Source of the DNA: Eledone cirrhosa
Lineage: Eukaryota
Direction of reading: 5' to 3'
Assembly: GCA_964016885.1 (NCBI GenBank)
Contig: OZ024750.1
Location: 29,326,001 to 29,390,000, forward strand
Length of the DNA stretch: 64,000 nucleotides
The stretch's first letter is position 1. The number at the start of each line of letters is the position of its first letter. Positions 1 to 64,000 of the stretch are shown piece after piece. Below the pieces are notes generated by a model that saw only the letters and a list, made by a program, of their open reading frames with translations, was not told the DNA's origin and ran no database searches. Both the position numbers and the translations under genes were made by a program.

Positions 1-325
1 ACGCAGAGACAGACAGACACACGCACACTCAGACACATATACACACACCTTTTAGGGTCCTGTCAGACTACCCCCTTCTCACGGTTCATTAACTTCTTAT
101 TTTAAGAAAATTATTAAAATAAATAGGATTTATTCATTATATAAATTCATTTCAACAGTAAATAGATTGTATTAAATAAAACACAAGAAAGATTTATTTT
201 TGTTGGATTTCTCCAACGTTACATGAATACGAAATAGAATAAGTTTGTATATTGTGAGAACATAAATCTAACGATTCTTGTTGGATCCTGATTCGGAACA
301 AAGAATTAACTAAAATTATTTCCCG

Positions 326-745
326 TGGGGAATTAACAGAGTCGTTAGAGCGACGGAATCTGTTGTGACTTTCTACATTGTGAGTTCAAATCCCGCTGAA
401 GTTCACTTTGCCTTTCATCCTTACGGTATCGATAAAATAAAGTACCAGTACTGCACGGGAGTCGATTTAATCGACTCCCCCAAAATTGTTGACCTTGTGT
501 CTAAATCAGAAACCGTTATTAAGATGTCGTACATTGGCGAAATTGTTACAGTGTCGGAGAAAATGCTTTGCGGCATTTAATTACGATTTTCTGTTTTGAG
601 TTCAAATCCCGTGGAGGTTAACTTTACCTTTCATCCTTCCTATGTCGCTAAAATAAAGTACCAGTTAAATACTAATATGGATATAAGAGACTTTCCCTTT
701 CCCCACAAAATTGTAGGCCTTGTGCCTAAATTAAAAACCATTATT
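326..745 (+). mobile_element. Two tRNA-derived SINE copies, family A
   Basis: B-box gagttcaaatccc followed by the core gcctttcatccttacggggtcgataaaataaagtaccag, which recurs more than 20 times in the window. Confidence 0.8.
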
Positions 746-1154
746 GTTGTTATTGTTGTAATCTGGTGATAATTAAAGGGAAGTAAGTCATTTTTGAAAG
801 GGAAATAATTATTTACCAGCTTTGGAAGGGAAGTAACTTTTAATAGTGGCGTTGTATTTGTTTTGCAAGGTTTTTGATATGAAATTGTGTGTTGAAACAG
901 ATATTGAAAAACTATATTTATATTTATATTTTAAACTGTTGGACAATCAATGATAAACATTAATTGCCAGCTAAATTATTTATAGAAATATGAAAATATA
1001 CTGAAGCGAAAACCAAACCAAACAGTGAGTGTGTTTTTCTATACAACATGACCCTCTCCAAATATAACAATAACTTTTAATAAGCTTCGATCTAAACAAG
1101 AGGAGTATCTTTTAACAAGACTTGATTTTTGGAATAATATATATCTGTGTGTGT

Positions 1155-1480
1155 GTGTAGCTTAGTGGTTAGAAAATTGGCTTCACAATCGTGAGGTTGT
1201 GAGTTCGATTCCCAGAGCAGACAGTGTGTTGTATTCTTCAACAGGACACTTGTTTCACATTACTCCAGTTCACCTAGCTGTAGAAATGAATTGCAACGTC
1301 ACTAGTACCAAGCTGTGTCGGCCATTACCTTCCCTTGGACAACATCGGTGGCGTGGAGAGCGGAAACTGGTATGCATGGGTGACTGCTGGTTTTCCTCAA
1401 ACAATTCTACCCAAACTTGTGCCTCGGTGGGGAACATTCTAAGTGCAAATCCCATAGTAATTCGGAATTTGTTGTTTAGG
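1155..1480 (+). mobile_element. tRNA-derived SINE, family B (CORE/V-like centre); others at 15140-15290 -, 17553-17850 +, 18897-19170 +, 22630-22960 -, 38480-38620 -, 42481-42760 -, 52400-52720 -, 57290-57545 -
   Basis: tagtggttag A box, gagttcgattcc B box, and gtgttcttgagcaagacactt...cagctgtagaaatga body. Confidence 0.75.
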
Positions 1481-2037
1481 ACCAGGTCATTTAAGAATTA
1501 CGCATGTTAGTTTGTTTGTTTTTCTGACATAACGTATCTAGGGCTAGTTTAATATTCAATGTGTCCTATTTTAAGACGGTAATATGTGATTTGGTTGCTA
1601 TTTCTAGTAGGACGGTCAACCATGTAGTGGCTCATTCTATAGATATTGTAAATACATGGGGATAATTATTCGTAGTGGAGTATATAAATAGGGGAAATAA
1701 ATCTTTTTGGTAAATGATTTCTTCTGAGATCGCGTGTTGAATGTAAAACAGTCTACATTTTAGCCATTAAAAACAACAAAAAACAAAACTAGAAAAACTG
1801 TTCTAGTCATTTGTCATGTATCTCGGTAACTGTTGATAAGATTTCTATAAATTGCTTTACAATATTTTTTTGTGTATTATATTTGTGAGGTTCCTAGCAA
1901 TAATTAATTGCATTTATTATATGTGTTTATACTTGTATTTATATTTTCATTCTGTAAGGATTATAAACAAATTGTGATGTTTATAGAACTGTGAATAAAA
2001 ACTGTAAAGTTTTTAAATTCTATTCTTAGGATAAGCC

Positions 2038-2154
2038 ATGGAAAACCCTTTACTGGTTCTGCAGGAAATATTAATGAAAACTCAACATGTACACCACGCT
2101 GCAATTATTGATATTCGGAGTAATATGGTAAAGGCTTCTTCGATTGGTTTTATG
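2038..2154 (+). CDS. PFN4: Profilin-4-like protein, coding exon 1 (MENPLLVLQEILMKTQHVHHAAIIDIRSNMVKASSIGFM)
   Basis: Manual translation. Acceptor ttcttag at 2023-2029, gccATGg Kozak context, donor gt at 2155, 117 nt phase 0. Resembles the PFN4 N-terminus (L..T.HV..AA.I......AS.GF). Confidence 0.9.
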
Positions 2155-2384
2155 GTACATAAGTGATTGATTTCTTGTTACTTAACACAAACAAAGACTT
2201 GGTCTATCATAGATTAGGCATAGTTGATTGAATTGACGCAAATACATTACAAAATAGACAAAACTTCCCAATAAACCCAGAAAGATTTGAATTTAGAATG
2301 AAGAGAGACAAAAGTAAGTGCTTTACTATTGGGTTCTCTCATTTCTGGTAATTTGATGCCTTTATCATAGTTATTATTTTATCC

Positions 2385-2825
2385 AGAGCTGGTGGATTGG
2401 CAGAATCGGTAGACCATCGGACAAAATGTTTTGTGTCATATAGTTATCATAATTATTATTTTATCCAGAGCTTAACCTTGGCGGGATTTGAACTTGGCCC
2501 TTTATGGTCTGAGTTCAAATCCGCCGAGGTTAACTTTGCCTTTCATCCTTACGGGGTCGATAAAATAAAGTACCAGTAATGTACTGGTAATTTCTGGCCT
2601 TGTGCCAAAAGTAGAAACAATTATTTTATCCAGAGCTGGTGGATTGGCAGAATCGGTAGAGCATCGGACAATATGTTTTGTGGCATATAGTTACGGTCAT
2701 TTACGCTCTGAGTTCATTCAAATCTCAGTTTAAAACCCACTGTGGTTAATTTTGTTTGTCACCCTTAAGGGGTCGATAAAATAAAGTATCAGTAATGCAC
2801 TGGAATCCATTTAAACAATTATCTT
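2385..2825 (+). mobile_element. Family A SINE copies (more at 3775-4445)
   Basis: Same A/B boxes and core. Confidence 0.8.
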
Positions 2826-3061
2826 ATCCAGAGCCTGTATTCTGAAGTTCATCATCATCCTCATCATCATTTAACGTCTATCTTCCACGCTAGCATGGGT
2901 TAGACGAGAATTGTCCTACTGGAGGCAAGAATGATCGGGTGACTGTATCTTGCTTGTATAGGACTGTATCTGGCAGGTTTTCTATGGCTGGATGACCTTC
3001 CTAACACCAACCATATTTACAGTGTGGACTGGGAGCCTTTTTACTGTGTCTTCTACACGAT

Positions 3062-3260
3062 CACTTTACAGCGTGGACTGGGTGCTTTTTGTCGTGACAC
3101 CTACATGACCACTTTACAGCGTGGACTGGGTGCTTTTTGTCGTGACACCTACATGACCACTTTACAGCGTGGACTGGGTGCTTTTTGTCGTGACACCTAC
3201 ATGACCACTTTACAGCGTAGACTGGGTGATTTTTGTTGTGACACCTACATGACCACTTTA
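3062..3260. repeat. 48-bp minisatellite, about 4 copies, amplified inside a family C element
   Basis: Unit cactttacagcgtggactgggtgctttttgtcgtgacacctacatgac. Confidence 0.9.
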
Positions 3261-3537
3261 GTGTTGATTGGATGTTCTGTGGTACCAACATAACTTTACA
3301 GAGAAAGGGTGGTGTGGGTGGTAGTGGGAGAATGGAGTAGGGGTTGTGGGTTGAAGTTACAATAATCAAATAAATATGACTTGGAAAATGAAAGAAAATA
3401 TGAGAGAAAAAATAATTTAGTACTATCATAATATCACCACTCCAGTGTTCTATATCCAAACAGTATATAAGCTGTATCAATACAGTATATAAGCTGTATC
3501 AATACAGTATATAAGCTGTATCAATACAGAGTAAGTA

Positions 3538-3587
3538 AATACCACTGATGATGGATTAAAAATTCTGAAACACTACTGTCTGCCATT
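3538..3587 (+). ncRNA. Degenerate hammerhead motif in PFN4 intron (stem I broken)
   Basis: AATACCA-CTGATGA-T GGATT AAA AATTC T-GAA-ACA CTAC TGT-C-TGCCATT; GUC site; two mismatches in stem I. Confidence 0.5.
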
Positions 3588-3935
3588 CTCACAGCTACTG
3601 AGATAGCTGTGACATGATCACAGCTTAAAACATTTATAGCGAGACTTATATATGTATATTATACATAAATATATCATATATGCCATAATATATACCTCTA
3701 TCATAAACTATACTGTTGTATTGTAACTGATAAATAATTTCTTCTTTTATTATATGCAATGGATTGTTTTATTTTAGGGCAGTGGATTGGCAGTTATCGG
3801 TAGAGCGTTGGACATGTTTCGTGGCATAGAGTTACGGCCCTTTGCGTACCGAGTTCAAATCCTGCCAAGGTTAACTTTGCCTGTCATCCTTACGGGGTCA
3901 ATAAAATAAAGCACCATTAATGCACTGGGGTTGAT

Positions 3936-4148
3936 TTAAGCCTTTAGCATTTACATTACTTTATATTTATTTTTGTATTTTCACAGTAAAGACTTTATCT
4001 CACATAGTATTGAAGCTAGATTTTGTTGTTATTTATTTTGAGAACATTATCTTAACATTAGTATGAGTGGCCAATTATGGCTGGTTTGAACAGAAAGAGG
4101 TGAGAGAATCCTGGCCGGATACGGCCAGTTTAAATGCTAAAGGGTTAA
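3936..4148. mobile_element. TTAA-targeting (piggyBac-like) MITE nested in a SINE
   Basis: TIR (c)cctttagcatt...aatgctaaaggg flanked by TTAA. It splits the SINE motif gatttaa|ttgacccc. Confidence 0.85.
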
Positions 4149-4463
4149 TTGACCCCCCCCCCCCCCCCAATTGCTGGCCTTGTGTCTATAGTAGAAATCA
4201 TTATATGCTGTGGATAAGGGTGGTAGACTGGCATTATCAGTAGAGTGTCAAAGCATGAGACAACATGCTTTGCGGTATATAGTTACAACTCTATACATTC
4301 TGAGTTCAAATCCTGCTGAAGTTAGCTTTGCCTTTCATCCTTACGGCATTGACAAAATAAAGTACCAGTAATGCACTGGGGTCAATTTAATCAACATTTC
4401 CCTGCACCAAAATTGTTGGTCTTGTGTCTACATCACAAACCATTATATGTTTCTTCTTTGTAG

Positions 4464-4598
4464 TTGGATTATAAAGATATTGCAAGTTTTGAGTATGCTT
4501 TCAAAAACCCAATGTTGGTCAGAGAAAAAGGACTGGAGTATAATAAACTCACATATTCTGTAACTCGAGCTGAACCAGACACAGTTTATGCTAAGATG
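4464..4598 (+). CDS. PFN4: Profilin-4-like, coding exon 2 (LDYKDIASFEYAFKNPMLVREKGLEYNKLTYSVTRAEPDTVYAKM)
   Basis: Acceptor ttcttctttgtag, donor gtgagt, 135 nt open frame phase 0/0. Matches the PFN4 F.KNP...R..GL......Y...RA.....YAK pattern. Confidence 0.92.
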
Positions 4599-4769
4599 GT
4601 GAGTAGTTTCTTTATCCTTTTGAAAGTTAATCTATGTGTGTAATGTGTTATGTCTTTATGCATAAACGAATACACTGCAGCAGTTTAATAACAATACAAT
4701 CAAAACAAACGGCAATAACCACACGTAACGGAACAACAATCTTTTAAGAACCAACAATCCAACACACTA

Positions 4770-5349
4770 ACTCGAACTGTGAACTTGAACTCCAACTTTG
4801 ACTATCAACACACGAACTGTGGAACTAGTACCAACTTTGACTATCAACACACGAACTATGGAACTAGTACCAACTTTGACTATCAACACATGAACTGTGG
4901 AACTAGTACCAACTTTGACTATCAACACACGAACTGTGGAACTAGTACCAACTTTGACTATTAACACACGAACTGTGGAACTAGTACCAGCTTCGCCTAT
5001 CAACACACGAACTGTGGAACTAGTACCAACTTTGACTATCAACACACGAACTGTGGAACTAGTACCAACTTTGACTATCAACACACGAACTGTGGAACTA
5101 GTACCAACTTTGACTATCAACACACGAACTGTGGAACTAGTACCAACTTTGACTATCAACACACGAACTGTGGAACTAGTACCAACTTTGACTATCAACA
5201 CACCAACTGTGGAACTAGTACCAACTTTGACTATCAACACACGAACTGTGGAATTAGTACCAACTTTGACTATCAACACACGAACTGTGGAACTAGTACC
5301 AACTTTGACTATCAACACACGAACTGTGGAACTCGTACCAACTTTGACG
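4770..5349. repeat. 39-bp minisatellite, about 15 copies
   Basis: Unit ccaactttgactatcaacacacgaactgtggaactagta. Confidence 0.95.
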
Positions 5350-5540
5350 ATTTTTTTCTCCAGCAGTCGCATATCCTCTGCAGTTCCTGCCCATGTCTCA
5401 CTACCATGCAGCATCATGCACCTCACACAGGCATCATATAACCGGCCACTCGTATGCAGGGAGAAACCCTTCTTCATCAGCAGAGGAAGCATCTCCCTAA
5501 ACTTCTTCCAACCCGTCCTTATTCTAGATACTATGGCTTA
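5350..5540 (-). mobile_element. RTE-type LINE ORF2 fragment
   Basis: Translation ...RTGWKKFREMLPLL..KGFSL...GRLYDACVRCMMLHGSETW, typical of the region after RT in RTE LINEs. Confidence 0.8.
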
Positions 5541-5772
5541 AACGAAGCTAATTTTAACTTGTTGACTTAAAATTCTTGTTTTTGTAACAACTATGTATAT
5601 ATATAACTGCAATTCGTCAGATTCATCGAGTGAGCTAGGCGCTGGCCGTGGGAAGCTGAATCTATACCAGCGGTCTTTGTTACACACACACACATATATA
5701 TATACATACATATATGTAAGTTTTAGAGGTGCAAATTGATTGCGTCTTAGGCGTGAGTCTAGATGTTAACAC

Positions 5773-5820
5773 ATATCTGAGGAGCTGTCAATTCCAGAGT
5801 CAGTGAACCATATGTAATAT
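5773..5820 (+). ncRNA. Degenerate hammerhead motif in PFN4 intron (A15.1 mutated to C)
   Basis: ATAT-CTGAGGA-GCTG..CAGT-GAA-CCATATGT-A-ATAT. Lies between TA-rich tracts. Confidence 0.5.
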
Positions 5821-6275
5821 AGAATTAAATATGTATATGATGCAAAACTGATTCTTTGTTCCCTTATATATTATTATATATGTGTATATTTATTCATTTC
5901 ATTTACTGGCAATATTTTCATTTTGTGCTACTTCTCACACAATCCGTTTCATTTTAAATAGTTTTTTTTTTTTTTTTTATGAAATTCATGTATTAACTGT
6001 TTACTTGTTCTGTATTCTCAACAGCAGTATAGTATCTGCTAATCATCTTTAAAAAAATAGTAGTTTAGATTTGCAACTAACAGATAATATCAGCAACAGA
6101 AAGACCAATGGAAACATGGTTTCCTTGGTTCAGTCTGACAACCAGCTCTGGTGGTGAGTTTAGTTTTGTAGGATAAAAGTAGAATTGTTTCTTTTCTGTG
6201 TGAATATAAAGATGAAATTGCAAGCATGAGACATCAACCAACTCAGCCAAAACAATGTGTCTGTGTCTATTCCAG

Positions 6276-6381
6276 GATAAAAAAGGGATTATTATGGTAA
6301 AGACCAATACATTCATGATTATAGCCACTTATACTGATAACATGTATCCGAGTGTATGTATTGAAGCTGTTGAAAGAATGG
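6276..6381 (+). CDS. PFN4: Profilin-4-like, coding exon 3 (DKKGIIMVKTNTFMIIATYTDNMYPSVCIEAVERM)
   Basis: Acceptor ttccag, donor gtgagt, 106 nt phase 0/1. The ATY..MYPS.C.EA.E motif is characteristic of profilin-4. Confidence 0.93.
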
Positions 6382-6774
6382 GTGAGTAGGATTTTTTTCT
6401 TCTTACAATTGAAATCCTTTTGACATTTTGTCTGTTTATACATTGATGTTACTAGGAAATGGGTGGGGTAAGTTCTATATCAAATTTCTGTCTGTTTATA
6501 CACAGATACTACTGCAAAGTGTGTGAGAAATCTTTAACATCTTGTTTATGTTTATACACTAATGTTACTAGGTAGTGTGTGGGGAAAGTTCTATATCAGA
6601 TTTCTCTGCTCTAAAATAACTTGAACTTCAGAACCTTGAGGGCTGAAACTAAATTTATCTTGTGTGCGACAAGAGACAATGCCTTATATTGTTGTTGCTC
6701 TGCTTATGGTTAGTTCTGATCTATCAGACCTATAATCAAAGACCATCTCATCGTTTTCCAAGAAACAGAAGTAA

Positions 6775-7640
6775 ACAATCCATTGTCTGGTTTAACAGCA
6801 CCAAGACATGAGAGTAAACTTAATCCATTGTCTGGTTTAACATCACCAAGACATGAGAGTAAACTTAATCCATTGTCTGGTTTAACATCACCAAGACATG
6901 ATAGTAAACTTAATCCATTATCTGGTTTAACATCACCAAGACATGATAGTAAACTTAATCCATTATCTGGTTTAACAGCACCAAGATATGATAGTAAACT
7001 TAATCCATTGTCTGGTTTAACATCACCAAGACATGATAGTAAACTTAATCCATTGTCTGGTTTAACATCACCAAGATATGATAGTAAACTTAATCCATTG
7101 TCTGGTTTAACATCACCAAGACATGATAGTAAACTTAATCCATTGTCTGGTTTAACACCACCAAGACATGATAGTAAACTTAATCCATTGTCTGGTTTAA
7201 CATCACCAAGACATGATAGTAAACTTAATCCATTGTCTGGTTTAACATCACCAAGATATGATAGTAAACTTAATCCATTGTCTGGTTTAACATCACCAAG
7301 ACATGATAGTAAACTTAATCCATTGTCTGGTTTAACACCACCAAGACATGATAGTAAACTTAATCCATTGTCTGGTTTAACATCACCATGATATGATGTT
7401 AAACCAGACAATGGATTAAGTTTACTATCACCAAGACATGATAGTAAACTTAATCCATTGTCTGGTTTAACAGCACCAAGACATGATAGTAAACTTAATC
7501 CATTGTCTGGTTTAACATCACCAAGACATGATAGTAAACTTAATCCATTATCTGGTTTAACATCACCAAGACATGATAGTAAACTTAATCCATTATCTGG
7601 TTTAACATCACCATGATATGATAGTAAACTTAATCCATTG
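6775..7640. repeat. 45-bp minisatellite, about 19 copies, one inverted
   Basis: Unit ccattgtctggtttaacatcaccaagacatgatagtaaacttaat. Confidence 0.95.
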
Positions 7641-7664
7641 CCTTATTTATTTATATACTAACGT

Positions 7665-8665
7665 TTAACTCTTTAGCATTTAAACCGGCCAGAATTCTCT
7701 CACCTCTTTCTGTTCAAACCAGCCACTTATGCTGATGTTTAAGTATTGTTCTCAAAATAAATAATATCAACATCTCGTAGATTCAATATTATGTGAGATA
7801 AAGCCTTTACCGTGAAAATTCAATAGTAAACAAAGTAATGCAAATGCTAAAGGGTTAAATCATTTTTGTCATTGACAATACAAAATTTCTATTTTATTTT
7901 GTTTTATAGCTGATTATCTGAAAAGGAAAAATAAATAAACTACTGAAGGTAAATAAATTAAAAACAAGACAAAAAAAAAAAAAAAGGAAATTTTTAAAAA
8001 TAAAATTTCAATTTGTGGTGAAAGTTATGAAATAGATTTTATCAAACAGAATTATATTTTTATATCTTTCAATTTCTGTTATAATTCAAATGTTTTCAAA
8101 TCTTACAATTTATCAAAGTTTTTGTCTTTCTTTAGAAATATAACAAACGAGTTAACCCTTTAACATTTAAACTGGCTGTATTCGGCCAGAATTCTCTCAT
8201 CTCTTTCTGTTCAAACTGGCTTCTCATACTTATGTTAAAGTATTGTTCTCAAAATAAATAATATCAAAATCTCATAGATTTGATATTATGTGAGGTAAAG
8301 CCTTTACTGTGAAAATATAATATTATATATATAGAGAGTAATGTAAATAGTAAAGGGTTAAACCCAATTTGCTGTTTTAACTCCTATTGACATTTCAGTG
8401 TGTTATTTGTAGAGAAAATACTGTGCCAGAGACAATGTAAAACCATTTAACCCTTTAGCATTCACATTACTCTATATTTATCATTGTATTTTCACAGTGA
8501 AGGCTTTACCTTACATAATTATCTCACATAATATTGAATCTACAAGATTTTGATGTTATTTATTTTGAGAACAATTCCTTAACATGAGTATGAGTGGCCA
8601 GTTACAGCTGGTTTGAACAGAAAGAGGTGAGAGAATTCTGGCTGGTTTAAATGCTAATGGGTTAA
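7665..8665. mobile_element. Three copies of the TTAA MITE around the PFN4 last exon (7665-7858, 8152-8361, 8447-8665)
   Basis: Same TIRs and internal sequence. The third copy is inverted relative to the first two. Confidence 0.85.
7910..7938 (+). CDS. PFN4: Profilin-4-like, last coding exon (ADYLKRKNK-stop)
   Basis: Acceptor ttttgttttatag. Phase 1 completes GCT. DYL.+K C-terminus as in PFN4. Total CDS 387 nt = 128 aa. AATAAA motifs at and after the stop. Confidence 0.88.
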
Positions 8666-9269
8666 ACATACTGCTGTTTGTTCAGTAAACTATCAACACA
8701 ACTTTCTCTGCATTAGGACATTGAATGTAGATGGACAGGCTGTAAACAGTAATATAAAGAAAGGATCACTTTTGTCACATCCCTCTCTCCCTATATATAT
8801 ATGTATGGTCCCGTAAAATTGTAGGGACACCGTATTGACATACTGCGTTTCTTGGGCAATTTCACCCTAGCAGAACCCATCCCTCTCTAAGTCGATATCA
8901 TCATCATCACTTTTCCCTGCTTGCAAGGGTGGGACGGGAACTGATTCTGGCTTGATTTCTACAGCTGGATGCCCTTCCTAACACCAACCTCATTTACAGT
9001 GAGTGCTGGGTGCTTTTTTGCCATGGCACCTACACGTCCATGCTGCAAAGCATGCAGTCCAACATCTTTACCGATACTGCCAATCCAATATATACATAAT
9101 TGTTTCTACAATTACCCAGTGTATTACTGGTACTTTATTTTATCGACCCCCGTTAGGATGAAAGGCAAAGTTAACCTCGGCGGGATTTGAACTCAGAATG
9201 GCAAGGGCTGTAACTCTATGCGTCAAAGCATGGCGTCCGATCCTCTACCGATGAAACATATACAGGCAG

Positions 9270-9299
9270 ATATATATATATACATACACACACACACAC

Positions 9300-9342
<43 letters not shown>

Positions 9343-9424
9343 TATATATATATACACACACACATATATATATACATACACACATACATATATATATATA
9401 CATACACATATATATATATACATA

Positions 9425-9455
<31 letters not shown>

Positions 9456-9577
9456 ACACATATATATATATATATATACATATACATACACATATACACA
9501 CATATATACATACACATATACACACATATACATACACACATACACACATACATATATACACACACACATACACAGAT

Positions 9578-9615
<38 letters not shown>

Positions 9616-9690
9616 TACAGATATATATATATATACACATACATACATAGATATATATGTCTCTCTCTCTCTATATATACATATATAGCT
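9270..9690. repeat. (TA)/(CA) compound microsatellite
   Basis: Direct inspection. Confidence 0.95.
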
Positions 9691-11149
9691 GTATTTATTC
9701 CATACAGATTTGTCCCAACATCTATTTACAATATGCCCTATCTATTATATTGTATTCTGATTGTAGTTACATTTTGTTTTGTAATCTTAATTGTTGCACT
9801 TAAACATTTGTAACACAAACAATACCACCACCACTACTACTACCACCACACCACCACCACCACCACTACTGCTACTACCACCACCTATTACTACTACCAC
9901 TATCACCACCACCACGGCGACTACTATTACACTCTAAGGTCACTTTGCCCTTCATCCTTTGTGGTGATGATGGTGGGGAAGATCAATAAAATAAAGGACC
10001 AATCAAATATTGGAAGGGAATTCAATCAACTTAACCCCAATTTCTGATCTTATTTTATGCCTGTTTAAGAAATTAAAATGGCAGTGGATCAATAGAATGG
10101 TTAGAATGGTAGAGACATTTCCTTGAATTAGTTCTGAGTTCAAATCCCCACTAGAGTCAATTTAATCAACGTTTCCCCTTCCCTTCAATTTGCCGGCTTT
10201 GATTTCTGTGTTGGACTCATGCCAAGATCGGTAAAGTACCAGTCATGTACTAGGGTCAATTTCTGCTCTTGTGTCTCCCTTAGAAATGATCCCTATAATT
10301 ATTTTAAGGGCTGTGAAGGTGCCAGATTGACAAAATCATTAATGTGTTGGATGAAATGCAGTGTAGCATTCTGTTACAACCATCTATATGCCAAGAAACC
10401 CCAGTGGAAGGAAGCTGCAGTTGAGGAAGGCCAAGGAAGACCTGGACAGAGATGGTGAGAGCCAATCTCATCAGATCACTGAATCTCACAGTGGAGATGA
10501 TGAAGCATCAGAACAAACAGAGGGATGCTGTGCTGGAAAGGACCCGTCCAACCCATATTAGTATGGAAAAATGGATGTAAAAACGATGACGATGCCTTGG
10601 TATTAACTTCTGCCAAGGTCAACATAGCCTTTCATCCTTCTGGAATTAATAAAGTACCAGTGAAATATTGGGGTTAATTTAATCCCTCCTCCACAAATAT
10701 CTGGCCTAGTGCCTATGTTAGAAATTATTATTTCAAGGGCAGTTGATGGCAGATGAAATACCTTGTGGTATTTAAGCCTATGGAGGGAGTCTGAGTGGCC
10801 TCCAGACGGCTATGGCTGAAGAGAAGTGACCAGTAGGGGGTCAGTAGTATGTATATCACTTAACCACAGACCGAAGGCCATGGGAATATTAATAGGATTA
10901 GGTACACTGATTATTGAGGGTCTGCCAAACAAAGGGTTTGGAGGACCCTTCAGTTGTGTCAAGGACATGACAACCTCTCTTGTGCTGGTGCACTTCGTAA
11001 AATTCTGGGACTGTACATAAGTAAGATACAGACCATCCAACCCCATCCCATTCTGACTAGTTTGGGACCATACATTAGCGAGATGCAGGACACTCACTCC
11101 ACTGGCCTGTCTCATATGTCAGTAGCCCCACTTCAGTACTGACTTAGTC

Positions 11150-11181
<32 letters not shown>

Positions 11182-11195
11182 CCTATACACATATA

Positions 11196-11777
11196 CAGTT
11201 GTCCCCCAGTATTTGTGGGGGGGTTACGTTCCTGGAGCACCCGTGAAGAGTGAAAAACCGCTAATATTGGACGTGGTCCATAAAAATGCCTATAAATATC
11301 AAAACATAACGTAAAATATAGGCCAGCAAATACGGTATATTGTTAATAATTTAGCGTTAAAAAGCATGGAAAATATAAATTGCCCCATAAAAAGCCATAA
11401 AAAAAAAAAAACCACGGAAGATATTTACGATTCTGCAAATATGTGGTGGTTTCCATGAACAATTATTAATTAGATAAATAAATGAGGTCGTGTAGGTGTC
11501 ACGACAAAAAACACACAGTCCACGCTGTAATGTGGCCGTGTAGGTAACATGGTAAAAACCTCCACACTGTAAACGTGGTTGGTGTTAGGAAGGGCATCCA
11601 GCTGTAGAAAACCCGCCAGACAGTCCTGAGCAAGACAACCAATCTTGCCTCAAGTGGGACAATTCCCGTCCAGACCCATGCTGGCGTGGAAGATGGACGT
11701 TAAACGATGATGATGATGATGATGATTCTGAGGAAAATTCAGCGAATAACCGGGACAGAGAATGCTAGGGTACACTG
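11196..11777. mobile_element. Tigger/pogo-like MITE with a nested SINE (about 11487-11727)
   Basis: TA-CAGT...ACTG-TA ends with degenerate TIRs. Confidence 0.55.
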
Positions 11778-12681
11778 TATATATAAAGCCCATTGCCACA
11801 AAACTTTTAAACCAGCAAAAATCAAATACAGCAATAAGAGGATGCTTTTGTAATCTTTATTTGTTTACAAATAAAATATAGAATTTCACCAAAATATTAC
11901 ATCAAATGAGAGCAAGGAAGCCAAGGAAATATTATGATGCTGCCACAGCAATTCTTTCTAGAATTATTCCAATGTTTGGTATATGTTAGACACAGCAGTT
12001 CTTTCTAGAATTATTTCAATGTTTGGTATATGGCCTCACTTTATATTTTTCTTCTTTCAAAACAATATACTAAATAAACTAGTAATTATAAAAAAATAAA
12101 AGTATAATGTTAGTGTCATCTTTCACCTTGTTCTTGTTATTTGTATTTTCAGGGGTTGTTTTTTTTTTTTTTTTTTTTTTTTTTTGTTTTTATTTCTTTT
12201 CTTTGAGGAATAAAAAAAAAAAAAATTACAGGTCATTAATAGATTAATTTTTTTACAGAAGAGATTGACCTCGTATATAATTTGGTGTGCATGAGTATGT
12301 GTATATATATGTATAGGTGAATATGTGTATGTATAGGTGTATCTTGACCAAATGAGCATAGATCAAGTATTATATTTATTATTATACAGCTAAATCTATT
12401 AGAGATACAATAGCTCAGAGGTTAAGATAGTGTTAGTTGCTATGTCCCCACCCCCTTAGAAAAAGGGGAGATAAAAAGTAGAAGGAAACATGTACAACTC
12501 TATACTTCTCTTTAATTTATTATTATTATTATTATTATTATAGAAAAAAAAAATGTTTTTCCAATAAGAAAATCTGTAAATATATAAATAACAATAATTA
12601 AAAATTAAACAAAAATAAAAAAAAAAAGTTCAATCAAATAGTGAATAGAAGTTTTTTTTTTATTGTTTTTTTAAAGTCTTT

Positions 12682-13212
12682 TTATTCTGCTGGAGTCTCA
12701 CCATTGTTGCTGTGTGGTGAGTTGTCCAAATCAGTTGATAAATCAACCAAGTCTGAAACTTCATGTACAATCACTTCAGTCGTATTAACATTTATAGCAT
12801 CTACCTCACCTGTGTCACTGTTGAAGTCGTTAACTCCATTGCCGTTTTCAACAGAAATATTCGATGTCTTCTCTGACAATTCTTCAACATTATTTACCAC
12901 TTCCTGAACTTCCACTTCCACTCCATCATTCATGTTGTCTATCTCATCATTTCCTTGTTCTTCTTCTTCTTCTTCTTCTTGTTCTGGTTCTTCTGGTTTG
13001 AAGTCCAATACAATGTCGTTTGGAATTGTAAGTGTTGTTGTCTCTTTCATAAGAGTTGCTTCTATTCCATGGACTTGAGCTTTCTTCTGATAATGACCAA
13101 TAATGACAGGATCCGTTGGGCAGGTGTTAATGAATGCCTCAGCTTTGTAAGCATTTTCAATGTACCTCCACAAATAAACCAAGTCATGTGGGATATCATA
13201 ACCCTTCAGTTT
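12682..13212 (-). CDS. Clic: CLIC homolog, last exon (KLKGYDIPHDLVYLWRYIENAYKAEAFINTCPTDPVIIGHY... plus acidic tail)
   Basis: Acceptor ctctttccag, in frame with ORF 12682..13182. IP..L..LWRY..AY..EAF..TCP.D..I..HY motif. 531 nt including stop. Confidence 0.93.
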   Translation of the reverse strand, partial: KLKGYDIPHDLVYLWRYIENAYKAEAFINTCPTDPVIIGHYQKKAQVHGIEATLMKETTTLTIPNDIVLDFKPEEPEQEEEEEEEQGNDEIDNMNDGVEVEVQEVVNNVEELSEKTSNISVENGNGVNDFNSDTGEVDAINVNTTEVIVHEVSDLVDLSTDLDNSPHSNNGETPAE

Positions 13213-13277
13213 CTGGAAAGAGAGGTTTGAACATTTAGGAAAGAAGGAAGAAGGGGGAGAAAGAGAGAGGGTATATA

Positions 13278-14130
13278 TAGAGAGAAAGAGTGATAGAGAA
13301 AGTGAATGAGAGAGAAAGAGTGATAGAGAAAGTGATTGAGAGAGAAAGAGTGATAGAGAAAGTGATTGAGAGAGAAAGAGTGATAGAGAAAGTGATTGAG
13401 AGAGAGAAAGAGTGATAGAGAAAGTGATTGAGAGAGAGAGAAAGAGTGATAGAGAAAGTGATTGAGAGAGAAAGAGTGATAGAGAAAGTGATTGAGAGAG
13501 AGAAAGAGTGATAGAGAAAGTGATTGAGAGAGAAAGAGTGATAGAGAAAGTGATTGAGAGAGAGAAAGAGTGATAGAGAAAGTGATTGAGAGAGAGAGAA
13601 TGAGAGAGAGAAAGTGATTGAGAGAGAGAAAGTGATAGAGAAAGTGATTGAGAGAGAAAGAGTGATAGAGAAAGTGATTGAGAGAGAGAAAGAGTGATAG
13701 AGAAAGTGATTGAGAGAGAGAGAAAGAGTGATAGAGAAAGTGATTGAGAGAGAGAGAAAGAGTGATAGAGAAAGTGAATGAGAGAGAAAGAGTGATAGAG
13801 AAAGTGATTGAGAGAGAGAAAGAGTGATAGAGAAAGTGATTGAGAGAGAAAGAGTGATAGAGAAAGTGATTGAGAGAGAGAAAGAGTGATAGAGAAAGTG
13901 ATTGAGAGAGAGAGAATGAGAGAGAGAAAGTGATTGAGAGAGAGAAAGTGATAGAGAAAGTGATTGAGAGAGAAAGAGTGATAGAGAAAGTGATTGATAG
14001 AGAAAGTGATTGAGAGAGAGAAAGAGTGATAGAGAAAGTGATTGAGAGAGAAAGTGATAGAGAAAGTGATTGAGAGAAAGAGAGAGTGTTTATGTGAGAA
14101 AGAGAGAAAGAGTGATAGAGAGAGTGTGTG
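13278..14130. repeat. GA-rich minisatellite, unit about 28-32 bp
   Basis: Unit (ga)n-aagagtgatagagaaagtgatt. Confidence 0.95.
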
Positions 14131-15425
14131 TGTGAGAAAGAAAGAAAGTTAAATTAAATTGAATTATAAAACAAAAGTTAATAAGTTGACCTTTATAGCA
14201 GATCAGGTCACCATTGTAGAAGTGGTTCAAAGTAAAGTTTGTTCCAAGGCCAGAGGCTCATCAGACTGGAGCTTATCCCAGTTTTATTGGTGCTAACCAA
14301 CTGCGAGAACATAACTACACACCTGGACAGGATGCCAGTCCATTGCAAGGTAAATCTCCAGCAGCTACTAAAACATAATTTTTCAGCTGAGTAACCTGAA
14401 GCAACATAAAAATGAAGTAATTTGCTCAAGGTATACTGTACCACCTCTTGACTTGTCTCATAACATGACAGTTCATCTAACTCATGCAATCATAGAAAAT
14501 GGACATTAAATGAGGATGCTGATGATAGAGATATATACACACGCGCATGCGTGTGTGTGCGTGCGTGTGCGCGTACGTATGCATTTATGATGATGATCAT
14601 CACTATTTTCCATGCTAGATGATATCATGTTCTGAAGCTAGACCAGTAAGGTTACTCTGTCTTGTTCATATATTCCATTTTTGGCTTGGTCTCTACGACT
14701 GGATGCCCTTCCTAATGTCAACTTCTTTACAGCTTATACTGGAATTATTTTATTGTGAATCCAGCACCACAACCATCATACAAGAGGAACTGGGTTCTTT
14801 TCTTTGTGGCACCAGAACTACAACTTTACAGAGTGGGCTGGGTACATTTTTATCATGTCACCATCACTGGGGAGGCATTAATAAGAGTGTGTGTGACGGG
14901 GGAGAGAGCTATACCTCCTGATGATGTCACTACGGTGTACCTGAGACTCCATCATCATCATCATCATTTTACGTCCGCTTTTCCCTGCTTGCAAGGGTGG
15001 GACGGGAACCGGTTCTGGCTTGATTTCTACAGCTGGATGCCCTTCCTAACACCAACCTCATTTACAGTGTGGGCTGGGTGCTTTTTTTCCGTGGCACCTC
15101 CACGGACCACTTTACAGTGGAATGATATGGAGCCCAGTCCTATCATCTCATTTCTACAGCTGAGTGAACTGGAGCAATGTGAAATAAAGTGTCTTGCTCA
15201 AGGAAACAACACATCACCCGGTCTGAGAATTGAACTCACAACTTTTCGATTGCAAGGCCAATGCTCTAACCACTAAACCATGTGCCTCCATACATACAGC
15301 ATATATTAGTCATTTCAAAGCTGACAAAGTCCACTCCTCAACTGTCATCTGATTAATCTGTTTAATAAAACACAAATATAAACAAGATATATTAAAAGAA
15401 AATCTAAGTAAAAAAACAAACTTAC

Positions 15426-15596
15426 TTTGCCAGCCAACTTGACATGGTGTAAACGAGGCAGTAGGACACAATCCGCATAGGTCAATTGATCACCAATTAT
15501 AAACTTGGTTCCGTTCTCTTTCAGATGGTCGTTTAAATTACGCATTATGTCGCTCAGTTTTTTTGAATGACCAGTTGTGAGGAATGTGTTGAAGAG
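15426..15596 (-). CDS. Clic: CLIC homolog, middle exon (LFNTFLTTGHSKKLSDIMRNLNDHLKENGTKFIIGDQLTYADCVLLPRLHHVKLAGK)
   Basis: Acceptor tttgtag, donor gtaagt, 171 nt phase 0/0. F..GD.LT.ADC.LLP.LH is the CLIC/GST C-domain signature. Confidence 0.95.
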
Positions 15597-15779
15597 CTAC
15601 AAATTAAAAATATATATAAAGGATAAAAAACATTTAGTAATTGAAATGAAAAAACAATGTCTCTGATCAAGATGAAGCGAGAGTGTATATGAATACATAT
15701 AAAAATGAGAAAACTCATTGCTAGAACAGCCGTTAAAACAGTTTAATAAATAATAATGGGGGGAGGTGAAAGCTTATTA

Positions 15780-16520
15780 CATGGACCCCAGTGTGCTATT
15801 GGTACTTTATTTTATCAACCCCGTAATGATGAAAGGCAGTATTTGAACTCAAAATGTAAAGGGAGGTAACTATGCCATGAAGCACGTTGTCGACTACCAG
15901 TTACTGCCAATCCACTACCCTATTTAAAATAAATAATAATTGTTTCTACATTTGGCACAAGGCCAGCAATTACCCATTGCATTACTGGTACTTTATTTTA
16001 TCGACCCCGTAAGGATGAAAGGCAAAGTTAACCTCGGCGGGATTTGAACTCAGATCGTAAAGGGACGTAACTATGCTGCAAAGCATGGCTTCCGACCCTC
16101 TACCGATACTGCCAATAAATAATAATAATAATTGTTTCTACTTTTGGCAGATGGCCAACAATTTGAAGGGAAGGGGAAAGGTGATTAAATTGGCCCTAAT
16201 GTGTTACTGGTACTTTATTTTATCAACCCTAGTAGAATGAAAAGCAAAGCTAACTTTGGTGTGATTGGAACTCAGAACGTAGAAGATTATAACTAAACAC
16301 CACAAAGTATTTTGTCTGACACTCTACTGATACTGCCATAATAATAATGGTTTCTTATATAGGCACAAGGCCAGCAATTTTGGGGGGAGGGGAAAGTCGA
16401 TAAAATCGACCCCAGTGCGTGACTGGTACTTTATTTTATTGACCCCGTAAGGATGAAAGGCAAAGTTAACCTCGGCGGGATTTGAACTCAGATCATAAAG
16501 GACCGTAACTCTATGCTGCC
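15780..16520 (-). mobile_element. Cluster of about 4 family A SINE copies
   Basis: Repeated reverse-complement core gtactttattttatcgaccccgtaaggatgaaaggc. Confidence 0.8.
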
Positions 16521-16529
16521 ATAATAATA

Positions 16530-17380
16530 ATGCTTTCTTTATTAGCCACACAGGGCTCATATTAAGAAGACATTAAAGACAGTACAGGATGGTACAGTGT
16601 GGGTATTTTTGTGTAAAATAGAATTTATAACAGAGATTAAGAAAATAAACATTAAAAAAACAACAACAAATTCCCCACAGGTGAGGAGACTCCAAGGGTT
16701 ACTCGTGGAGAAAGACCACAAAAGCCACGGTCACGCTGACCACTAGGGCAAGCGCCCTTTCCCAGTTGTCCTCCTTTAATACTACAGGCACACACTCCAG
16801 GCAGGCCCATTCACACAGCTCAATTCTTGCCTCTCTCACCCACCTTTCAACAAACTTCCTTCTCCACCCAGACTTTCCATCTCAGATGAAACCAGAAAAA
16901 TTTAATGAGAGCATCGCTGAAGAGGAAAGTGCCCTTCTTCAACCCTTTCAGACGCGTTCACCATACAACCTCCTTCACCATTGCCCAAGGCAGATTAAAA
17001 CTGCTGCCATTCCTGGTTAAAAAGCAGGGCGGCAGGGCAATTTTCACGATGGACTCAGCTGATAGCCAGATCCGTCCTACACGTGACAGCAGATGTTCGA
17101 CATAAACCCACAAATCAGTGATACTCGAACACTGGACAAGTGGATGCAGGACGGTCTTATTGCCCTGCATGCATCTCGGACATGCCCAGCTGATGACACT
17201 TTCATGCCTGTAAAGTTTATCTCAAACTGACAACATTCCTGCCAGGCCAGGGATTTCTGGAAGTTATCCATTGACCCTGGACAGAAAGTCACCTGGAAGA
17301 TAATAGCTAGTTGGATTTCGTCGGCAGCCAGAGTTTCCCTAAAAATGTCGTCACTCTTGTTCTCCACTAACCCTCTATAG
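16530..17380 (-). mobile_element. Decayed L1/Tx1-type LINE 3' end
   Basis: CPRC....TVLHPLVQC (CCHC) C-terminal motif, AMVKEVVW, followed by a 3' UTR and tail. Confidence 0.65.
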
Positions 17381-18125
17381 AAAGCCAAAGATGGAATTTT
17401 TACACCAATCACAAAGTCCGATTGGCAAAGGACAGTAAGCTCTTGGAGACATTCCAGTAATGTCAATGCTAAAGGGTTAAGGTGGCATGCAGTTAGTGTG
17501 AACCCCAAACCATTTGATTACAAAGCAAACTCAATCACACAGCTATATCTATGTGGAGGTGCTTGGCCTAGTGGTAAGGGTGTTGGACTTACAATCAAAA
17601 TATTATGGGTTTGATTCCTGGACTGGGTTGTGTATTGTGTTCTTGAGCAAAACACTCATTTCATGTTGCTCCAGTATACTCAGCTGAAAAAGAACGCCAG
17701 CAATAATAGCTGGAGGTTTAACCCTGTGATGGACTAGTATCCTGTCCAGGGGGAAGTCTTGTACTCTCAGTCGTGTAATGCCACAGAACCGGGATAAGCA
17801 CTGGGCTGATGAGTACTGGGCTCAAGAAAGACTTTAGACTTTTAGACTTATATCTAAGCCTTGAGTCAGTAAAACAAACCTTAAGTAATAATTAGATCCC
17901 TAGTCCAACACTAGTTTCTGCTACCTTGCTGCAGCTAAACACTAAAATATAACCAACACAACAGATTAAAAATAAAATGTTTATGGACAACACCAGGCCG
18001 GTGCAGCGGGTGTGCTGGACATTCTCCACAGCAATGCTTTCACCATTTTTCTGAGGGGTGCAGCTGAAACACTGTTCAAACTGGGGTGTAGAATCTGTCG
18101 CTCCCTCCCTCTTTTTTTTCATTGC

Positions 18126-18337
18126 TTAACCTTTTAGCATTTGCATTACTCTATATTTACCATTATATTTTCATAGTAAACACTTTATCTCACATGATAT
18201 CGAATCTATGAGATTTTGATATTTATTTTGAGAACATAACTTAACATCAGTATGAGTGGCCGGTTACAGCCGGTTTGAACAGAAAGAGGTGATAGAATTC
18301 TGGCCAGATACGGCTGGTTTAAATGCTAAAGGGTTAA
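18126..18337. mobile_element. TTAA MITE copy
   Basis: TTAA-ccttttagcatt...aatgctaaaggg-TTAA. Confidence 0.85.
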
Positions 18338-21300
18338 TTCTTTTTTCTCTTTTTCCTTTCCTTGTTGCCATTTATATTTTACAGTTTGTATCACATTTTC
18401 CCTTTAATTTAATAAAATTTACTTTAAAAAAACACAACTAAACATGTTTTATGTACGTCTGTTGCCGCTAACTGCAGATTAGTGCAGCCTGTAGTCATGG
18501 CAACAGACAGAATACATGTTACGTCCTGACTTAAGTTGCTGTTTTTAGACTTAAATCTTTATATTAAAATCATACGGGGAATGGAGGGGAGTGTTGCACT
18601 TCCTTTACTTTTATCTTCTCCAAATAATTGTTTCTACTTTTGGCACAAGGCCAGCAATTACCCCAGTGCATTACTGGTGCTTTATTTTAAGGATGAAAGT
18701 TAACCTCGGTGGGATTTGAACTCAGAATGTAAAGGGCCATAACTATGGTGAAAACCATGATGTCTGATGCACTGCCAATTGGTAGAGCGTAGAAAACAGA
18801 CGTAAAAATGATGATGATGATGATGCAAAAGACAACAGCCAACAAAGTGGAAACATAAGCTTAAGTAAATCTATTCCACATGCCACAAACATAAATGTGG
18901 AGGTGCACGTCAGTGGTAAAGGTGTTGGACTTACGGTCCTAATGCTGTGGGTTCGATTACTGGGCTGGGTTGTGTGTTGTGTTCTTGAGCAAAACACTTC
19001 ATTTCACGTTGCTCTACTCAGCTGAAAATGAGTACCAGCAATAGCTGGGGGTTTAACCCTGCGATGGACTGGTGTCCTGTACAGGAGGCAGTCTTAGTTG
19101 CTTCATGCCATGAAACTTGGATAAGCACCAGCTTGATGAGCCTTTAAGTTTGAGACAGACTTTAGACCAACATAAATGAAATTTAAGGGTCAGTCTGCCA
19201 TGGTCCCTTATAGTGGACAGGATAGAGAAGATTAACAGATTAACACATTTTAAAGTGTTGTTTGTAATGCAAATAGTGAACTATGAAGATTAACACGTTA
19301 AACAGTTAAAGTATGGAAGATAAGAGACATTAGAAGAAGAGGGGAAGAGAAGAGGAGAAAAGAAGAAGAGGAGAATGACTGTGAGAAAGAGATTATCTTA
19401 CACTGGCTCATTATAAGACAAGACAATCCTTAAGAGAGGAAATTGTTTGAACAATGCTGAAATATTTAAAGTATTAAAGGTGCAGCATGGACTAATAAAT
19501 AAAGAAAAGAGAAGACAACAAGCTGGGGAGAAGGGAGTAGAGGTGATAAAAAACAGCTAAATTGTAGTAAATATATAAAAATATAAAATTCTATTTTAAT
19601 GAAAAACACCACCATAATGTGTGTGTGTGGTGTCAGCAGTGCTGAGACCAGGGAGATCACTAACCATAGGAGTACTCAATGCATGGGGAGATGCAGAGTG
19701 GGTATAGAGATATATAAAATCCTGACCACAACACCAAGGGGTTTTCTGCAAGCCTTTTCAGGAGTGTAGACTATATCAGAGTCATTTTTTTTATTATCAT
19801 AATCTGGCTAAATAGGAAAAGTGAAGCTAAGATCAAAATACTTCTTAGAATTTAATGGTATCAATTTTTTCATTATAATCTGGGCATGAGGGTGGTTGAT
19901 TGGCAGAATCGGAAGAGCGTCGAACACCATGCTTTGCAGCACAGAGTTACAGTCCTTTACGTTCCGAGTTCATATCCTACCGAGGTTAGCTTTGCCTTTC
20001 ATCCTTACAGGGTCAATAAAATAAAGCACTAGTAATGCACTGGGGTCGATTTAATCGACCCCCCCCCCCCCCCTCTCCAAATTGCTGGCCTTGTGCCTAT
20101 AGTAGAAATCAGTATTATAATCTGGGCCAATAGGAGAAGTGAAGCTAAGATCAAAATACTTCTTTAAAATTGATACCATTAGTATTTAAACAACAACCCT
20201 TGCCAGGAAGGAAAGCAGATGTTAAAACAATGATGATGATGCTCTTTTCTATTCATTTCTTGTCTTCACCAACAACTGATAATGTAGTATTTATAGTTCA
20301 CAACTGCAGCAATACTGTTCCGTTGTGTGAGGTGCTAAATCTTATCTCAAGTTGGGAAAATAACAAAAGACAGTATAAAATAAAGTTTTGGGTGGATTTA
20401 AAAAAAAAACAACCTAAAATTTCCTCAACATTACTCATACGAGAGATTTATCTAAGACTATTGTTTCGCCATTTTAGAAGTTGAAAATAAATATATGAAA
20501 ATATTTTCTAAGGAAGTGAGATTTGAGCAAGAGACAGTCATCTGATCTGACTTGTCTCACAATGGGACAACTTGTTTAACTCATGCTAGCATGGAAAAGT
20601 GGATGTTAAATGGAAGTGACGATGACGGTGGTAATGGTGATGGTGGTGACAACGATGACAGTGACAACTGCACAGAGCTAGATCAGATACTGCAAAGCAT
20701 CCTGTCTGACTCTTTAATAATTTAATTCCTTCAACTCACTGTCCCTAGAATGGTATTTTATTGGCCCCCAAATGTATGAAAGGGAGTGTTAATTTTGGTA
20801 GGATTTCAACTTGGAACACAGAAAACTGAAACAAATTCTGATGCTCTAATGACTCAGCAAATTTGACATTAGGGCTATGTAGGGCTCTGAAGCGTAAAAA
20901 CATTTGTTGTGACAAAACTTGTGTTGTTAAAAAAGCACCCAGTCCATCCTGTAAGGTGGCTGTTTTGGTGCCACAATAAAAGAAACACATCCAGTCAACA
21001 CTGTAGCATGGTTGGTGTTAGGAAGGGCTGTAGAAACCAAGCCACAAACACATCCATATGAACAAGACCTGGTCACTTGATTTGATTTGTTTCATCACAT
21101 CACAATCTGTCTTACTCATGCAAGCATGGATGATAGACATTAAATGGTCTTGGTGATGATGATGATAACACATGCTTTTGGGGAGTGGTCATGTGTCACT
21201 ACAGGTCTGAAACTGCGACATGAATGGAGGTAATGACTGGACATGTATGAGTCATTTAGACAAACTTTTCCATAGCATTTGAGGGAGGCAATCACCTGCT

Positions 21301-21674
21301 GAAGATGTGCTGCAGTGCAAAGTTATGTAATGTCTGCAGATATTACCTAACTACTGTGAATAACAGTTGCAGTTGGAAACTATTATGAACACTGTAGCAC
21401 AGAAACTGTTGACAGTCAGGGTTTATATGATATACAAATACCCACACGTAGTGGTTCACCTTACCGATTAAGGCATGTGTTATAGGTTTGTATTTCTAAT
21501 GTACAAACCTTGTAATATTCTTAAGTGATGGCCAGAGCTGTACTGGTTCTCTTTAACTAGCTTCATAAACACACACACACACATATATATGTATGTTCTT
21601 TTTACCTATATATAAGAAATTTTCAGAGAAAATTTTCTCATGTTCTAACTGTCCACAGAATATGAGAAAGCTTT

Positions 21675-21715
21675 TAAATATTTGATAAGATTGATATTCA
21701 TATTGAAACTGGTAA
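21675..21715 (+). ncRNA. Hammerhead motif with U3-A8 core, 3' strand of stem I displaced to 22465-22470 by a Helitron
   Basis: TAAATAT-TTGATAA-GAT TGA TAT TCA T ATT-GAA-ACTGGT-A-A|Helitron|TATTTG. Removing the insert restores a 7-bp stem I. Confidence 0.55.
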
Positions 21716-22002
21716 TCTATATATATAAAACTGAGGATGTCTGTCTGTCAGAGTTTGAATCCCTAAAACTAGAGAAGCACCCAACCGACTGTTTTCAAAC
21801 TTTACACATGTAATACTTATGTTTCAGGGAGTGTTCTGAGCAAAAAGATTTCAAATTTTCAATGCCCTAAGGACCGCATTAGGCGATCTCTCTCTATAAT
21901 TCTTAGTCTTTCTCTTTTTAGAAAGATACATACATATAACGTCACGCCCTTATAATATCTGTCTGTATGTCTGGCTGTCTGCATTACATCACTTCCCTGA
22001 GG

Positions 22003-22068
<66 letters not shown>

Positions 22069-22464
22069 CTGAGTGTCTGAGTTTGAATCCCTAAAACTCG
22101 AGAAGTACCAACCGATTTTTTTCAAACTTTACATGTGTATTTTACCGTGAGTAAAGAAAATACAACTTTTTTATGGCCTAGGTGTTTTTTTTTCCAGCTT
22201 TTTAGGGCTTTTTGGAGGCATTACGTCTAGCTGATTTTCCCAACTTTCAAGGCAAATAAAAAAAATTATTTTCTTGAACCCCTAGGTGAAAACCTGCATT
22301 TTTCCTGCTTCATCGAGGAAAATCTTAAAGATTATCCAGCCATCAGAGTATTCGGTTTATTTTCTTTACACATTGTCCAGGCATGCAGTTTTCCACAATT
22401 AGGTCTGTTGGCGGCCCGCGTTCCAAAATACCTTATCTTGTGCAATGTTGGGTACCACTACTAG
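21716..22464 (+). mobile_element. Non-autonomous Helitron
   Basis: 5' TCTATATATATAAAA, 3' CTAG, inserted between A and T with no TSD. Internal duplicated gagtttgaatccctaaaact block and (TG)n. Confidence 0.75.
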
Positions 22465-23446
22465 TATTTGATAAAATTTAAATACATTAATGTAACAATT
22501 ATAAAAATATTTATTCTTTGGATTAAAGAAACAAATAATCTTTAAATATACCCTGCGTTTTCTACTTTACTTTTTACCTATAATCTTCATTTTGTATAGA
22601 ACTTGCCCCATTTTCCAACTATATATAAAGACACCCTTCGGTCATGAACGACCATGGGATTTGTACCGAGAAAGTCCCCCGTCAAGGAACAACTCCAGGT
22701 AAGGTTGTTTGTTGAAGACTAGCAGTTGCCATTGCATACAAGTCTCTCCTCCCTATGACACTAATGTTGTCAACAGGAAAGGCAAAGGCCAATACAGTTT
22801 GGCACCAGAGATGTCGCAACTCATTTCTACAGCTGAGCAAACTGGAGCAACATGAAATAAAGTGGCTTGCTCAAGGACACAACGTATCAAACAGTCCAAT
22901 AATTGAACTCACAACCTCACTATTGCAAGACCAATGCTCTAATCACTAAGCAGTGCACCTCCACCAACTATATATATATATCATCATCATCATCATCATC
23001 ATCATTTAACGTCCATTTTTCACACAGGCATGGGTTAGATGAGCTGTCCTATTGTGAGACAAGCCAGGTCGGAAGACTGTGTTTTGCTCACACAGAACTG
23101 ATTTTGGCTTGGTTTCTTCGGTTGGATGCCCTTTCTAATGCCAACCACATTTACAGTGTGTGCTGGTTGCTTTTTGTCGTGACTCCTCATGACCACTTTA
23201 CAGTGTAGACTTTACGTTTTTATCGTGACTGCTACATGACCGCTTTACAGTATGGGCTGGATGTTTTTTATGATACCATAAACTTGAGTTTGTGGAAAAA
23301 TCACTGAGGCATCAATGTTGATGTTCAATATTTCATTTATCAATAATTATTAGTAATTTTAGTAATTCTAAGATGTCTTGATACAATGTAATAAACCAAA
23401 CAGAGGCCTTATCTAAACCAATAGAAGTGAGAATTTGTAAACTTAC

Positions 23447-23788
23447 CCTGTTAAGGTCGAGGAAAATATTGAGGGCTATAATCTGATCTGCAGCATCCAT
23501 TTTCAGTAAGGGGCATCTAAACTTCTGGAAGAACTGTTCAAGTTCACAGCTTTCATCAGCCACCATTCCTTCTACAGTGTCACCACTTTGTGCTTGCCCA
23601 GCAATACCAATGACAACTGGGAAAAGGCCACTAGAACTCTTTTCTCTGAGAATTTTAGGTGGGGAATTCTCTGGAACTGTAATCACTTTGAAACTGGCCA
23701 GTTTGTTCTCTGCCAGAATATAAGCCACCATATACCATTGTTGGCATAATGGACATGCTCCTTTGCTAACCTTGTCAATTACTGAGGC
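23447..23788 (-). CDS. Clic: Chloride intracellular channel (CLIC) homolog, N-terminal thioredoxin-domain exon (ASVIDKVSKGACPLCQQWYMVAYILAENKLASFKVITV...FLDLNR)
   Basis: Minus-strand acceptor ttttctag, donor gtaagt, 342 nt phase 0/0. AS.ID...KGAC..CQ...M..Y.LAE.K..S.KV.TV matches invertebrate CLICs. Confidence 0.92.
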
Positions 23789-24193
23789 CTAGAAAAAAAG
23801 AAAAAAAAAGAAACATTAACGTTATAGAATTATTACTGTAATAATAATAATTGTTTCTACTTTAGGCACAAGGCCAGCAATTACCCAGTGCATTACTGAT
23901 ACTTTATTTTATCAACCCCGTAAGGATGAAAGGCAAAGTCAACCTCGGCGGGATTTGAACTCAGACCGTAAAGGGACGTAACTATGCTGGAAAGCATGGC
24001 GTCCGACCCTCTACCGATACTGCCAATAAGAATGAGTTCTAATTTAGGCACAAGGCCAGTAATTTGGCAAGGAGGGGGAGAAGTGTTTCAGTAGATTGTG
24101 AAACTAACTAATCATTTGGAAGAATTTAATACAATCATCATCATCATCGTTTTTCCATCTGCTTTAAAAATGATGATTTATTTAACTTCTGTA

Positions 24194-24417
24194 CAAGGTG
24201 ACCACAAAAACACTCCTTGATTTCAAATACTTATATCAAAACTTAAATGAATATTCTTACAATATTGGTGGCTACAGTTGCATAAACTAACAAAGTTTCT
24301 TTCCTCATTTGCAGAATTGACTTGATCCACTAGATGGCAGTGTAATTCAAGATGGTGTTCGCTCCACAACAACGTAATGGTGTTTTTTTTGGGGTGGTGG
24401 GGTGGGGGGTCACCCTG
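24194..24417. mobile_element. Tc1/mariner-derived MITE
   Basis: TA-CA(A/G)GGTGACC...GGTCACCCTG-TA termini. Confidence 0.7.
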
Positions 24418-27400
24418 TATACTTATGTATAAGCCAAGAAATATGATACAAAAAACGATTATAAAATGGGAGTGGGTGGTATTATATTTGAGGTCAATAT
24501 TTTGCTGATTTTTCACCAACATCAACATCTATGTAAAAACATGTTATCAAAATATCTGTAGTGATACATACAGATACTTCCAGTAATTTTCACAGTTAAA
24601 ATGACAATATTTTAACAAAGTAAATAAACAATGTTGCCTTGCAAATTGTGAAGTGTGAGTGTATTTGAAATTCATTGATAAAATTATTCTAACAACTTTT
24701 ATCATATGCATAATGTACACAGTTGGAAAATATATTTGCAGAATATACAATTTTTTATGGAAGATATGAGGAAACAAATTGAGGTGGGGTGAGTGGTTGT
24801 CAATACACTGTAGTTATACACACACACACAGTTTAAATATAGTGAAACATTGACACACAGTCATACATTTATAATCATAATGTGATACATCCAGGTAACT
24901 CAAGCTCCACTCTAGTCTGGGAGTTGGGTACCCAGGTATTCATACTCCACTCTTCTGCATATTAAATACCATTTAAGCAAAATGTCCCTTTAAACAAGCT
25001 TCCCTATCTACCTAACATAGAGCTGTGTCAGGAAGAGAGGTGTCTCTACCCACCTAACATATACCTGTGTCAGGGCTACTCCACCTACCTAACAGAGCTG
25101 TGTCAGGACTTTCCTACCCACAAAACATACATCTGTGTCAGGGAGGGGGTTTTCCCTACCCACCTGACAGACAGCTCGGTCAGGGCTTCCCTACCTACAT
25201 GACATACAACTTGGTCAGGGCTTCCCCACACATCTAGAGTACAGCTCTGTTAGGGCTTCCCTACCCACATGTCAGCTACCCATATTCCAGTCATCTTCAT
25301 ATTAACACTTAACATTGAACTGTATATAATTAATATATTTAAATATAAACAAAATTAATTCGGATATTGAGTTTTGATATGCGAGTGTATTAGAATTCTT
25401 AAGAAAATGGAAAAAGCTCTGCATTAAGGAAGCTGTTAAAACAGCAAAATGCTGTTGAAACAGCATTGGGTAAAACATTACCTCAAAGAACAGAAATCAG
25501 TGTCCTTTGAGGTAATAAATAATAATTGTTTCTACTTTTGGCACAAGGCCAGCAATTACCCAGTGCATTACTGGTACTTTATTTTATCGACCCCGTAAGG
25601 ATGAAAGGCAAAGTTAACCTTGACGAGATTTGAACTCAGATAGTAAATAATAATTGTCTCTACTTTTGGCACAAGGCCAGCAATTACCCAGTGCATTACT
25701 GGTACTTTATTTTATCGACCCCGTAAGGATGAAAGGCAAAGTTAACCTTGACGGGATTTGAACTCAGATAGTAAATAATAATTGTTTCTACATTTGGCAC
25801 AAGGCCAGCAAATACCCAGTACATTACTGGTACTCAGATAGTAAATAATAATGATGAAATTATTGTGCTCAGGTACACTACACTGTTTTTACCCAACACC
25901 GTTTCGATGGCATTTTGCTGTTTTAACAGCTTCCTTAACGCACAGTTTTTTTCATTTTCCTACGAATATTTAAATATACTTGAGAACAGATTGTTATGAA
26001 AATTTGCAGTTTTTAAAATGATGCTGTTACCCTGCTGTTTTGTACTTTTGTATATGGTAATGTGGCTTTATGGGGTACAGGACGTTGAGTTAAATATCTG
26101 AGTTAAATATCCCTTTTGATACCAAACCATCTGAAACTGTCCTGGATTTATCATACAAAACTGCTCATTAAAATTTTTTTTTCCTTATATTAAAGCCTTT
26201 TATCAATTTTATTATTAGAAATATTTAAAAATAAGTATCAGCTTACTAATGCAAAACTTACCATATATACTCATGTATAAGCCGACCCTCCCTTCATATC
26301 TGAGAATTTATAAAAATTCTAAACCTCGTGTATAAGCTAATTGATGCATTATGTTTAGATGCTGAGTTTTGTACCTACTCGAATACTTGGGTACCTGACA
26401 ACAAGACCAGAGTGGAGATTGAGTTACCTGAGTACCTGACAACAAGACCAGAGTGGAGATTGAGTTACCTGTGTACTTGACAACAGGACCTGAGCGAATC
26501 ACAAGTACTTGGGTATGTATGACACCCAGTCTAGACTTCAACATACCTAACAGAAAAAGTATCTAGGAAGCTGTTTTTTTTTCTTGAATGACATCTAAAA
26601 TAGTGATGAGTGAAGTGACACTGGGTGATGTAGGGGTCACCAAGTTTAGCATGTGTAATGAAGGGTTGCTGTAGAAAGCTAATAATCTCACCACACTCTA
26701 CCTACCTGTTTAATGATGTCTAGTATAGTGATGAGGGGTGAGGGAGGGGGTTGACATGAGGGGCTGGTGAAGCGAGGGGGTTAACAACAACCTATAGTAA
26801 ACTATGGGGGTGGTGGAGTGTGATGTTCTGATATTGTTGAATGTTAATAGTGTTGAAAATCACAGGTGTTGATGGCCAGGTCAGCTGCTCTCATTTAACA
26901 GACCTATTTATTATCAAAGGCATTCCACCTGTAAATAGGGTTTACTACAGGTATGACCTGGTTTCTCAGTCACAGCCAGGGTGTATGCACATGCACAAAC
27001 ATACACACACACATATATATATGTATATATACATATATATATAAACACACATATATATATATATAAACACACACACCTTTGTAAGGAGATTTAAAATGTG
27101 ACAATTCCAAATGCAAAAAATAACTAACAATAGTCAATCGCTACAGATAATAGCTGAGAAAATCAAGTAAAATAACCTTAGAGACAGAAAAAAAAGTGGA
27201 CAGAGGTGTCTACAAGAAATCGAACCCTGTATCGCTTGAATATCATGTGAGTATGTGTGTATGTGTTACCATAACACTAAGGGCAACTGAGATATATATA
27301 GGTTTACAAAGAGTTTCTGACACAATTTTATATATATATAACTTTTTTTCCTTAACATAAACCATCTCAGTTCATGAATGGCATCTCAAATAACAAACAC

Positions 27401-27579
27401 GCAAGCCAGCAACAAGTTGGGAGTATTGGCAGGAAAGCGTCACTTGCTGTTAGTTACTATGGTGATATTTATCTGTCTTTCACACACAGTCTCTCTCAAC
27501 ATTTTGTATAGTGAAAATAGTTTTGGTTTACGAATATTTTGGGTGACAAATGGCCTTTAGGAATGAATTAATTTCATGA

Positions 27580-28320
27580 ACCGAGGTTCCACAGGTAGAA
27601 ATTCCATTCTATGTCCCAAATGCAAGCAATGGGTACACAAGAGATGTAGTGGGATCTCAGGCAGACTAACAAAGAATGGAGGTTTTACAGGTTACAATCA
27701 CCTTCAAATGACCAGAGGGCTCGGTAGAAGTGGTAGATAGTTTCTGTTAACTGGGTGACCAAATCAGCAGTGTGGAAGGGTGTTCTGAAAGCACAGTAGC
27801 CAGAGTGAGATAGGGTTGGAGAAAGTTCAGAAGCTACTACTGCTGCCAACTACAAAAGATTTTTCCCTCAAAATGAAAGGCAGACTGTATAATGCCTGTA
27901 TATGAACAATGTTGTACAGCAGCGAGACTTGGGCACTGTGTGCTGATGACCTGTGACGAATGGAAAGAAATGAAGCTTCCATGCTTCAATGAATATGCAA
28001 TAACAATATACATAAAAGGCAAAGCATAAACGAAGTGCGTGAGACATTAGGCATCATAAGCGAGATCAGATGCTGCATGCAGGAGAGGAGATTGTATTGG
28101 TATGGACATGTGATGTGTAGGAGGGATGACAGCTGTATAAAAGGTACAGAGCGCTCAAAGTTGATGGTAGCCATGGAGTGGGCAGGCCTAGGAAGACTGG
28201 AGATGAGGTAATAAAAGCTGACCTTGCACAATTACACCTCACCAAGGCGATAACACAGGACCGTGACCTCTGGTGCCTTGCAGTACCATAGAAGACCCGT
28301 TGTCCCATATGCCCAAGCTG
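27580..28320 (+). mobile_element. Decayed RTE LINE 3' region
   Basis: Frameshifted IRCCMQERRLYWYGHV...GRPRKT motifs. Confidence 0.75.
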
Positions 28321-28745
28321 ACGAATATATCTAATAGGCAACACCTTCCTCTACTGTCTCCCCTCCCAATCATCTCCTTTGCTGTAATCCCCCATCCCTA
28401 TTACCTATGTCCTCAATTTCCCTAAGCTTATTCCCCCACTCTCCCAAGTCCCCATCCCACATCATGAAGTGGTCTCTCTGGAGCCATGACAAAAGTGCCT
28501 AGCCCACCCTATATAGTGGTCATGTATGTATGTGTCAAGACAAAAGTGCCCAGCCCACACTGTAAAGTGGTCATGTAAGCATCACAACAAAAAGCACCCA
28601 CCACAGTGTAAATGTGGTTGGCATTAGGAAGGGCATCCAGTTGCAGAAACCAAACTCTGCCCTGTGTGAGCAAAACATGATCCTCCAACCTGATCTCTCC
28701 CAAATGGACAGGCCATCCTACCCATGTTAACGTAGAAGATGGACA

Positions 28746-28966
28746 TTAACCCTTTAGCATTCACATTACTCTATATTATATTTTCATGGTAAAGGCTTTA
28801 CCTCGCATAATTATCTCACATAATATCGAATCTATGAGATTTTGAAAGTATTTATTTTGAGAATAATACCTTAACATCAGTTTGAGTGACCACTTACAGC
28901 CAGTTTCAACACTAAAAGGTAGAGAATTCTGGCCGGTTTTGGCCGGTTTGAACATTAAAGGGTTAA
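28746..28966. mobile_element. TTAA MITE copy nested in a SINE tail
   Basis: Same TIRs. It splits ggacattaa|atgatga. Confidence 0.85.
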
Positions 28967-29866
28967 ATGATGATACACACACACACACACACACATATCC
29001 ACTCTTCCATGTTGGCATGGGTTGGATGACAGTTTTCTGAAACAGTTTTTCTATGGCTAGATGTGATGTTTTTCCTGATACCCATACTTTTAAGAATGGT
29101 ATATATCACTGGATGTTCTGATGATGTGACTAACTGCTATGATACTGGATGTATCACTTATGAGGGTCATGCATGTTATTATGAAGGATCATACATGTCA
29201 CCACTTGCTCTTTCAACAGTACTCATATAAAGACATGAATACCAGCCCTGAGTAAAGCCAGACCTTTAAATTACAGGCACAATCTACCTGTACAGTTTCT
29301 GTTTACCTAGTTTCACTCACAAGACTTTGGTCTACCTGCAGCTGTGATAAAAGATATTTGACCAAAAATAACAGCAAAACCAAAATAATATATAAAAAAA
29401 GAACATACCCCCCCCCCCCCCCCCCCCCCCCCTCAAATCAGGTGGATTCTAAATTTCAGTGACTGCTTATTAATTTAAAGATTAAATAATTTGATAATCT
29501 GTTGAGAGCATGTAATATAATATAGTCTGTTTGTTATATATAATAAGGTAAGTTTCATGAAGATAAGTTTAATTAAGGAGAAAGCAGGGGGAAAGGAGTT
29601 TGTGAGAGAGTGGGGGGAGAGAAGAGAGAGAGGAGGAGGAGAGAGAGAAAAGAGTGTGTATTAAATATACTGCATATTTCTGCTCTAAGATTGATTTGAA
29701 TTTGCAACACACACACACACACATTGCTTTACCACTACTATCGTCAGCAAGTATTTCGCGCGCGTGCGTGCGTGCGTGCGTGTGTGTGTGCGTGTGTGCA
29801 TCATCATCACAGCTTAACGTCCATTTTCCACGCTAGTATGGGTTAGAGGAGTTGTCCTATTGTGAG

Positions 29867-30057
29867 CAGGACCGTCTTAACGCATGGGCACACTGGGCAG
29901 TTGCCCGGATGCCCCCACGAGGATAGGGGGGGGGGGGAATTTGTATTTTTATTCCTGCGAGTGGTTGTGTAGGTAGGGGCCCCAGTGCTCTGTCCCCCCC
30001 CCCGGGGGTGGGGGTGGGTGGGGGTGAGGGGGCTATAATTCTGTTAAGACGGCCCTG
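29867..30057. mobile_element. hAT-like MITE nested in a SINE
   Basis: TIR CAGG(A/G)CCGTCTTAAC. 8-bp TSD attgtgag/gttgtgag. Confidence 0.8.
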
Positions 30058-30295
30058 GTTGTGAGACAAACGATATCAGGAGACCGTGTCAGTCATGCTT
30101 ATATACATGTGTGTATGTGTGTGCTCCATCACCCCCACTATTGTCAGCAAGTATTTCATATATATATATATATATTTCTTCATAGAAGCGTTCATTCTTA
30201 TAGCTTGGTCTAATCGATTTTTTATATGGTTAATTATGTTAATTGGGAGAGGAAATGGTATATATTTTATCTGGTGATTCTATAGACATGTTTTA

Positions 30296-30341
<46 letters not shown>

Positions 30342-30540
30342 TGCTCTACCGCCACCAGACTATCATCCCACACTGTCGCTAGAACATTGTTATAAAGAAA
30401 ATGTAAATGCTTTATCTTGTAAGTGGGTTGAGAAGAACAATCCAGATAGAAAAATTATGACAAAATAGAGAAGAGGTTATTCATTTTCAGATAAGATTGT
30501 CCTCCAGGGCTAATCTGTACACCATCACCAACACCACCAC

Positions 30541-30541
30541 G

Positions 30542-30628
<87 letters not shown>

Positions 30629-30660
30629 GCTACCACTACTACTACTGTTGCTGCTACTAC
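30541..30660. repeat. (ACT)n microsatellite
   Basis: Direct inspection. Confidence 0.95.
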
Positions 30661-30747
30661 GTAAACTAACTTCTAGAGGAAGATTAAGATAATAACAAGA
30701 AAACATTAATATCTAGGTTAGGGCCCCACCCTTTCTTTCTGTTCAGC

Positions 30748-30942
30748 ATTGGTGGATTGGCAGTATCGGTAGAGGGTCGGACGCCATGCTTTGCAGCATA
30801 GAGTTACGGCCCTTTACGGACTGACTTCAAATCCCGCCGAGGTTAACTTTGCCTTTCATCCTTACGGGGGTCGATAAAATAAAGTACCAGTAATACACTG
30901 GGATAAATGCTGGCCTTGTGCCAAAAGTAGAAACAATTATTA
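30748..30942 (+). mobile_element. Near full-length family A SINE (others at 19885-20118 +, 23845-24025 -, 32400-32800 -, 37128-37307 +, 45010-45155 -, 51720-52350 -, 61855-62035 +)
   Basis: tggcagtatcggtagag A box, B box, core and acaattatta tail. Confidence 0.85.
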
Positions 30943-31105
30943 TACTGGGAAGATTCTAAAGCGAGCTTAAAATTGTGTTTTTAGGATATATATATATTAT
31001 ATGTATGTGTGTAATCAGTTACATTGTTGTAACTGATTATACGTAACTAACACGTCCTATAGACCGAGTGCACAAAAACCCTTGAATATCTATACTAAGT
31101 TTTAT

Positions 31106-31205
<100 letters not shown>

Positions 31206-31342
31206 GTATATGTAGGAGGTGAGTTTTATTGTAGTACAATAAAGCAATGCAATGCAGATATCGGATAAGAAGCACTCTACAATTTGTAGGACTGGAGTAT
31301 ACATAATATATAAGAACAAAAGATGGTTAAAAGAGTTCCATG

Positions 31343-31413
31343 TATTTTATTATGCGCATTTCAAAAACAAATATCATCATGCAATAATATTTGTGTTTTC
31401 ATCAGATAAAACA
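31343..31413 (-). ncRNA. Type I hammerhead ribozyme motif, canonical core
   Basis: Minus strand: TGTTTTAT-CTGATGA-AAAC ACAAATATTATT GCAT GATGATATTTGT TTTT-GAA-ATGCGCAT-A-ATAAAATA. 8-bp stem I, long stem II, palindromic stem III, AUA site. Confidence 0.8.
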
Positions 31414-31506
31414 GGAAGACATGATATGAAGGTTAAAAAACACTTGTGGATAGTGCAGTTTTAAATCAACATATCTATATATATATACACGTATATATAT
31501 ATATAT

Positions 31507-31727
31507 ATTAAAATAACATTAAAGTTTAAGCCAATAATCGCTGCTTTCACCCTTAACGGGATCTTCTGAAACTAACAAAGTCAATCTGTAAACGCAGAAG
31601 TGGATATTTAAAAAAACGTTGCAACCGGAGAAAGAACTGCGTTTACAGATTGACTTTGTTAGTTTCAGAAGATCCCGTTAAGGGTGAAAGCAGCGATTCT
31701 TTGCTTAAACTTTAATCTGCTACTTTA

Positions 31728-31773
<46 letters not shown>

Positions 31774-32030
31774 ATAATAATAATAAAATTGAAGACTAAA
31801 ATCCAAAGAGGGCTCGATAAGGAAAAATATATATCAAATATATAAGAACCGTAGAGCAAATATTTATTAAATAACAGATTAAAGTTTAAGCAAAGAATCG
31901 CTGCTTTCACCCTTAACGGGATCTTCTGAAACTACTGCGTTTACAGATTGACTTTGTTAGTTTCAGAAGATCCCGTTAAAGGTGAAAGCAGCGATTCTTT
32001 GCTTAAACTTTAATCTGTTATTTAATAAAT
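31507..32030. repeat. Two adjacent palindromes of the same roughly 90-bp unit, separated and flanked by (TA)n
   Basis: First palindrome: arms end at 31597 and start at 31637 (39-bp spacer). Second palindrome: about 31860-31934 versus 31958-32030. Confidence 0.9.
31661..31711 (+). ncRNA. Hammerhead-like motif with variant core CAGAAGA (further copies at 31523-31573 -, 31883-31933 -, 31959-32009 +)
   Basis: AGTTT-CAGAAGA-T CCC GTTAA GGG T-GAA-AGCA..TGCT-T-AAACT. All three stems present; position 4 is A instead of U. Confidence 0.6.
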
Positions 32031-33414
32031 ATATATATATATATATCCTGCTAGCATGCCAAGAGACCAGCATGACCAACAAGTTGTGATCTTACCTGGC
32101 TAGACTACTACCTGCTCTTGCCTGACAACTTTATTAGAGAAACCAAGAGTGAGAGAAAAAGGGGGGGGGACCAAGAGAGAGGGAGAGAGAGAGTGTAAAG
32201 TGACCACCCAAGTCAGTTATAGTAACAACTATAAAGACAACATGATGGGTGTGGTGGTGGTGGTGGAAAGAGATCGTTGCGTTTAATGTTTACGATGACA
32301 GTAATTATAGTGGTAGAGGCGGTGGGTATGTCAACTCAAGGTAAAGAAAGAAGGAAATAGTCCTGACACAGTTGTAGTTTTTGTAGATGTTTTCACTTAA
32401 TAATAATTGTTTCTACTTTTGGCACAAGGCCAGCAAATATACCAGTTCATTACTGGTACTTTATTTTATCGACCCTGTAAGGATGAAAGGCAAAGTTAAC
32501 CTCGGAGGGATTTGAACTCAGAATGGCAAGGGCCGTAACTCAATGCGTCAAAGCATGGCGCCCGACCCTCTACCGATACTGCCGATCCACCGCCCTTAAT
32601 AATAATAATAATGGTTTCTGATTTAGGCACAAGGCCAGCAATTTGAAGGGAAGGGAAAAGTCGATTAAATCGACACCAGTGCATTACTGGTACTTCATTT
32701 TATCGACCCCTTAAAGATGAAAGGTAAAGTTAACCTCGGTAGGATTTGAACTCTATGCTGCGAAACATGTCCGACGCTCTACTGATTTTGCCAATCTACC
32801 GGACACCACTAACGACCTAAACAGTAAGAAGCAGTGTAGTTTAGCCATTCCATACAACATTCATTTACTTTACAACAGATGTTTCTCAAAGTCGTAAACA
32901 AAAACCTTACACACAAACGTGTATGGTTGTCTGTCTCTCTCTCTATAAGTGTCTATGTCAACCTGACTGTCTATCTGAGTCTCTCTCTCTCTCTTTCTAT
33001 CTATCTGTCTATGTTTGTCTCTGATTCTCTCTCTCTCTCTGTATCTATCTATGTGTATGTCTATCTACGACGTCCCCGCCTTCATGAAGCTATCCGAAAC
33101 ATACAAAGTGCAAAGTAGTCCATTTTTTCATATTTACTCAGTGACAGTGAAATAATTGAATAGCACGACTGAAAAGATAAACAGCTACTCTATTATTACA
33201 ACTAATAATGAATAATACACTATGACCACCACTACCACTGATACGACTACTACTACCGCCATTACTACTACTACTACCACTACCACTACCACTACTACTA
33301 CTGCTACTACTACATGTAATATTGAAACATTTTCATATTCTAATTACACTGTAAACAAAATCTCAGGTGTGTTTATAACTGAGGGACTTTAGAAAATATA
33401 TTGTTGACACTGGT

Positions 33415-34185
33415 TAACTGTGGAAGTTTAGAGATATATTAACTGTGGAAGTTTAGAGATATATTGTTTACTGTGGAAGTTCAGAGATATATTGTTTACT
33501 GTGGAAGTTCAGAGATATATTGTTTACTGTGGAAGTTCAGAGATATATTGTTTACTGTGGAAGTTCAGAGATATATTGTTTACTGTGGAAGTTCAGAGAT
33601 ATATTGTTTACTGTGGAAGTTCAGAGATATATTGTTTACTGTGGAAGTTCAGAGATATATTGTTTACTGTTGAAGTTTAGAGATATATTGTTTACTGTGG
33701 AAGTTCAGAGATATATTGTTTACTGTGGAAGTTCAGAGATATATTGTTTACTGTGGAAGTTTAGAGATATATTGTTTACTGTGGAAGTTCAGAGATATAT
33801 TGTTTACTGTGGAAGTTCAGAGATATATTGTTTACTGTGGAAGTTTAGAGAAATATTGTTTACTGTGGAAGTTCAGAGATATATTGTTTACTGTTTAAGT
33901 TCAGTGAAATATTGTTTACTGTGGAAGTTTAGAGAAATATTGTTTACTGTGGAAGTTCAGAGATATATTGTTTACTGTGGAAGTTCAGAGATATATTGTT
34001 TACTGTGGAAGTTTAGAGAAATATTGTTTACTGTGGAAGTTCAGAGATATATTGTTTATTGTGGAAGTTCAGAGATACATTGTTTACTGTGGAAGTTCAG
34101 AGATATATTGTTTACTGTTGTTTACTGTGGAAGTTTAAAGAAATATTGTTAACTGTGGAAGTTTAGAAAATATATTGTTTACTGT
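33415..34185. repeat. 28-bp minisatellite, about 27 copies
   Basis: Unit tgtttactgtggaagttcagagatatat. Confidence 0.95.
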
Positions 34186-35030
34186 TTTCTATAATTATAG
34201 TCGGCAAATTGGCAGTCATTAGAAGATTGAATAGAATGCTTTGCAGTATTTGCTTCGTTTCTCTGCACTCCGAGTTCAAATCCCGCTGAAGTCAACTTTG
34301 TCTTTCATCCAACTGAGGTCAATAAAAAAAGTACCAGTGTAGAACTGGAGCTGATTCTTCCCCTGTATCTCTTCCTCACTTCCATTCTCTGGAAGAAATC
34401 TGCTGTATTCAGACCTGGAGAGGGAATGGGCTCCACCAGGTTTTAAAATGTTCCCCAGAAATGCCATTTGTCAATATGGCGCCCATTCAACTATCTCAGC
34501 AGTTACAGGACCATCCATCCATCCATCCATCCATCAGAATTATAATTATTATTATTGATATCATGAAAGGTTGGTTACTAGAGTTGGTCATTTGATTTTT
34601 GCTTCCCAATTAAAAATATTTCTCAATGGTTGATTATGGAAGAAGAGCAAGTCGGGACTTGTACTGACAACGAGAGAGAGAGAGAGTGTATGTGTGTGTG
34701 TGATCATCAGCAGCAGAGCATCATGTGTTTCAACAATATTGTATGTTACACACACTTCATAAGGTGTGTGTACCAACACTATTGTATATGTTAGACTTCA
34801 TAAGGATATGTGTGTGGTTCAACACTATTGTATATGTTACTGAACAGAGAAAAACGTTTTATTGATGTAAGTGAAACCAGGTCAATCATTGATGATGATA
34901 ATGATGATGGGCTCACACCTATGCATGTTTAGCTGGCCGTCTATGAGGTCAGATCTCATCGGAGGTTTTTTTGGGTGTTTTACTGTTAGGGGCTAGTCCT
35001 GATGAAAAGCAGCATGAAATGAGATGTCTC

Positions 35031-36987
35031 AGGACTTCAATCAACAACCTTATGATCCTGAGTTCAACACATTAACCAGTAGGTTAAGTCATTTGATCAG
35101 TGCATGGTATCAAGTCACAGTTGCTGCCTTACTCAGGGCTTGAACCTACCATTATATGATCCTAAGTTCAATACACTAACCAGTAGGTCAAGTCATTTGA
35201 TCAGTGCAGGTCTCAAGTCACAGTTGCTGCCTTACTCAGGACTTGAACCTACCATTATATGATCCTAAGTTCAATACACTAACCACTAGGTCAAGTCATT
35301 TGATCAGTGCAGGTCTCAAGTCACAGTTGCTGCCTTACTCAGGACTTGAACCTACCATTATATGATCCTAAGTTCAATACACTAACCACTAGGTCAAGTC
35401 ATTTGATCAGTGCAGGTCTCAAGTCACAGTTGCTGCCTTACTCAGGACTTGAACCTACCATTATATGATCCTAAGTTCAATACACTAACCACTAGGTCAA
35501 GTCATTTGATCAGTGCAGGTCTCAAGTCACAGTTGCTGCCTTACTCAGGACTTGAACCTACCATTATATGATCCTAAGTTCAATACACTAACCACTAGGT
35601 CAAGTCATTTGATCAGTGCAGGTCTCAAGTCACAGTTGCTGCCTTACTCAGGACTTGAACCTACGATTATATGATCCTAATTTCAATACACTAACCACTA
35701 GGTCAAGTCATTTGATCAGTGCAGGTCTCAAGTCACAGTTGCTGCCTTACTCAGGACTTGAACCTACCATTATATGATCCTAAGTTCAATACACTAACCA
35801 CTAGGTCAAGTCATTTGATCAGTGCATGGTCTCAAGTCAAAGTTGCTGCCTTACTCAGGACTTGAACCTACCATTATATGATCCTAAGTTCAATACACTA
35901 ACCACTAGGTTAAGTCATTTGATCAGTGCATGGTCTTAAGTCACAGTTGCTGCCTTACTCAGGACTTGAACCTACCATTATATGATCCTAAGTTCAATAC
36001 ACTAACCACTAGGTCAAGTCATTTGATCAGTGCATGGTCTTAAGTCACAGTTGCTACCTTACTCAGGACTTGAACCTACCATTATATGATCCTAAGTTCA
36101 ATACACTAACCACTAGGTCAAGTCATTTGATCAGTGCAGGTCTCAAGTCACAGTTGCTGCCTTACTCAGGACTTGAACCTACCATTATATGATCCTAAGT
36201 TCAATACACTAACCACTAGGTCAAGTCATTTGATCAGTGCAGGTCTCAAGTCACAGTTGCTGCCTTACTCAGGACTTGAACCTACCATTATATGATCCTA
36301 AGTTCAATACACTAACCACTAGGTCAAGTCATTTGATCAGTGCAGGTCTCAAGTCACAGTTGCTGCCTTACTCAGGACTTGAACCTACCATTATATGATC
36401 CTAAGTTCAATACACTAACCACTAGGTCAAGTCATTTGATCAGTGCAGGTCTCAAGTCACAGTTGCTGCCTTACTCAGGACTTGAACCTACCATTATATG
36501 ATCCTAAGTTCAATACACTAACCACTAGGTCAAGTCATTTGATCAGTGCAGGTCTCAAGTCACAGTTGCTGCCTTACTCAGGACTTGAACCTACCATTAT
36601 ATGATCCTAAGTTCAATACACTAACCACTAGGTCAAGTCATTTGATCAGTGCAGGTCTCAAGTCACAGTTGCTGCCTTACTCAGGACTTGAACCTACCAT
36701 TATATGATCCTAAGTTCAATACACTAACCACTAGGTCAAGTCATTTGATCAGTGCATGGTCTCAAGTCAAAGTTGCTGCCTTACTCAGGACTTGAACCTA
36801 CCATTATATGATCCTAAGTTCAATACACTAACCAGTAGGTTAAGTCATTTGATCAGTGCATGGTCTTAAGTCACAGTTGCTGCCTTACTCAGGACTTGAA
36901 CCTACCACCATATGATCCCGAGTTCGATACACTAACCACTAGGTCAACTCATTTGATCAGTGCAGGTCTCAAAGTCACAGTTGCTGT
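35031..36987 (-). repeat. 103-bp satellite, about 19 copies, each containing a tRNA-like SINE head
   Basis: Period measured at 35341/35444/35547. Each unit has minus-strand TAGTGGTTAG and GGTTCAAGTCC. Confidence 0.9.
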
Positions 36988-37706
36988 CTAACAAATGACA
37001 GCAAATGAAATAAATGGTGATCAATAAATACATATTTTATTTATGATCTCAGTGTTGATTGATAAATCAGGTTGAATCACTTGATTTCCCATAATCAGAA
37101 ATACTTCTGACTGACTGGTTATCATTTTGGCAGTATCGGTAGAGGGTTGGACGCCATGCTTTCTAGCATAGTTACATCCCTTTACAATCTGAGTTCAAAT
37201 CCCGCCGAGGTTAACTTTGCCTTTCATCCTTACGGGGTCGATAAAATAAAGTACCAGTAATGTACTGGGTAATTGCTGGCCTTGAGCCAAAACTAGAAAC
37301 AATTATTGATTAATTAGGAAGAGAAATTACTACTGATTGTGGAAAATAATGAAGAGGATGGATGGGGAGGTGGAGTGAAATTATACCAAAGAGGATGGGA
37401 TGAGGAGTGGAATTATACTGAAGAGGATGGGAGAGGGGAGTAAAATTATACTGAAGAGGATGGGAAGCGGAGTTAACTAGTGGTGGTGGAAAATACTGAA
37501 GAAGATGGGGAAAGTAAAATTATGGAATGTGACCATATGCTTTTTGGAAGTCCATGAACAGGCACCTATTGACAACACACCCACAATTTTTCAAAGACCT
37601 GCTGCAGAGTGAATGTTTGGGCAAAAACCATAATGTTATTCAGCTAGCTTAGACTCGATAATATCCCTACATCTCTATACCAGACACATAGCACAGACTT
37701 CACTAC

Positions 37707-37745
<39 letters not shown>

Positions 37746-37757
37746 GTGAAGTCTGTG

Positions 37758-37834
<77 letters not shown>

Positions 37835-37895
37835 CATACACAACAAATGAACTGAGGTTCCTTACAAGAATCTTCTAGTTTCTTGAGACCTATAT

Positions 37896-37947
<52 letters not shown>

Positions 37948-39349
37948 CCAGGTACACTTTTCAAACGTGTGTGTGTGTGTGTGAAGGCGCATGGCTGAGA
38001 GGGGAAAGTATTGGATTCACAATTGGGAGGTTGTGATTTCAATTCTCAGACCAGGCGATGCATTATGTCTTTGAGAAAGATCTACGGAAACATTGTTCCC
38101 TTGGTCCGATTTGAAGAGCTCCACCCCACTCGTTAAGTGAATAAGGTGTAGGATCGTGTCGATCAGCTGTCGATATGTATATCATCATCACCATCACCGT
38201 TTTACGCCTGTTCTTCCATGCTAGCATGGGTTAGATGGGTTGTCCTGTTGTGGGCAGTGTCCAGTCAGCTGACCTCGTCTTGCTCATACGGGAACTAATT
38301 CTGGCTTGATTTCTACAGCTGGATGCCCTTCCTAACACCAACCTCATTTACAGTGAGTCCTGGGTGCTTTTTGCCGTGGCACCTACACGTCCACTTTTCA
38401 GTGTGGGCTGGGTGCTTTTTTGCTGTGGCACCTCCACGAACACTTTGCAGTGGAATGATAGGGATACCACTCCCTATCATCTCATTTCTACAGCTGAGTA
38501 AACTGGAGCAATGTGAAATAAAGTGTCTTGCTCAGGAAACAATACATCACTCAGTCCGAGAATTGAACTCACAACCTTTCGATTGCAAGCCCAATGCTCT
38601 AACCACTAAGCCTTGGGTCTTAGTAGTAATTTTTGTCATTTTGATCAATATTAATCACCTAGAGAGTGGGCCTCAGTGAAATTTGAACTTAGAATACAGA
38701 GAACCAGAACTATTATAGCCACACATTCTATCTAATACTTTAATAACTCTGCCAACAGACCATCTAACTTTATATTAATTATCTGATCAGTAAAGTAACT
38801 CAACATAAATATTTACCATTGTAAATTTTTAATTAAACCAGTTAATTAAATAATCTCTAAAAATACTTAATGTTAGCACTAACATCTTAAAATGGAAACG
38901 TTTCAAATAAATATAAATATACTAGGTTTGAAAGAATGCTGGCAAGAACAATAGCTAGGTCACTGTAGGCTTGACATGACAGGGAAATCAACCAATCAGA
39001 GGAAAGCATGATTAAAACAAAAAATGCAAACAAACAAAACTACACAGCAAGCATTATTCTTAATGCAATTGCTTGGTTGCTTTCATGGAACTGTAGTTTA
39101 GAAAGATTACTATTTCAGTAAATTAATTTTATCCATACCACTGCCATTATTAAAACAGTGTCATTTTCCATTAACGAGAAAGCTTTCATCCAGTGAAATT
39201 ATTATTATTATTATTATTATTATTAACAACAACAACAACAACCCAAATGCTGATGATGAAAACAGAAAGAAACCCTATAATAGGTACTGTGGGGATGTTA
39301 AAAACACACACAGATAGATACATAGCCAGAACCCTCAGGACATACATAC

Positions 39350-40141
<792 letters not shown>

Positions 40142-40230
40142 TGTAAAAGGTAAACAGAAATAATAACAACAATCGGTACAGTATATGGAAGGGATATATT
40201 AGGTTAACGCTTGATATAGCAGGAAGAGAA

Positions 40231-40266
40231 TCTTAACGTTTCGGACGCTAGTCTTTCGTCAGAAGA
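40231..40266 (-). ncRNA. Minimal type I hammerhead motif (dimer-dependent stem III ACGT)
   Basis: Minus strand: TCTT-CTGACGA-A AGAC TAGC GTCC-GAA-ACGT-T-AAGA. A homologous copy lies at 58030-58065. Confidence 0.65.
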
Positions 40267-40442
40267 GAGAATGAGAAATAAGATAGATTGTGGGGACGGA
40301 CGGGCTGGAATTGGAAAAAATGTCTTTAGATAAAAATAACAAGTCCATTCATTCATTTTGACATATCAAAAACATCATCTGTCCATTCCCTTATCGTTTT
40401 AGTTTGGATTACCTCAAGAACGTAACCTTATTATATAATGAA

Positions 40443-40517
40443 GCTGTCTGATGAGATCAAGGCACTGGTTACGCAAAATTGCATGGCCACTGTCGTCATT
40501 GAAATATGTATCACAGC
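40443..40517 (+). ncRNA. Type I hammerhead ribozyme motif, canonical core
   Basis: GCTGT-CTGATGA-long stem II (GAT/ATT, GGCA/TGTC, TGGTTA/TGGCCA, GCAA/TTGC)-GAA-ATATGTAT-C-ACAGC; AUC site. Confidence 0.8.
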
Positions 40518-41574
40518 CCTATCAATAAAGGACTAACATCTGCAACTACATCGCATTTTCTTATCCTATATACTGTAAAGTGGTTGTGTAGGTGTCATGA
40601 CAAAAAACACCCAGTACTCACTGTAAATAAGGGTGGCATTAGGATAGGCATCCAGCTGCAGAAACCAAACCAAAATCAGTCCTGTATGAACAAGACATGG
40701 TCACCTGACCTAGCATTGCCCACAACAGGACAACCTGTCTAACCCATGCTAACGGGGAAAATGGACGTAAGACGGAGGTGATGATGATATATGTATATAC
40801 ACACAAATATATATATATATATGTGTGTGTGTGTATGTTACAATGGTACCACAAAACATCCAGCCCACTCTCTAAGTGGTTGTGTAGGTGTCACGTCAAA
40901 AAGCACCCAGCCCACACTGTAAATGTGGTTGGCGCTAGGAAGGGCATCCAGCCGTAGAAAGCAAGCCAGAAACTGTCCTATATGAGCAAGACACGGTCAC
41001 CCGACCCAACTTGCTTTAAATGGGATAAACTCGTCTAACCCATGCTAGCGTGGAAGATGGATTTTAAACAATGATGATATATCAGAGTCCACCTGGTTGC
41101 TTTAACAACAATATAAAGCCAATTGAAATCATGTTGAGAGTTTTAACAAGCATCAAACATATATTTCTAGTAGTGTCCTCCTATATAATGCCATCCCTTC
41201 TAAACTATATGTTAGTATTGCCCTTCTATATAACTATATGTTAGTATTGCCCTTCTGTATAGTACCATCCCTTCTATATAGGTATATGTTAGTATTATCA
41301 TTCTATATAGTACTGTCCCTTCTATATAGTACCATCCCTTCTAGAGAGTACCATCCCTTCTAGACAGCTATATGTTAGTATTGCCCTTCTAAATAGTGCC
41401 AACCCTTCTATATAGTACCAACCCTTCTAAATAGCTATATGTTAGTGTGTGGGTGGGAGAAGACAGTATATCTTTCTTTCATGTTGACATGGGTTGGACA
41501 AAGAAAGTAAATCAAGTATGTAGGTGAGAGTAGGGAGTACATCTTTCTTCAGGAAATCTGTATTGAAATATACA

Positions 41575-42260
41575 TGTATAGTATAAGTCACACTTCCAGT
41601 CTACATACATTTACATTGCCCAATATATACAGCATATAGTATAAGTCACACTTCCAGTCTACATACATTTACATCGCCCAATATATACAGCATATAGTAT
41701 AAGTCACACCTCCAGTCTACATACATTTACATCGCCCAATATATACAGCATATAGTATAAGTCACACCTCCATTTTGCATACATTTACATTGCACAATAT
41801 ATACAGCATATAGTATAAGTCACACCTCCAGTCTACATACATTTACATCGCCCAATATATACAGCATATAGTATAAGTCACACCTCCATTTTACATACAT
41901 TTACATCGCCCAATATATACAGCATATAGTATAAGTCACACCTCCATTTTACATACATTTACATTGCACACAATATATACAGCATACTGTAAAGTCACAC
42001 CACCATTTTACATACATTTACATTGCACAATATATACAGCATACTGTAAAGTCACACCTACATTTTACATACATTTACATTGCACAATATATACAGCATA
42101 CTGTAAAGTCACACCTACATTTTACATATATTTATGATGCATCATATATACGGCATATAGTATAAGCTGCACCACCATTTAACATACATTTACGTTGCCC
42201 AATATATACAGCATTTAGAAAAGTCACACCTCCAGTTTACATAAACTTATGATGCATCAT
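41575..42260. repeat. About 58-bp minisatellite, about 11-12 diverging copies
   Basis: Unit atagtataagtcacacctccagtctacatacatttacatcgcccaatatatacagcat. Confidence 0.9.
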
Positions 42261-42886
42261 GTTTTGAATTGAGGTTTTCTATGCTCAGAAGATGACTTAC
42301 ACCACTAAATTACATCATTTCCAATGTATTATATTTTGAATTGTTCTTTAGAATTTTATTTTATACTTTACACTTATGCTGGTTTAATCGACCTCCCATG
42401 AAATTACATCTCATTGGTTTCTCAGGTGTTTTAATGATAGTGTCTCCATTCCTATAAAAATCCAATAGATATTACTAATTAAAAAGTCTAAAGTCTGTCT
42501 TAAGCCAGAAGGCTCATTTGGCCGGTGCTTATCCTGATTTCATGGCATGAAGCAACAGAGTACAAGACTCCCCAATGGACAGGACACCAGTCCATCACAG
42601 GGTTAAACCCCCAGTTATTGCTGGTACTCATTTTCAGCTGAGTATACTGGAGCAATGTGAAATGAAGTGTTTTGCTCAAGAACACAACACGCAACCCAGG
42701 AATCGAACCCACAACATTATGATCGTAAGCCCAACACCCTTACCACTAGGCCACATGTCTCCACTGTTACTAATTACCATAAACTATATAGTAAAACTGA
42801 TTATATATTTATTTAAATGGGAAATTATTCACTCTAGGGCCATAATTTGGATTGTGTAATAAGGTTGTATTAGGTGTAGGTGAACA

Positions 42887-43114
42887 TTAACCCTTTAGTG
42901 TTCAAACCGGCCAAAACCGGCCAGAATTCTCTACCTCTTTCTGTTCAAACTGGCTGTAACTGGTCACTCAAACTGATGTTAAGGTATTATTCTCAAAATA
43001 AATACTTTCAAAATCTCATAGATTCGATATTATGTGAGATAATTATGTAAGGTAAAGCATTTACCATGAAAATACAATAGTATATATAGAGTAATGTGAA
43101 TGCTAAAGGGTTAA
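42887..43114. mobile_element. TTAA MITE copy
   Basis: Same TIRs and TTAA flanks. Confidence 0.85.
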
Positions 43115-43878
43115 GTATTCATAGTTTTAGGAAATTTAAATCCTACACCCATGCAGGTTTAGCTGGGCTTCTACAATGTTGCATCTCATTGGTGGTTTTT
43201 CAAATGTGTTAATGATTGGAGCCTCAGTTATACCATGAAAAGTAATGTGAAATGAAGTGCCTTGCTCAAGAACCAAATATGCCACCCAGTGCAGGAATCG
43301 AACCCCTCCAAATTCTTGATTATTTTCGAAATTATTTAAAATTCATAGGCAGCGTCTTTCACTAGAAATATGGTAATGAAAGAGTTAAGAGGACCTTTAT
43401 AAGTTACAGATAGTACTTTAAAGACTAAACCAGTGTTCTATAACAGGAAATCGACACATTTTTTTGGAGGTGGGCCAGGAATAGTTTTACATCTTGCAGG
43501 TCAAGGTGAATAATAATAAAAAAAAAATCAAACATTGATCATACAAGGTTATGGAAACAGCTTGTGTTTAATTACTTCGTTTTCTATTATAAGAGAGAGA
43601 AAGGGAGAGAAAGACAGAGAGGGGGAGAAAGGGAAAGAGGGGAAGCGAGAGAGGGAGAGAAAGAGGGAGAAAGAGAGAGAGTATTCTAATTTACAGAATA
43701 CTAGATCTTTGATCTACACATCTAACGAATCAATATTTATTATGAGAACTTAGAATAACTTAGAATATATCTATATATATACACACACACACACACACAC
43801 ATACATATACACACACATATATATACATATACACACATATATATATACATATACACATACACACATATATATACATAT

Positions 43879-43910
<32 letters not shown>

Positions 43911-44214
43911 GTATAATCATTTCAAACTAATTATATGATGTAACATGAAGTAAATAACTAACTTTTTAGATCAAAGGACATTGGACTGACACTATAATAA
44001 TCATTGGAACTGAATGTTGTGAAATTCAAAGAATAAAGTAAACACACTAAACATTAAATAAAATACAGTATTAAGTTATAAAAGAAGAGATTTAAGCTTT
44101 GATATTTCTTTTTCAAATTATTTTATCAAGCCAAGTGTTAACTTCTCTTGGCTAATATTCAAGTTCATGTGAGATGTAACATGATTTTATGTGAAATAAT
44201 ATTTTTAAAATGTC

Positions 44215-44460
44215 TTCTTCAACCACTTATTCTTAGAGGGTCATGGGGGCAGAGTCCTCAAACATTTCCTTCAGCAGGTCCTGTCAGAAGCAACTGTCTC
44301 CAAATGATCTGGCTGGATCCCCAAGCATGACCAGTCAAGTTCATGGATTTTATCCAACCATCTCGCTTAGGGTTTACCCCTGGATCTCATGTCAATTGGT
44401 TTTGCCCGTAAGATCTGTCCAGGTTCAAATTAGTAAATAGTTCTGGCAGACCATCCGCCG
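44215..44460 (-). mobile_element. Decayed LINE 3' end (RTE-like)
   Basis: Translation ILRAKP...SRGKP*ARWLDKIHEL.WSCLGIQP..L.TVASDR. Confidence 0.55.
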
Positions 44461-45619
44461 ACTTTGTATTAAGAAGCCCTCCTCCACACCTGCTTTTTTT
44501 AAAATGACTACATAGATTTTCAAAACCTGAAACATGTCAAAATCAGAAGAAAAATATAATAAAACAAAACAAAGTTACTTTTGCTATTTTTGGAGGTCAC
44601 TTTTATAACTTAGATTTGTTTACCAAGATACTATTTTGGTAATATCTTTTCACGGTTAAGGAATAGCAATTAAAACTGTTTTGTTTCAGAAAAAAAAAAG
44701 CATTACACTTGTTTCCCCGTCCCATTTATTGTAACCTGGCACTGTGTATACCAGTGCATGACTTCTTATATCTTAATCAGTCACTGCTGGATAAAAATGA
44801 TTTATTTTAATTTTGAAGTAGCAGGTGTGGATCAGAGAGTCACTCCAGGTAGAGCCGCTACTTCTCTAGATTGAGGGATCACAGCTCTGATACTATGGGC
44901 ATGTGGTTAGAATGTCCCAGGTAAGAATCGCTGGACAGATTTTTATGGGCAAAACCATCTGGTAGGAGACCCTCACAGAAATAGTGGGCGAAGAAGAAGA
45001 ATTTTAAAGTAAATAATTGTTTCTATGTTAGGCACAAGGCCAGCAATTACCCAGTGCATTACACTTTATTTTATCGACCCCATAAGGATGAAAGGCAAAG
45101 TCAACCTCGGCGGGATTTGAACTCAGATCGTAAAGGGACGTAACTATGCTGGAAAGTAAATAATACGTAATGTTTCTTTTGTAAATGTTGTACACTATTA
45201 CCTATAAAATATATAGTTTCATTATCACCATCATCACCATCATCATCACCACCCAACATGTCTACCTGCTAATGAGAGTTGGATAGATCTTCACAGACTA
45301 AGTCAGTATTCAAGTGGAGCTACTCACTTTTCAGATAGACTGAGGACTTCCATCTCACACTTTATGGAGTGCATTTTATCATGGCACCAGCACTAGGGAG
45401 GTTATGTCTTTGGCACAACTGAAGAGTCCCTTGACCCTTGGTTTAGCAGGGTTACTACGGCTGGATGTCCTTATTACCAAACCACTTTACAGAGTGTACT
45501 GGGTGTAGTTTATTGTGTACATCAACGACGACTCCTTCCAACACTTATATGTATTACATTATAGTGGTATAACCACAGTAAAGAAGTCAGCTTCACAACC
45601 ACATGACCTTTGGTTTTAT

Positions 45620-46240
45620 ACAAGTGTTCAAGACTTATAAGTGTTTGTGTCTTCTACCATAGCTTTAGGCTGACAGTATGATACAAGTGCATAACACGTG
45701 TTTGTAAGTGTCTTCTACCATAGCTTTAGGCTGACAGTATGATACAAGTGCATAACACTTGTGTTTGGAAGTGTCTTCTACCATAGCTTTAGGCTGACAG
45801 TATGATACAAGTGCATAACACTTGTGTTTGGAAGTGTCTTCTACCATAGCTTTAGGCTGACAGTATGATACAAGTGCATAACACGTGTTTGTAAGTGTCT
45901 TCTACCATAGCTTTAGGCTGACAGTATGATACAAGTGCATAACACTTGTGTTTGGAAGTGTCTTCTACCATAGCTTTAGGCTGACAGTATGATACAAGTG
46001 CATAACACTTGTGTTTGGAAGTGTCTTCTACCATAGCTTTAGGCTTACAGTATGATACAAGTGCATAACACTTGTGTTTGGAAGTGTCTTCTACCATAGC
46101 TTTAGGCTGACAGTATGATACAAGTGCATAACACTTGTGTTTGGAAGTGTCTTCTACCATAGCTTTAGGTTGACAGTTTTACACAAGTGTACAAGGCTTA
46201 TAATTATAAGCAAGTGTTTGTAAGTGTCTTTAGACCATAG
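45620..46240. repeat. About 62-bp minisatellite, about 9 copies
   Basis: Unit gtgtcttctaccatagctttaggctgacagtatgatacaagtgcataacacttgtgtttggaa. Confidence 0.9.
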
Positions 46241-46242
46241 GT

Positions 46243-46423
46243 TTAACCCTTTAGCATTTACATTACTCTTTACCTCACATAATATTGAATCTATAAGATT
46301 TTGATATTCATTTTGAGAACAATACCTTAACATCAGTATAAGTAGTTGATTACAGCTGGTTTGAACAGAGAGAGAAGAGAGAATTCTGGATGGATACAGC
46401 CAGTTTAAATGTTAAAGGGTTAA
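46243..46423. mobile_element. TTAA MITE copy (internally deleted)
   Basis: Same TIRs and TTAA flanks. Confidence 0.8.
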
Positions 46424-46689
46424 CGTTGATGGTTTTTCACAAATGGATTGATAAACGATATTATTATACTTTTATTAAGAAATTTTAAGTAAAGACTATT
46501 TCTAAAAAAAAGAAATAGTTTTACTAAACTTTGACTTTTAGCAAGTGGCTACAAGTGTCTACTATAATCTTAGGTTGACAATTTGACAATGTTTAACACC
46601 ATAAGCCCACAGCGTTAGGTTGACCAATTCTTCGTGGCAGGAATTTAGTAGATAGAAATTATGTAGAAACTTATTACACATATTTAAGT

Positions 46690-47102
46690 TTATCTCTTGT
46701 GAATGTAGATTATATGTGAAAGTTGGAGAGAATTGAAGTGAGCATGCTTTGGTGGATGGTAAATGTTAATGTGTGTGAATGAGAAAGCATGGATGAACCG
46801 AGAGAAAAACAGTACGTGAGGAATCAGATGCAGTGTACAGGAGAGAAGACTGCACTGGTATGGACATGTGATGCACATGGAAGATGATCACTGGATGAAG
46901 AAGTGCCAAGAAATCCTTGTGGAAGGGAGCCACAGTAGAGGAAGACAAAGGAAGATCTGGGAAGAGGTTGTGAGAGCTGATCTCAAATGGCTGTGAAGTT
47001 CAGAGAAAATGATAAAGGAATACAATGAATGGAGGAAAGCTGTGCTGGAAAAGATCCATCCAACCCATGTAAGCATAGGAAAATGAACTTAAAATGATGA
47101 TG
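46690..47102 (+). mobile_element. RTE LINE 3' fragment
   Basis: IRCSVQERRLHWYGHVMHMEDD...RGRQRKIWEEVVRADL and an (ATG)n tail. Confidence 0.75.
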
Positions 47103-47534
47103 AATATATATCAGTATAGGAACCAATGCTTTTGAATAGAAAATATACTTTGTGGTATTTGTTTTGTCAAGTTCCACAAATAATCCCTCGTCATTCTCAC
47201 CATCGGAATCATTAAACCATATTATACGCTATACTATAATATTTTGAGTGGTCCATTAGAAACATGAAGTCAACAATTATTTGTTCACCAAATGAGAAAT
47301 AAAAATATATGGAGTGGTAGGTCAGCAGTAGTATTGGTAAGTCATAACAGTATTACAGTATATGTAGTGGTAGTAGTAGTATGTCACAGCTACAGTAGTA
47401 GTTAGATATATTACAGTATATGTAGTGGCACTAGTAGTTAGTCATAACAGTATTACAGCTGCTGTAATGTCAACACAGGCAATCACATGATCAGATTTAC
47501 TTCATGAATAGAAAGTCCATATTATCCAAATACA

Positions 47535-50500
47535 AGAACTACAGTAGTTAGTAACAAGTATAATAACTACAGTAGTTAGTAACAACTATAATAACTACAG
47601 TAGTTAGTAACAACTATAATAACTACAGTAGTTAGTAACAAGTATAACTACAGTAGTTAGTAACAACTATAATAACTACAGTAGTTAGTAACAACTATAA
47701 CAACTACAGTAGTTAGTAACAACTATAACAACTACAGTAGTTAGTAACAACTATAATAACTACAGTAGTTAGTAACAACTATAATAACTACAGTAGTTAG
47801 TAACAAGTATAATAACTACAGTAGTTAGTAACAAGTATAACTACAGTAGTTAGTAACAACTATAATAACTACAGTAGTTAGTAACAACTATAATAACTAC
47901 AGTAGTTAGTAACAACTATAATAACTACAGTAGTTAGTAACAACTATAATAACTACAGTAGTTAGTAACAACTATAATAACTACAGTAGTTAGTAACAAC
48001 TATAACTCCAGTAGTTAGTAACAACTATAACTACAGTAGTTAGTAACAACTATAACTACAGTAGTTAGTAACAAGTATAATAACTACAGTAGTTAGTAAC
48101 AACTATAACAACTACAGTAGTTAGTAACAACTATAATAACTACAGTAGTTAGTAACAAGTATAATAACTACAGTAGTTAGTAACAACTATAACAACTACA
48201 GTAGTTAGTAATAACTATAACTACAGTAGTTAGTAACAACTATAATAACTACAGTAGTTAGTAACAACTATAATAACTACAGTAGTTAGTAACAAGTATA
48301 ATAACTACAGTAGTTAGTAACAACTATAATAACTACAGTAGTTAGTAACAACTATAATAACTACAGTAGTTAGTAACAACTATAATAACTACAGTAGTTA
48401 GTAACAACTATAATAACTACAGTAGTTAGTAACAACTATAATAACTACAGTAGTTAGTAACAACTATAATAACTACAGTAGTTAGTAACAACTATAACTA
48501 CAGTAGTTAGTAACAACTATAACTACAGTAGTTAGTAACAACTATAACTACAGTAGTTAGTAACAACTATAATAACTACAGTAGTTAGTAACAACTATAA
48601 TAACTACAGTAGTTAGTAACAACTATAATAACTACAGTAGTTAGTAACAACTATAATAACTACAGTAGTTAGTAACAACTATAATAACTACAGTAGTTGG
48701 TAACAACTATAACTACAGTAGTTAGTAACAACTATAACTACAGTAGTTAGTAACAACTATAACAACAGTGGTTAGTAACAACTATAACTACAGTAGTTAG
48801 TAACAACTATAACTACAGTGGTTAGTAACAACTATAATAACTACAGTAGTTAGTAACAACTATAATAACTACAGTAGTTAGTAACAACTATAATAACTAC
48901 AGTAGTTAGTAACAACTATAATAACTACAGTAGTTAGTAACAACTATAACTACAGTAGTTAGTAACAACTATAACAACTACAGTAGTTAGTAACAACTAT
49001 AACTACAGTAGTTAGTAACAACTATAACTACAGTGGTTAGTAACAACTATAACTACAGTGGTTAGTAACAACTATAACTACAGTGGTTAGTAACAACTAT
49101 AACTACAGTGGTTAGTAACAACTATAACAACTACAGTAGTTAGTAACAACTATAACAACTACAGTAGTTAGTAACAACTATAATAACTACAGTAGTTAGT
49201 AACAACTATAACTACAGTGGTTAGTAACAACTATAACTACAGTGGTTAGTAACAACTATAACTACAGTGGTTAGTAACAACTATAATAACTACAGTAGTT
49301 AGTAACAACTATAATAACTACAGTAGTTAGTAACAACTATAATAACTACAGTAGTTAGAACAACTATAATAACTACAGTAGTTAGTAACAACTATAATAA
49401 CTACAGTAGTTAGTAACAACTATAATAACTACAGTAGTTAGTAACAACTATAACTACAGTAGTTAGTAATAACTATAACTACAGTAGTTAGTAACAACTA
49501 TAATAACTACAGTAGTTAGTAACAACTATAACTACAGTAGTTAGTAACAAGTATAATAACTACAGTAGTTAGTAACAACTATAATAACTACAGTGGTTAG
49601 TAACAACTATAATAACTACAGTAGTTAGAACAACTATAATAACTACAGTAGTTAGTAACAACTATAATAACTACAGTAGTTAGTAACAACTATAATAACT
49701 ACAGTAGTTAGTAACAACTATAACTACAGTAGTTAGTAATAACTATAACTACAGTAGTTAGTAACAACTATAATAACTACAGTAGTTAGTAACAACTATA
49801 ACTACAGTAGTTAGTAACAACTATAACTACAGTGGTTAGTAACAACTATAACTACAGTGGTTAGTAACAACTATAACTACAGTGGTTAGTAACAACTATA
49901 ACTACAGTGGTTAGTAACAACTATAACTACAGTGGTTAGTAACAACTATAACTACAGTGGTTAGTAACAACTATAACTACAGTAGTTAGTAACAACTATA
50001 ACTACAGTGGTTAGTAACAACTATAACTACAGTGGTTAGTAACAACTATAATAACTACAGTAGTTAGTAACAACTATAATAACTACAGTAGTTAGTAACA
50101 ACTATAATAACTACAGTAGTTAGTAACAACTATAATAACTACAGTAGTTAGTAACAACTATAATAACTACAGTAGTTAGAACAACTATAATAACTACAGT
50201 AGTTAGTAACAACTATAATAACTACAGTAGTTAGTAACAACTATAATAACTACAGTAGTTAGTAACAACTATAACTACAGTAGTTAGTAATAACTATAAC
50301 TACAGTAGTTAGTAACAACTATAATAACTACAGTAGTTAGTAACAACTATAACTACAGTAGTTAGTAACAAGTATAATAACTACAGTAGTTAGTAACAAC
50401 TATAATAACTACAGTAGTTAGTAACAACTATAATAACTACAGTAGTTAGTAACAAGTATAATAACTACAGTAGTTAGTAACAACTATAATAACTACAGTA

Positions 50501-51632
50501 GTTAGTAACAACTATAATAACTACAGTAGTTAGTAACAACTATAACTACAGTAGTTAGTAATAACTATAACTACAGTAGTTAGTAACAACTATAATAACT
50601 ACAGTAGTTAGTAACAACTATAACTACAGTAGTTAGTAACAAGTATAATAACTACAGTGGTTAGTAACAACTATAATAACTACAGTAGTTAGTAACAACT
50701 ATAACTACAGTAGTTAGTAACAACTATAATAACTACAGTAGTTAGTAACAACTATAATAACTACAGTAGTTAGTAACAACTATAACTACAGTAGTTAGTA
50801 ACAACTATAATAACTACAGTAGTTAGTAACAACTATAATAACTACAGTAGTTAGTAACAACTATAATAACTACAGTAGTTAGTAACAACTATAATAACTA
50901 CAGTAGTTAGTAACAACTATAACTACAGTAGTTAGTAATAACTATAACTACAGTAGTTAGTAACAACTATAATAACTACAGTAGTTAGTAACAACTATAA
51001 CTACAGTAGTTAGTAACAAGTATAATAACTACAGTAGTTAGTAACAACTATAATAACTACAGTAGTTAGTAACAACTATAATAACTACAGTAGTTAGTAA
51101 CAAGTATAATAACTACAGTAGTTAGTAACAACTATAATAACTACAGTAGTTAGTAACAACTATAATAACTACAGTAGTTAGTAACAACTATAATAACTAC
51201 AGTAGTTAGTAACAACTATAATAACTACAGTAGTTAGTAACAACTATAATAACTACAGTAGTTAGTAACAAGTATAATAACTACAGTAGTTAGTAACAAC
51301 TATAATAACTACAGTAGTTAGTAACAACTATAATAACTACAGTAGTTAGTAACAACTATAATAACTACAGTAGTTAGTAACAACTATAATAACTACAGTA
51401 GTTAGTAACAACTATAATAACTACAGTAGTTAGTAACAAGTATAATAACTACAGTAGTTAGTAACAAGTATAATAACTACAGTAGTTAGTAACAACTATA
51501 ACTACAGTAGTTAGTAACAACTATAATAACTACAGTAGTTAGTAACAACTATAATAACTACAGTAGTTAGTAACAACTATAACAACTACAGTAGTTAGTA
51601 ACAACTATAACAACTACAGTAGTTAGTAACAA
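47535..51632. repeat. 4.1-kb minisatellite of 25/28-bp units
   Basis: Unit aactacagtagttagtaacaactat(aat). Confidence 0.97.
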
Positions 51633-54271
51633 ATACCATATTCAGGTGTATGGAATTCAAATCTGAACAGTACAATTTCTGGCTCTAATTCAAAGTGACA
51701 CTAAATATATACTATACTATAATTGTTTCTACTTTGGGCACAAGGCCAGCAATTACCCCAGTGTATTACTGGTACTTTATTTTATCGACCCCGTAAGGAT
51801 GAAAGGCAAAGTTAACCTTGGCAGGATTTGAACTCAGATCATAAAGGGCCGTAACTCTTTGCTGCAAAGCATGGCACACACAAGTCATATCTAGAGTGTT
51901 ACTTAGTGTCACTGTACTATGACTTCTACTATAGGCAGAAGGCCAGTAATTTGGAGGGGGGGGGGGAGTCGATTAAATCGATCCCAGTAAGTTACGGGTG
52001 CTTTATTTTATTGACGACCCCGTAAGGATGAAAGGCAAAGTTAACCTCAACTGGATTTAAATGGATTTGAACTTAGAATTATAAAGGGATGTAACTATAT
52101 GTTTCAAAGCATGTTGTCCAACACTCTAAACTGTCGATCCACCACTCCTTATACACTACACAATAATTGTTTCTATTTTTGGCACAAGGCCAGCAATTAC
52201 CCCAGTGCATTACTGGTGCTTTATTTTATCAACCCCGTAAGGATGAAAGGCAAAGCTAACCTCGGTGGGATTTGAACTCAGTACATAAAGGACTGTAGCT
52301 CTGTGCTGCAAAGTATGGTGTCTAATGCTCTCGCCTATACTGCCAAACCACACGACACAATAATACATGCAGTTCGTGCTGGAAGTGTTGCTAAAGGTAA
52401 ACACCCCTTCGGTCACGAATTACCATAGGATTTGCACCTAGAAAGTTCCCCTCTGAGACAAGTCTGGGCAAAGTTGTTTGTGGAAGACCAGCAGTCACCC
52501 ATACATACCAGTCTCCCCCTCTCCACGCCACCAATGTTGGTACAAGGGAAAGGCAATGGCCAATACAGCCTGGCACCAGTGATATCACGACTTATTTCTA
52601 CAGCTGAGTAAACTGGCGCAATGGGAAATTAAGTGTCTTGCTCAAGAACAACACATCACTCAGTCTGGTCTGGAAACCAAACTCACAACTGCAAGTCCAA
52701 TGCTCTAACCACTAAGCCATACAGACAGTTCATATCTAAAGTGTTGCTAAATATACAGTCTACTAAAATGGTTTCTGATTTAGGCACACAGCTAACAATT
52801 TTGCGGGCTGGGAAAAGTCAATTAAATTGACCCCCCAGTGTATTATGGTATTTTATTTTATCAACTCTGTAATGATGAAAGGCAAAGCTAACCTCAGCAG
52901 GATTTGAACTGAGAATGTAAAGGGACATAACTACTCGTATGTCACATAACATCTAACTAACCCTACACACACACACACAGTTCATATTTGCTAAATATAC
53001 AAAATACTATGATATAATACACACAGATTATATTTAAAGTGTTGCTAAGTATACACTACACTATGATATAATACCCACATGTCATATTTTGTCTCCTTTC
53101 ACAGGAAATGAATATTGATTCAGTTGGAATGTCCAGCTGTTCAGATGCGACTTTCAATGATAAACTTACATCATCATTGTAATGTAATCATCATTTGACG
53201 TTAGCTTTCCCTGCTAGCAAACGGTGGGATAAGACTTCATAAAAATATACCATTTATTGACCAATGAAACTAGAGCTAAAATCACTCAGCTGGACAAATA
53301 TCTATCTACCTATGAAGCCCGAAATTGTTTTTGTTTATACAGGGTACCTTGTAACAGGAAACAAAAGCAGATATAAGGGGCAGGCATAGCTGTTTGGTTA
53401 ATTTTGTAACCACATGGTTTTAAGTTCCAGTCCCACTGTGTAGCATTTTGAGCAAATGTTTTCTATTGTAGTTTAAAGTTGATAAATGCCTTGAGTATAA
53501 TTTTGAAGAAGGAAACTGTGCAGAAGACTTGTGTATATCATCATCATGGTTTAATGTCTATTTTTTATACATGGATTAGAAGGGTTTTCCTGTTATGAGT
53601 CAGACAGGCCAAGTAACCCTGTCTTGCTTATACGATCCAATTTTAGTTTGGGTTTTCTGTATCAGGCTACCCTTCCTAGTGCCAACTTTGTGGTATTAGC
53701 ACTACCACCTAACAGGGTAGACTGGGTACTTTTTGTCATAACACCAGTATGACCACCATTGAGGGTACTTAACTGGTACTTTATTTTATTGACCCTGAAA
53801 GGAAGAAAAGCACAAGCTGGATTTTGGCCTAATTCGGACTCAGAACAAAGAGCAACAAGACATTTCAATCCGACACACTAATGATTCTACCAATCCACTG
53901 CTCTTCAAAGATTAAATATAAAAACTATGTGACATTCACTTCATCTATTAGGTCATAATTGTCCTTATCTAACTAGATCTAGTTCTGCTTCAACTGTTAC
54001 ATAATATATGGCAGATATAGTCAATTAAACAACGTGTAACAGTGAACAGTGACTCAACATGCCAGATATGTATTGTATAGTTTGACTACACCCTTCCTGA
54101 CTTCTTCCTTCAAGTCTAGAGCAAGAAATCTAAAGCAAGGCTGGTGAAACTTTAAGGGATTGTGTCCTAGTTGGTTGTGGTGATAATTTTCTTTTTTCTT
54201 TCCTCCCTCTCTCTCTTTCTGTAAGAAATCAGATGTGTTCAGACCTGGAGGGGGGGGGCACTCAGCCAGGT

Positions 54272-54472
54272 TTAACCCTTTAGCATTTACATTACTATAT
54301 ATTTACTATTATATTTTCATGGTAAAGGCTTTACCTCGCATAATATCGAATCTATGAGATTTTGATATTTATTTTGAGAACAATACATTAACATAAGTAT
54401 GAGCAGCCAGTTATGGTTGGTTTGAACAGAAAGAGTTGAGAGAATTCTGGTCAGATATGGCTGGTTTAAATG
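54272..54472. mobile_element. TTAA MITE copy, right end truncated
   Basis: Left TIR and body match the family. Confidence 0.75.
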
Positions 54473-57400
54473 TCCAAAACACACTGTAAAGTCACTACAA
54501 TATCTCTATAACCCTCAGGAGTGCCTAAAGTAGAAACAGTTATAGGTTCATATAGACATGTTAAATGCTTTATACAAGGGACAATTGGTATTTTCAAAGT
54601 TTCCCTTTATAGATGCCTCTTCTCTGGTCTTAACCATCCATTTACATTACAGAAGAAATGACGAAAGAATGTGACTAGTGGAGAGATGTTATGCTGAAAA
54701 GGACCTGTCCAACCCAAGTAAGCATCGGAAAAGGACGTAAAAACAATGATGATGATAATCACATTGAAATAGTTATCTCTCAAGCCAATCATTTGGAGTC
54801 CAAGACAATGGTTTTGATATTCAAGCTATTTCATGATCTACCATTAAAATAGTTACTTCTCAAGCCAATGGTTTGGATGTCCAAACCAATTCATGGTCAA
54901 CCACCGAAGTAGTTACCTTTCAAACCAATCGTTTGGATGTCCAAACCATTTCTTGATCAGCTTCTTTAATAAATTTACCTTAATTGTTACTTTCAAAATT
55001 AGTTGAAAATTGCAAGCCTTGTATTTTATTAGAAATACAATTTTAAAAAGGGTTAATACCACACCTTAACACTCCTGTCAACTCATTCTTAAATCTAACA
55101 CATATGTAAGTAAGCCTACTCATATATGTATATATATATAATCTTATGGTAAAACTATTAAAATTTTTATGTTTTACATTGTTTTGTTAATAGCCAAGCC
55201 ATTCCTTAAAGGTTGTCTCTTAAACAAACACAAAAGCACCAAGCAGCATTCTTTAAAAAATAATAAAATAATTTCCATACTAGTTCAAACAGGTAAGCTA
55301 ATTCTATTAGCTATTAAGGAGTGACAAAAAAACTATAATAACCACATATTTTAGTAGTGACAACACAAGACCAAATAAATCAGTCAACTTCCTTGGTGCC
55401 ACCAATTTACAAGTGGAAGTCTCAAAATCTTGTCTCCTGGTGTCAATTTATGGCTGGAAGGGATGTTAAAATTGTGACCATTTCAGTTTTGGAATGTATT
55501 ATTTCTAAACTGGTTAAGCTTGTTTTTTTGTTAAAAATCTACCACCCATTTCAATCCATTAACACTACCATTACTGTCACCAAAGATGTTTGATGTAAGA
55601 TTTAACTGAAATATTTTATGTCTTGGTGGTATAAACATAGTCCCACCATTACTGTCACCAAAGATGTTTCAAGTAAGATTTAACTGAAATATTTTATGTC
55701 TTGGTGGTATAAACATGGTCCCACTATTGCTGTCACCAAAGGTATTTGATGTAAGAATTAACCTTCTGCTACAGGTGCATTACGTTACCGATAGAGTAAT
55801 CTCCCTTTAACACATAATGCAGTGTCAAGGGAAGCAAAATTTCTAGCATGCTAAAGGTTAACTACGATATTTTATGTCTTTGTGGTATAAACTTGGACCT
55901 ACCATTATTATATAACATTATAAAACTTACACAAGGACAGCTCTGTCTTGTCCTGGTGGGCAGAAACGAGAGGTAGCCCCAGAAACGGATAACTTCATTT
56001 ATTCTGTTACTAGACCTTTTGTTATTGTTAATACAATAGAAATGGCTGCTAAGACAACTGGAGCAATGTGAAATAAAGCGTCTTGCTCAAGGACACAACT
56101 TGCCCCTTAGTGCAGGTAGGAATCAAACTCATGACCTCACAATCATGAACCAAACAACCTAATCACTGATCCACAGACTACAATTATTAGTAAATAATGT
56201 AATGAAAAGTCATAGTAAGACAGATTTTATCTTAAAAGATATTTGAAAGGAAATAACTACCAGACTCTTCTGCAAAAAGCCAAACAAAAAACATTAAAAT
56301 TAGTAACATTTTTTAATCATCATCACCAATCATCCCCCCAGTTTTTCTATGAGGGCATGGGTTAAGTGGGTCGTTACAGACTAATACAGTAATTAATTAG
56401 AGCTACTGTCATACTGGAGGGGCTGGATAAAGAAGAAATCATCATCATCATCATTTAATGCCTGTCTTCCTTGCTTATAATTCCATAAAACATAAAATAT
56501 ATTTAAAGAATTTAAAACCTGATTAGGGTGTCATGTGATCAAAGGTGTTCCAGCTGTGACCACCATCATTTTTAGATAGTTTATCTCGACAGACTATATT
56601 ATCAAGTGTGATTAAAAAACTAATTTTATAAAGATGGTAAGGTGTGATTGGAGTGAGATTTGGCTGTTGTTTCTAGCAGGTTAAGTAACAATGTAGAGGT
56701 TCCCTTCCTTTTTTTTTTTCCTACATTTACACGCACACACAATCACAAATATGCATATGTTGTTAGTGCACATACACACAGCACATTTTTTCTAAGTCAA
56801 AATCTCCCCATGCATTAAGTTATCACCATTTAAACTCTTGATACAAAACCATCTGAAACTTCCCTGAATTCATTTATAATACAAAACTGTGCATTTTAAA
56901 ATGTTTATCCTAATAATATTAAAACCGTCCATTGTAATTTTGTGTCAGCTTTCTGAAACTTATCAGTCTTTTATTACATATCTCACAATGTAGTTATCTT
57001 ATAGATCACCAACGCTAGTGAGGCTGTCATGTCTTTAACACAACTAAAGGATCCTCCCAACTCTTTCTTTGGCAAGTTTTCTATGGCTGGATACTCTTTC
57101 TATCACCAACCATTTACAGCATATACTGGGTGTATTTATCTTGTAGATCACCAAGACTAAATTAAATTCCAAGACCTTTTGAGGCTCATAAGTGCAGCTT
57201 TCTGTAAGAAGCCTGGATTTTGCATTAAAAACAACCATTTGTTGATTACATAGTTTTATATAAAAAAATTTTAGAACTATCTGAAGCCCAGAGGTTCATT
57301 AGACGTGTGCTTATACCAGTTTCCTTGGCGTTAAGTGATTGAGAGTATAAGACTTCCTTCTGGATAGGACATTAGTTCATCACAAGGTTTAAACCCCAGC

Positions 57401-58029
57401 TATTGCTGATACTTATTTTTAGTTGAATATGCTGAAGCAACGTCATATGAAGTGTTTTGCACAAGAACACATGGTCCAAGAATCAAACCCTCGACATTAT
57501 GATTGCACATCTAAGACCCTAAGCACTAGGCCATATGCCTTCACTTAGTATTATTTCCTCATTAAAACACCTGAAAAACTTAACAGATGCAACCTCATAG
57601 GAGACCAACTTAACCTGTATAGGTGTGAACTGAATTGTCAATTTTATTTTTGTGTATATGACGCATTGTATGCGTATGTATATGAGCCTTCACCTCCCTT
57701 CTGAGAGGTCAAGAAACAGTCCACTAAACTGAGGGGTCTCTTGATAAGCTTTATAACATCACAGCGATGGTGCACTTTTATAGTGCAGGATTGCAGCAAG
57801 ACAAAGTTGGGACTTTGAAGAAAAAATAGGTATATGTTTGTCTATTATTTCCTCGCATTTATAATTTGATTATATATATAATGGGTGACTGAATATATAC
57901 TTTCATAAAAAATTTGATTATATATATATATATATATAAAATGACTGACTGAATATACACTTTCTCCAAAAAATTTTTTGTTTCTTTTCTCATTCTCTAT
58001 CTTTCTATTTCATCTTATTTCTTATTCCA

Positions 58030-58065
58030 TCTTCTGATGAAGGACTAGTGTCTGAAAAGTTAAGA
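58030..58065 (+). ncRNA. Degenerate minimal hammerhead, same family as 40231-40266
   Basis: TCTT-CTGATGA-A GGAC TAGT GTCT-GAA-AAGT-T-AAGA, with the shared downstream sequence tatatcaagcgttaa. Confidence 0.55.
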
Positions 58066-58155
58066 CTTCTATTATATCAAGCGTTAAATTAATAATTTCT
58101 TCATTTTACTGTGTCATCTGTTTTGTTGTTTCTATTTACTTTCTTCATACACACA

Positions 58156-58397
58156 CAGGGCCAGCGCTAACCATATAGGCAAACTAGGCAGCCACCTAGG
58201 GCACTGATTTTAGGGGCGCATTTCTCCAAATCAACAACAATTTTGAAAAATAAATTTCAGTTTTATTGAGGGTCGTTTTTTTATCCAGGGACTAATAAAT
58301 GTTGAAAACATTTAAAAAAAAAATTGTTTATAAATTTTGAAATTGATATTTTCCTGGGGGAAAATCTAAGATGCCAGATAGTTTGGCACAGGCCCAG
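58156..58397. mobile_element. Probable hAT-like MITE
   Basis: Imperfect CAGGGCC..GC termini. 8-bp tacacaca on both sides, but within a CA repeat. Confidence 0.5.
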
Positions 58398-58537
58398 TAC
58401 ACACACACACACACGTATTAGTTCCAAATTGGGATAAGTGAGATAAAAAAAATATATACAAATGGATAATTCTTTATACGTATATGTATGTTTTTATATC
58501 TAGATATATATTTTTGTTTATCTTTGATAATGTGTCT

Positions 58538-58578
<41 letters not shown>

Positions 58579-58589
58579 CACACACACAC

Positions 58590-58624
<35 letters not shown>

Positions 58625-58864
58625 TTCGTTTTTGAAAACAAGATGGTGTAGGACAGAACAAAGGAGACAAAATAAAAACCCAGTCACTAAGGAGGCCACA
58701 GAATGTGTGACAAAAGAGCTTTGACAATATAGAAACAACCATCTGGTTATCAAACCAACCAACCAGCCAACCAACCAACCGGAAATTTATAATAAATTGA
58801 AGTGAAAACTAACAGGTGCGTGTGTTTTTATTGGCAACATGAACCTCCCAAAGTATTATATATT

Positions 58865-59022
58865 TATCATCATCATCATCATCATCATACGTCCGCTTTT
58901 CCCTGCTTGCAAGGGTGGGACGGGTCTTATTCAGCACAGCATCTCTCCACTCGTCACGGTCCCTCGTCATCTCCACCGTGAGCTTCAATGATCTGAGGTC
59001 TGTTCTCACCACCTCCGCCCAT
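58865..59022 (-). mobile_element. RTE LINE extreme 3' end
   Basis: WAEVVRTDLRSLKLTVEMTRDRDEWRDAVL and a (GAT)n tail. Confidence 0.75.
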
Positions 59023-59069
<47 letters not shown>

Positions 59070-59386
59070 TACTTTATAATGAAGATGTAGGGTTAATAGA
59101 AATGACCCCAGGATATTACTGTCACTGGCCTATGTTGTCTAACGAGGTGATGAAACTAAATATTGTGACATGTGACGCTATTGATTCTATCAATGTCACT
59201 GCACACCTAATTACTTCAGTATTGATCTGCTTTCATTACTGTTTATGTAATATATACTTAGTATGGTGCAGATTCTGATCAATTACATTGATAAGCAATG
59301 TGGTAATGGACATCTTAATGGTTGTGTGTGTGTACAACTGTGTGTTATAGATAGTTAGACAGAGAGAAAAAGATAAATAGGTCGAG

Positions 59387-59422
<36 letters not shown>

Positions 59423-59505
59423 CCATTCAATGTCCATTTTCTGCGTTAGCATGGATTAGTTGAGTAGTTGTGAGACAAGTCAGATCAGGTGAAAATGTCT
59501 TGCAG

Positions 59506-59545
<40 letters not shown>

Positions 59546-59578
59546 AAGCATGGAAAAACGGACACAAGAACAAAGATG

Positions 59579-59866
<288 letters not shown>

Positions 59867-59994
59867 TGACCATGTCCATTTGTCTGTCTTAGTTAGAATC
59901 TCATGACAATGTAACAGTACATAGTGAAGGTAGTGTGTAGAAAACTGAAAATGATTAGAAACAACTATATTTTAAAGATGTAAACACTATTCCA

Positions 59995-60545
59995 TCATTG
60001 TATATACTTGTGTATAAGTCCTCATCCTTTTCATCAGTTATGTAAGGACCACTCAATTATTGTATATACTTGTGTATAAGTCTACACCAGTTATGTAAAC
60101 ACTTCTCAATTACTGTATATGCTTGTGTATGTAAGGACCACTCACTGTATATACTTGTGTATAAGTCTACACCAGTTATGTAAGGACCACTCAATTACTG
60201 TATATACTTGTGTATGTAAGGACCACTCACTGTATATACTTGTGTATAAGTCTACACCAGTTATGTAAGGACCACTCAATTACTGTATATACTTGTGTAT
60301 AAGTCTACATCAGTTATGTAAACACTTCTCAGTTATTGTATACACTTGTGTATAAGTCTTCACCAGTTATGTAAACACTTCTCAATTACTGTATATACTT
60401 GTGTATAAGTCTTCACCAGTTATGTAAACACTTCTCAATTACTGTCGTCCAAACCCATGCAAGCGTGGAATATGGACGTTAAACGATTATGATGATGACT
60501 TGTGTATAAGTCTTCACCAGTTATGTAAACACTACTCAATTATAG
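59995..60545. repeat. Irregular minisatellite
   Basis: Recurring tgtatatacttgtgtataagtc..caccagttatgtaa blocks. Confidence 0.85.
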
Positions 60546-60740
60546 TCATTCCCCTTCCCTTCAAATCATTGGCCTTGGAGGGACAATTATTTTCACATGA
60601 ATTCTAGTTAAATCTCACACAACATTATGTAACAAATGGGAGGACTCTTCCTTAGTTCAACAACCTGGCTGTATGTAGAGGTTACATTGAAGAGTGGCAG
60701 AGAAGTAAACAACAACAGCAGTGTTGAGGCCATTCCCCTG

Positions 60741-60968
60741 TTAACCCTTTAGTGTTCAAACTGGCCAAAACCGGCCAGAATCCTCTACCTCTTTCTGTTG
60801 AAACTGGCTGTATCTGGTCACTCAAACTGATGTTAAGGTATTGTTTTCAAAATAAATACTTTCAAAATCTCATAGATTCGATATTATGTGAGATAATTAT
60901 GCGAGGTAAAGCCTTTACCATGAAAATATAATAGTATATATAGAGTAATGTGAATGCTAAAGGGTTAA
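60741..60968. mobile_element. TTAA MITE copy
   Basis: Same TIRs, nearly identical to 42887-43114. Confidence 0.85.
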
Positions 60969-62136
60969 AGTAGAGATTAGCCTTATGGAGTAAAGGAGTT
61001 GGGGCCAATGATAGGCTTTTCACTCATCATAGGGTCCTTTCTGAGGCAACGTTTTACAGCTGGGCTCCTCTAAATCTGGGAGTAACCCTTTTAGTCATCT
61101 CTTATGACAAATAAGGATATGATTATAGTGTAGCTATCCTAAACTAAGTAAATATTAAAAATAATAACATTGATAACTGAAAATATAATATATATATCAT
61201 CTGTCTGTTATATAGCAGGCGCCTCCTATTGTTTACAAATCTTGCTTCAAAGATATTTAGTTTGTTTTGCATATACATATATGTAGACAGCTATGTTCGA
61301 AGCTAAATTCTAATTCTATTATAAGTTGAGCCAACTTATACAGCCTTATATGCAAATGAGATTAATCATCTCATTTACACAGACAAGAAAACTATTTATT
61401 CTCGCCTGTTTTCAAAGTCCATCAGTTGCAAGAGCGGGAGGGATTGTCCTGGCAAGAACCAGTCGAGTTTGAAATGCATTGACGATTGTTCCCTTACTTC
61501 TGCTCGACACCACTGGGTGCTGCTAGCTGCCAGTGTTTTTGCATAGCTACAGCTTTCTAAATGTTTATTTATAAACATATCGTAATTCTTTAGAAATACG
61601 AAATTCAATACATACATACATATATATATATATGCATGATATATAAATATATGATATGTATATAGAGAAGAGCTGGCCTAAACGCCATAAAGCCAGTTTA
61701 AAATTGTATTTATGATAAGTGTGTGGGTAAATAGGTGCACTAAACCCTTAAAAAGGACTTAATAGCATATAAAGGAGAGTTTTTTTAATTTCAGGTGTGT
61801 GTATGTGTATGTATATATATCTATATACACATATGTACATACATTATATATATACTGGCAGTATCGGTATAGAGTCGGACGCCATGCTTTCCAGCATAGT
61901 TACGTCCCTTTACAATCTGAGTTCAAATCCCGCCGAGGTTGACTTTGCCTTTCATCCTTACGGGGGTCGATAAAATAAAGTACCAGTAATGCACTGGGTA
62001 ATTGCTGGCCTTGTGCCTAAAGTAGAAACAATTATATATATACTGAGCACATTTTTTTCCTTGATCTATTTCTTCGGAAAGTCTTCACACTAAATATATA
62101 TATATATATATTTGTTTGTATATATATATAAATGTT

Positions 62137-62167
<31 letters not shown>

Positions 62168-62192
62168 GTTTGTGTATATATATATGTTTGTG

Positions 62193-62242
<50 letters not shown>

Positions 62243-62330
62243 TGTGTATATATATATATAAACAAGGTTTAGTAAATAATGAAAAAGTTTCAAAATAAAT
62301 TTTAAAAAATTGACTTTACCTACTATAGTT

Positions 62331-62414
62331 ACCTTTACCGATCGGTTTCGAATCCCAAAAATAAAACGGAGACCATACGGCCTTCGTTGCAAAGAAAGAT
62401 TCTCGTCAGAAGGT
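62331..62414 (-). ncRNA. Type I hammerhead ribozyme motif (left arm of palindrome)
   Basis: Reverse complement of the right-arm motif, with perfect palindromic stem III ACCGATCGGT followed by A (GUA site). Confidence 0.87.
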
Positions 62415-62600
62415 TCTTTTCATTCAAAGAATATAAAATTCCTGAATTTAAATCACAAACTAGCGCTATCAAAAACTGTTCCTGGGATGAGAGTGGATGA
62501 TGTAGAACAGGTTTATCAAGGGCCGTATCCCAGGAACAGTTTTTGATAGCGCTAGTTTGTGATTTAAATTCAGGAATTTTATATTCTTTGAATGAAAAGA

Positions 62601-62684
62601 ACCTTCTGACGAGAATCTTTCTTTGCAACGAAGGCCGTATGGTCTCCGTTTTATTTTTGGGATTCGAAACCGATCAGTAAAGGT
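62601..62684 (+). ncRNA. Type I hammerhead ribozyme motif (right arm of palindrome)
   Basis: Stem I ACCTT/AAGGT; core CTGACGA; stem II GAATC..GATTC extended by AACG-AGGCC/GGTCT-CGTT; GAAA; stem III ACCGATCAGT (one mismatch); cleavage triplet GUA. Confidence 0.85.
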
Positions 62685-62892
62685 AACTATAGTAGGTAAA
62701 GTCAATTTTTTAAAATTTATTTTGAAACTTTTTCATTATTTACTAAACCTTGTTTATATTTGTTCTGGCTCGTTAATTTATTAACCCGCCATTGAACCAC
62801 ATTGGCACTTGGTTGGACAATACATGCGTACCTTGGCGCCTTGTGCGTGAAGGGACGTATTTCATATTACTATATATATATATATATATGTT

Positions 62893-62923
<31 letters not shown>

Positions 62924-62926
62924 GTT

Positions 62927-62966
<40 letters not shown>

Positions 62967-62987
62967 TGTGTATATATATATATATAT

Positions 62988-63198
62988 GTATGGACACGTG
63001 ATGCGCATGAAAGTCGATAGCTGTATAACAAAGTGCAGGGCAATAAAGATAGACGGTAGCCACGGAATAGGCAGACCTAGAAAAACCTGGGACGAGCTGA
63101 TAAACTCCGACCTCACACACTTACACCTCTCCAAGACAATGTCACTGGACCGAGACCTTTGGCGGTACTCAGTAACAGAGAAGACCCGCCTTACCTAA
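62988..63198 (+). mobile_element. RTE LINE 3' fragment
   Basis: YGHVMRM...[15 protein letters not shown]...DRDLWR. Confidence 0.8.
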
Positions 63199-63299
63199 AT
63201 ACATAGTAAAACCTACTACAGCCAGTAGGCATCTCTAACAAAATACCCCCCCCCCCCCCGTCCCACCACCACCACCCCGTTCTATGTAAAGTTATGTTG

Positions 63300-63577
63300 G
63301 TGCCACACCATCCAGGCCGAAACAAAATGAGATCGTGTAGGTGTCACGACAAAAAACACACAGTCCACGCTGTAATGTGGCCGTGTAGGCAACACGGTAA
63401 AAACCTCCCAGACCCACACTGTAAATGTGGTTGGTGTTAGGAAGGGCATCCAACTGTAGAAAACCTGCCAGACAGTCCTATGCGAGCAAGACAATCACTC
63501 TTGCCTCAAGTGGGACTACCCCCCGTCCAAACCCATGCAAGCGTGGAACACGGACGTTAAACGTTGATGATGATGAT
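63300..63577 (+). mobile_element. Short retroposon family C with RTE-like 3' end (others near 2850-3260, 8900-9040, 14950-15120, 22981-23280, 28500-28745, 38180-38450, 40570-41080)
   Basis: ggttggtgttaggaagggcatccagc body and ggacgttaaacgatgatgat tail, similar to the RTE LINE tails in the window. Confidence 0.7.
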
Positions 63578-63612
63578 ATATATATATATATATATATATA
63601 TGTTTGTTTGTG

Positions 63613-63644
<32 letters not shown>

Positions 63645-64000
63645 TTATATATATATATAGACAAAACAAACAAAATATCTGAAGCCAGATATGTGAGCAT
63701 TAGGAAGAGCCTGCAATATAACACAGGAACAAGATAAACAATATAACCATGTTGATTTATTGTCAACAATCTCAGATGAAAAGTGTTGGAGGGGGGTGAG
63801 GGTGGGGATAGGGAAAAAATGATGAGTTGAGTAAATGGGAAATATTACATTTGTAAATGGGTCAGTGTAGTTGGGGGGGGGGGGGGAAGGGGTGTAGCTG
63901 GGGGAGTGTAGTTATAGGGGAACTGAGTGTAGATATGAATGGGGGAGCAATGCAGTTATGGTGCCCCTCCACAATCCCGGGGTGTAGTTATAAGGGGAGG

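Follow-up and report, generated by a model that had tools for sequence, protein, structure and literature searches.

A hammerhead motif with A4 in place of U4 is the majority form in a very high-copy octopod repeat, likely a Penelope-like element

Does a hammerhead motif that has lost the uridine of its CUGA turn represent a natural core variant, or a ribozyme that was inactivated and amplified afterwards? The question is raised by four hammerhead-shaped copies in the window, by which we mean the whole 64-kb stretch of contig OZ024750.1 of Eledone cirrhosa that was analysed. The animal DNA of the window is rich in AT and in microsatellites, and the copies lie in two head-to-head palindromes with (TA)n on their flanks. 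Palindrome 1 (arms 31471-31597/31637-31763, spacer of 39 nt) contains copies A (minus strand) and B (plus strand), and palindrome 2 (arms 31860-31934/31958-32032, spacer of 23 nt) contains copies C (minus strand) and D (plus strand). All four copies carry the core CAGAAGA and a CTT triplet (CUU in the RNA). The features of the locus are the following:

31507..31636, minus strand: copy A, a 5'-truncated element end extending over the 39-nt spacer (31598-31636); C3 of the core at 31568; one change disrupts stem III; (TA)n end, without tail
31637..31730, plus strand: copy B, a 5'-truncated element end, inverted relative to A, without tail; core C3 at 31666, A4 at 31667
31731..31771, no strand: (TA)n run between the palindromes, likely target site
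31772..31868, minus strand: optional 3' extension (the "tail", ~97 nt), at this locus on copy C alone
31869..31934, minus strand: copy C, truncated just 5' of stem I; hammerhead the same as in B; core C3 at 31928
31935..32026, plus strand: copy D, inverted relative to C; starts at the CTGCG point as in B; without tail; core C3 at 31964; private stem II G>A at 31980
~31476-31508 and 32027-32047: further (TA)n runs
31646..31719, plus strand: type I hammerhead-shaped motif of copy B
31646-31653/31712-31719: distal stem I of copy B, 8 bp, with a 7-nt bulge at 31654-31660
31661-31665/31707-31711: stem I of copy B; core at 31666-31672 (A4 = 31667)
31674-31676/31682-31684: stem II of copy B; U.U opener 31673/31685; GAAA at 31686-31689
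31689-31693/31701-31705: stem III of copy B; predicted cut after U17 = 31706

The original prediction had described in these copies an AGTTT/AAACT stem I, a CCC/GGG stem II opened by a U.U pair, the GAAA and an AGCA/TGCT stem III, all of which are present as described, and it had noted an A at U4 together with the CUU triplet in all four copies, which the sequence confirms. Its further statement that two copies carry single substitutions stands for one of them: over the 51-nt hammerhead B and C are identical and D has one change (the G>A in stem II), whereas A has two, one in loop 3 and one that breaks stem III. The three helices around the junction, with stem I open, are accordingly perfect in B and C and have one broken pair each in A and D. 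The residues C3, G5, A6, G8, A9, G12, A13, A14, A15.1-U16.1 and H17 are all present; U4 of the CUGA uridine turn is absent, its place being taken by A4 in each of the four copies. Beyond what had been claimed before, we recognise the 8-bp distal stem I behind a 7-nt bulge, the tail, the spacers as element sequence, and a carrier.

A relaxed CNGANGA hammerhead descriptor matched B and C in the real window and had no match in 150 dinucleotide shuffles of the 64 kb, searched on both strands; A and D were missed because of their stem changes, and the four local copies enter this chance estimate as a single independent motif. At gathering thresholds Rfam matched nothing in the window, and at E<=10 its 35 matches over 31400-32100 included no hammerhead family and went to generic hairpin models far below the gathering score.

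In a folding model without tertiary terms, the constrained hammerhead fold of copy B has -12.4 kcal/mol as compared to -14.5 kcal/mol for the minimum free energy (MFE) fold, which places it 2.1 kcal/mol above the MFE with ~0.1% of the ensemble weight. The constrained fold would allow the bulged, extended stem I, and the scissile bond is predicted after 31706 in copy B, the same position at which it had been placed originally. Isolated copies fold no better than shuffles (z 0.07-0.57), and the palindromes fold at -117 to -138 kcal/mol. Whichever strand is transcribed, the antisense arm comes before the sense copy, so that a long hairpin is predicted in place of the ribozyme at this locus. An inhibitory pairing between core and loop 3 was ruled out (pair probabilities <=0.01).

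Whether CAGAAGA or CTGAAGA is the consensus of the family had been left to a collection of genomic copies, and in the alignments of sequencing runs the A4 form is the majority. Four of the 23 listed runs (X1, X21, X5 and X8) were used and aligned to 31790-32145 at a likeness of at least 80%, a threshold that a sister family less than 80% alike would escape. X1 consists of whole-genome contigs of the window's species and X21 of raw reads from another sample with the same species label, and 13444 X1 contigs and 11412 X21 reads aligned to the locus. Over the element the summed depth in X1, which is not a copy number, came to 0.13-3.1 million, as compared to 6.13 in the unique flank; X21 had a depth of ~540-5400 per bin on the element against 82 at the RAD tag of the locus itself. 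The repeat family is very high-copy in the window's species, and we infer many thousands of genomic copies.

A U4 form would be read as T>A at 31927 (copy C) or as A>T at 31965 (copy D). Among the X1 sites that differ at 2% or more there is no T>A, and the two A>T sites are 31824 and 31980, so U4 stands below 2% in X1. For X21, where 59 weaker sites stand below those listed, neither 31927 nor 31965 is among the sites listed, though their neighbours 31923 and 31964 (6-8% change) are, which leaves U4 a small minority at most, and the sites listed for the four runs taken together include no U4 at all. A collapsed X5 contig with a depth of 126.5 has no difference over 31869-31934, that is, over copy C. 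Alleles at 31942, 31952 and 31956 (two in the stem I bulge and one outside the distal stem) occur in 50-66% of X21 reads and mark a second subfamily, likewise with no listed change at position 4. Since A4 is the family majority and is shared by two subfamilies, it is a family-wide variant and not local decay. Of the choice originally posed, between a variant core and a core inactivated and then amplified, the family-wide A4 has been established and a local mutation within a U4 family is rejected; the alignments do not separate the two readings that remain.

Five common segregating sites (31942, 31952, 31956, 31851 and an insertion behind 31868) all avoid paired and core positions, which is not significant given 57 constrained positions of 169 (P=0.12). 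Left out of this test were 31824 and 31980, at which this locus departs from most of the family (89% and 94% of reads differ, respectively); G is found at 31980 in 1145 of 1213 X21 reads, the G>A there being private to copy D. The remaining variation is mainly C>T and G>A, often at CpG, as in neutral decay. For stem covariation the runs give per-site shares, mostly of CpG transitions, a kind of data from which paired changes are unreadable. With most reads 90-99% like the locus, the family is young; its stems should be intact whether or not selection has acted, and their integrity is no proof of selection.

Family sequence is also contained in X5 (4 contigs) and X8 (11 records, mostly of 151 nt with a depth of 2-7.5), runs labelled as other organisms, for which carry-over at low level or diet is likelier than horizontal transfer. 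At 32089, in the unique flank, 81 of 82 X21 reads have a 3-base insertion relative to the window, an ordinary polymorphism.

What carries the motif? Reads on copy D run upstream into sequence that matches the 39-nt spacer of palindrome 1 in the direction of A (loose ends before 31931/31935 in 565 X21 reads and in 70+22 X1 contigs). Contigs in X5, 359 and 566 nt long, reach ~300-500 nt upstream of the hammerhead. Because reads continue upstream of D, the copies are 5'-truncated pieces of a longer element and the palindromes are asymmetric, the loop belonging to the longer arm. Two 3' ends are seen. One is a stop at 31869 into (TA)n-like sequence (2008 X21 reads and 152 X1 contigs), and at the other the ~97-nt tail continues, with an X21 depth of ~4100-5400 across 31790-31861 and 4176 reads that run past the ends of the aligned stretch; family-level depth covers the tail over 31790-31868, its end at ~31772 being taken from the start of the (TA)n run. 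The junction of copy D corresponds to palindrome 1 minus 62 nt, at a GAAA..A microhomology, and since B and D also share the CTGCG start, the two palindromes are likely not independent insertions.

By analogy, the carrier is likely the 3' end of a Penelope-like element (PLE), of or near the Hydra clade. PLEs are described as strongly truncated at the 5' end, with an inverted truncated copy alongside, a tail of 30-40 bp on one side and (TA)n targets (PMC8557442), and at the locus we find 5'-truncated copies with an adjacent inverted copy, an optional tail at one end and a preference for insertion in (TA)n, the tail of ~97 nt being longer than the published one. A PLE 3' end as carrier explains the double palindrome as an ordinary by-product. 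As for the canonical U4 hammerhead expected near the 3' end of such an element, the position of the motif fits and its core does not. Among the 53 open reading frames (ORFs) of the window none was recognised by eye as a PLE reverse transcriptase (RT)/GIY-YIG ORF, which would have its endonuclease domain at the C-terminus and, in Hydra, RWK, DKT and CxCX5C motifs, and because no RT or endonuclease ORF was recovered the PLE identity rests on architecture. Pattern scans of metagenomes, genome contigs and viral contigs recovered no full-length family copy, the scans of genome contigs and viral contigs having 0 matches each. The sole metagenome match (L001) is a chance match inside a bacterial-looking coding frame, without stems I or III. 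A Naiad origin was rejected by eye, the 3' ends of Naiad_Obim, Naiad_Ovul and Naiad_Omin being unlike the element.

The closest known system is that of the Hydra-clade PLEs in File S2 of Craig et al. (2021, PMC8557442), which likewise have a hammerhead near the 3' end, a (TA)n target (in 26 of 27 metadata rows), inverted truncated copies and an octopod host. In the Hydra-clade rows of that file a CNGA(A/T)GA-U, short stem II, U-GAAA layout with the U.U opener, like the present one, occurs in 14 of 26, and a U at the cut site, as U17 here, in 10 of 26; the U.U opener and the U at the cut site are common in Hydra-clade hammerheads and are therefore ordinary features. In contrast, all 26 rows have U4 and C15.2, as compared to A4 and G15.2-C16.2 here, and the 5-bp stem III with a 7-nt non-palindromic loop and the bulged distal stem I are also unlike the Hydra-clade hammerheads of the file. 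The hammerhead of Hydra-1_Obim (Octopus bimaculoides) has a different sequence and, by eye and motif search, shares none with the motif here; likeness to the published Hydra consensus sequences was judged in the same two ways. Of short element motifs compared with the supplement of Craig et al., none of five matched in one search and three of four were absent in another, the fourth (9 letters) having matched an unrelated GC-rich consensus.

Other systems share parts of this picture. Metazoan PLE minimal hammerheads occur as dual copies on opposite strands, 100-700 bp apart and mostly from truncated PLEs, and like the motif here they are of type I, with a short helix I, an extra base after A9 and low expected activity; they differ in that they have no stable helix III, act as dimers and include a described core variant U3-A8, whereas here stem III has 5 bp and the core has A4 (Cervera and De la Pena 2014, PMC4209133). 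The natural core variants reported by Perreault et al. (2011, PMC3088659), namely U4C, A6C, U3-A8 and U10.1-U11.1, also change an otherwise strictly conserved core position, and hammerheads are known to tolerate a U.U mismatch at 10.1/11.1. Each of those variants is a rare, isolated case, whereas A4 here is the majority form of a high-copy family, and U4A has 0 occurrences in the main text of that paper. The Poseidon element PAc of Anolis (Frangieh et al. 2024, PMC11167929) has an AT-rich target and two 3' ends (tail) downstream of its hammerhead, as here, and its tail has been traced to two internal RT start sites; it differs in a core described as canonical (C3 and G8 tested) and in an ORF that begins at stem II, while the hammerhead here has no sense-strand ATG. 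In O. vulgaris 336 recently active Penelope-like insertions are reported (PMC13282606).

Taken together, the account we favour, with moderate confidence, is that of four short end copies of a very abundant octopod repeat, likely a Hydra-clade PLE or one near it, in which A4 is the majority, cutting is predicted to be slow or absent, and amplification likely proceeded without efficient self-cleavage. A PLE RT/GIY-YIG protein would nick (TA)n DNA and begin to reverse-transcribe from either of two internal sites that lie 3' of the hammerhead, and the site used would decide whether an end has the tail. If synthesis then aborts early and switches strands, a 5'-truncated copy might be left head-to-head with a shorter inverted copy, the loop being the extra sequence of the longer one. 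The two palindromes, with their common CTGCG breakpoint, likely stem from one event or from local duplication followed by a 62-nt deletion, and U4>A may have arisen in a master lineage before the split of the two subfamilies and been tolerated thereafter. Against this account count the intact remainder of the core and the intact family stems, the common segregating sites that all avoid paired and core positions, the natural U4C variant, the lack of a recovered RT or endonuclease ORF, the differing hammerhead of Hydra-1_Obim and the tail of more than the published length.

Another view keeps the Penelope-like carrier and takes the A4 hammerhead for a working natural core variant that would process element RNA. 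The missing U-turn contacts would be made up for by a contact of loop 2 with the bulge of stem I, by the stability of the 5-bp stem III or by an element protein. In its favour, both subfamilies are fixed for A4, the remaining core letters and four helices are intact, and the G15.2-C16.2 start of stem III, set against C15.2 in 26 of 26 rows of the Hydra-clade file, would, given homology, count as a compensated difference. Some natural core variants are known to keep residual activity: U4C has low activity in vitro yet enough for viroid infectivity (PMC3088659), so position 4 is not absolutely closed, although U4 is contacted by the A6-N7 phosphate in the same paper's account. The PAc hammerhead cuts solely with protein present (PMC11167929), which makes a protein-assisted A4 variant conceivable. 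On the other side, passages of a deep mutagenesis study of a type III hammerhead describe low activity for CUGA-turn mutants, with second-site rescue confined to C3G/G8C (PMC9901934), and those passages and the two text supplements gave no activity value for U4A. Hammerhead catalytic mutants of PAc insert undiminished in vitro (PMC11167929), and Naiad PLEs proliferate without canonical hammerheads (PMC8557442). The model gives the hammerhead fold of copy B little of the ensemble and isolated copies no advantage over shuffles, and stem integrity in so young a family argues for selection no more here than above. CUU is a weak cleavage triplet in the general triplet ranking, and with the U.U opener it adds further weak features. 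By analogy with these cases we think the A4 ribozyme probably slow or dead and its activity doubtful; the literature favours a crippled ribozyme on an amplifying element over an active variant, and the working variant as a whole appears to us unlikely, if far from fanciful.

Alternatively, the repeat might not be a truncated autonomous PLE but a non-autonomous element, or one akin to non-LTR retrozymes, that would use the machinery of PLEs and pass through circular RNA. Non-LTR retrozymes, too, bring a high-copy type I hammerhead into an animal genome, and stem II of the axolotl HHR_Amex2 has a U.U at its base (Cervera and De la Pena 2020, PMC7229834); a very high copy number with no ORF recovered, strand-switch joints in reads that could reflect tandem copies, and the proposal that retrozymes are non-autonomous PLE derivatives (bioRxiv 10.64898/2026.07.22.740005) would agree with such an origin. 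We nevertheless hold it to be quite improbable, since retrozymes are head-to-tail tandem repeats (PMC7229834) whereas the copies here are head-to-head, 5'-truncated and tailed with two 3' ends, no head-to-tail array of 150-450 nt is present at this locus, the X5 contigs extend well upstream of the hammerhead, and a circular-RNA cycle requires an active ribozyme. Two hairpin units in TA-rich DNA could also suggest a MITE or foldback DNA transposon, the hammerhead likeness of its terminal inverted repeat being accidental. This has already been largely refuted and we give it hardly any weight: the two arms are unequal and both derive from a single longer element that runs in one direction, most reads on D go into spacer-type upstream sequence and not into an inverted arm, a fixed unit with constant ends is absent and the joints vary in reads, the shuffles contained no descriptor match, and the position of the motif is that of the Hydra PLE hammerheads in the published rows.

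Returning to the truncated PLE ends that we favour, palindromic stubs of this kind are ordinary and known, and a fixed A4 in a high-copy family is new as far as we found. No U4A hammerhead family appeared in the literature searched, whose coverage is thin for subscription papers, figures and work on PLE variants (Lünse et al. 2017), so such a family may already be in print. As to the role of PLE hammerheads, it is described as an open question whether transposition requires them or they travel as passengers (PMC8557442), and in vitro insertion does without them (PMC11167929). A young family of very high copy number in which a core change is fixed represents a natural experiment on this need. 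If the A4 hammerhead is dead, a PLE family has been amplified massively without self-cleavage. If instead it were catalytically active through its extended stem I or an element protein, for which the chances seem to us rather low, it would be one of the most abundant ribozymes of the octopod genome and the first natural U4A hammerhead family found in the literature searched. The hammerhead consensus and the descriptors used in genome searches would then need widening at position 4, as CUGANGA descriptors miss the A4 form, and variant cores would then be suspected in some of the PLE families described as lacking a ribozyme.

Elsewhere in the window, short frames at 5380-5537 (minus strand) and 62851-63198 (plus strand) presumably resemble the C-terminal end of RTE-type LINE proteins, and the former adjoins a tandem repeat of 39-nt period. 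Pfam had no match in any of the five frames submitted, these two included. A coding stretch at 23420-23788 (minus strand) shares 77% identity with chloride intracellular channels of the exc-4-like type from Octopus bimaculoides and Argonauta hians (5 matches among 176 candidates), and a splice acceptor precedes the exon at 23788:

12685-13209, 15384-15593 and 23408-23788, minus strand: exons of an exc-4-like chloride intracellular channel

The first coding exon of this gene (10 codons) was not found within the 64-kb window, so either the first intron exceeds 40 kb or the exon has diverged. The hammerhead copies thus probably sit in intron 1 of an octopod exc-4-like gene transcribed from the minus strand. 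As the hairpins are predicted to outcompete the ribozyme fold, no effect of cleavage on the host pre-mRNA would be expected, and as long intronic hairpins the palindromes would be double-stranded RNA substrates for editing.

The whole locus is also flanked by two inverted copies of a SINE-like repeat, at 30751-30943 and 32400-32591, which are 89-93% complementary and ~1.5 kb apart, with a further copy at 32603-32753. We take this repeat to be an octopus OR/OK-type SINE, and its inverted pair represents another potential long double-stranded RNA inside the intron.

Follow-up and report, generated by a model that had tools for sequence, protein, structure and literature searches.

Non-LTR retrozymes of animals are known as non-coding repeats built of tandem monomers (Cervera and de la Pena 2020, PMC7229834; Li, Clavereau, Pollet 2026, bioRxiv 10.64898/2026.07.22.740005), each unit being low in GC and carrying one type I hammerhead, the forms with a short palindromic stem III being reported as active in dimers (PMC7229834). 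They have been proposed as non-autonomous derivatives of Penelope elements (PMC7229834; bioRxiv 10.64898/2026.07.22.740005), their mobilisation having so far been inferred mainly from co-occurrence and phylogeny. The repeat family described here is alike in all of these structural respects, with a monomer of 483 nt as compared with RNAs of 170–400 nt in the former source and 51–972 bp in the latter. It differs from them in presenting dispersed copies with fixed ends, targeting of (TA)n and head-to-head pairs, and it is described here from its DNA; the words octopus, inverted and microsatellite are absent from the main text of PMC7229834, and the accessible text of the bioRxiv report does not describe insertion ends.

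Penelope-like elements of the Hydra clade (Craig et al. 2021, PMC8557442) resemble our family in their insertion into (TA)n, in the hammerhead lying upstream of their ends, in their partial tandems and in the presence of an inverted, 5'-truncated copy together with a tail at one end. Our element is distinguished from them by having no ORF, by a tail of 108 nt (88–173 nt across nine families) rather than 30–40 bp, and by the one-ended tail, reported as occurring 'often' in PMC8557442, being near-obligate in head-to-head pairs here. Another close relative in behaviour is the Poseidon element PAc of the green anole (Frangieh et al. 2024, PMC11167929), in which two internal start sites of reverse transcription downstream of the hammerhead likewise define the tail, the target is likewise AT-rich and both of its strands are cut and extended; a dimer is predicted for PAc, and uncleaved RNA is a good template. 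Homology to the target is lacking at the start sites of PAc, whereas both of ours (hereafter sites A and B) carry AT/TA microhomology to it; the PAc start sites, moreover, did not differ between the two strands in vitro, whereas ours are used one per arm, and a paired hairpin motif is not among the features described in the accessible text of PMC11167929.

Inverted 5'-truncated copies with a tail at one end had already been published (PMC8557442; PMC3846280), as had two tail-defining start sites in vitro (PMC11167929), and the origin of the inverted repeats and one-sided tail of Penelope-like elements has been called an open question (PMC8557442, PMC11167929). A rule for the pairing of sites A and B and paired hairpins were not found in print, in a search that mostly left out subscription journals, and published figures of tails may show part of them. 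In twin priming by L1, a single RNA is copied from primers on both target strands, and the product is a 5' inversion, arranged head to head, whose inner joint shows microhomology. The second priming site of L1 arises by chance from an internal match, without overlap between the two parts, whereas our family uses a fixed second site and has overlapping arms that may be longer than one monomer.

The locus under study lies near one end of the window, by which we mean the whole 64,000-nt stretch of Eledone cirrhosa DNA that was analysed. It is an ordinary copy, probably dead, belonging to a retrozyme family that is itself new but of an established kind, and its value lies in the rule that this family reveals about Penelope-type integration. 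We consider it highly probable that the locus is a head-to-head insertion of a young, non-autonomous Penelope-type retrozyme, produced by twin priming at two fixed sites; this reading brings together the observed anatomy, the (TA)n target, the two ends and their pairing rule, the near-identity of the arms and a layout common with Hydra-type elements.

Anatomy of the locus and its hammerheads

The initial annotation described an inverted repeat with arms of 233 nt each separated by a gap of 38 nt, with a lone mismatch in stem III of the plus copy and no ORF, and our analysis bears out these points: the arms lie at 62256–62488 and 62527–62759, the mismatch is between 62339 C and 62676 A, and the stop-to-stop frames of at least 100 aa are a 112-aa frame over the junction and frames that enter the TA repeats. 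The reported extent of 504 bp holds for the palindrome but not for the element, whose right border lies at 62867–62872 and whose total length is about 617 bp. The whole insertion (62256–62872) consists of two pieces that both derive, with 5' truncation, from a 483-nt tandem repeat; they meet head to head at 62527, where they overlap by 1 nt. With unit position 1 set at the first base 3' of the predicted hammerhead cut, the left arm (62256–62527, minus strand, 272 nt) runs from unit 292 to 80 with 100% identity to the reference monomer, and the right arm (62527–62872, plus strand, 346 nt) from unit 331 to 188–193 with 99.4% identity. Both arms are fused to (TA)n at their 3' ends, the left one at start site A (62256–62259) and the right one at start site B. 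Site A (ATAT, unit 77–80) is read through in the right arm at 62756–62759 (plus strand), and the 108-nt tail between sites A and B (62760–62867, plus strand) is consequently found on one side of the insertion only. The 38-bp spacer (62489–62526) is not a separate loop or promoter module but ordinary unit sequence, namely positions 293–330 on the minus strand, copied by the left arm only, and the earlier idea of self-cleaving transcripts starting in it was not supported. The perfect palindrome is the stretch that happens to be common to both truncated arms.

The target is a compound (TA)n/TGTTTGTG microsatellite, with a left part at 62090–62255 and a right part at 62873–62990, in which the repeat unit has one orientation on both flanks (62166, 62184 and 62238 on the left; 62888, 62922 and 62962 on the right), as expected of a target interrupted by an insertion; target-site duplications are unreadable inside (TA)n. 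On its right, the microsatellite is adjoined by the 3' fragment of a LINE-like reading frame, which we take to be RTE-like, followed by SINE-like sequence (62990–63580). Another composite region of the window, at 60001–60547, is a tandem array with periods of 53 and 85 nt that is broken by a SINE-like fragment. The window's SINE-like elements would suit an octopod.

Each arm carries one type I hammerhead, as had been recognised in the initial annotation, and a strict layout scan of the whole window returned exactly these two, with cores at 62606 (plus) and 62409 (minus). Both are made of a stem I of ACCTT/AAGGT, the CUGACGA segment, a stem II of 53 nt closed by GAATC/GATTC, GAAA, stem III and GUA, and their predicted cuts fall after 62679 (plus) and 62336 (minus), the positions given earlier. 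The minus copy (62331–62414) has an intact palindromic stem III. In the plus copy (62601–62684) the change of G to A at 62676 removes the outer pair of stem III (C.A) and breaks the dimer palindrome, the GUA triplet and the core still being intact. Since the self-duplex of stem III is strong in the intact form (–16.6 kcal/mol) and weak in the plus variant (–4.8 kcal/mol), activity, if any, is expected from dimers; dimer activity of hammerheads with a short stem III has been reported for amphibian retrozymes (PMC7229834). As free monomers, the hammerheads fold into a rod in which bases of the core are paired, and the fold is not more stable than those of shuffled sequences (z –0.9 and –1.7). 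The copy at this locus is predicted to be a dead end yielding no monomer or circle, because each strand carries a single ribozyme and neither arm amounts to a full monomer.

A match to the hammerhead models of Rfam, which had been suggested as a check, was not obtained at the locus: the plus arm (62527–62790) gave 0 matches at E≤10, and the 44 weak matches in the region 58000–64000 included no hammerhead, being otherwise microsatellite-driven miRNA noise. The 53-nt stem II is the likely cause of the missed match. The fold is backed instead by covariation of the stems across 13 diverged copies: both partners have changed in 8 of 13 pairs, with 91% of the cells paired versus 27–53% in slid controls, the shuffle control for covariation being inflated by the relatedness of the sequences. 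The palindrome of stem III is retained through a double change, and the core is invariant save for N7 among these copies, which were chosen by the core pattern.

A repeat family with two fixed ends

A search of the 3.0-Gb genome produced 1426 family candidates, with hundreds of dispersed copies and with tandem arrays of up to 4270 nt (about 9 units). The monomer, as defined from the tandem copies, is 483 nt long with a GC content of 39% and has no long ORF; together with the hammerhead, these are the marks of retrozymes. The arms of the locus are 99–100% identical to this monomer, in agreement with the proposal of a young insertion. The further proposal that the element is a Penelope-type retroelement, non-autonomous and equipped with a hammerhead, is sustained by the hundreds of dispersed copies and by a layout equal to that of an autonomous Penelope-like element of the genome. 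Exact junctions between site A (unit 80) and (TA)n number at least 571 genome-wide and those between site B (unit 188) and (TA)n at least 102, the latter being counted with a pattern that misses ends at 190–196 and variants; the reversed-pattern control gave 0 in both cases. B ends span unit 188–196, and the two sites are 108 nt apart. The monomer also occurs in public runs listed under organism A (X1–X3, X5 and X11–X13) and by run X4 of organism B, in which one 513-nt contig closes the tandem joint.

The pairing of the two ends was analysed in 190 mapped loci, comprising the 30 best DNA matches plus 90 A-junction and 70 B-junction loci, each drawn from the first 100 listed. Once duplicates had been merged and insertions cut by a locus edge removed, 184 distinct complete insertions were left, of which 105 are head-to-head, 77 single-armed (54 with A, 19 with B and 4 other) and 2 of another form. 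The head-to-head insertions comprise 99 with A+B, one with A+A, none with B+B and five with one end unassigned, so that the ends are mixed in 99 of the 100 cases in which both could be assigned. Anchoring of the sample is not the source of this rule, because the partner was the other site in 39 of 40 insertions of the A-anchored set (39 A+B, 1 A+A) as well as in all 45 of the B-anchored set (no B+B); independent choice of ends reaches a best log-likelihood of –58.6 versus –4.7. On the other hand, with 77 of the 184 insertions being single-armed, double priming may not be obligatory, or second arms may often be too short to see. A MITE or foldback DNA transposon was also considered as the nature of the family and rejected, since the ends differ (A versus B) in 99 of 100 cases and the copies are tandem and 5'-truncated.

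The same pairing recurs in other families. A pattern for variant cores retrieved 897 further hammerheads, mostly belonging to a sister retrozyme family with units of 477–485 nt that are 48–50% identical to the first family; in 63 of its loci we found 18 A+B pairs (two of which, L210 and L211, resemble one duplication), no A+A, no B+B and one odd case. A third family, caught in the flanks, shows 14 A+B and one A+A, while the autonomous family with an 808-aa ORF presented below has 9 head-to-head cases in twenty 10-kb loci, 6 of them A+B and the rest unclear when counted by eye. Five other by-catch families yielded ends and no scorable pairs. (The sister family comprises several subfamilies with compensatory changes in all three stems, an example being L103:5042–5827 on the minus strand.) At 31501–32032 of the window, an abundant leader family of Hydra type has inserted head to head twice, side by side; one insertion is B+A and the other was scored as A+A, the lone exception among 15 pairs of that family.

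Origin of the paired arms

The two arms of an insertion differ by a median of 0.8%, versus 2.5% for their difference to arms of other insertions (p 2e-8), as computed for the 51 of 98 A+B insertions that share at least 100 positions. This near-identity fits one template, one source locus or later gene conversion. Because most arms cross the ribozyme cut site (202 of 274) and 100 are longer than one monomer, the usual template was probably a multimer or a circle, either of which fits the longer arms equally well. The lengths of the two arms are uncorrelated (rho –0.08), and arm lengths and junction points differ freely between insertions. Their joints overlap by 1–10 nt in 56 of the 98 insertions, are blunt in 25 and contain extra bases in 17, the spectrum expected from end-joining.

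The 5' stops of the arms are enriched about twofold around the cut site, in both halves of the sample: 19 fall at unit 3–12 versus 6.7 expected (scan-corrected p 0.005, 234 arms), and stops are likewise raised just upstream of the cut (474–483). In the sister family the corresponding counts are 3 versus 1.5 at positions 1–15 (p 0.19) and 7 versus 2.6 at positions 1–25 (p 0.02). We did not retain this excess as a fossil of cleavage, since it lies on both sides of the cut and is weak in the sister family, and a pause at the structure would produce it too; as a trace of ribozyme cleavage it is suggestive only. The stop rate is low at unit 181–240 and 101–130. Collision of two polymerases on one circle was also rejected, because stops are not enriched where the other start site lies.

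In the mechanism that we favour, a tandem source locus would be transcribed into an RNA template in the form of a multimer or circle, and a Hydra-clade Penelope-like enzyme acting in trans would cut both strands of (TA)n. A complex with two sites, which could plausibly be dimeric, would bind the bulged hairpin situated 3' of each start site (see below), and each 3'-OH of the target would pair by 2–4 nt with AU/UA in the RNA. Reverse transcription would thus be primed twice, once at A and once at B, probably on one RNA molecule; the two cDNAs would run towards its 5' end, stop at unrelated points and then be end-joined, the palindrome being the part copied by both. That the start sites did not differ between the strands of the PAc target in vitro counts against this mechanism.

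The most direct rival has been published for rotifer Penelope elements, the head-to-head palindromes of which were explained by self-priming (PMC3846280), and it would have the inverted arm arise here from fold-back of one cDNA or from an antisense template. The near-identity of the arms and a few exactly symmetric joints (e.g. L101 and L151) speak for it, and 60 of the 98 insertions are compatible with the nesting that it entails. In the other 38, however, this locus included, neither arm is nested in the other and each has sequence private to it, which argues against self-priming and rules it out for these cases unless extra template jumps are added. Symmetric joints, moreover, are not enriched (9 of 98 versus 5.9 expected, p 0.13), and fold-back gives no account of the second end being almost always the other fixed site; we therefore regard it as quite unlikely. 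Only a little less doubtful is the idea of an asymmetric complex whose halves each prime a separate RNA from one source locus, the first half at A and the second at B. The uncorrelated arm lengths favour it, as do stops that show no build-up at the point where a polymerase would run into the start of the other and template ranges of the arms that mostly overlap (on one circle, just 12 of the 98 insertions would have separate ranges), but arms are three times closer within than between insertions, and if the two RNAs were free there would be no obvious reason for 99 mixed pairs out of 100.

A selected ribozyme/dsRNA switch, as entertained in the initial annotation, or a hairpin-RNA gene producing a Dicer or ADAR substrate, seems very improbable. 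Read-through RNA would indeed form the 233-bp duplex that had been foreseen (the 617-nt fold is predicted at –424 kcal/mol), and that part of the claim stands as a predicted fold. As a function it does not, the duplex being only a by-product: arm lengths, junctions and palindrome lengths differ in every insertion, the palindrome is a chance overlap of the arms, the spacer is plain unit sequence, and the copy is less than 1% from the family monomer, which leaves no time for selection to show. That the locus should be a fold-back artefact of sequencing or assembly is scarcely conceivable. No read spanning its joint was seen in four public runs of reduced-representation data, yet either arm holds sequence absent from the other, the microsatellite keeps one orientation on both flanks and about 100 other loci obey the same end rule. 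Raw DNA reads of three separate libraries, furthermore, contain three of the family's strand-switch joints, two of which recur in every library, as well as the tandem joint and, at site A, TA tracts.

Twin priming at the two fixed sites may also have a wider bearing. Tentatively, we suggest as a real possibility that Penelope-like elements and animal retrozymes practise programmed double priming, with one RNA bearing two hairpins and one reverse transcriptase protomer on each. Both cut ends of (TA)n would then be extended at once, in retrozymes along a circle made by the ribozyme. If this is true, an element with a two-site RNA template would be marked invariably by its inverted pLTR and by a tail on one side, and this type of template would occur in an enzyme family sister to telomerase.

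Candidate RNA signal and candidate partner elements

A bulged hairpin is predicted just 3' of site A at 62762–62797 (plus strand), with a stem of 4 bp, a UU bulge of 2 nt and a further stem (z –2.3; 3 of 200 shuffles as good). Its counterpart 3' of site B would occupy unit 197–216, absent from this insertion, and has a base of only 3 bp; the hairpin after B is never copied at an end. The common motif begins with YUC, closes with GAR and has a 3' bulge of 2 nt starting with U. Defined post hoc, after most of the sequences had been seen, and with several of the families related and the offsets of the autonomous family shifted by a few bases in the scoring, it starts at most 10 nt 3' of 14 of the 18 start sites from nine families of this genome, the remaining four failing, versus 2.9% of other positions that pass. 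The bulged hairpin is thus a strong lead for an RNA signal that could mark each start site. The minimal RNA of the anole element likewise extends 3' of the start sites (PMC11167929).

The genome also contains a young autonomous family with intact ORFs of 808 aa, whose two ends lie in (TA)n at a distance of about 173 nt. By eye, the single ORF presents a reverse transcriptase followed by a C-terminal GIY-YIG domain, with RWK, DKT, CxCX5C, CxxC and CxH motifs, and the description of the Hydra clade in section 11 of PMC8557442 matches these motifs as well as the (TA)n targets. By its motifs and target, the family would therefore be assigned to the Hydra clade; Pfam gave no match to the full-length ORFs of candidate helpers, and a related ORF fragment had a sub-threshold GIY-YIG match.

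For the retrozyme itself, a Hydra-clade enzyme is the likely class of partner, as judged from layout and a short motif. The order of parts and the short hairpin motif are common to the monomer and the autonomous families, among which, in the small part of 14,586 candidate coding places that the partner search took in, we found no autonomous element with sequence similarity to the monomer. No ORF of a Penelope-like element (PLE) abuts the monomer in the 190 loci, and coding families in twenty 10-kb and thirty 3.4-kb loci showed no similarity to it except for a sister-family array at L312. Comparisons of leaders gave z of at most 3.1, and three pattern searches for the partner returned a handful of other families that did not include it.

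The family nevertheless provides a near-absolute, countable rule for Penelope-type integration, namely one A end plus one B end, and the same genome provides a candidate RNA signal for each start site along with intact candidate enzymes. With these three in hand, the question of the inverted repeats is now testable in vitro with a 483-nt RNA.

At L312 (G000:C4, about 171.18 Mb), the sister-family array of about 2.2 units (3199–4257) ends in a TA tract and is directly adjoined by a near-full-length autonomous element of Hydra type with an open frame of 790 aa (4270–7804), the two neighbours probably reflecting nested targeting of one TA tract. Upstream of the ORF at 4344 in L294, a variant hammerhead of doubtful activity was recognised by eye, with CCGAAGA in place of CUGANGA and a putative stem II of about 100 nt. 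The genome is altogether very rich in type I hammerheads. Within the window, the layout of an unrelated family, with stem I GCTGT/ACAGC and a short, AT-rich stem III, is found near a TA junction at 40443–40519 (plus strand, core at 40448), and at least four further dispersed families occur in the flanks of the loci, some as inverted pairs (L027:969; L112:301 and 3084; L156:736; L171:2926; L190:3674 and 3802; L101:3932; L141:3051 and 3839; L294:9211 and 9379).
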